From Piedraia hortae CBS 480.64 (lineage: Eukaryota), in the NCBI GenBank assembly GCA_010093745.1, contig MU006009.1, positions 62,001-104,333 of the forward strand: a stretch of 42,333 nucleotides of DNA. The letters are read 5' to 3'. Positions 1 through 42,333 of this stretch are shown one piece after another (the stretch's first letter is position 1; each line of letters starts with the position of its first letter). Below the pieces are notes generated by a model, which was not told the DNA's origin, searched no databases, and was given only the letters and a program-made list of their open reading frames with translations. The translations under genes were made by a program, and so were the position numbers.

Positions 1-1
1 G

Positions 2-1783
2 TCTGCTGCAGGCAACCGGCGCTCGCTTGAGGTTAAGTTTAGTGCGGAAACGAAGCGTCCGCCGCTCCTGTCTTCTCCGCCACGAGCTGTCATTGATGAG
101 GGCTCCAAGATGCCCTCTTCCTACTCTACCAACGACATTCCCACATTGAGAACCATCAACGGCGACTCTTCTCATGTTGCCTCGCCCAATGGCAATGATA
201 TGAACCACGGCTCGGGTCCGACTCGGCAACAGGACATGCCTCTGTCCAAGGCCGAAGAAACCACCGCCTATTCCACCCTCCACGCCAATGCAGCTCCCTT
301 TGGTCCGATGGCCAACGGGTCTGAGGCCCCTCCCGGCTTCAACCCGTCCATGGCAATGTATGGGCAGCCAGCCTTTTACGGCGGAGGCTATGCCATGCCA
401 ATGCACATGCTGAACCAGAGCATGGGTGCGATGAATCTCAACGGCTATATGGGGCAGCCCCAGTGGAACGGAAACGGCTACGCCCCTTTCCCAGCTCCGT
501 TCAGTCCTGGCCAAGCCGCCGCGGGCGCCTCTCGGTTCGGAGACGGTGTGCGGCCGAGTACGCAACAGCGTCGACACGCCCAGGAGGAGGTATTCGCCAA
601 ATACAACACAATCAACATGGACGATCTTGCGGGTGAGGTCTACAGCCTATGCAAAGACCAGCATGGCTGCCGCTTTCTCCAGCGCAAGTTGGATGAGCGT
701 GATGACAAGGTGACGCGCATCATCTTCAATGAGGTCAAGGACCACATCATCGAGCTCATGACAGACCCTTTTGGAAACTACCTTTGCCAGAAGCTGTTGG
801 AAAGCGCCGACGACGAGCAACGCACTGCGTTGACGCAGAATGCGACGTCGGCCATGCCCCGTATCGCTCTGAACCAGCACGGCACGCGGGCTTTGCAGAA
901 GATGATTGAGGTCATCACCACGCCTGAACAGGTGCAAATGGTCATCAATGCTCTGCGATTTGATGTCGTGCAGCTGATCCAAGACCTGAATGGTAACCAC
1001 GTCATTCAAAAATGCTTGAACCATCTTTCGCCGCGCGATGCCCAGTTTATCTTTGACGCTGTTGGAGACCATTGCGTTGTTGTTGGGACGCACCGTCATG
1101 GGTGTTGCGTTCTGCAGCGGTGCATCGACCACGCTTCGGGGATGCAGAAACGCAACCTCGTTGACAAGGTCATTGCAAACGCTTATTCTCTTGTACAAGA
1201 CCCTTTTGGCAACTATGTTGTTCAATACATTTTGGATCTTTCTGAGCCAACATTTACCGAGCCGCTGTGTCGCAGCTTCCTTGGCAATGTTGCATTCTTG
1301 TCCAAGCAAAAATTCAGCTCCAATGTGGTGGAGAAGTGCATTCGATGCGCCAGCGACGAAACACGACGTGCTATTGTTCAGGAAATTGTCAATCCGGCCG
1401 AACTGAACGGCCTCTTGCGGGATTCCTTTGCCAATTACGTCGTGCAAACGGCAATGGACAGCGCGGATGAGGAAAGTAAGGCCTTGCTTATGGAGAGCGT
1501 GCGTCCAATCCTACCTGGAATCCGTCAGACCCCTTATGGCCGCCGTATCCAGAGCAAGCTCAACGAATATGATGGTCGCGCATCGGGCGCAACGGGGACG
1601 CCCGCAGAGCCCATGTCGCCAATTACAACACCCGCCAATGGCGTGGTCAACGTGCCAGGCGGTCGTGGCAATAGACAGGGATTCATTGGACCACCATTGT
1701 TTGGAACATTTGCTGGCCACGGCAACTTCATGGACGCAGCCGCGTTTGGAGCCCCCGGACCGACTTATGGCGGACCCTTTTAA
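2..1783 (+). CDS. PUF4: Pumilio/PUF RNA-binding protein, Puf4/Mpt5-like; 5' end lies outside the window
   Basis: Eight PUF repeats (KDQHGCRFLQ, DPFGNYLCQK, NQHGTRALQK, DLNGNHVIQK, HRHGCCVLQR, DPFGNYVVQY, QKFSSNVVEK, DSFANYVVQT). The frame is open from position 2 (SAAGNRRSLEVKFSAETKRPP...) into the ATG at 110, so the gene probably starts upstream of the window. Confidence 0.9.
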   Translation, partial: SAAGNRRSLEVKFSAETKRPPLLSSPPRAVIDEGSKMPSSYSTNDIPTLRTINGDSSHVASPNGNDMNHGSGPTRQQDMPLSKAEETTAYSTLHANAAPFGPMANGSEAPPGFNPSMAMYGQPAFYGGGYAMPMHMLNQSMGAMNLNGYMGQPQWNGNGYAPFPAPFSPGQAAAGASRFGDGVRPSTQQRRHAQEEVFAKYNTINMDDLAGEVYSLCKDQHGCRFLQRKLDERDDKVTRIIFNEVKDHIIELMTDPFGNYLCQKLLESADDEQRTALTQNATSAMPRIALNQHGTRALQKMIEVITTPEQVQMVINALRFDVVQLIQDLNGNHVIQKCLNHLSPRDAQFIFDAVGDHCVVVGTHRHGCCVLQRCIDHASGMQKRNLVDKVIANAYSLVQDPFGNYVVQYILDLSEPTFTEPLCRSFLGNVAFLSKQKFSSNVVEKCIRCASDETRRAIVQEIVNPAELNGLLRDSFANYVVQTAMDSADEESKALLMESVRPILPGIRQTPYGRRIQSKLNEYDGRASGATGTPAEPMSPITTPANGVVNVPGGRGNRQGFIGPPLFGTFAGHGNFMDAAAFGAPGPTYGGPF

Positions 1784-1787
1784 ACAT

Positions 1788-2099
1788 TGTACAATATTCG
1801 GCGTGACGTCGACGACGACTAAACGACGATCACGGCCATGCCGCCACGATAGATGACGCGTCCTTGTACTAAACGCCTGATGCATTTGACCTTTTTTTTT
1901 CTTCTCATTTTGGGGGTGTACAACCATCAGCATACTGGGCGTTGGTTTCCTTTGAATTGTATTCCTGATGTGTGGCGGAAAAAGGTGTGTATGTACTGTG
2001 GTTTATGTACGGTAGTTGCTCAACCAACTACCCTGTACGAGGGAAAAGGAAGGCGCAGGTCGCCCCTTGCGCTGTCTTTGTATATGATATTGTATCATA
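1788..2099 (+). promoter_or_regulatory. Cluster of 10 TGTA cores (candidate PUF-binding elements) in the putative PUF4 3' UTR
   Basis: TGTA at 1788, 1865, 1917, 1958, 1988, 1992, 2006, 2034, 2079 and 2091, including TGTACAATA, TGTACGGTA and TGTATCATA (UGUAnnnUA form). Confidence 0.55.
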
Positions 2100-2176
2100 T
2101 TGCTATCCGAACACACACCCCATGGTACTACCGAAGAAACGAAAAAAAAAAGCCCATGACCATCCCTGGTGTCATC

Positions 2177-2521
2177 CTACCCGAACAAATCCCTCGGAAG
2201 CCCCAAAACCCTGGCATCCCAACTACTCGTTCCTACAACCCTCCACTGTGCCCCCACAGCCGCGAGAAACAATTCCCTATCATCATGAAAAACCCTTAGG
2301 AAAATATCCTTGTCGTTTTCCGTCCCCCGATCAGACCCCGAATCGAGAATATCGAAATGGATCGATTCCCCGTGTAGACCCAAAAAGCGACGCAGTGAGG
2401 ATGTGATTTTAAGAGAGATTGTTGTTTTATCTTCTTCTTCTTCCGAGGTGGTGGGAGGGTAGGGGCGTAGACGGATGTAAGTCCATTGGGGGGAGAATGT
2501 ACTATTTGTTGAGGGGGGCAT
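2177..2521 (-). CDS. POP8: RNase P/MRP subunit Pop8-like protein (114 aa)
   Basis: ATG at 2521: MPPSTNSTFSPQWTYIRLRP...ITSSLRRFLGLHGESIHFDILD...IFLRVFHDDRELFLAAV..WRVVGTSSW. This fits the fungal Pop8 pattern (W-T-Y-x-x-L; L-x-x-F-L-G-x-x-G-x-x-I-x-x-D-I-L; R-V-x-x-x-D). Confidence 0.7.
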   Translation of the reverse strand: MPPSTNSTFSPQWTYIRLRPYPPTTSEEEEDKTTISLKITSSLRRFLGLHGESIHFDILDSGSDRGTENDKDIFLRVFHDDRELFLAAVGAQWRVVGTSSWDARVLGLPRDLFG

Positions 2522-2685
2522 GATTAACGATTTTATGTGGGTGGCTGCTGTGGACGAAATTATTTTGGTGATCTGCAAAAGGATGGCATACGGAACGGCC
2601 CGTTCGACAGTACAGCATTTCCTGGCTATCTGAGGTACAATTGATTCTACAGTTTGTGTGTCCCTGTGGGGGAGCACATTAGACA

Positions 2686-5197
2686 TTAAGAGGTTGGTCC
2701 GGTGGACAGAGTGTCGGTCTGCTGCGACGGAGAGTCGGTGGTAGGCAATGTGGTCGTCTTGACGGCATCGAGCGGGCGATGGCTTAGGGAAAATACGGCA
2801 ACGGAGGAGTCGTTTGCTTTTGCATCTGCATCTGCAGCGGGTGGCGGTGGCGGCGGGGGAGGTGGCGGTGAGGAACCGGAACCCGCCTTCGTCTCGTCCG
2901 GCGTCTGTTCCGCTGAGTCGGTTCGCGCTTTTTTGAAGGCCGCGCCGCTCGTATCGCCTTCGCTCTCATGTCTCCGCTTCGTCTCAGATCCTTCCCTCTT
3001 CTTCCTCTGCTCTGCCTCTTCCTTCTTCACAACCGCCTTGTCGAAGAAGATTTGCGCGTGCTTTTTGACTGATTTGGCTTGCTTCTCTGAAATCTTGGTC
3101 GGGTCTTTGACGATGCCTTTGCGGAAATCAGACTCGACCATCTGCTTTGCAAACTCCTTGGCCCATCGTTTTAAATCCTCTTTGGGGAGCTTGTGCTTGT
3201 ACCTGCTGACGACATGCATGAGATGTGGTTGCAGCGTGCTTTCGTACAGCTTCTTTTGCTTTTCTACCGAGAGGGATCGCCATTTCTCGTCCTTTTTCTG
3301 CGGCGTTGCACTCACGGGTTCAGTCCTTTCCGCCGCATTCGCGGTGCTTGACTCTACAATATTATCGAGGAGTTCCTGGAGCATTCGCTGGTCGTCCATG
3401 GCCGAAATCCGACGTGTGTCCGTTGCCGGTGCCGTGGGACGCCGCCATGTCGTTGTGCCCATAGAGTCATAGTAATAGACGTTGCCATTAGCTGCCACCG
3501 CCTGAAACCAACCTTGAGGTAAGCGCGCTGGCGGCGGACGGTGGCTGCGGGGCGGACGGGGCTTTGGACGAGGTGTTGGGAGTGGTGGAGCTCCCTCCGG
3601 AGAAGACCTGATCCTCTCTCTTTCGCGCGATCTTGACCTCGAACGCTGACGCCGGTCTGATTTCTCAACCTTCTTGCCTGCATTGACGGTGCGTTTCATT
3701 CTCGGAATGCGGTACGCCATCTCCAGCTTACTCCACTCCTCCAGTAGCTTCTGCGCACGAGAAGCGACTCTCTCGTCTTCGTTGTCCTTGATCAGAGTCA
3801 CAGTCTCCTCAATCTTCGAGTCTTGAATTTTGTTTCGTGTGAGGCGCGGTAACTTCTCCAACACATCGAGCACCTGCAGGCAGATGTTGATGTCTTCTTG
3901 GAAGTTCGACAGGGCAGTCTTAAGCACGCGGTAGCCGTGGAATCGCACAACACGATTGCGCACTTTCTCATCTTCTGCACGTTGGATACGCGTCAGAAGC
4001 TTGACGGCGATCCATTTCTCCTTGCATTGCATCAGCGAAGACATGACCTTGTTGACACCGTCTTCGTCTAGGCCCTTGGGTTCGACGTTGTTGACGTATT
4101 CCTCGTCGTCTTCGCCGGTCTTGCGTTTGCGCGGCTTCCGTGCTACAGCCGTGTCCCAGCTTTCTGCATCCTCGATGCCCAGGGCTTCAATGACCGTGTT
4201 GGACAGCTTCGTGCCGCGCTCCGTCTGCGTCTTCCCGCCAATGTAGCCTGTGCAGTTGGCTTCACCACAATAACACGGCTGCGGATCGGCCCCGTAGCGG
4301 TCGACATTATAGTTGAAGACAAGTTCCTCGCCGGCTTCAATCCTACGCCCGGCAAATATTCCCATGCGCAGTTTATCTCCGACAACCCACTTGTCGACAT
4401 AACAGTTGGGATTACACGAGTGATTGCAGAAGCGGCCGAGGTTGCCTTTGCGAGTTGCATCAACAAATTCTCCCTTGCATAGCGACATGAAGTAGAAATG
4501 CTTGATGCCTTCCTGGTCGTACAGCTGCATCCGGCGGCGGAAGGCTCCCTCGCCAATGACCTCGCCCAGATATTCAAAGATGAAATCATTAGGCTTGAGG
4601 TTCGTATCAGCGCGGAGACCGTAGCCTTTCTTCTTCGTTTTGATTACCGATACCTGCGCGTATTGCTTCCGGAGAAAGCGTTGGTTCTGGCACGCTGCAC
4701 CACACCCGCAGTCAGCAAGACACTCCATCTTGGTGGCTCGGTTGATACAGTCCGAGTCTTCCCCACAAGCATGGTTAGTTTCACTGGCGCCATCTGTGCT
4801 GATTAGCAGACTCTATGGCTCCGTTGTTGCTCAACATACCCCATTCTTCCGAGCAATCGCACTCTAGCGCCGACTCGGTTGTGCCCAGATACTTTGCAGC
4901 ATATGTGCATTCGGCTATCACCCCAAACGATTGACGTGCTTCGTCGGTTTTGTCCTCATAGTCTAGGAACAGAGCCGGCGCCCTCTTCTCAACCCGATGG
5001 GACGTTGTTCGTGCCAGCTTGGGCGGCTTCCCCGGCTCCAGTTTCAGCGTGACTTCGCCGCCGACCGTCTCTCCGTTCTCATCTTCGCCCTTGACATTGG
5101 GCGACTCCCCTACAGGCGTTGCATTGCGCGTGGATGCTGCGCTGGCCGACGCTGAATGTGTACGCCTACAGCCGCCTCCTTCGGGCGACCAAGCCAT
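2686..5197 (-). CDS. SET2: Histone H3K36 methyltransferase Set2; exons 5197-4840 and 4793-2686
   Basis: AWS, SET and post-SET domains ([31 protein letters not shown]), WW domain (LPQGW...YYY...TTTWRRP) and C-terminal SRI region. A 46-bp intron at 4794-4839 (GTATGT...GCTAATC..CAG) joins CDCSEEW to [25 protein letters not shown]. The start codon is uncertain (another in-frame ATG at 5287). Confidence 0.93.
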
Positions 5198-6731
5198 GAT
5201 ATCGCCGTTGCTACAATCAGAGTGCGGGCTTGTTTTATGCGGCTTGCCTTGCTTGAGCCCCGCACTTGTTGTGATTGGAGTGTACATGGCAGAAGTGATT
5301 GATTGTTCGAATTTGTGTGTGGGGAGACTGTTGAAAGTGCACAAGTTGAACGCCTGGGAAAGCGCAAAGCGTTGACAGGCCCAAAGGCACTCAAAATGAT
5401 GCTACCACACGCGTCCGAGGCACTACCATGCCATCTCGGGGCTTCCTACCAGTAAGATCTAGGGATCGCACCGTCACCTGGCGCATGAAAAGAGGACGAG
5501 GGCGTCCCAACCTTGCGAAGAACAATGATTGCTCCGACAGCCGAGAAATGTGATATTAAGCTACGGGAGTAGACGTCGACACGCGTGCTTCAGTTCCACG
5601 GCACTCAGAAGCCGACTCTAGCGCCGCCGTGGGTGGAGAGGCCGATGCGGACCGAGGGTGGTCGAGCGTGGTGCGGTATGGCAGGAGTTCCAAATGCCAA
5701 GCCTGAGCCGGGTCATCCTCGGCTATCTTATAAGAGTAGCGCTTTCTCCGTCCAGAGGTGCGCGCCCTCCGCTCGTTTGTTAATCGTTCAGTACATGAAA
5801 GTACGGCTGCTGTCTCCTTCCTTCTCTTCCTTTTAGATGGCTCTCAGCAGCGCGCCTTCCCCTTTGTCCGGACGCCCGTTAAAAGTGGCTCTGTAACAAC
5901 AAAAACGCTCGAGTTAGCGCTGACACCTGGCCATTCCACCGTTAATACTTTTTTATGCCTTTTTAATTCTCATTCGTGCACACTTCTTTGTTCAGCATAG
6001 ACAGAGAGGCTGGCAGCGGCCCCAAGATTGGAGATGGAATATTATGCAGACTCCAAGAGGGACATGCTTGCCAGTCTACTCTTCAACGACAGCAAATGCA
6101 GCGCTTCCCCCTCTGCCCGGCCCAATGGCGGGAAAGAAAAAAGCCATGCGGGTGTTTCGGAGCCGGCGTGCGATTGCCGATAAACAGCCGGGCGGTTCAT
6201 CCCGTTTCTTGGCCCCAACGTCACAGCGGTTGAAAGTCTTTCCAAGATGGAAGGAACTACTGTTTGTACCACCAAGCCGGCAAAGCTTGCATTGGTAGAA
6301 TCCAGTCCTATATTCGGCCTAGAGTCTGTACAATATGCTTAGCCGCCTCTGTCGCCGTCACACAATTCTGCCCAAGCTCCCCGACCGATGCAGCTAAGCT
6401 GCACATTGCATGCAGGAGTTAGGCACATGGCGGATGTAGAGATACCGCTGCTATCATTGTTCCGCGTCTGCTCTTCATTCTCCGTTCTCTGCCACTCGTT
6501 TTTGGTGTTTTGCCCGCCTGGCCAGTCTCACCGGGCTGCCAGTTCCTTTTTATTGTTGTTTCCGGTTTGACCCACTAATTATCGCTCTGTGTCTGTCCCT
6601 CGCTCGACGAATTGATCGAGACGAAAAAAAATTCCTGCAGCTAAACAGGCGTCTCAGACGGGCTGCTTGGGGTTCCATCGTTCAACTCCCCTAGCCAGCT
6701 TTGGTCAGATTTTAGTGCTCCTCGATAGATA

Positions 6732-7768
6732 ATGGGTGATCCCAGCCCTTGGACGAACCATGAGAAGGTGTGTCAACTTGGCAGCAGTGCCAAAAACAAC
6801 TGCCTTCGGCCTGTTTACTCACTACGACTTGACAGAACGAACTGCTTGCAGAAATCATCAAAGTTTCGGAACCTCACCCAACAAAACTGTTCGATTTCAT
6901 AGTATATCATCAAATTCAGCCACGGTGGCCAGACACGCCGCTGCCGAGAGGTTGGTGTCATTTTTCCTGTCGCAGTGCCTAACTAAATAGCAGCACAGGC
7001 CGAACCCTTTATCAATGCCAAACTATTTACGACGAATTTGTACGAAGGTTTCCAGGAACAGCACCTTCACACGTCCATGCTGCGCCATATCAAGGATGGG
7101 TGCCTTCCAATCCCTACAAATTTCCAGGACATGCAGACCCATCCTTGTCTGGTGGTAGAGAGATTCGTCCTAAACCGCTGCCTCCCCAACATACACCGCC
7201 TCTGGCAAGTGAACCACTCAATAAACGCAAAAGAGGAAGGCCAACCAAGCTGGAGGCCCAGGCTAAGGCAAGCGTTGCCGAGGCTGCTGCGGCTGCGGCT
7301 GCGGCTGCAGCTGCACAAGAACAATCCTTAACGACGTTGCATTCCCAACCTCGCTCTGGCTACATGGCCTCGCAATCAAGCTCACTTTACGCTCCATCGG
7401 CTGCTGTTGCTGGTGGGCCTGCAGTGCGTTCGCCGTCGGCCTCGAAAATGCCGATATCCGCAGTCCTTACACCACAGCCTTCTGACTTGAGTGTGGATCA
7501 TGGTTCCCCAAGTGGAAAGCGACGTCGTACTAGATTTTCCAGATCAAGCCCGGAGGGCAGCTTAAGAAGCCACCGACCTGGAGGCAGTTCGACCTACCAA
7601 TCACCATACGTAGACGAGGAAGCTGAAGTCGTCGTTAAGCCGGCCTCTGCGCTTGGCATAATACAAAGTGATAGAGGCGCCTCGCAAAAAAAACCCGAGA
7701 CACAGTCAACGGAGCCTCACGAACCAGAGCCGCCGCCGGATCCTTTGACACAGCATTCAAGCTTCTAG
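6732..7768 (+). CDS. AT-hook-containing hypothetical nuclear protein; exons 6732-6767, 6836-6950 and 6999-7768
   Basis: Two GT-AG introns (6768-6835 and 6951-6998, the second with CTAAC) give a continuous frame: MGDPSPWTNHEK/NELLAEIIKVSEPHPTKLFDFIVYHQIQPRWPDTPLPR/GRTLYQCQ... It is followed by the AT-hook KRKRGRPTK and a poly-Ala tract. Confidence 0.75.
7283..7315 (+). repeat. GCT/GCG/GCA repeat encoding 11 Ala
   Basis: gctgctgcggctgcggctgcggctgcagctgca inside the AT-hook gene. Confidence 0.8.
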
Positions 7769-8049
7769 TTTGGCTTATTACACTTCTTTTATCGTGGTTC
7801 ACAATCGAACCATGCACACGACCAGTGTGGCATTCTCTCATTACATCCAATGTCTTCATTTGGAGAAATCTCGACCTTGTGAAGAGGAGCTTTGGTTCGC
7901 GTTGCAAGTGATGTGGTCTATAGTGTGTAGTTACCCTAGTTGTAATTAAAGGAATCTCTTACCCTATTCTAAAGGTATGAAGAACTAAATTACAACCAGT
8001 GGATTTCGGCATCTGATATAAGAGCAGCTTCTTCTGATACCCCCCCTCA

Positions 8050-8688
8050 TCAGTCCGGTTTATGGAATCCGCCAACGCGTGGTGTAGGCTTCCTGACAGA
8101 TCCAGACCCTGAGCTCCTTGCTCCAGCCGCCCTTGACCCAAATGACGAGGGCTTACCAGGAATATTGGACAAAATTCTGCGTCTAGAGGCGCTCGAATTG
8201 CTTCCAGCCACACTGCCCTTGGTTAACCGTCTAACGCCTAACGCTGTTTTGCGGCCGCTCCCGCTCCCGGTTTGGGCCTGTTTCTTCTCTGGTGACTCGC
8301 GCTTTGCTTCATTGGCCGCGTCGGCAGCATCATAGACAAATGCCGTGACCACCATTTTCTCACCGTAATCCTTTGCGTGGATGTCGCTGATATACACTTT
8401 ATTGACATCATTTTTCCGTTCCAGCGCAGTGTTTTTGCCCGGTGTAGCCTTCTTGGTCATAGTGACATAATGTTTGAGTAGATTTTCGGCAGTCTGAGCC
8501 GCAAATGGGAGGGTTTTCATGGCCTGTTTGTTGTAATAGTAAGCGCTCGTTTGCCATTGTTGCGCACAGATTACGGTTCGCCATGGCTTGATAACGCTGT
8601 TTGGCGATTTGAAAAGATTTTCATTCAATGGAGCGAGAGAAACAGCGCGTTGCTGAGTGGCCACCGCCGCTCTTTGCACAGAGGCCAT
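8050..8688 (-). CDS. rps3: Mitochondrial ribosomal protein uS3m (rps3/VAR1/S5), N-terminal half, nuclear-encoded (212 aa)
   Basis: QQWQTSAYYYNKQAMKTLPFAAQTAENLLKHY...NKVYISDIHAKDYGEKMVVTAFVYD matches the fungal mt-Rps3 N-terminal motifs (approx. EWxNSIYxYNKNxxKxLP..NxLIKSY; NKIFVSKAExKHTxxKVIITLYxYN). Preceded by a presequence-like MASVQRAAVATQQRAVSLAP and followed by a Gly/Ser/Arg-rich tail. No introns. Confidence 0.75.
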   Translation of the reverse strand: MASVQRAAVATQQRAVSLAPLNENLFKSPNSVIKPWRTVICAQQWQTSAYYYNKQAMKTLPFAAQTAENLLKHYVTMTKKATPGKNTALERKNDVNKVYISDIHAKDYGEKMVVTAFVYDAADAANEAKRESPEKKQAQTGSGSGRKTALGVRRLTKGSVAGSNSSASRRRILSNIPGKPSSFGSRAAGARSSGSGSVRKPTPRVGGFHKPD

Positions 8689-8828
8689 GGCGGTTTGCGA
8701 CTGCAGTGAACCTTCGGAGCTCGGGGGTGAGGTCGAGGGTAACGGGATCGTTCCGTTATGCCGTGTAAAATCACCCGCCCGTAATCGACATGATATTAAC
8801 TGCGCGCTGCCATCCAACTCATTGCTCT
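8689..8828. promoter_or_regulatory. Putative bidirectional promoter between the two rps3 half-genes
   Basis: 140 bp separate the two divergent ATGs (8688 on -, 8829 on +). Inferred from geometry only. Confidence 0.45.
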
Positions 8829-9425
8829 ATGTCTACCAACATTCGGAAGGCTGCGGCGGCATCTGTCGACCTCCTTGATCCTGCGCGCAAACAGGGTATC
8901 CAGTCGCTTTTGTCAAAAGTCTACAATAAACCTGTCGAGCTCCGATTAGTCAAACACTCCCGACCTCATCTCGATGGCGATATTCTTGCCGGCGTGGTTG
9001 CGCAACAACTACAGGATATGAGAGCAGTGCCGCGTCGGATCGTCCGAGATGCTGCATGGAAAATGAAGCTGCCCAGCAAACCAAGCATTACCAACATGAC
9101 CCAAGCTCGATTTCGACCGGGAACTGTGGTATCCTCACAACAGCTTCAGAACAGCAGCACACCCGCAACTACCAGCGAGATTATGAAGAGCCTCCGGCTG
9201 CGTCAAGTCACATCAGTCCGCATCTCTGCCGCGGGCCGTCTAAGCTCCCGTCTCACGGCCGACAGGTCTCAGAAAAAGGAAGCCCAACGTGGTCCAAAGG
9301 CTGCTCTGCCTGGGCATGGCCAGATGGTGCGAGGCTACATCAATTCGCTTCGAACATTCTCCAAACGCGCAGGCAAGAGACGAATCGGTGGATACGGAGT
9401 GAAGGTTTCTTTGGGACACAGATAA
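8829..9425 (+). CDS. rps3: Mitochondrial ribosomal protein uS3m (rps3/VAR1/S5), C-terminal half, nuclear-encoded (198 aa; alternative ATG at 8790)
   Basis: LLSKVYNKPVELRLVKHSRPHLDGDILA...SVRISAAGRLSSRLTADRS...MVRGYINS...KRRIGGYGVKVSL matches the uS3m C-terminal domain (approx. LSKIYNKKVEFNIVNLKYxHLNSDI; GIRLEAxGRLTxRxTASRS; LRGxxKSN; KRRIGAFGVKGWI). Confidence 0.82.
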   Translation: MSTNIRKAAAASVDLLDPARKQGIQSLLSKVYNKPVELRLVKHSRPHLDGDILAGVVAQQLQDMRAVPRRIVRDAAWKMKLPSKPSITNMTQARFRPGTVVSSQQLQNSSTPATTSEIMKSLRLRQVTSVRISAAGRLSSRLTADRSQKKEAQRGPKAALPGHGQMVRGYINSLRTFSKRAGKRRIGGYGVKVSLGHR

Positions 9426-9786
9426 CAAAAATGCAGTATATTGGGAGCGGCTTTGCGTCCAAGATCTGGTGTTCTGGCTGTAAGTTACTATCATACTACA
9501 TATCAATACGATCTCCAACAGACGGCTCAATTGTCGTGTTAAGGTACGCTAAATGTCACATGTCACATCTGACGTTGGTAAGACGGCGCGGGCCGCCCGG
9601 AAGTGCAGCTTTCCGCCAGAAAAGTGCAGCTTCATCCAGCGTAACTTCTTCCTTCCATCAAACTCCCTTTCCCGTCTTGTCATCTTTTGTGTGTTACGTA
9701 TTGTCTCATTCACTTGTGAAAAATCTCCTGGTTTGCTTTGCCGTTAATTTGCTTTACGCGCTCTGGAGCGCTTTCAGCAGACAACC

Positions 9787-12700
9787 ATGACTCTTGATGA
9801 CCTGTTTGCTCAGCTAAAGGCCTCGGAGGGTGGCTCACGCTCCCCGCAGAGGCCGTACGAATTCACAAGCCCCAGCATTCAGCCGTCGTTTGGGTCACTG
9901 CGGAACTCCACGACAAGCCCCGCGTCCGCCTCAAATCGGATACTTACCGCTGAGGATCTTGCAGCCTCCCTCAGCAAAACCATGGGATCGAACTCTGCTA
10001 AGCTTCCTCGCTCGGTTGGTGCTAATAGCCCTGGAAACGCGGCGGGAGTTCAAAGCCCATCAGCCGGCCAATCCAAGGACTATCTGCTCAATCTAATCAA
10101 AACACCGGGTGGAGCAAAGGCTGAGACAAAAGCCAACGGTGACAAGCCTGGTGAACCCACGATGGGAAAACTTGCCCTGGAGTTCGCGGAGTCCAACAGC
10201 AGGGCTAAGTCCCCCCCTCACCAGTTTGATTTTGCACCGGCTCTTGAACACCCGACTTCCAAGCCCTCTGAGCAAGACAAGGCGTCCAAATTTACATTTG
10301 TGAACCCCTTTGCCCAGCTCAATGCCTCAATTAATGCCTCAACCAATTCGACGCCCAAAGCTACTTCCCCTGCTCTGTCGCCCCCGCGAAAAGTTGATAT
10401 TGCGAAGCACCAACGAGATGGATCGGACTTGCAGTCTTCTTCGGCACCGGCGACCAAGAAGAGCAAAAAAGCCACTGTAGAGGACGAGGTTGAGCCCAAG
10501 AAGGAGAGTGTCTCGCAGGCTCTTGAAGGTGTTGGCGAAAAGGTCAATAAGCAGGTCGAAAAGGCCTTGGCCAAGGCTGAGAAGAAGGCCTCGCCGCCTG
10601 ACCCTGCTTCTTTCAACGAAGTCCAGGGCCAGGAAGTTGATGCTAATTGGGAAACTGCCGAGGACTCGGCCAGCGGAAATAACAACTCCAAGGTCACGGT
10701 TTACAATTTCCCAATGAAGCCATTCGTATCAATTACCATTGGCAACGATTCCTCTGCCATTCCCTCGCTGGATAAGGAACGTTTGCTGCATCTGGCTCGG
10801 TTTAAGATGTCGTTCGATGCAGTGAATCGTAACCTCATCACGGCCAGACAGTCTCACTTTGCTTATGCACGCATTGGCACGAAGAGGGATAACAACTACC
10901 TTCGCCTGGTCCACCAGGGCACGGGAACCCATCAGCAGCTATTTGCCAGAAATACCGAGCGCATCTTTAACATTCAGTGCTGCGGTACTTATATCAAGCC
11001 TGAGCGTGACATGCAGATTTTGCTTTGCACGGGCATCGATGGCACGGTGTTCTGGGCAAGATTGGTGGAAAATTCTGAGGCGGAAACCATAACAATTCCT
11101 CCGTACCCGGCGGCCGAAGATGCTTCGCCCAACAGTATGGTGAAAACCCGCGCCAAGTGCAGTTCTTGTCATCCAGAATTTTTTGCCCTGAGCCGTACTC
11201 GCATGATCTACATTGTCAGTCCCAATATATTCAAGGGATACGTGGACGAAAAATCCCGCAAGGTTCATACGGTCAAGTACATTGATGATCACTGCCTTCG
11301 CATTAATACGGGCAAAGCTTGCAAAGACTATATCTTTGCCGGGGACGACTCGATGATCTTGACGGTTGACAAGGCTAACGCTATCAAGTTCTGGGACATT
11401 GGGGAACTCACTCGCCTGGCGGGCGACGTAATGGAGGACAAGCACTGGAAGGAGATCACGGAACCGGTGATGACGCTGACTGCGAAGAGTCCGGGTGGGA
11501 AGGGCGCGGAGAAGATGTCTGCTTTTTCTGTCACCCTGCTCGATAAAGAGCGTCCGCATAACAAGAAGGCGGCTCTTCGCTACATGTTGGTTGGTTTCAA
11601 GCAAAATTACGTCTTGCAGCTCTGGGACTTGGCTCTCGGAAAGGTTGTGCAGGAGCTGCGACTGCCCCATACCGATGGTAGCGGCTTCTGCAGCATCAAT
11701 TACCACCCGCGGACGTCGATCATCACGCTTGGCCATCCAGCGCGTAACTCTGTGTTCTTCTTCCACGTCAGTGCGCCCAAGTACAACCTCCCACCCATGA
11801 GCCAGGCTCAATACGTAAATATGCTCGCGAGCGGAGATCCAAACTTGCCCCGTATGGAGAGCACGGCCATTATCAGTGGAGTCCGCGAGATGTCGCTTGC
11901 AAACTGCGGCCAGCTGTACAGTCTTGACTTGTTGCCGACGCCAGTAGATGATTCATCGGCCAAAGAGCAAGGTACGCATAGCCTGTTCGAGCTGTACATT
12001 TACCATTCTCGGGGCTGCGATGCCTTCCCGATTAAGCCTGCTGATCTCGGCTGGGACTCGTTGCTCAGGTTGACGGGAACCGTTGATTCGTCCAAGACTG
12101 ACTTCATTCGCATGGAACCGCTTGAGGAGTCGGGCGATGAAGCCTCTCCGCCCAAGGGAGTTAGAAAGCCTACCGGCAATGCGAAGACTGGAGCAGAGGA
12201 CACTGAGCAGTCCACCAAACCCTTGACAGAAGAGCAGCCTGGGGAGGATCAGAAGGAATCGAAGGATGAGGCTCAGGAGGAACCACCGACAGTCGCAAAA
12301 AGCACCAAAGACGCTGAAGTGTATGAACCGTCGGTCCCGTTGACGAATGACAGCATGCCGAATTTGATCAACGACAACTTCCAGTCTCTCTACAAACGCC
12401 TTGACGCCGATAAACGCGTCTCGGAGGCCGCTGGTGCAGCCAAGCAGGATGCAATCCTCCGTCTCATTTCTAGCACGTTGACTGATAATGTTCACCAAAG
12501 CTTGAGCAGCATCGTCAACGCTAGCATTGAGGCCAGCGTGGTCCCCAGTCTTGTCAAAGTGATTGACGACACTTTGGGAGCCAAACTTGGCCCGTCCATT
12601 CGTCGCGAGATTTCTAACACCCTGCCCAACACCCTTAAACAGGCACTGATGGACTCCAAGGTGCACAATGCGATCGCCAACGTCACGGCTTGTAGTATCC

Positions 12701-13424
12701 AAAAGGAAATTGCCCAGCAGATTCACACCATTAACAAGACCACACAGAGCGTGCTTGATGGCTTTGAATCACGCAACACGAAGCGTTTTCAGGCTGCTGA
12801 AGCACAACGACGTGAGGACCAGGCTAAGATCCAGCAATTGACGGATATGGTTGAGGCAATGTCTTTGAAGGTGCAGGAACTGGCTAGTGCTAAGCAAGCC
12901 GAACGCGAGGAGCCCAAGATGGCTGAGGAATCTCAACTGAAGACCCTGAGCGAAGAGGTGGAGGAAATCAAGAATGAGTTGGTGTCTGGCAATTTCGAAG
13001 CAGGCACGATCATGGTAAGGGCAGTAAAGTGAGATGATATAATGGCTGACACGAAATGTAGTGGATCAAGTCGGCTCGAAAGATTGAGCTGTTTGACGAG
13101 CTTTTCTCAATGGTGAATCCGCAGTACTTGACTGAGGTCTCGACTCTAGCTCAAGTATCGGTCACGGCTGCCTTGACTTCCTCGTTTGACACGCTTGTGC
13201 ACGAGCGCCTGGATTATCTCAGCACGGTGCTTAGCATGATGGATACGCGCGACAAGGACGTTGCCCCCATCTTGTCCACGGTCATGGGGGTGCTGGCTCA
13301 GCGATTGCACTCGTTGCAGCTCGTGTGTTCGTGTGCCTCTCCCAAGGACGAGGATTTGGTCAAGAAGATCCAGCTGCTACACGATCATGCGAAGTTCCTC
13401 GAGCAAATGGCGACTTCGGAGTGA
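9787..13424 (+). CDS. EDC4/Pdc1-like mRNA-decapping scaffold; exons 9787-13014 and 13062-13424
   Basis: Low-complexity N-terminus, VYNFPMKPFVSI motif, beta-propeller-like region (LRYMLVGFKQNYVLQLWDLALGKVVQEL, GHPARNSVFFFHVSAPKY), coiled coil and helical C-terminus. A 47-bp intron at 13015-13061 (GTAAGG...GCTGAC...TAG) links to the 13110 ORF in frame. Confidence 0.72.
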
Positions 13425-13545
13425 GGGCATGGGACACTGCATTGCTAGGCGTTGACGGGCGTTGATAGTGTAATAAAATTCCGATTGCCCACTTACGTCA
13501 CGCTTCTTCCAAGGCAGGGTGGGGAAGTTGTAGAGGACGAACACG

Positions 13546-14596
13546 ATGGCTAACTCCAGGGCTATTCCAAGCATCAAGCTGAACGACGGCAACAGTATCC
13601 CAATGGTAGGGCATTAATCCTAACAACGTTGATCCTAACTGCTTCCACAGCTGGGCTACGGCGTAGGCACGGCCTGGTACAAGCGGGACAACGTAGACAA
13701 ATATGACAATGCGTGTGAGAAAGCGGTCGAATCCGCCCTAAAGCTAGGCTATCGCCACCTAGACGCGGCAGAGAGCTACAAGACCGAGCCCGAAGTCGGA
13801 GCGGCCATCAAATCCAGCAAGCTGCCCCGAGACAAACTCTTCATCACCACCAAAGTCAGCACCAGCATCGACGACATCCCCTCCGCTTTACAAGCCAGCC
13901 TATCCAAACTCGGTCTGGACTACGTTGACCTCTTCCTGATCCACTCCCCCTTCTTCGCCAAAGACTCCCCCCAACCCGCAGCCCTCCACCAATCCAAATG
14001 GGCCGAAATGGAAAAACTCAAACACCGCGGCCTGGCCAAGTCCATCGGCGTAAGCAACTACCTCCCCGAACACCTCGACTACATCCTCGAAACCTGCTCC
14101 GTCTGTCCCGCTGTAAACCAAATCGAATTCCACCCTTACCTGCAGCATGGCAATCTGCTTGCTTACCATCGTTCCAAGGTATAAACAAACAATCAAGACA
14201 TGCTCCGCGAAGCATCCCTACTCACTATTCTTTCTAGGGTATTGTAACGGAGGCCTACTCCCCCCTCACACCCGTGACTAAAGCGTCCGGTGGACCCGTT
14301 GATGACATTGTCTCCGCACTGAGTAAGAAATACGCCGTCTCACCCGGGGAAATTTGTCTCCGCTGGTGTATTGATCAGGATGTTGTCCCCATCACCACGT
14401 CGGCGAAGGAGGAGAGACTCTCGGATTTTCTGAGGGCGATGGCGTTTAAACTTACGCCGAGAGAGATTCAGGACGTAGGTGCAATGTTTTGTCGTTTGGG
14501 TGGGTGGGCTGACGGGGTTAGATCAATGAGGCGGGGAGGAAGAAGCATTATAGGGGGTATTGGACTGAGTATTATGATGGGGGTGATAAGCGGTAG
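13546..14596 (+). CDS. Aldo-keto reductase; exons 13546-13605, 13651-14178, 14238-14474 and 14522-14596
   Basis: IKLNDGNSIPM/LGYGVGTAW, GYRHLDAAESYKTE, LFITTK, LDYVDLFLIHSP, KSIGVSNY, NQIEFHPY. Three canonical introns (45, 59 and 47 bp) keep the frame. Confidence 0.92.
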
Positions 14597-14677
14597 GTTT
14601 CTGTGGATGGATAGACTCTGTCCTACACGTTTACGAAGACAACTTTTGCGATTACCACTCCAGAACCTTACTTCCTC

Positions 14678-16818
14678 CTAGTAATTCAGACGCTGAAAAG
14701 TACTCACTTCGCGGTCATAGTCATGTTGATGGTGGTGGTTTTTCCTCCCTTTTCTTCTCCCTCCTCCTGAATTATTCCCTTGCTGTTGCTGCTGCTGCTG
14801 TTGATGCATCTGAAGCAGCTGCTGCTGGGGCGGTAACTCATCTTCTCTGAGTCTCTTCGACGGAGCAGACGGGTTCGCACCAGGCTGGATACGCTTACTC
14901 ATCGCCTTACTGCTTACGCCCGCTCCGATTTCAATATCTGGCTCCTCGAGCACCATTCCGCCTTCGAGCTGTTTCCCTCCCGTGCCGCCGTACTCTGCCG
15001 TCGTGAGCCATTTTACGTCTGCGGGGGTAAGCTTCGCGATTGGGATGACACTCTCGCCACGCTGGTAATCGCAGCATTCTCGTGGCCCGAAACCCACACC
15101 CCATTTCGTCTGGCGCGCTACGCGCACGACTTCGGCGTCACCGCGGGTTTGTAGCTGTTCAACGCCGTTTTTGGCGTCGACGGCGAATTGGCGGGTAGTC
15201 ATTTTGACAAAGGCGTGGCGTTTGTCGCGGTTTGCGATGCAGGTTTGAACTCGCCCGAATCGCTCGAAGAGGTCCCGGATTTCTTCCTCGTTGCCGTTCG
15301 CTCCGCCTACGAAGAGGGTGCGGGAGAGGATTTTGATGCAGTGGGCGGGTAGGCTGTGGTCTAGAGCAATGTATTTGGGTTGCATGGGACGACCGTTCAT
15401 GGCAAGTTCTTCGCTTCGCGGGATGGAAAGAGGTGAGCGTTGTCGGAATCGTCCGCGGCGATCATCGTTATGACCGCTCTCGCCACCTCGTTGGTTCTCG
15501 TAGTTGCCGTATACCGGACTGCCCCGATGGCGACCCCGATCTGGGCTGCGGCTCCGTCGACGGTCGTGGGAATCGTAAGCTCTGCTGTTGTTGCCGCTTG
15601 GAGCTGGGTTGGCGTCGTTGAATGCTTGGAGTACCGGGCCCCATTGATCCATTGGTACTCCTTGCTTTTGCAAATCTTGCAGTAGAGTCAGTGCTTGCAC
15701 GAGCTTGGCTTGGTCGTTGACAATGTTGGCAGGTAAGATCCCGCGGAGAGGTGCCAAAGGATCCGCTGGCGCTGGATTGTTCGTCGGCGGTGCGTATGCC
15801 GCTGGAAGGTTTTGCGGGATCGACGGTGGGGGCACCGGAGGTGGGAAAGACAAATTAGACGGCATTCCATATGGTAGCGGCGTTGTAGATGGGCCTGGAA
15901 AACCAGGAGCTTGCTGCTGCTGCTGCGGCTGCTGTCCCAGCAAAGCTGCAAAATTAGGCGGAAGTTGCGGAAGATACTGCTGAGGTACAGGCTGTGATGG
16001 TATTGCAGCTGGCTGTAGTGGTGGTGGTGGAGGTGGTGGCTGCTGCTGAACCGATACCGGGGCTGGAACAGCCTGCGCAAGTGCTGCCAAAAGACCGCCT
16101 ACGTCTTCTGATTTTGATTGCGGTGTACTTTTCGGTACGTCCGGGGCTTTTGGGGCCGGTGGTTCATGGCCAGGGAGCAGCCCTTGAGAGTATAATTGTG
16201 CTGAAGGCCAGCCTAATGGAGTGCCAATTGGCCTACTTGGTTTAGATGCCGCCACTTTTTGAGACGGATGCATTACAGCTCCATTGGATTGAGTAGCCGC
16301 TTCACGGAGCTTAATGCGGAAATTTGCAAGTAGATGGGAAGGAAAAGTGTTGGCTTTTTCCCATATTGCAATCATATTCTCTAATTTGGGCCTGTACTCA
16401 GATGGCGAGCATCCGATAATGTCGTCAAATAGTGCAGGAATTACTTCGGTGACACGTTTAACGGCGGCCGCATAGGTGCCGGGTTCGCTACGGTTTTCAA
16501 CCTTGAGGTCTTGGCCGAGGGATTTGGCCTTGTCGATCCATTGCCTGACAACGCTGTCTATAACGTACAGCGCACCAAGCTTATGGCTGGGCGGCGCCTT
16601 TTTAAAGGCGCGAGCCAGCGATTGCACGATGCTCTCGTCTTCCTGTATACCGGTCAAAACATCTACGCGAAACTTTACTGTCGAGGCAAACGAACCTGAA
16701 CATGGCTCACACACAAATTGGTGATGCTGCTGACTTTGGTTTTGCTGGCCCCCGGTGGCTTAAGGTGATTGAGGGAAGCAAGCTGCTGTTCTAGATCGGC
16801 AATCGTAGGAGATGCCAT
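14678..16818 (-). CDS. NRD1: Nrd1/Seb1-like RNA-binding termination factor (CID + RRM); exons 16818-16696 and 16642-14678
   Basis: CID domain (LKPPGASKTKV, HKLGALYVIDSVVRQW), RS motif, RRM (SRTLFVGG...RFGRVQTCIANRDKRHAFVKM, WGVGFGPRECCDY, EEPDIEIGAGVSSKAMSKR). A 53-bp intron lies at 16643-16695. The 3' end may contain a further intron. Confidence 0.88.
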
Positions 16819-17796
16819 GACTCTCTTCCGCAGCGGACTCTACGCGCTTCTGCCGGCAGCGAGGCTACGATGACACTACGCTCACAATTATAGCAGGTTT
16901 GGCCGGGAAAAGATTACGCTCCCTGATACCGTCAAGCCTGAAGCCGATGTTCGGTCTACGCAGCGAAAGGTGCCTTTCAAAAGTGCCAGTTAGGCAGAAA
17001 AGCTTTACTTATGATTGTGCTTTTAGAGGCCACCCGTATTGCGCTGATTCAGCCTGAGCGCGCGTGACAATGTAGTCTATGGCTTCTACTGTAGCCTTGC
17101 AAGGGCGTCGTCTATGGCCCAGAATCTCCTTCCTAAACCGTTGGTTGTGAGTGCGGTGACGCGTCGCAGGCTCTGATGATAAAAACGCCGCTCACAAGCT
17201 GTCAACAAGTGCTTACTACGTTTCTAGTGAAGCGGGATCACGCGACGATTGTGGTGTGCGAATGGAGGAGTGGTTTGCGGATGGAAGAAGACAGGGGTCA
17301 ACTTAAGAGTCAGCGCCCGGGGATTAGCCGGCTTGGCAATGAGTTTATTTATGCAAATGTCTTGGCAGGATTTTGGTCAATCCCAGCGTTTTTATTTTGT
17401 TTTTTTGGAACAATTTGCGAGCTCCATCAACCCAATCGTTTTGGAGGCTGCGTTTGCGGCAGTCACAGCCTCGATACACAAGTCGAGAAGGTATATCATG
17501 CTACTGCTGGTCTTGACTCAGGTAATGGATTTGCAATGATCAGAAGAGCAATTTATAGCATCAAGGACGGCATTCACATGACGAGATAGCACCAACTACA
17601 AGGCTTTCCCAGAAGGAATAGGAATGCGCAACAATCGTATCACAGGAATGTCGGTCGTTGGTGAATCAACAGCAGCGATGACAGCCGATAAAAAGCGCCA
17701 GCTCCACTTGGTGCGTGCACCGGAGTTTAACCGAGCTTCGCCGGATTCCGGAAAACTCACTCCTGCCTTTCTTCTGCACCTTTCCTCCCAATCATC

Positions 17797-19259
17797 ATGT
17801 CAGCCTCTACCGTCTCACGTACAACAATTCGCCGTTCCCTGGCCTCCACGGCCTTCTCGTCGCGAAATGTCGCGTTCCGCTCCTATGCCACTGCGAAGAA
17901 TGCGGTAAGTTGTGCGGGGCAGCTCGAGGAGCTTCGGCTGACGTCGATGAGCAGACTCTGAAGGAGACGTTTGCCGCCAGTCTGCCGGAGAAAATCGAAC
18001 AGATCAAGAAGCTGCGGAAGGGCTATGGCGATAAGGTGGTCAGCGAGGTCAAGCTCGACCAGGTATACGGCGGCGCGCGCAGCATCAAGTCTCTGGTTTG
18101 GGAAGGCTCGGTTCTGGACAGCGAGGAGGGCATCCGGTTCCGCGGCAGGACCATCCCAGAGTGCCAAAAGGTGCTTCCTAAGGCGGCCGGCGGCGAGCAG
18201 CCGCTTCCCGAGGGCATATTCTGGCTTCTGCTGACAGGCGAGGTGCCGACGGAAGAGCAGGTTCGCCAGCTCTCTGCCGAGTGGGCGGCCCGTAGTGAGG
18301 TGCCGTCTTTTGTGACAGAGCTGATTGATCGCTGCCCCAGCGATTTGCACCCGATGGCACAGTTCTCCCTGGCCATCACAGCACTGGAGCATGAGTCGTC
18401 GTTTGCCAAAGCCTACGAAAAGGGCATGCCCAAGACGCAATATTGGGAACACACTTTCGAGGACAGCATGGACCTCATTGCGCGGCTGCCGACGATTGCG
18501 GCGCGCATCTATCGCAACGTGTACAAGGACGGCAAGGTTCCGGCTGTGCAAGCGGACAAAGATTTTGGATACAACTTGGCTAACATGCTTGGATTTGCCG
18601 AGAACACCGACTTTGTTGAGCTCATGCGCCTGTACCTGACCATCCACTCTGACCACGAGGGCGGCAACGTGTCGGCCCACACGACCCACCTGGTTGGCTC
18701 AGCTCTCTCTTCGCCCATGCTATCTCTGGCGGCCGGGCTGAACGGTCTTGCTGGCCCTCTGCACGGCCTGGCCAACCAGGAGGTGCTCCGCTGGCTGCAG
18801 GAGATGAAAAAGTCGATTGGCAACGATCTCTCGGATGAGAATATCAAGAAGTACCTCTGGGATACGCTCAAATCTGGCCGCGTCGTGCCTGGCTACGGCC
18901 ACGCCGTGCTGCGCAAGACGGATCCGCGCTACACCTCGCAGCGCGAGTTTGCGCTCAAGCATCTCCCCGATGACCCCATGTTCAAGCTGGTCAGCCAGGT
19001 TTTCAAGATCGCGCCGGGCGTTCTGACGGAGCACGGCAAGACGAAGAACCCTTACCCCAACGTTGATGCCCACTCGGGCGTGCTGCTCCAGTACTACGGC
19101 CTTACGGAACAGAACTTTTACACGGTGCTCTTCGGCGTTAGCAGAGCCCTCGGTGTCTTGCCGCAACTTATCATTGATCGCGCTGTCGGGGCGCCCATTG
19201 AGCGGCCCAAGTCCTTGTCAACCGAGGCCTACGCGAAGCTCGTCGGTGCTCAGCTATGA
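17797..19259 (+). CDS. cit1: Mitochondrial citrate synthase; exons 17797-17904 and 17955-19259
   Basis: Arg/Ser-rich presequence, 50-bp intron (GTAAGT...GCTGAC...CAG), and motifs [37 protein letters not shown] and PNVDAHSG. Confidence 0.96.
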
Positions 19260-19615
19260 GACGCGGACAGGCGGCCCGATGCCCGCCTTGTGAAGCGTGC
19301 CTTAGGTCTGCTTGGTGGTGACGGCGGCGGCACGTGGCGCTGATACGGGACACGAGCCTCTGTACATTGGGTCTTGTAATAACTATTTTTAACCATGATC
19401 AAGGCCAGATGCAATCACCCTTGTCGAAGTGTGGGTCAGCCGGGCCTCGGTTGGGTCCAATCCTTGTAGCCTGAACCCTATGCGAACCCTTGTCCCCACC
19501 CATTTTTCCACCTGTAACTTGTAGGTCTTGGTCGGCTCAGAGACAGCTCAGCTCACAAACAGCCCAGGAACCATTCGTTTGCCTTGGTCCGGCCCTGATC
19601 ACCAGCCCATCCGCC

Positions 19616-20641
19616 ATGTCCTCCGCTCCGCTAGAGAAGAAACCGGTCAAGTTCAGCAACTTGTTGCTGGGCGCCGGCCTTAACATGTTCGAAGTGACGA
19701 CGCTGGGCCAGCCGCTCGAAGTCATGAAGACCACAATGGCCGCTAATCGTCAAGACGGTCTGGTTGGTGCTATTTCGCGCATCTGGGGGCGCGGTGGTAT
19801 CCTGGGATGTGCGTACACATCGCACATGCTGATCTATCTGAACCCATTGCTAACAGTCTGCAGTCTACCAGGGTCTTATCCCGTGGGCCTGGATTGAAGC
19901 ATCCACCAAGGGCGCAGTGCTGCTCTTCGTGGCCAGCGAAGCCGAATACTATGCCCGCACCTTTGGTGCCAGCAATTTCGTCGCCGGGATCAGCGGCGGT
20001 ATGGCTGGTGGGTTGGCCCAGGCGTACGCGACCATGGGCTTCTGCACCTGCATGAAGACGGTAGAGATGACGAAGCACAAGGCGGCTGCGTCTGGTGCAA
20101 AAGTGCCGGGCACGATGGCAACATTTATGGAGATTTATCGGCGCGAGGGTATTAGAGGCATCAATAAAGGTGTCAATGCTGTCGCCGTGCGTCAGGTTAC
20201 CAACTGGGGCAGTCGCTTTGGCCTCAGCCGTGTTGCGTAAGGCACTTTTCGGACATTTCTGATTTAAATGCTGACAAGAGCAGCGAAAATGGCATCCGTT
20301 CCGTCACAGGAAAGACAGATTCGTCGCAAAAGCTGACGGTCATGGAGAAGGTTTTAGCTTCGGCTCTGGGAGGCGGCCTTTCTGCTTGGAATCAGCCCAT
20401 TGAGGTTGTCCGTGTGGAAATGCAGTCCAAAAAGGAAGATCCCAATCGTCCTAAAAAGATGACCGTGGGCAACACTTTCCGATACATCTACCAGACTTCA
20501 GGTCTCAAGGGCCTGTATCGTGGAGTTGCGCCACGTATAGGTCTTGGTGTCTGGCAGACGGTATGCATGGTCGCCCTTGGCGATGTCGCCAAAGAGTTTG
20601 TCGAAAGGGCAACGGGCGAAACGGTCACTGCAAAACATTAA
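19616..20641 (+). CDS. YHM2: Mitochondrial citrate/oxoglutarate carrier Yhm2; exons 19616-19808, 19864-20236 and 20284-20641
   Basis: [74 protein letters not shown]. Introns at 19809-19863 and 20237-20283 restore the frame. Confidence 0.93.
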
Positions 20642-21383
20642 AGCAAAAAAGCTGTTGTATTCATCTAGCGTATACAGTTAATCGGGCTGTACAGTAGGGA
20701 ATACCTATGGAAAAGATACGGTTCTCAATTGTTGTCTCCATAGTCAGCTTGGGAGCAAGTACATTCTGTTGTCCTCGATTGCTGTCTTCCAACATGAGCT
20801 CTCATCGCCATCTTCGATAAAACAGTCATTACTTGTTGGGTCGAAACTATTGGAGGCTTTATCAGGCGATCGACCTGATTGCTCCCTCCGTCCTGATAGC
20901 GACTGTATATTGAACCATCCAAGTCTTTCATATGGCTGCTTATAAGAATCATGGGATCAATCGACGTCTTTCAAGAACAACAATGAAGCATACGCTCGAA
21001 TGGTATACTGTTCAACCAGTTTACGAGACCGTGCAGGACAATTACGCATCGATTTGTTTTTGGTAGTTTCGAAGATGTCTACAGGCAGTTCGTTAAATTT
21101 TCGGTGCTCTATTCTAAAGCTTAAATTTCTTAGTATATGTACCAGCAAGTGATGAATTCGAGCGGATGGCAGTTCGATAGGACTGCCTTTCACCCACCAA
21201 AGAATCGAACCCAAACAGCTGTGCACGCACTGCCCATCCATCAACAAACCCTCCTGTCTCACCCTACTCTCAATAAACCATTCAACAAAACTCCCCCACA
21301 AGTCTTGCACTTTATTCACGCCACCACAACAACACATCCACCCCAGTGTTCTTACGACACCCCTCCCCTCCACACAACATACA

Positions 21384-21680
21384 ATGTCAACCAACACGCC
21401 CAACTCCCCCTTTGTGTACGAAGGCATCGGGCAAGCGCAGCCCTTTTCTCTGGATCGAAAACCCAACAGACCCAAGCGCTCCTCTACCGAGACAAAAACC
21501 AGTCGTCCCACGGTCAGCAATTCCGCAGGTCGTCATCTCGCTACTGCGCTCCGCATCCTGCGCGGAATTGCAATCACGCCGATTGGCTTGATCGGTTCGG
21601 AATGCGGTCAGAGTTTGTTTGTGGATACCGGGTATGAGGCCGATGAGGAGTCGGGAGAGGAGGGGGAAGTTGTTTGGTGA
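21384..21680 (+). CDS. Small hypothetical protein (98 aa) with an acidic C-terminus
   Basis: ATG follows a C/A-rich leader (acaacatacaATG). The ORF ends DTGYEADEESGEEGEVVW and is followed by a G/T-rich trailer. No family recognised. Confidence 0.4.
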   Translation: MSTNTPNSPFVYEGIGQAQPFSLDRKPNRPKRSSTETKTSRPTVSNSAGRHLATALRILRGIAITPIGLIGSECGQSLFVDTGYEADEESGEEGEVVW

Positions 21681-21932
21681 GTAGGATTAGCAAGTGGGTT
21701 GGTAGATGGGTATGTAATTGGTTGGGGCGGTGATAGTTTGCTTTGGGTGTGGTTTGGGGTGGTCGCCGACGAATGGAACTTTGATGAGCTTTTTTGAGTG
21801 GGATAGACCCCTCTTGGGAAATTAGGATGGTCCGTGCAGTCCTCGGTATTCTGATTGGTCGGCAGGCCCACAAGTAGAGGGTTTTGATGTCGGGAGCAGT
21901 GATCGTGAATACGTATGATAGTGCAGCCAGAA

Positions 21933-23783
21933 TCAAGAACTGCATGAACATTGCAGAGCGCGACAAGAAGGAGGCGGCTCGGAACAAAACCTGGTGACCT
22001 CATCTTCAGGAATACCCTCCCACGTCTCCTCGAACGGATTCAAAGTCATCTTCATCACTCTTGCGAGTAGATCATAATTTTTGTGCTTCTGCGCGCGATC
22101 AATGACTTCGTCCAAGATCCAGCCACGAGGAATAAAATGTGGATTTACGGCCAGCATGGCCTTACGACGATTATCGTCAGAGTTTGATGGCCAATCCCGC
22201 ACCACACGCTGTCCCCATGTCTCTAGCCACTTGCCCAGACGCTCTCGTGCCTCTTCTTCCGAGCCCGCCAGCTTGGAAGGGCCCTCTGGGGGGAAGAAGC
22301 GTCCTGCAACCTCGCGCTGCGCTTCTGGCGAGTCGATCTCATCTAAATTGATGTTGGAGAGTTTTCGGAAGGTGTGGTGAAAGTCAAGCTCAAAGGCTTC
22401 CATGATATCCAGGAGTTCTGAATAAAGTTTCTGGAAGTCACCCTCAACGCAATGCTTCAGGCCCAGACGTGCCGTCATTAATCGCTTGTATTCATCCATG
22501 AATACGTCTTTGTATTCTTGGCCTGTTTGCTCGATTATGTGCTCGGCCCTTGCGATTAGTTCTTGTTCACGCTCCTCTCGCACACCTTTTTCCGTGAACT
22601 CTGCGTCATCGCACCATGGACCTGCACCTATGAGCTCGCCAAGGGCCTCGCCAAATCGTAGCAGATTCCACCAGATGATGCTAGGTTGGTTCTTGTACGC
22701 ATACCGCAGCATAAAATCATCGTGGTTAGGAGTGTAGTTGGGATCAAAGGTATCCAGAAAGGCAAAAGGCCCAAAGTCAATAGACAAGCCAAAGATGGAT
22801 GTGTTATCAGTGTTCAGCACGCCATTGGTAAAACCGTACGCCTGCCACCATGCCACCATCTTGGCGTTGCGACGGGCCACCTCGCGATAGAGTCGGGCAT
22901 ACCGGTTTTGCGCCTCTTTGCCCTCGCCCTGGATGTCATCTCGTCCAGCTTTACCCACTAACTGATCCCAGCCGCCAAAAACATCTTCAGCTGTATAGTC
23001 GGCAAGTTTTCGGATAAGTTGTCGGTCACCCCTCGACCGTGGCAGGTCAAAAGTGCCGAGTCGCAGCCATGTTTGGGCAAAACGGGCAACTATTGCACCC
23101 GGTTCGATCCGCTCTCGGATTATTTTGGCTTCGGGCGCAATGACGAGACTCAGTGCACGAGTTGTGGGAACTCCGAGGGCGTTCAATGCCTCACTCACAA
23201 CAAACTCACGGATGCTGCTGCGAACAACTGCCCGACCATCAGCGAAACGGGAGTATGGGGTACGTCCAGCTCCTTTTAGCTGCAATTCGTATCGAACGCC
23301 GGTTTCAGGATTAGTTGTCTCAAACAGAGAGATGGCTCTTCCATCCCCAAGTTGTCCAGCCCACTGCCCGAACTGATAGCCGCCATAACATTGAGCCCAG
23401 GGGTAGATGTCATCATCTTCCGGGTGATCGTTGATTGTTATGATTTTTTGTCCAGACACAGTCTCTTTAAACTCGTCAGAATCGACACTTGCGGGGTCAA
23501 TGGCCAGATCCCGCAACGCTGCGCTGGACACTGCAGCTAACTGTATTGGTTCCTTAAACGGATCTGGGCGTACAAATGTGTACGCAGCGCCCCGAACCAT
23601 TCGTGGCCCGAGATTTGACCTTTCCGCCTCATGCGACGTTGATGGTGTGGGATATTGCGCATCTGGAGGCAGTTTCTTGGTGAAATTGTTGGTCTTGGGT
23701 AGCTGGAGCATGATGTATAGATTACGAGGCGACATGCTTAGCCACCGAGAGTTCCGTCTTAGTCGTGAGGTTTGTTGTAACAT
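21933..23783 (-). CDS. FMP40: SelO/YdiU-family protein adenylyltransferase (Fmp40-like)
   Basis: YGGYQFGQWAGQLGDGRA, ELQLKGAGRTPYSRFADGRAVVRSSIRE, GFTNGVLNTDN, IDFGPF and C-terminal CSCSS (Cys form, no Sec). Confidence 0.92.
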   Translation of the reverse strand: MLQQTSRLRRNSRWLSMSPRNLYIMLQLPKTNNFTKKLPPDAQYPTPSTSHEAERSNLGPRMVRGAAYTFVRPDPFKEPIQLAAVSSAALRDLAIDPASVDSDEFKETVSGQKIITINDHPEDDDIYPWAQCYGGYQFGQWAGQLGDGRAISLFETTNPETGVRYELQLKGAGRTPYSRFADGRAVVRSSIREFVVSEALNALGVPTTRALSLVIAPEAKIIRERIEPGAIVARFAQTWLRLGTFDLPRSRGDRQLIRKLADYTAEDVFGGWDQLVGKAGRDDIQGEGKEAQNRYARLYREVARRNAKMVAWWQAYGFTNGVLNTDNTSIFGLSIDFGPFAFLDTFDPNYTPNHDDFMLRYAYKNQPSIIWWNLLRFGEALGELIGAGPWCDDAEFTEKGVREEREQELIARAEHIIEQTGQEYKDVFMDEYKRLMTARLGLKHCVEGDFQKLYSELLDIMEAFELDFHHTFRKLSNINLDEIDSPEAQREVAGRFFPPEGPSKLAGSEEEARERLGKWLETWGQRVVRDWPSNSDDNRRKAMLAVNPHFIPRGWILDEVIDRAQKHKNYDLLARVMKMTLNPFEETWEGIPEDEVTRFCSEPPPSCRALQCSCSS

Positions 23784-24015
23784 GGACCGAGAAAGTGTGA
23801 CAAGAATCCACCAGATGTTTGGTTGACGTCATGATCGACATCCGACAGCTCAGGCTAACGGAGCTAGAATTCAACCGGATTAGCGCCATGCGCGACATTG
23901 AATTTAAAGAACGACACACGACTTTTTTCGTTGCGCACTAGGTTCCGTGCGCAGTTTGAGCCGCCTAAGTAACTGTACGTTAGTGAATCTGTTAGTAAAC
24001 TACACATAGATCACC

Positions 24016-25320
24016 ATGGCTCCACATCTTCCCGGCTTTTACTTTGACGAAGAGAAGCAAAAATACTTTCGAATCCAAGCCAACCATCAAGTGCCTCCTA
24101 ACGCAAAGTATTCGCGCTCTAATGTGCGATACGAACGTCATGAAGATGCAAAACGACAGAGAATCTATCGCACAGAAGCAAAACGTGCGAAGCAAAAAGT
24201 CCGACGAAGCAAATGGTTTTCTCCAAATACCTTGGACGGTGATTACCTATTGCGCGAAGCAGGCCAGCGTCCACCGGTCGCTGACCAAATTGGACGTGAA
24301 TCAGAAATCTTTAGTAAAACATATTGTGAACATTTAAAAACAGGATTCCACGGCACCAAATTGGGTGATGTGGTCCAGGGAGAAAGAGGGCTATTATACT
24401 GCATCAACGTAAAGGACTGGAGTATGCTTGGCTCGTATGTTCCAGAACCAACAGATCCGGTCCTTCCTCCAGACCGCATGTTGTCGTACCATCCCATTGC
24501 CTACACGCGGTCCGATTTCGTGGGCCTTCATCTTACCGCACAGAATCAGATGATAGCAGTTGCAAGAGGGGAATCTAATGAGAGCCATATATTCCTGGGC
24601 CAAGGAGATTTACACCACAACCACCAGAGTGTCTCCCACGTACGGCTGAGTCTCGGTAGCAATACGTATATGTGGGCATCGGATCTGAAACAAGATGACC
24701 TTGTAATTAGTGGATCCGAGAAACTTTATCTTTTTGACGTTCGGGAGGGCAGCTTGGTGCGTTGGACAAGCCTCGAAGATGAAAGCCGTGCGGTGAGTTG
24801 GTTGGACGAGCATACAGTTGCCTACGGGCACTTATTCAGCGGCGGTGTTTCTAGACACGGGGTCGGGCTGTGGGACGTGCGCTCTGAAAGCGCAACAGTG
24901 CAGCGGTTCAGAATGAAGCTTCCTGCAACAGGAATTTGCACTCCAACCAAGGGGGTGCCCCAGCTTCTCGTGGCTGACAACAAAACGGTCAGTCTTTACG
25001 ATACACGAATGCATGGCCAGCCACTCACAACATTTACACATCAACATCAAGGGCCATTAGCTCGTATGGATGTGTTAGATGACACTGTACTTGCTGCGCT
25101 TGACGAGCGTAATATTGTGTGTTTGTACAACCTACGCAATGGGAGAGCTCTTTGTGAGCTCTCTGTGGGGCCTCGCTTGCCGTTGATCACCAGCTTACAC
25201 TGGTTCGACAATGGCCAACTCCCGGAACTGCGCGCTTGTCATGAAATCGATCTGCATCGATGGACTTTTGGGCACTCGAGAAGGTCAGTACAGAACTCGT
25301 CCATATCTTTTGAAGAGTGA
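24016..25320 (+). CDS. WD40-repeat protein, DCAF4/WDR21-like
   Basis: N-terminal LPGFYFDEEKQKYFRI motif and WDxR-type motifs (LFDVR, LWDVR, LYDTR, LYNLR). Single exon, divergent from SelO. Confidence 0.65.
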   Translation: MAPHLPGFYFDEEKQKYFRIQANHQVPPNAKYSRSNVRYERHEDAKRQRIYRTEAKRAKQKVRRSKWFSPNTLDGDYLLREAGQRPPVADQIGRESEIFSKTYCEHLKTGFHGTKLGDVVQGERGLLYCINVKDWSMLGSYVPEPTDPVLPPDRMLSYHPIAYTRSDFVGLHLTAQNQMIAVARGESNESHIFLGQGDLHHNHQSVSHVRLSLGSNTYMWASDLKQDDLVISGSEKLYLFDVREGSLVRWTSLEDESRAVSWLDEHTVAYGHLFSGGVSRHGVGLWDVRSESATVQRFRMKLPATGICTPTKGVPQLLVADNKTVSLYDTRMHGQPLTTFTHQHQGPLARMDVLDDTVLAALDERNIVCLYNLRNGRALCELSVGPRLPLITSLHWFDNGQLPELRACHEIDLHRWTFGHSRRSVQNSSISFEE

Positions 25321-27575
25321 GTGGTCGGACAGTAGTGATAGAGAGTCCTGAAGTATTGAATCACACGAAACCCTAAGTAAATTCTTATGAATTAGTGGCA
25401 TCAATTCACTGCATCAAGTACGTATAGGGCCAGAATACATCTATAAGTGTATTCTAAATGGAAGGCCTGGCGTGCTGTCCAATATGGTTCAAAAGATAAT
25501 TGTGAAATCGCCTAGTCAGTTTTGCTCTCGCTTTTAGCCTACAAGTCGGCAGCTTCTCTTTCCATGCAAAACCTCTTATAGAATAACCCAACAGCGGTGG
25601 CAACTTGACCACAAGTTCCCCATAGCAGAGCACCCGTGCATCTACCTCCTCACCAAACCCTCACCCGAATTCCTAGACCGTTCATGCTCCTCTTGCGACC
25701 CACGCTGCAACAAAATCCGACAGCAATACCCTCTCCAAAACACAAACAGCACACCCCAGGCCCCTTCCTACCCATTATAACAACAATCGTACGCCCATAC
25801 CACCTCAATAATTAACCCAACCTCATCGCACGGCCATCCCCGACCTATCTCGACATAATTCAACTCAACCAAACACACCATCTCCCATACCAGGAAAGCT
25901 TCAAATCAAGCCTCAAACCCGCATATCAAAACATCTGACGATTAAACATCTTCGTCAATCCCAATGAGCCAACCATGAATATCCACTATTCCAAGTCAAT
26001 AGACCGACGGTAAAAACTCCAGGATGTCTAAGTAAACAATGTGTTTTCAAGAACACCCGCAGCTGATGCACGAGCATTGATTTCGTCACTCCACATTACG
26101 ACCATCGAAGCAGGAACTGCGAGTGTACCTAAAAGAAATAATCCACAGTGCTTGAAATTTGGATCTAGAACTGGATTCCATTCAACCAAAGCGCTCAAAA
26201 ATGCCTGTGTTCCTGCTGAATATTAGTCATGTGCACAATGAATAGTGCACCCTCGCTGTCATGCGGAAGCAAGCTGGTTTACCCATAAAGTTACCTTCCC
26301 ACAGGTATACACCCTGCGCTCAACACAACAAGTGAATTCTGAACGACAGTGCACCAGATCAAGGACCCCGACTGTGAATCTACTGATACTTCAATCCCCA
26401 AAGGTAGATACCCATCTCCATGGAAGACGCCTACATTGACGATGTGCATGGTCTGGTCTATGAAGATATCAAATTTCACTGGTGTGCAAACGCATGGGCA
26501 CCGTATCCTATAGTAGATTATTTATAGGAAAACTCTGCTTCGCAGTTGGAGATTAACCACGTTCAAGTAACAAAGTTATTGCTCGTCAGCATCATAGCTA
26601 TCCATGAGTCAAAGATCAGAGTCCAGGGTTGTGAACCATCTGAACGGATACCGCAAAACTCTAGTCCGACAATCCTCGAGTCAACAATGCAAAACGTCCC
26701 AGTCGGACAATTTTCTTCACAAAGTACTCTTATTAATTCAGATAGAGGTTGTTGATTGTGTCTACAACTACGAAATGTATTTGCACCCCGTCATGCACCA
26801 GCCCGATCGACTTGAGACGTCATCCAACGCCTTCCATCCCAGAGTTCCCAGCCTGTGGCGTTAAAATTCCTTCACGCCACTCTCAACTGTGCTTGGCTTT
26901 ACAATCTCAGCACCACACGACACGCTGGCCACTAGCCCATTGCTTCAAATGCGGCATTTTTTATGATTTCCCGGGAGACCCGCCCATCTGAAAAACTGTC
27001 GCAGAATGGTGCACATGTGTATCTAGCTATCTGGAATTTCGGCGGGTAGCATGTGTAAAATTGCAAGGTACGAGTGATTCTCAGACGCGCCATCAAGGCG
27101 GTCTGGAACAGGCGTTTTGCCATTCCACTGTCGTAATGAATGCAGTTAATTTTCACCGTCAAACGCTCAGAGACCAGGTCTTGTTGCGCGAAGGGATAGA
27201 CCGGGTGCGAGCTGTGTGAAAGGTGTTGTTCCAGCATTGCCGACGCCGACTCTAAAGTCTGTGTTTCAAAACGCCGTGAACCTTGCATCTTTATAAACCT
27301 AGTAACACGAGAGGAGTATATTCAGTCTGATTGCGTCGCAAGGCTCAAAAACGACCAGAGAAAAACAAGAAGAATCCATCGCGAGCGCGGCATACTCGAG
27401 TTTCCTGTCACGTGGTATTCGGGCTTACCGCTGCTCTCGTCCCATAGAAATGGTTGAGAGGAGTGGTTTAAAGCTTCGGAGAATTTGGAGAGCGGTTGAG
27501 GGGACCCAGATCAAGTAGAAAGACCAAGTTAATCACACGCTGGACACTTGCCGTTCGCGTGGGTGAAGCAGGAGA

Positions 27576-27653
27576 GCCGGAAATGGCAGTGAAGTCGAAG
27601 GGCGTGACGGCATAAACGAAGTCTTCTAGGGAACGGTTCTCAACACGGTTCCA
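27576..27653 (-). pseudogene. Isolated fragment of delta-1-pyrroline-5-carboxylate dehydrogenase (PUT2/prnC-like)
   Basis: WNRVENRSLEDFVYAVTPFDFTAISG versus the conserved P5CDH segment WNRVEYRPLEGFVYAxxPFNFTAIxG. The flanks show no recognisable similarity. Confidence 0.7.
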
Positions 27654-28364
27654 TTGCAAGATAGGGTGAAGAAGATCATGGTAATAAAGTCGAGCCTGGA
27701 TATAGCGGATCGATTTGGCACAAGAACTTTGTCAAGAAAGAGGTGATGGGAGAATGTAGATATTGAATTTTAAGTTTCTTCCAGTTTGAGCATTTTATTG
27801 CAAGGCAAAATTTTGACCATGATTTCTCACAGGCCAAATCGTAACCATTACGCACGTAGGGGCTATCTGTGGTTCCGCCTCCACCTTCTCCCCACCGTGG
27901 GTGGGAAAGGCCTCAATAAGGAAAAGGGGCAGGTGCTGACGCAAATGGAGTGACGAAAGTGCGAGGGGATATTCCGTGATGCCAAGAAATTCGAACTGGA
28001 ATCTTCCGCGTGGGCCATCGAATCGCACAGTCACGGAAGGCCTGTGCCGACCATCAGATTGCCAAGCAATGGACTCTTATTCAATTGGATTATGATCTGA
28101 TAGGAAACTGATGGCTGGCTTTCACTGAGTTCGCACGGAGAAAGCCCTGTCTCTCCTATAACTGGCTTAATCTGTAGCAACAAATGAATGTCTTTGTTCA
28201 AAGGTCTTACCATGCAAATAGAACCGACTGAGTATCATTTTCACTACAATGGTGCTGCCACGTCCACTCCCACCACAGCCAATACCACAGGGACAAGTAA
28301 AAACGTGAATCATTCCTAACGTAACTCGATGAACATGTACAACGACTCAGAACCTCGTTTCTGT

Positions 28365-29909
28365 TCACGAAAGAATCTTCTCGAGCTTCTCCATGAATAT
28401 ATCCGCATGCCTCTTCTGGAAGATGAGCATGGGTCTCATTCTGACGGCACGCTCGCCGCTTCCACCGAGATTGACACCCAGCGCCTTAGCCTGGCGAAGG
28501 ACATTATCCCTACCGGCCGCATCGGCGGAGTCCCATGCGATAAAAGTTCCCTGGCCCTGGCCGCGCAAGTTTTGGATTTGTTTAGGAAAGCGCTTGGCTA
28601 GGGATGCAAGGTTGGAATAGAGGTAGTCGCCGACATCACGCGTATTAGAGACGAGTTCCAAGCGGTCAATTTCCTGGACAATGGCGCGGAAGAGGAGGGC
28701 CCTTACCGGGTCTCCCATCCAAGTGTTGAATTGGCGATAGGGCTTATTGGGGCGTAAGGATGGGTTGCCGTAATAGTAGCCTGCAGCTTGGGCTTTTTTG
28801 CTAAACGTTACCATGTCCGGAGGATGCGATAGGTCCCAGTGTTCGTGCGCCCAGAACTTGCCGGTTGCGCCTACGCCTGTCTGGACTTCGTCTACGATTA
28901 GGAGCACATTATGCTTGCGGGTGAGCTCGCGAAGGCCACGGAAAAAGGCAGGTGAGGCGTGGTTGTCTCCTCCTTCGGACTGGATAGGCTCCACAACAAC
29001 GGCAGCGGGCGGGTGGTGGTAAGTTGTGATGAGCTCTTCCACCTGGGCCAGGCATCGGGCCTCCTCTCGCGCATTCTCGTCCGCATGGTGCTCAAGCGGG
29101 TATTTGAGATGAGGGAATTCTGCTTGCGGCCAGTCAAAGGCTGGAATGTCGAGCTTGTGGATTGGCTTAGAGCGTGTCGTTGACAAGCTGCCGAAAAGGC
29201 GACCGTGGAAGGCAGTTTTGAATGATAAAATGGACAGGTCAGGGGAACCTGGAGCGCTGTTATCCATAGAACTGGCTATTTCTTTGTCGCTAAAAGGCGC
29301 TTCGTAGTCTCCACGCTGCTGCTGACGCTTCCAGATGAAAGCTGCCTTGTACGCCAGCTCGTTTGCATCACTTCCAGCCAATGCTGTGAAAACCTGATTG
29401 AGTCCCGGCGGAGCCTTGGTCAGCAAACCAGTCTTCAGCACATTGGCCCATTCATGGCCAGGAAAGTTGCCCAGGGCAGGACGATTGATGATAGCGCTCG
29501 CCATCTCATGACTCGATGCTGCAGCAAGAAGATTGGGATTATTGTATCCAACCGGGATAGACGCAATCTGCGCGTAGACATCAAGAAGAACATTTCCATC
29601 AGGATCAGTGATATAATTTCCAAAAGACTTGGTGTAGTCAGCCATCATGTTCAAGCTACGCGTGTCAAAAACTTCGGTGAGCTCTGCGATAGCTTTCTTG
29701 GCCTTTGGTCCAGGAATGGCTGTGTGAATCATCGGCTCCGCAGGCTCATTGGGAAAGAATGGCTGCTCAACGGCCTCGTGGGTAGCTGTGGCAGTTGCCG
29801 AGCTGACATTTCGCGAGTTTAATACAGAGGCATAGCTACGGGTAGGCAGAACGGCAGAGCGTCGGAGTACTCGAGCAGGGCAAGTAGCACTGCGGATGGA
29901 AAACGCCAT
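28365..29909 (-). CDS. gatA: 4-aminobutyrate (GABA) aminotransferase
   Basis: Presequence-like N-terminus and motifs DVYAQIASIPVGYN, FHGRLFGSLSTTRSKPIHKLD, EPIQSEGGD, VDEVQTG, VTFSKKAQ and FNTWMGDP. Confidence 0.95.
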   Translation of the reverse strand: MAFSIRSATCPARVLRRSAVLPTRSYASVLNSRNVSSATATATHEAVEQPFFPNEPAEPMIHTAIPGPKAKKAIAELTEVFDTRSLNMMADYTKSFGNYITDPDGNVLLDVYAQIASIPVGYNNPNLLAAASSHEMASAIINRPALGNFPGHEWANVLKTGLLTKAPPGLNQVFTALAGSDANELAYKAAFIWKRQQQRGDYEAPFSDKEIASSMDNSAPGSPDLSILSFKTAFHGRLFGSLSTTRSKPIHKLDIPAFDWPQAEFPHLKYPLEHHADENAREEARCLAQVEELITTYHHPPAAVVVEPIQSEGGDNHASPAFFRGLRELTRKHNVLLIVDEVQTGVGATGKFWAHEHWDLSHPPDMVTFSKKAQAAGYYYGNPSLRPNKPYRQFNTWMGDPVRALLFRAIVQEIDRLELVSNTRDVGDYLYSNLASLAKRFPKQIQNLRGQGQGTFIAWDSADAAGRDNVLRQAKALGVNLGGSGERAVRMRPMLIFQKRHADIFMEKLEKILS

Positions 29910-30456
29910 AACGGTTCGTGGTGCTGACGTTGAAAGGTGACCCCGCCCCGCTGCGGGGACTATAGCCGGAGTAAATCCGAGGCATGTCCCAGCCGCTCCT
30001 AACCGGGATGCTGCTTTTAATGAAGGGTATGATTACACAAGTCATGATTGTGACGAGAGCTGAATTTGTTTCCACAAGAGAAAACCAATACGGCGGTAAA
30101 GTTTTCTTGGCCGTCCACGTCGGGTCGGGCCGTCTGAAAACAGCACAGCCTGAAATCATTACCTGCACCACCTATATACTTACTTTTGTATTCGAAAACG
30201 GTCCGAGGCGCACCATGTGTAGGTTCGAGGCTCGGCATGTCCAATAGCGCACCGCCTGAGACCATTACCCCAATGGACGAGTGACATGTGTGCAAGACCT
30301 GCTATCGTGATGACCGTAAAATGCTCATGGTACACATGCGTACGAAACATCCAGCTGCGTATGGTGAAACGTCTCTGCTCGAAATTTTCTTCGTCGACTT
30401 GAGTACATTCATCATTGGTCTGTGACTCGCTGGAGCCGTCTAATCTTAACATACAC

Positions 30457-33252
30457 CTAATACCCTTCAATCGCTCCTCCTTCACCGGGATCAGGGCCCT
30501 CTGGGGCTTGTTCACCTTCCATCATTGCCTCCGCCTCTTTGGCCATATCCAGCTTGGCAAGTTCTCTAGCGAAGAAATCCATTTCTCTTTCCCAGAGTGC
30601 CTTGACACCTTCTCCATCTTCAACACCCATGGCCACAGGATAGTTTCTTAGATTCCACCAGTGCGTCAGGGAGCGCATACTCTGCTCCAAGAGCAAAGCA
30701 TCCTCAACGGTGCCATCAACATCGCCGAGACCTGAGCCCCCCATTCCACCACCACCACCAGAAAGCCAGTCATCACGCAAGCTTGTAGGCACATTGTTCC
30801 AGATTTCTGTGATGATTTTCATGTGATTTGACCTCCATTTGCGTCCGCAAAAGGGGACTTGCGTCTTGTAAACTTTTAGCGTGTAGTAGCGGAGCATGGG
30901 GATCGGTACGCGAAGTGCCCTGCGAAGGTGCAATGAACTACGATAGGTGACAAGCATCAAAGCGCGGTGGGCCTTATTTCGCGTGACTTTTTGAAGGATG
31001 CGGAGGTAGTTGATACTGCTGAACGCATTGCGCCAACTGTAGGAACGTATGGGTTCTGAAGGCAATGCAGTTGCAAGGTACCCCAATTCGTCAATCTCTG
31101 GCGGGTGAGTTGGGTCGTAAGGCGGTGGTTGCGATTCATCGTGGCCGTTGTCAGCGGCTGGCATGCTGTCCTCGGGCTCTTTCATGATAGGTGGAGGTAC
31201 TGCATCTCCCTCATCTGTTGACGGGAAGGATTGACTCTTCCCTTCTATAGATGCAAATGATGACTGCGGCAGTGCTTGTCGTGAGTTTAGTCTGCAGATG
31301 TGGAAAAACTGCCATTCCTGTTTATCGAGCTTTACATGGATAGCACGACTGACGTCGGGCGTTTGCAGCACCTTCAACGCTAGTGGTACGTAGTTGCTAT
31401 CCAGGAGCAGCTGACAGAGATGTTCGAACTGCAGGACGTGACTCAACTTGAACCACTTAATCAAAAGGAACAGGCTTCCGCTAAGAGCTTTGCTAGAAAT
31501 CTCCTGTCTTCGGAGATGCTCTATGTTCTCTTCCGCGGTTTCAAACGTTGTGTGCTCGCTGGGACCGTTTTCCATGCTTTGCACGGGGTCATTTAAGCCA
31601 GTAGGCTCGCTCATAGAAAGCCCGGCTTGGTTCCCGCTGTTAGCCGAATCGTCCGTAACACTGTGCAAAACTGCCCTCAACCAGACAATTACTAGGCTCT
31701 GCAGGTAGGGCAAAGAATGACGATAAAAATCGTCAAACGTCTTGAGCTTTTGAATGCTCTCTTCGCCCTTCCAGCTAGGCTCGGAATCAGTGACCCAGCC
31801 TCTTTCAAACTGCATAAACTCCTCTCTCGCCGTCCACAACTGCTTCAACGACCGAGTTGCTCTACTCCTGGAAGAGAAGAGCTCTGCTGCTTCCTGGATG
31901 CTCTTGGGCACTACACCGCCTGACCACTTTCCACGGACCAGCTCGTCCTGCAGCAAGGTACTGCCCCTGCCTCCTAACTTGTTGCTGTCCTCATCCAGCG
32001 GCGGAAACAAGAACGGTAACATTTGATTAGTTTGATAGTTTTGTTTTTTCCCTGCCTTGCCTGGTCCGGCGGGTGACGGAGGGGGCGATGGCGCTGGGGT
32101 GGCGATATGTACCGGTTCATGCATAATGCTGTGAGTATTGGGAAGAGCCGTGGTGCTTACTGGAGGAGGAGGTTGACGGTGAGTCAGGGGAGGCAATATG
32201 CTGTTATTTTCTGGCTCTAGCGGAAATATGGGCTTGGGCGGATCGTAGGCAGGATACTTGGAAATAATTTCCTGGCGAAACTGATGATAGTCCAGGGGTG
32301 ATGCGGTAATAAGCTTGCCTTTGACACCATCAAAACCATCAGCCTTGCGGAGAGTGCTTCTGACTTGCTCAGTCTCTTCAATGCCCCCAAGAGTCAGCAA
32401 GATAGCCTTCCATGCTAGCAAGAACATCTTTTTCTGTGACACTTCGATGTAATCGTCCCACCGGATCCGGCTGACCAACTCGGTAAAGTAGTAGATAGGC
32501 TTGGGCTGTAGCTCAAGGACGGCTTGCTTCAACGCTCCACCCCTTGTCCCCTCCGTCGTTCGAGCGACTTCGAAAAAGAGATACATCAAGTTCATTAGGC
32601 ACCAGAGCTGTATGCTGTCAAGCTCTTTTTGTCCCTCTGGTGGCTGAATCGAGCTGGCCTCAAAGTTGACAAATACTTTTTGCAACTTCTCGTAGATGAC
32701 ATTCAGGCCATCACAGGCATGTATGGCGTGAACCATTGCAACTATCCATTGAAGTTGCAGGGCAGAGTCCCAGTACTGATCTAATCCCGCCCCTGGTTTG
32801 TTGCCCTGTGTAAACATGTCTTCAAGAGCACATCCCTCTGCTCTGCCCGCTGTTTCGTCCCAAACCCCGAGCGCAATGTAATTCAGCACCATCAGAGGGT
32901 CCTTTTCCAGCGAATTTAGTTGTTCCTTAATGAAAGTACGGCGTTCGTCTTCAGTGGCCTCTAACCAGTCGGAATTGGAACTACGCCATTTCTTATCAAA
33001 AGCCTCCATACAGCATTGGAGAGAGGCTTCTTCACTCTTGGTGCTTTCAAACCATTCGTCCAATTCAACTGGGAGGGATTGGGCATCGGAATACTCAAAA
33101 TCATAGACTTTCTCGTCATCCGCCAGCTTGTGTCTATAGACAAAAGGCTGGCTGGTGGGAAAAGCATTCCGGATTTGCTTGAGGTCGGCTAACGTCAGAC
33201 TGTCGGGTGCTTCGGGCTGCACATCCGACGCAGAATTGTCAATTTCGTCCAT
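30457..33252 (-). CDS. FAR11: STRIPAK subunit Far11/HAM-2/PRO22 (STRIP family)
   Basis: LITASPLDYHQFRQEIISKYPAY, IATPAPSPPPSP, KKQNYQTNQ, LLIKWFKLSHVLQFE, YLRILQKVT, PFCGRKWR. First ATG at 33252. Confidence 0.9.
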   Translation of the reverse strand: MDEIDNSASDVQPEAPDSLTLADLKQIRNAFPTSQPFVYRHKLADDEKVYDFEYSDAQSLPVELDEWFESTKSEEASLQCCMEAFDKKWRSSNSDWLEATEDERRTFIKEQLNSLEKDPLMVLNYIALGVWDETAGRAEGCALEDMFTQGNKPGAGLDQYWDSALQLQWIVAMVHAIHACDGLNVIYEKLQKVFVNFEASSIQPPEGQKELDSIQLWCLMNLMYLFFEVARTTEGTRGGALKQAVLELQPKPIYYFTELVSRIRWDDYIEVSQKKMFLLAWKAILLTLGGIEETEQVRSTLRKADGFDGVKGKLITASPLDYHQFRQEIISKYPAYDPPKPIFPLEPENNSILPPLTHRQPPPPVSTTALPNTHSIMHEPVHIATPAPSPPPSPAGPGKAGKKQNYQTNQMLPFLFPPLDEDSNKLGGRGSTLLQDELVRGKWSGGVVPKSIQEAAELFSSRSRATRSLKQLWTAREEFMQFERGWVTDSEPSWKGEESIQKLKTFDDFYRHSLPYLQSLVIVWLRAVLHSVTDDSANSGNQAGLSMSEPTGLNDPVQSMENGPSEHTTFETAEENIEHLRRQEISSKALSGSLFLLIKWFKLSHVLQFEHLCQLLLDSNYVPLALKVLQTPDVSRAIHVKLDKQEWQFFHICRLNSRQALPQSSFASIEGKSQSFPSTDEGDAVPPPIMKEPEDSMPAADNGHDESQPPPYDPTHPPEIDELGYLATALPSEPIRSYSWRNAFSSINYLRILQKVTRNKAHRALMLVTYRSSLHLRRALRVPIPMLRYYTLKVYKTQVPFCGRKWRSNHMKIITEIWNNVPTSLRDDWLSGGGGGMGGSGLGDVDGTVEDALLLEQSMRSLTHWWNLRNYPVAMGVEDGEGVKALWEREMDFFARELAKLDMAKEAEAMMEGEQAPEGPDPGEGGAIEGY

Positions 33253-33497
33253 GTCTTCCGCTACTTTATGAAACAATGATGGCAGAACAGGCTCGAGCTA
33301 GCTATTACGCTAGTACCGATGTTCGTTCGCCTTCTCACGACAACTCTGGTGCACCACGTTGATTAGTCACCGTAATAGACGTAAGTTATGACGACTTCCA
33401 TCATCCTTTTTCCCTCTTGAGTCGAACATCACAGGTTTACGGGTTTATGTCACGAGCAATTACGTACTAGACGAACATCTGCCAGAGATGCCAGCAA

Positions 33498-34420
33498 TCA
33501 AGGTAGATTAGCGCTCTTCCGGCTCCTGATTCTGGGCGTCTCCGATTCCTTGTTGTCCTTGTCCTTTTCATCAGACTCTTCGGACTTTTCTTTCCTGGAC
33601 GACTTGTCCTTCTTGTCCTTCTCATTATCGTCTTTATCGCCATCACCCCCCTTCTTGTCCTCCTTGCCGTGTCCCCTCATGGCCTTCACAGCCTCTGCCC
33701 GCGCTTTCATACGCTCCTCTGCAGCAGCAACCATATCCATCCATTGGTCCTCGCCACTGTAGCGCTCATGATGGATGCGCCTCTCTATAAGATGTTTATG
33801 AGTAGGATCATTTGGGTCGAGAACCTTGACCGTTTCCCATCGTCCTGAGCCGGTGGCACGATCACGTCCTTCGAGAGCGAGAGATATGATGACAATGGCA
33901 ACCGTGAGGCCCTGCGCGTACACACGAGCCTGCACAAGCTTCTGAGCCGTCGTCAGGTACGGGTTGCGGCCAACGAGACTGAAGGCGATGCCCAGCGAAG
34001 CCACCCAAGACGCAAATACGATCGAATAGCGGTTCTCGCTAAACCATTCCTTGGTGCGCTCTGTTGATGTGCGACCAGCCGCAATCTGATCCATGATAGA
34101 CTGCTGGCGATCCTTGTAGTCGCGGTCTTTGTGCTTGGCCTGTTCGTACTTGCTGGACGCCCGATCGGCGCTAACAATCGTAGCAAAGGTGCCGCATGAC
34201 GTGACGAGGAAGGCACGAAACGGGAGTGTCAGAGACCGCACCGCCGGATAGCGACGTCCGGCGAGGGTAACGCCAAGGACGCCGGCGGTGACGCCAGCCA
34301 GGCCGCCCGCAACTCCACCGCGGACCGTTGCCCTGCACCTGTTAGTCTCGTGGTCGCCGGGTATCGTCGCGGACAGTACCTATAATGCTCCTCCTCTTCT
34401 TGCTTCGTGAGAATTTTCAT
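33498..34420 (-). CDS. RCF2: Respiratory supercomplex factor Rcf2 (HIG1 domain); exons 34420-34380 and 34332-33498
   Basis: MKILTKQEEEEHY-R-ATVRGG across a 47-bp intron (34333-34379, GTACTG...ACTAAC...CAG), and NRYSIVFASW...AQKLVQARVYAQGLT. Confidence 0.9.
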
Positions 34421-36342
34421 GTTTGGCGGACGGAGCTGCAGCGGGATTCAAGATGTAGTCCATTGATGACGTTATCTCACGTTAGCGCTCAGGTGCATCT
34501 ATCAATCCCTGACACCGATGCGAAATGCTTTAGAAATGTCTCGAGTGACAATCGGGACAGTTCACAAAACAGCAGCTGCCAGATGTCCAACTCGTCTGTA
34601 GACACTGCATGAAGTCTGGGTGAGAGCACCAGCAGATGGAAAGTCACGCCAAGTGACCAACTTGTAGGCTACGAGACTCCGCTATAGGCAATCATGCCAC
34701 CCACACCTCAACCAGTCCGCGGTCGTGCAGCATAGCACGTCATCGCTAGCATCAATTGGGGTCAAGGCCGGTCCAATGGGAAAGCCATGTTTTTGGCAGA
34801 ATTCGTCAGGCTCATTTAAATCATTTCGTCCGTTCAGAAGTTCTTCACTTTCAAAACACAGATAGATACGTCGTAGTTCCAAAACAATTGGACAAATTTG
34901 CAAGACGTCGACCTGGTAGTGTGTGCAGTAGGTCGCTTGAAAGTTTAAAGAATTTGCGTGTCTGCAGTCAAGCACTCACAGAGCACGAAGAATATGTAAA
35001 TACCCAGTTTTCAAGTCATCCTTGTTGTATCAGGTATGAGTGAATAGAGATCCTCAGTGTACCATCGTTCTCGAGTGAAACGCCAAGATCCAGATCGGTC
35101 TGGGGAAATCCCCACTGCGGTTTGGTCTGGACAAAAAATTCCACCCGCACATTCACAGCATTTCGTCGATTTCCCGGCTCTGCCTCGAGGCTCCCAATAG
35201 TGTTTTTAGGCCGGCCCTTGTTTTGAAGTCCAACCCTGCCTCAGCTCCCTCAATCGTCAAAGGACCAATCTTACCATACTCACAAAGTCGTCGAACCCAG
35301 AGAACGGGTAAAGTTGAACGGGCAACGTCGACCACGTTACACCGGCCGTGGATCTCTACATTCAGCGAATTCACCCCGCCGTTGCTGTGTCATAAAGCTG
35401 TTGGAGAGGGCAACGATATTGTTGTGCATCAGCGCGCGCCCTATGGTGGCGACCTCGTTTCATGTGCCTTCTCTGGCTTGCGCCAAGATGCTCTCAAAAG
35501 TATATCAAAGGCCATCACCCGGCTGTCATAATGCTCGTCGTTGCCGCGGACAACGTGCTCGATCACGTTTGGCGTGAGGCCCTGGGAGAGCGGGAACCTA
35601 GGTGGCTCTTGGAGCAGTGTGTTACGAACGGTGCTGCTGCTTCTCTCGGAATGGGCTGGAGAACAAGAAAAGGTTCCACATGGGGAAACATGACGAGACG
35701 TCTTGTGTGTGTAACGGCATCTGTTAATTAGCGGCAATGGCAGTGCCAGGGACGGTCATGGTGGAGTTAGCCTCTCACCGGTGGGGATAAAGCCTGGCCG
35801 ATAAGGAGAACCAGACAAGAGACCTCGTGCATAGGCTGGCACATGCTGCTAGCGTTAGAAACAGTGGCAGAGACGGAGATGATGGAGATAGCATTTCACT
35901 GACTGGAACGTGGATAGCTTTTCGTACGCGGATATTGGGATGGCTAGTATTGAGAAGACATATAACCACTGCCATGACTTTTGTGAGTATACGACCGAGC
36001 TCGAGCCCTCAACAAGCCACGCGGAGCCGTGGTGGGAGGAACTGGCCGTACTATCAGATGACCAAGGTCCATAGCTCTGTCTTGATAGAAAGTCACCTCC
36101 TTTGTCGTTAGTGACATCGTAGTCCTTTCTTGCAGATGGGCATGTTTGCGAAGAGCTACAGCATTCACAGTTAACACACGCCGTCATTCAACCAAAGAAA
36201 CAACCCTTTGAGTCAGCGGGACGGGAGACAGCCACACCGACCCCTGCCAAGACAGGTGGGTCTACGCACTCATCCCCTTAAAAAAAAAAATTTCACAATT
36301 CTCTCTGGTGATCACGCAACACCATCCAACCACACAGACACA

Positions 36343-36945
36343 ATGTGGCCAAACATGAACATCATGAACGAAGGCCCCTCGCGTGGCAGCCTTCATCCCA
36401 GTTTTGGCTCTCTTCGCCCTGTCGGGAGCCCAGCCCCCGGGTCTGTCCTCAGCGTCCGCACCGTGCCCACTCCGACCCGCACGCCTACAGCCGCGTCTGC
36501 TCTCACCGTGGCCGCAGCCGAACCAACCGCCCCCTACATCAAAGGCCGCCACACTGTGGGCACGGGACAGATCGTCTACGAGGTCTACCAGCCAGGTAAG
36601 GGTACGTCCACCGTCTCCCTGGAAGACGTGGAGAAATACATCCCCTACGAAGTCTTGGAACGATTTGAACACGCCCGCATCAGAGAGGAAGAATTCAATT
36701 TTCCCCAGCCGAAGAGGAGGGCCTCCAAGGGATCCGCCAAGAAGTCTCGTGGACGCAAACCCGTTCCGATCACGGACGATGAATATGAGGATGGTGGTGT
36801 TAGTGGGGATGGAGATAATGCTACTGGCAAAGGTGCTGATAACGAGAAGGACGAGGACGTTGAGAAAGCATATTTCTACAATGAGGAACCTGAAGAGAAT
36901 TTGTCGGATATCAACCCGGGGGAGCAAGCCAAGGTAACGGACTAA
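36343..36945 (+). CDS. Hypothetical protein (200 aa) with a basic patch and acidic tail
   Basis: ATG after a C/A-rich leader. A globular-looking segment (IVYEVYQP...VSLEDVEKYIPYEVLERFEHARIREEE) is followed by PKRRASKGSAKKSRGRKP and an acidic tail. Confidence 0.55.
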   Translation: MWPNMNIMNEGPSRGSLHPSFGSLRPVGSPAPGSVLSVRTVPTPTRTPTAASALTVAAAEPTAPYIKGRHTVGTGQIVYEVYQPGKGTSTVSLEDVEKYIPYEVLERFEHARIREEEFNFPQPKRRASKGSAKKSRGRKPVPITDDEYEDGGVSGDGDNATGKGADNEKDEDVEKAYFYNEEPEENLSDINPGEQAKVTD

Positions 36946-38300
36946 GGTGCTGGGAGGGTGGGTAGATGATCAGTTGGTCTGTGTTTACGATCGCTGTTCA
37001 TTTTTCGTAAATGTGCTGTCTATGTGATGTGTTTGTCTGGAGGAAACAGCTGCTTTCCTGGCTACTCTTCTGCCAACCGATCGGAATGTAGGAGGAGCAG
37101 CTCAATAGTCCAAACCACAAACAGCCGTAGACAGACACTCTGAACTGTTGCATCGGGTAGATCAGATGAAACTTTTTGCTACCCCCCGCTTTTTTCCTAC
37201 TTGCGTCTCAAAGCTTTACACCGTGAACAATCAGTCTGGAGCAGAGCTGGCTTCCCTTGAACAATACCGCAATCTGGCATGTTGCTAGCTGCCCTGGCAG
37301 GAAAACCAGCGCCTGCATGTAACGAATAGCGGTGTCTGCACCGCACAGCCATGGCCAGTTCTTGCAAACCGCAAAGCCGGACAGACATCCGCTGGGAAAA
37401 TCAAAACGCAGAAAATGGCGAGCACTTTACCAACGCTACCTTCAGTGCGGCCGCACGAAATGGCTCCGAGCCCCTTGCACCGGCCTAGCTCAAGCCCTGC
37501 AATCCGACTGCGAGAGGGTTGCTGCGGCGAGGAGCAAAGTTCAGCTACGGCGTGAGGCCATTACTCTGCACAGCAGCTGTAGGTGGACCTGGCAACGAGT
37601 GAAGGAACGAGGACATGAAAACATTTCGGTCGTCTCCTGTATCATGGAAATTTTTTCGTCAACGGGAGCGCTCACTGCCGGAGCAGATCTATGAGATAAG
37701 GGCGGCGGTAGAGGCGAGAATTTAGAGGCCTCTGGCAAGAACAGTGGTCGAGCAGTCCTGTACGGACTTAGCGACGAGAGAGGAAGTGAGGAGATGGTGT
37801 CGTTTTGCTCCTTTTTGTGGAAACGTTTCTATCAACAGAAGCACCCAGCCCTGTGGGATAAGCACTGTTAGAGGACAGTGTCTGAGGGAAGGGTATTTGA
37901 TTATCTCTGGTAATCGCCAAGGCGGGATTCTGTCTGTCGTGTGGCTACGCGTACAGCTTGAAGGCCAGCGAGAACGCTACGTCGCTCGCCTGATTCACCT
38001 GTCTGTGCGGCTTAGTAGCTGCTCCAAAAAAAAAAAATCCATTTCGAACTGGATTAAGGCTGAGGGACTTACACCGTCGTGCGTAGAGATGTAGGAGCTT
38101 GACCGACCGAATTTCAGCTACGAAAATGGATCAAGTTCGTGGGCCACCAATTTTCATCCAGCCCTCCATTCCTTCCAAATAAGCCTTCCTAAAATTATGC
38201 TCACAAACACCCCTGCCCAAAAACCACCCCTGTCCCCCCCTCCACAAGAGAAAAAAAAGAATCCACACCACAACCCACAAAATTCACCAAACCAAACACA

Positions 38301-38640
38301 ATGGCCTCCAACCTCACCATAACCATCATGTACGTCCCCACCTCCTTGGAATGTCCTCACTAACTAGCCCAGCAAGAATGAGATCGACCGCCACACGGTC
38401 ATAATGGACTCTCTGTACCCTCAAGCCCAAGCTATCATCGAACGCACGAATGGCACCGCTATCAACGAGGAATCGTTTACTCTCGTCGCACAGTGTTACA
38501 AAATTTCAACTCGCTTGTGTCAACTTCACGCTGCGTTGAGAAAGGAGATGGAACGGGACGACGTTGGGTGGAGTGATGTGACGGGGAAGTGCCGCTGTGA
38601 AAAGTTTCGTTACTTCGGGTTTGGGGGGAAGGACCATTGA
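38301..38640 (+). CDS. Two-exon orphan protein (98 aa); exons 38301-38329 and 38373-38640
   Basis: A canonical 43-bp intron (GTACGT...CACTAAC..CCCAG) joins MASNLTITI in frame to IKNEIDRHTVIMDSLYPQ...GGKDH*. C/A-rich leader and G/T-rich trailer. Confidence 0.6.
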
Positions 38641-39682
38641 TGATGGGGAGGGAGTAGGCGTTATATGGTGTTTTCGGAGTTAAGGATGGGATGGGGTGGA
38701 GAGAGGGGTTTGTGGAAAATGGGCGTTCTTTGACTTATTAGTGAGGGATGTTCTATGTAGAGTATTCCTCCGCGTGAGGAAGTTAAGAATAGCGATTTAT
38801 CAGGAGGGTTTAAGATGTGGTGGGATGGCATGGCTGAGTGACGGATGGGTGGTTCTTTCGCTTTTACAGTTCTCTTTTTTTTATCTCGTAAGCTAGGGGG
38901 CGGAGATCTTGTCGAGGATGAGGGTATGTATCGCTATTTTGGTGCAGATATCGGAAAGGTTCTGGAGATTGGTAATGCCCAAAGTTGTTGGAGAGGCCGC
39001 ACGGTGGTTGGTCGCTCTTACGGAATGTGGATTTGTTCGGCATGGTGTGTTTGCTTCTAAGCACAGTGGCGAGCCGGGAAACCATGTGATGCATCTGAGG
39101 GCGGTAGGCGGTGATATTTCCATCAGTGGATCGATGATATATAGGTGTGAGAGATTACTCATGGCTCTGTAGGCTCACTGTTTTGCCCAAAGTGGAGAGA
39201 CATTCTATACCGCAATACATGTCAAATTAAAAGTGCTCCGCAAGTGCTGCCCGAGTGTTGGGTTTGTGAATTTGGATGGAACTCGTTCGTAGAAGTAAAG
39301 GAGTGGAGTTTCATGGTTTCATCAACAAGTAAGGCCTGATTCCACATGGGGCCCAACCGAGCTTGACCAGGGCATTCTCCTACATAATGACTCTCATGCT
39401 GTAAACACTCGTAAAATTCCTCAACTGTACCCTCGGCTGGTCCGTACGACCAAGTCAAGTGGCAATCCCTCGGAGAATTTTAAGCCTCGCAGTCGTTCAA
39501 CGATACACAAAGACAAATACTTCAAATCCCTGCAGCACGCTTTCAGTACTACAAGGCGTTGCGGGATCCTCTGCAGCATTTGAGATTTGTCCAATTGTGC
39601 GTCCCAAATACGCGCGTATATGTGCATTAGGGCGAACACGTTGTCTGAGAAACTATGAATGCAATACGCCACAGATTACAAG

Positions 39683-40426
39683 CTATGACCTATCCTTTCT
39701 TCTTTCTGTAGGACGCCTCTTCAGTTCTTTCTGCGCTTGTCTTACTCTTCGCTTCTTAACGGCCTTTTCCCTATCCCTGCTCTTCATGGACTTGAACTGA
39801 TCCTCCAGGACTTGTTTCTTGATGTCCTTCTTCTTCAAGTAGAACGGGGTCTTCCCCTCTTTAATTCTAGCCTTTTCTTGTTGCTTGTTCCTCCTTATGA
39901 CCTCTCGCTCGCGTTCTTTCATTTCACGAGCTTTGATGCGATTAGATAGGGAGTCAATCTTTCTCTGTATTGTCTCGCGCTCTGCTCCCGTGTACTTCTT
40001 GGCTTCTGCACGAAGCTCATCGAGCTCGGCAGTCTCATATTCGTGTAAGAAAGCATAACCATTGCGACTATATGGGTTGGGTTGAGCGGATGCAGAGCGA
40101 CCAAGTGGGAGGAAGCGCGGATCACGACTCTTGATTTTGGGCATGGAGATAACGGTGCGCTTCCGCGTCACGGGCTTCTTGCTTGTGAGCATCACCGGCG
40201 CGTGCTTGGACTTTTTTCTTGGAGGGCCGTCTGATGGTGACTCCTCCTCATCTTCATCCGAGGCGCTTGAATCGCTGTCTGAACTGAGATCTCCGTCCGA
40301 TGCCTCTGAGGCGGGCTTCTGGCTGGTTAATTTCTCTTGCTCCAGAGAGTCCTGGGCAGCTTTCAGTGCGCCAAAAGATATATGGCGCATTGCCTCCGGC
40401 ATTGTCGGCCCTTTTGAGGACGGCAT
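39683..40426 (-). CDS. RRP36: rRNA biogenesis protein Rrp36
   Basis: ISFGALKAAQ, SKHAPVMLTSKKPVTRKR, RDPRF, YAFLHEY and GKTPFYLKK. Confidence 0.9.
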   Translation of the reverse strand: MPSSKGPTMPEAMRHISFGALKAAQDSLEQEKLTSQKPASEASDGDLSSDSDSSASDEDEEESPSDGPPRKKSKHAPVMLTSKKPVTRKRTVISMPKIKSRDPRFLPLGRSASAQPNPYSRNGYAFLHEYETAELDELRAEAKKYTGAERETIQRKIDSLSNRIKAREMKEREREVIRRNKQQEKARIKEGKTPFYLKKKDIKKQVLEDQFKSMKSRDREKAVKKRRVRQAQKELKRRPTERRKDRS

Positions 40427-41854
40427 TTTTGTAGATCAGTTGCTGTTATCCTTCCACGTCGTAGAGGGTGTCCGCGTTCTGGATCTAAAGGGCTCGATTG
40501 GCATGCTATGTGAAGCCTTCCCCGCAATTAGGGACGGGCCGTTCCGTATGGAGACATCAACGCCTGAGGCACCACACTAACCACCGCCATCACGTGGTCG
40601 ACGGGTACCTGTCAGGGTTTTGTCGGTCAGGCGCAGCGCCGCAACAAGTGCTAGACGCATCCTTGTAAGACGATGGACGGCGCTGGACCTATCGGGAGGA
40701 TGTGTCTGGAACAAGAAGGAGCACAAAGTCATGCTACCTGTTGGCATCCGGACGATATAATATTTTCAGATTAGCGCAAGCGCGAGGCTGTAACGGCTTG
40801 GTTTGGCGTTTGAGCCTGGCTCTGTGTGATGGCTGCACTTTCGATGGACCGAGCTAATGTGTTCAATACCGGCTCAAACGATGACAGGTTGACGGTTGTC
40901 ACGTTTCCAAGTAATGCCGGAGGCTTCCAAGCCCCAATCCGGGGTTGCACGAGATGTGGTGTGACAGATACTGCTCCCCCACACTGCACAGACCGATCGA
41001 CACTACATTTGGACATTTGTTTTCCCGCCCGAGAAGTCTGGTTGTGGCGGCGCCCGTTTTCTCATGAAAACTCAAATGCCCCACATCATGGATGGAACGG
41101 ACAGGCACATGGCTAACGTGAAGGCGTTCTGCTTAAGATTTAGCCACTGGTAGATGGTTAATTGAGAGCAAATGCAGGACATGAGAGAGAGGCTTGGGAT
41201 CATATCGAGCCCGAGATTGTTTGGCATGCCACGTCCGGAGCAATCCGAAGCAGTAGATGCATTCCGAGACGGCGGGCAAAAGGAAACGGCTCGGCTGCAA
41301 GGACGTTGCGGGAGGTTGCAAGTGACAACATGGGGCTCGGCTTGCTGTTTGCGGTGGGCATGTGAAGCATTGATTGATCGTCGGCCGAGGATTAATGGCA
41401 GATCACCCCACATCTGTGCAGACCCTATTAATTACGAACAACAGACTGCAGGTGATTTGAGGTGACTGGGATAAAGTTTGGTGATTGGACGATGGCCGCA
41501 ACCCAAAACGGTTAGTGACAGTTAGAAACGTTGAAACAGAAACTTGATGCGCAGATCTGACGTCAGTGCGGCGCTGGACCAGGCCAGGTTCACTAGACGC
41601 CGTTTAGGTGGTGGCATGGCTTGATCCAATGAGATCGCTTCCCGTGCTCGACAGGGGTTGTGGCGCCGGGCTTTCGGAGCCGGGGCGGTTCCGCCCGGGT
41701 CAGGGTACTCTGAACCCAGGTCGGACTAGCGCCGAATCTAGGCTTGGGTGAGGAAGTCGTAGGCTCCACTTCGCGCACAGCATTCCCACATTCTTTTGAC
41801 AGCCCCCTTGGTGCCAGTAAACCTCGCCGATTTTGACACCGTCAACCCATCAGA

Positions 41855-42302
41855 ATGGGACTGGCTATCGATAGCCGTGAACCTCCTGAAAAACAGGTGG
41901 TGACGTCAAATAGAATCTCTCGCATAACCAACGATGGCCACGAGATTCTCTACGTTCTAAAAGTTATCCAGCAGCCGTCGAGGGCGAGGGCATGTGGCTC
42001 GGGAGCGAAGGCGTCTGCCGACCGACGGCCAGTCGACCCTCCGCCCATATTGCAGCTCAAGATTTACGATGGTGACCGGGAGGATCCGAGCCGCGACATC
42101 ACTTGTAGCCTCGACGCTAGTATTATAATTGTGAGCAGATGTGTACCTGCATACAAATCTCTACGGAAAACTAGTTGACGCGTGAAGTCGAGAGCCGAGC
42201 GACGGTTACTAATAATGCGCGTAATATACCGCATATTCACAACACTCCCCCTTGCTGATTCGATTCAGCACTCCACGGTGCGCGGTTTCGATCAAAAGAT
42301 GG
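41855..42302 (+). CDS. veA: Velvet-domain regulator, VeA-like; 3' part lies outside the window; exon 41855-42130 and probably 42269-42302
   Basis: SRITNDGHEILYVLKVIQQPSRARACGSGAKASADRRPVDPPPILQLKIY is the VeA-type N-terminus. Donor GTGAGC at 42131, acceptor GCTGAT..TTCAG at 42268, next donor GTGAGT at 42303. Confidence 0.72.
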
Positions 42303-42333
42303 GTGAGTAAGCAGCTTTTGAAACATGGAATGC

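Follow-up and report, generated by a model that had tools for sequence, protein, structure and literature searches.

A split, head-to-head pair of nuclear genes for the mitochondrial ribosomal protein uS3m in Piedraia hortae

In Piedraia hortae CBS 480.64, complementary parts of the mitochondrial ribosomal protein uS3m lie in two adjacent genes on opposite strands, and we consider it very probable that this pair represents a nuclear, functionally transferred uS3m (rps3/VAR1/S5) gene that was broken into two divergent genes whose products together rebuild uS3m. The window, by which we mean the whole stretch of 42,333 nucleotides that was analysed (GenBank assembly GCA_010093745.1, contig MU006009.1, positions 62,001 to 104,333 of the forward strand), contains the pair at 8050 to 9425, and the observation of a split, divergent gene pair is confirmed. 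Its features are as follows.

8050..8688, minus strand: uS3m N-half gene, an ATG-to-stop open reading frame of 212 aa with its TGA stop at 8050-8052
Residues 1 to about 40 of the N-half (minus strand): MTS-like presequence; the 43 residues that precede the core include 5 R/K and 1 D/E
Residues about 41-130 of the N-half (minus strand): conserved core, QWQTSAYYYNK...KTLP...LLKHY...NKVYIS...VVTAFVYD plus a helix
After the core of the N-half (minus strand): variable tail, rich in Ser, Gly and Arg
8689..8828, no strand: intergenic region of 140 bp between the two ATGs, presumably a shared (bidirectional) promoter
8829..9425, plus strand: uS3m C-half gene, 198 aa with a TAA stop

Both genes are intact and intron-less and stand head to head, as an earlier note on this DNA had described them, and the 140 bp that it gave for the distance between the ATGs is exact with the start at 8829 (8689-8828). 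The two reading frames are open in the standard code, with all three tryptophans encoded by TGG and in-frame TGA absent, alignment with relatives reveals no gaps calling for introns in either, and GC is 0.515 in the N-half and 0.541 in the C-half (GC3 0.52 and 0.53), which agrees with the balanced composition and TGG usage first noticed in the letters. The AT-richness and mitochondrial code of an mtDNA-encoded gene are absent here. The nuclear setting proposed at that stage is likewise borne out by housekeeping neighbours at 46-60% GC, namely PUF, Set2-like, EDC4-like, Nrd1/Seb1, citrate synthase, SelO and RRP36 genes.

The minus-strand gene encodes an MTS-like presequence followed by the conserved N-terminal block of fungal uS3m. 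The motifs initially picked out in this frame (WQTSAYYYNK, KTLP, LLKHY, NKVYIS and VVTAFVYD) are all present, and the N-half contains the N-terminal uS3m block (EW.NS.Y.[YF]NK..K.LP ... [FY]VS..E.K ... hairpin). As a single sequence it matches residues 52-135 of the Neurospora crassa mitoribosomal uS3m (6yw5_CC), and as a profile it matches residues 53-140 of the same chain (E 8.2e-6), its sole PDB match. Against a fungal mitochondrial uS3m profile of 470 columns built from 30 sequences, hhalign places it on columns 59-150 (probability 97.1%, E 4.9e-11). The N-half alone has no Pfam match at E<=1; an exhaustive phmmer search with it returned 34 proteins at E<=1e-3, including the window's own fragment, and 28 of the other 33 have no Pfam family while 5 of the 33 carry VAR1, these five including AT-rich full-length mitochondrial forms with the N-block at their N-terminus. 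The block is conserved throughout the 25 rows of alignment A2, in which W45, Y50, N53, P61 and L70 are invariant, and the stop codon follows tails of very different length across relatives. In the N-half and 11 relatives checked for an import signal, 37-65 residues with 5-9 R/K and 0-1 D/E precede the core. 

The plus-strand gene encodes the rest of uS3m, comprising the helix and strand that close the KH-like N-domain followed by the whole uS3 C-terminal domain (KPVELRLV...HLDGDIL...AAGRLSSRLTADRS...GKRRIGGYGVKV), and it holds all of the downstream motifs that had been read from it at the outset (LSKVYNKPVEL, HLDGDIL, RISAAGRLSSRLTADRS, RGY and KRRIGGYGVK). The longest plus-strand frame runs from 8790 to 9425 (211 aa), but relatives do not share this upstream in-frame start at 8790; the second ATG, at 8829 (MSTNIRK...), matches the start position in 14 of 16 relatives and gives the predicted protein P0003 of 198 aa. 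This protein matches Pfam VAR1 (PF05316) with E 1.2e-10 and 42.2 bits, above the gathering cut-off of 33 bits, over profile positions 47-193 of 195, so that the match begins only at position 47. Its profile finds 6yw5_CC residues 242-310 and 422-502 (E 3.9e-13) and bacterial uS3 residues about 84-137 (E about 3e-4), and hhalign sets it on columns 261-468 of the 470 (probability 99.2%, E 6.4e-20). Because C-half residues 31-94 align with bacterial uS3 residues 83-145, upstream of the C-domain, the split falls inside the N-domain. Some 12-18 residues with 2-3 R/K precede the conserved domain, which is short for a presequence.

Taken as profile-profile comparisons, these two matches agree with fungal mitochondrial uS3m far beyond chance (E 4.9e-11 and 6.4e-20). 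The profile check that the earlier note had recommended thus assigned the N-half to the N-terminal part and the C-half to the C-terminal part, in line with its claim that the two frames are complementary and non-overlapping (columns 59-150 versus 261-468). The nearest ESM Atlas clusters, taken as leads only, are named 'hypothetical protein' (0.94 and 0.93), 'Ribosomal protein S3' (0.90) and VAR1 (0.90), with a recognition value of 2153, under the mark of 2300. Complementary parts of one ancestral protein are here held in separate genes, on opposite strands and each with its own start and stop, and no single polypeptide contains both blocks.

Such a single polypeptide does occur in related fungi. 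We found 29 proteins of 288-389 aa that hold both uS3m parts in one chain; those with a named source belong to Zasmidium, Zymoseptoria, Cercospora, Septoria, Dothistroma, Lecanosticta and Pseudocercospora, where the contigs reach 4.2 Mb, and the Mycosphaerellaceae gene encodes about 360 aa (about 357-370). These proteins align collinearly with the N-half plus the C-half, and the pair is orthologous to them, so that by sequence the halves are both complementary to each other and collinear with single-chain nuclear orthologues of sister-family fungi. Identity to P0040 is 47-56% for the single-chain proteins and 43-52% for split C-halves. By the taxonomy of the named carriers, Mycosphaerellaceae have the unsplit gene and Teratosphaeriaceae and Extremaceae the split one, a distribution implying that fission followed the move to the nucleus, as the earlier note had supposed. 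Nuclear rps3 in Capnodiales has already been published (Wai et al., 2019, as cited in PMC7902536), and rps3 is reported to be absent from the mtDNAs of two Capnodiales (PMC6221350; PMC5626475); of the two events originally proposed, a move to the nucleus and a split, both are supported and only the split is possibly new. The literature searched, in which Wai et al. (2019) is represented by the paper that cites it, yielded no description of a split fungal uS3m.

A tree of the C-domain unites the nuclear forms (SH-aLRT 99) and recovers the unsplit ones as a single clade (100). A single origin of the split was not rejected (AU p 0.737), the constrained tree having a log-likelihood 11.4 above that of the free quick tree. 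When rooted, the free quick tree places the unsplit clade within a grade of split forms, and we therefore take the direction of change from parsimony and the mitochondrial single-chain outgroup rather than from the tree alone. A re-fusion reading of this grade was set aside, as the constrained tree fits better and the branches to the mitochondrial outgroup are very long. One predicted protein, P0034, contains the two parts in the order C then N.

The divergent layout recurs beyond P. hortae. Among 16 metagenome loci with the C-half, from several different assemblies, the N-half lies directly upstream on the opposite strand in 11, which are all 11 of the informative loci; the other five, in which the upstream sequence ends within about 300 bp or the locus is truncated within the C-half, are uninformative on layout. 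The ATGs are 179-289 bp apart in these relatives, versus 140 bp in the window. A k-mer scan of eight intergenic regions found no 8-mer in at least four of them that could represent a conserved promoter motif, and such 7-mers as are shared come mainly from three loci closely related to one another. L015 and L016 alone repeat the EDC4-like gene that follows the C-half here; the other loci with 3-4 kb of downstream sequence lack it. Nei-Gojobori estimates for close pairs of the N-half give dN/dS of 0.13-0.28 at dS 0.39-0.69, and for the C-half L001 and L004 differ by dN 0 and dS 0.21 over 175 codons; deep pairwise comparisons reach dN/dS of up to 0.70 with dN about 0.5, where dS is near saturation. 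These values and the recurring arrangement indicate that both halves and their head-to-head layout have been kept by purifying selection across Teratosphaeriaceae/Extremaceae-like fungi. The same constraint and conserved layout fit the view, held from the start, of a genuine head-to-head pair of old functional genes and not a recent NUMT.

We also predicted a complex of the two chains, which alone, each with its own alignment, give poor AlphaFold2 models (mean pLDDT 59.1 for the N-half and 54.8 for the C-half). The median score for the pair was 0.53 over three runs (0.60, 0.53 and 0.49), the best of three controls scored 0.01, and the runs agree in at least 60% of contacts with a partner pLDDT of at least 55. 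Of 78 solved complexes, 51 attain the mark for such predictions, as do 2 of 108 mismatched pairs; at scores of 0.60 or below it is reached by only 5 of the 78 solved complexes and by all four mismatches that passed (of 180). As a single-chain uS3m has been solved (6yw5), a pass may reflect likeness and not binding, and the prediction weakly suggests that the two chains bind each other.

A single inversion would best explain the split. We propose that rps3 moved to the nucleus as one gene in an ancestor of Mycosphaerellales, and that on the branch towards Teratosphaeriaceae and Extremaceae a single inversion reversed the 5' half, one breakpoint lying upstream of the gene and the other in the short linker that joins the N-block helix to the 'LDP..Q.GLQSLL' helix. 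The C-half would then have acquired an ATG of its own together with a short basic N-terminus, and the N-half a new low-complexity tail, and the 140-290 bp between the heads would now drive both genes. After import into mitochondria, the two products would re-form a single uS3m at the small subunit's mRNA-channel entry, the N-domain being completed in trans because the split falls inside it. Co-expression from a shared bidirectional promoter, mitochondrial import and two-chain assembly are the parts of this scheme that we infer. The most comprehensive version, to which we give slightly less than an even chance, is that Teratosphaeriaceae, Extremaceae and their allies build the mRNA-entry protein uS3m from two nuclear chains as a result of one inversion within the KH-like N-domain, that the two genes are locked head to head around a shared control region of 140-290 bp, and that this is the first split fungal mitoribosomal protein.

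Other readings of the pair differ in what becomes of the N-half. It may be that only the C-half works as uS3m and that the N-half is a leftover with another role or a dispensable accessory that does not join the C-half in the ribosome; uS3m can do without a domain elsewhere, the C-domain being deleted in Holozoa (PMC7326499), and the lack of a Pfam match in the N-half, its long, variable, low-complexity tail and the faint signal of the complex prediction are all compatible with such a role. We nevertheless regard this as unlikely, since purifying selection has maintained the N-block, which every one of the 25 rows of A2 retains, the two genes remain linked in every informative locus, and with a split inside the N-domain the first helix and strand of the C-half would lack their partner elements if the N-half were missing. 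We considered rejoining of the halves after transcription, by trans-splicing or similar, into one uS3m chain, since split organelle-derived genes sometimes rejoin at the RNA level. No support for it was seen, and it is less probable by far: the C-half ATG occupies the same place in 14 of the 16 aligned relatives, N-half frames close with a stop codon behind tails whose lengths vary widely, the contigs on 7000-10500 have no reported joints, and the C-then-N order of P0034 is incompatible with a need for N-to-C joining.

Two further readings would deny that the pair is a functional arrangement at all, and we hold each of them to be exceedingly improbable. An assembly artefact, in which a single collinear gene had been wrongly inverted, might be entertained because the sole DNA contig that spans the whole stretch (run X1, covering 7000-10500 with 0 differences) is possibly the source of the window and so is not independent. 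Contigs of run X2, only guessed to be RNA, lie on 7694-8320, 8352-8621 and 8818-9511, also with 0 differences; among the contigs listed, none falls on bin 8638-8754 and none bridges both genes. Against an artefact, several unrelated metagenome assemblies together contain 11 loci with this layout, their proteins being 42-52% identical to those of the window, and separate C-half (about 198 aa) and N-half (190-340 aa) proteins are called in many genomes. A decaying NUMT with two frames open by chance would share with the functional pair its derivation from a mitochondrial gene; it is hard to reconcile with a GC of 0.52-0.54, compared with 28-32% in related mtDNAs (PMC6221350, Table 4), with TGG tryptophans and no in-frame TGA, with conserved frames and dN/dS well below 1 in close pairs, or with orthologues across two families.

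The pair of functional half-genes that we favour can be set beside several known forms of uS3m. It shares its gene lineage, nuclear-type composition and collinearity with the single-chain nuclear uS3m of Mycosphaerellales, but consists of two genes on opposite strands with a new stop and tail in the N-half and a new start in the C-half. Like the mtDNA-encoded protein (yeast VAR1, N. crassa S5, 6yw5 chain CC, PF05316), it has both conserved blocks (N. crassa residues 53-140, 242-310 and 422-502); the mtDNA form is one AT-rich gene of 400-600 aa with long insertions, whereas here the genes are nuclear and two in number and the insertions are gone. The role of uS3m at the mRNA-channel entry (PMC7560712) would be expected of the pair as well. 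Ciliates have a split mitochondrial rps3 (PMC3318907), and in the Tetrahymena mitoribosome uS3m consists of three pieces, the nuclear mS92 and mS31 and the mitochondrial uS3m/Ymf64, with the N-domain built from separate polypeptides and the C-domain piece also contributing an N-domain strand (PMC7326499). The break point that we propose is of the same kind, a parallel that points to the same weak spot in the fold. The ciliate case belongs to a different eukaryotic supergroup and is an independent event with its pieces in two genomes and its assembly seen by cryo-EM, whereas the fungal pair is nuclear, adjacent and divergent and its assembly is a proposal. A further parallel, named in PMC7326499, is uL2m (rpl2) of plants, likewise a mitoribosomal protein gene broken in two. 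It is another protein in another kingdom, and both plant products sit in the ribosome. The plant uL2m halves are not known to form a divergent pair.

The protein uS3m (rps3/VAR1) is normally encoded by one gene, the last gene for a ribosomal protein that most fungal mtDNAs still contain, and its retention there is often discussed as a constraint of hydrophobicity or of assembly in the organelle. A clade that moved uS3m to the nucleus and then cut it in two would show the freedom of this protein outside the organelle, and would offer a natural, dated series from one mtDNA gene to one nuclear gene to two nuclear genes, possibly followed by a permuted re-fusion, in which gene transfer, fission by inversion, the origin of start codons and import signals, and the emergence of divergent pairs could be studied. 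If our reading is correct, fungi would here provide their first described split mitoribosomal protein, the fission being a so far undescribed step beyond the transfer to the nucleus already in print, and P0034, if truly a permuted re-fusion, would show that folding is independent of chain connectivity. Database names for the single-chain nuclear form include 'Small ribosomal subunit protein uS3m' and 'Putative ribosomal protein VAR1'. The N-half is annotated as 'hypothetical protein' in one named record, so that a mitoribosomal protein would be under-reported in the annotations of these fungi, where the name uS3m is given to 198-aa proteins that would be only half of it.

Profile comparisons indicate that both open reading frames of the divergent pair encode uS3m (rps3/VAR1/S5), a protein of the mitochondrial small ribosomal subunit, in complementary parts, an N-half and a C-half; the split pair proposed in the earlier note is real and that interpretation essentially right, with a putative shared promoter, presumed import of the C-half and assembly of the two chains, and presumably no other copy in this organism. 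The pair and its neighbours in the window are as follows:

8050..8688, minus strand: uS3m N-half ORF, 212 aa
8790..9425, plus strand: uS3m C-half ORF, longest frame, 211 aa
9787-13032, plus strand: EDC4-like beta-propeller protein (PF24106), 1081 aa, directly downstream, 360 bp past the C-half
Further neighbour genes in the window: PUF protein; Set2-like SET/SRI/WW protein; Nrd1/Seb1; citrate synthase; SelO; class-III aminotransferase; N1221/DUF3402 protein; RRP36

The C-half matched Pfam VAR1 at 42.2 bits (cut-off 33) over profile positions 47-193 of 195, and as a single sequence it matched residues 242-300 and 423-502 of uS3m from the Neurospora crassa mitoribosome (6yw5_CC, deposited as 'Ribosomal protein S5, mitochondrial') as well as bacterial uS3 from residue ~83 onward; a profile of 17 C-halves matched the N. 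crassa chain at E 3.9e-13 and 13 bacterial uS3 chains at residues ~84-137. The N-half has no Pfam match. Its sole match as a single sequence was 6yw5_CC residues 52-135 (E 0.044), and a profile of 25 N-halves matched residues 53-140 of the same chain at E 8.2e-6, the sole match among 177,635 distinct PDB sequences. On a 470-column reference profile derived from 30 AT-rich mitochondrial uS3m proteins of fungi, hhalign placed the N-half at columns 59-150 (probability 97.1%, E 4.9e-11) and the C-half at columns 261-468 (99.2%, E 6.4e-20), with zero overlap and only the variable middle missing, in agreement with the claim of non-overlapping, complementary halves; all motifs quoted for them are found in the two translations. 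With the N-half as query, phmmer searched 1.84 billion representatives exhaustively and returned 34 proteins at E<=1e-3. Leaving aside the window's own fragment, 28 of the remaining 33 are N-half-only proteins of nuclear-type composition with no Pfam family, and five carry VAR1, three of which (P0046, P0048, P0051) are long, AT-rich and mitochondrial, and carry the N-block at their N-terminus. Four AT-rich, mitochondrial-type proteins of 125-272 aa (P0047, P0049, P0050, P0052) hold the N-block only; they are most likely full-length mitochondrial rps3 shortened by gene callers that stopped at TGA, a Trp codon in the mitochondrial code.

The C-half frame contains a second ATG at 8829, the position at which 14 of 16 relatives begin in the alignment, and the protein collection's own model (P0003) is 198 aa long; with this start, the two ATGs are separated by 140 bp (8689-8828), the spacing originally described. 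The two ORFs have 52-54% GC and three Trp codons, all TGG, with no in-frame TGA and the standard code throughout, so the balanced composition and TGG usage reported for them stand. GC ranges from 46 to 60% across the window, and the remaining long ORFs in it belong to ordinary nuclear genes; the window is therefore part of a fungal nuclear chromosome, and the pair is nuclear, as had been proposed. In one sequencing run (X1), a single DNA contig spans 7000-10500 with 0 differences and may itself be the window's source; a second run, from a different study (X2), has contigs over most of the two ORFs, also with 0 differences. Two ORFs in other frames, 9056-9790 (+; 244 aa) and 8687-8878 (+; 63 aa), run across the C-half or the intergenic region; they lack support and probably arose by chance. 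A 134-aa Ser/Pro-rich ORF at 7364-7768 (+), flanked by the Set2-like gene region and the N-half gene's 3' end, has no Pfam match, and X2 contigs cover this stretch at high depth.

The head-to-head layout recurs in relatives. JGI metagenome contigs, scanned once with the alignment of C-halves, yielded 16 loci (L001-L016) with a C-half at 42-52% identity, and tblastn with N-halves found an opposite-strand N-half directly upstream in 11 of them; the other five (L008, L012, L014, L015, L016) are uninformative on layout because their contigs break off inside the C-half or leave no more than ~300 bp ahead of its start. An assembly inversion as the source of the layout is ruled out, since the same arrangement occurs in contigs of several different assemblies.

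ATG-to-ATG spacing of the divergent halves
Window: 140 bp
L004, L013: 179 bp
L001: 186 bp
L002, L003: 196 bp
L010: 273 bp
L006: 274 bp
L005: 282 bp
L009, L011: 285 bp
L007: 289 bp

The EDC4-like neighbour also lies 3' of the C-half at L015:1627-1863 and L016:2619-3893, and is absent from the other metagenome loci with 3-4 kb downstream of the C-half. At L002:45-1002 and L003:322-1279 the C-half frame has no stop for a long way upstream, extending through the intergenic region and across the N-half gene start, and gene models of 312-319 aa exist for this extended frame (including P0084, 312 aa); the conserved start is an internal ATG (L002:408), and these models are probably over-extended.

On the conserved cores of both halves, Nei-Gojobori estimates for the N-half gave dN/dS of 0.13-0.28 in five within-lineage pairs (dS 0.39-0.69), with dN 0 at dS 0.05 for L005 versus L007. 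For the C-half, from which L005, L006, L007, L009 and L011 were left out (missed by the motif filter), L001 versus L004 showed dN 0 at dS 0.21 over 175 codons, L001 versus L013 a ratio of 0.11, and pairs at dS ~1 ratios of 0.14-0.28. Against maintenance by selection, comparisons with L010 or L012 gave 0.55-0.70 at dN ~0.5, which we read as dS saturation, and L004 versus L013 gave 0.50 on very few changes. Saturated pairs (pS >= 0.65) were set aside (17 of 36 for the N-half, 27 of 66 for the C-half).

C-half-only proteins of ~186-204 aa occur in Oleoguttula mirabilis, Recurvomyces mirabilis, Meristemomyces frigidus, Teratosphaeria destructans, Teratosphaeria nubilosa, Neohortaea acidophila and Vermiconidia calcicola, and the sole named N-half, annotated 'hypothetical protein', is from Acidomyces richmondensis. 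The NCBI taxonomy places Vermiconidia in Extremaceae and the other split-form species (T. destructans not included) in Teratosphaeriaceae, all within Mycosphaerellales, so that the split pair is conserved in at least two fungal families. P0040, a nuclear-type protein of 361 aa, carries both uS3m blocks in normal order, and a search with it returned 28 further single-chain proteins of 288-389 aa on contigs of up to 4.2 Mb, including those of Zasmidium cellare, Zymoseptoria tritici, Cercospora kikuchii, Lecanosticta acicola, Pseudocercospora musae, Septoria linicola (labelled 'Putative ribosomal protein VAR1') and Dothistroma septosporum (labelled 'ribosomal protein S3-like protein'). Cercospora, Septoria, Dothistroma, Lecanosticta and Pseudocercospora are genera that we take to be Mycosphaerellaceae, as is Zasmidium in the NCBI taxonomy and Z. 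tritici in PMC6221350.

Aligned with the window's two halves in N-then-C order, the single-chain proteins are collinear, and the break point falls in a linker of ~25-35 residues, past the helix after 'AFVYD' and ahead of 'LDP..Q.GLQSLL'. In a C-domain tree (63 rows, 196 columns, quick IQ-TREE), the nuclear proteins formed one group against seven mitochondrial proteins (SH-aLRT 99) and the 29 unsplit proteins one clade (SH-aLRT 100), findings that fit the proposed fission after the move to the nucleus. The free search left the split forms as a grade; constraining the 27 split rows together gave a lnL 11.4 above it (AU p 0.737), so the data are compatible with one fission only. Given the single-chain mitochondrial ancestor, it is simplest to suppose that the gene moved to the nucleus once, as a whole, and was later split once in the Teratosphaeriaceae/Extremaceae lineage. 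One protein, P0034 (316 aa), is a single permuted chain, with VAR1/C-half at residues 15-196 and then the N-block at 207-293 without a presequence; its long branch falls among the split forms in the tree (SH-aLRT 91). As a gene caller cannot fuse opposite-strand genes, its genome must be arranged differently, with the C and N parts either in tandem in that order or truly fused in permuted order.

The divergent pair most likely arose by a single inversion, with one breakpoint ahead of the gene and the other within the linker: it would flip the 5' half so that its ATG faces the start of the 3' half, with the old upstream region between them. The C-half would then need a new start codon, and its relatives share a short 'M-A/S-...-R-R' N-terminus in which 11-19 residues precede the first acidic one. 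The N-half would run into new sequence up to a stop, which would explain its Gly/Arg/Ser-rich tails of differing length (~60 to ~200 residues). All N-halves show a core, a Lys/Glu/Arg-rich helix and a Gly/Arg/Ser/Pro-rich low-complexity tail (8050-8330 in the window), highly variable in length and sequence, with RGG-like repeats in several relatives and no counterpart in the aligned single-chain proteins. The original presequence would stay with the N-half, where the window and 11 relatives have 37-65 residues with 5-9 R/K and 0-1 D/E.

The C-half starts upstream of the uS3 C-domain: its residues 31-94 match residues 83-145 of bacterial uS3, presumably a stretch that takes in the KH-like N-domain's helix and final strand and, after them, the opening helix of the C-domain. 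If its start does hold that helix and strand, the N-domain sheet would have to be completed between the two chains. Complex prediction weakly suggests that the chains bind each other: median ipSAE was 0.53 (0.60, 0.53, 0.49; best control 0.01), runs agreed in at least 60% of contacts and partner pLDDT was at least 55, a mark reached by 51 of 78 solved complexes and 2 of 108 mismatched pairs. Values of 0.60 or below comprise five of those 78 solved complexes at the mark and also all four passing mismatches (of 180), and since a single-chain uS3m structure exists, the pass may be memory of the fold. According to PMC7560712, N. crassa uS3m forms the mRNA-channel entry with uS4m and uS5m and has extensions that contribute to an mRNA-loading platform; by analogy, the pair may serve at the channel entry of the mitoribosomal small subunit.

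The pair is at once a uS3m relocated to the nucleus and a mitoribosomal protein that is split, both of them known kinds, and offers a neat, testable case of gene fission following organelle-to-nucleus transfer, with no new principle. The rps3 gene is missing from the mtDNAs of Z. tritici and Z. cellare (PMC6221350; PMC5626475), a nuclear counterpart had not been found in Dothideomycetes in 2017 (PMC5626475), and Wai et al. 2019 reported an orthologue encoded in the nucleus of some Capnodiales (per PMC7902536) and are cited for the movement of rps3 to the nucleus (PMC7272585); the nuclear location is therefore already published. Split uS3m genes are described from ciliates (PMC7326499; PMC3318907), and an N-domain completed between the two chains here would resemble that of Tetrahymena, in which mS92, mS31 and one uS3m strand jointly form the N-domain (PMC7326499). 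In full-text searches we found neither a split fungal uS3m nor a divergent pair, with Wai 2019 and Korovesi 2018 reached via citations alone. PMC7225605 and PMC11277600 describe adjacent 'rps3' (399 bp) and 'rps5' (555 bp) genes between cox3 and nad1 in the mtDNAs of Bipolaris sorokiniana and B. cookei; as both names are used for uS3m and the sizes resemble N-block and C-half, Pleosporales may have a split or frame-shifted uS3m inside mtDNA.
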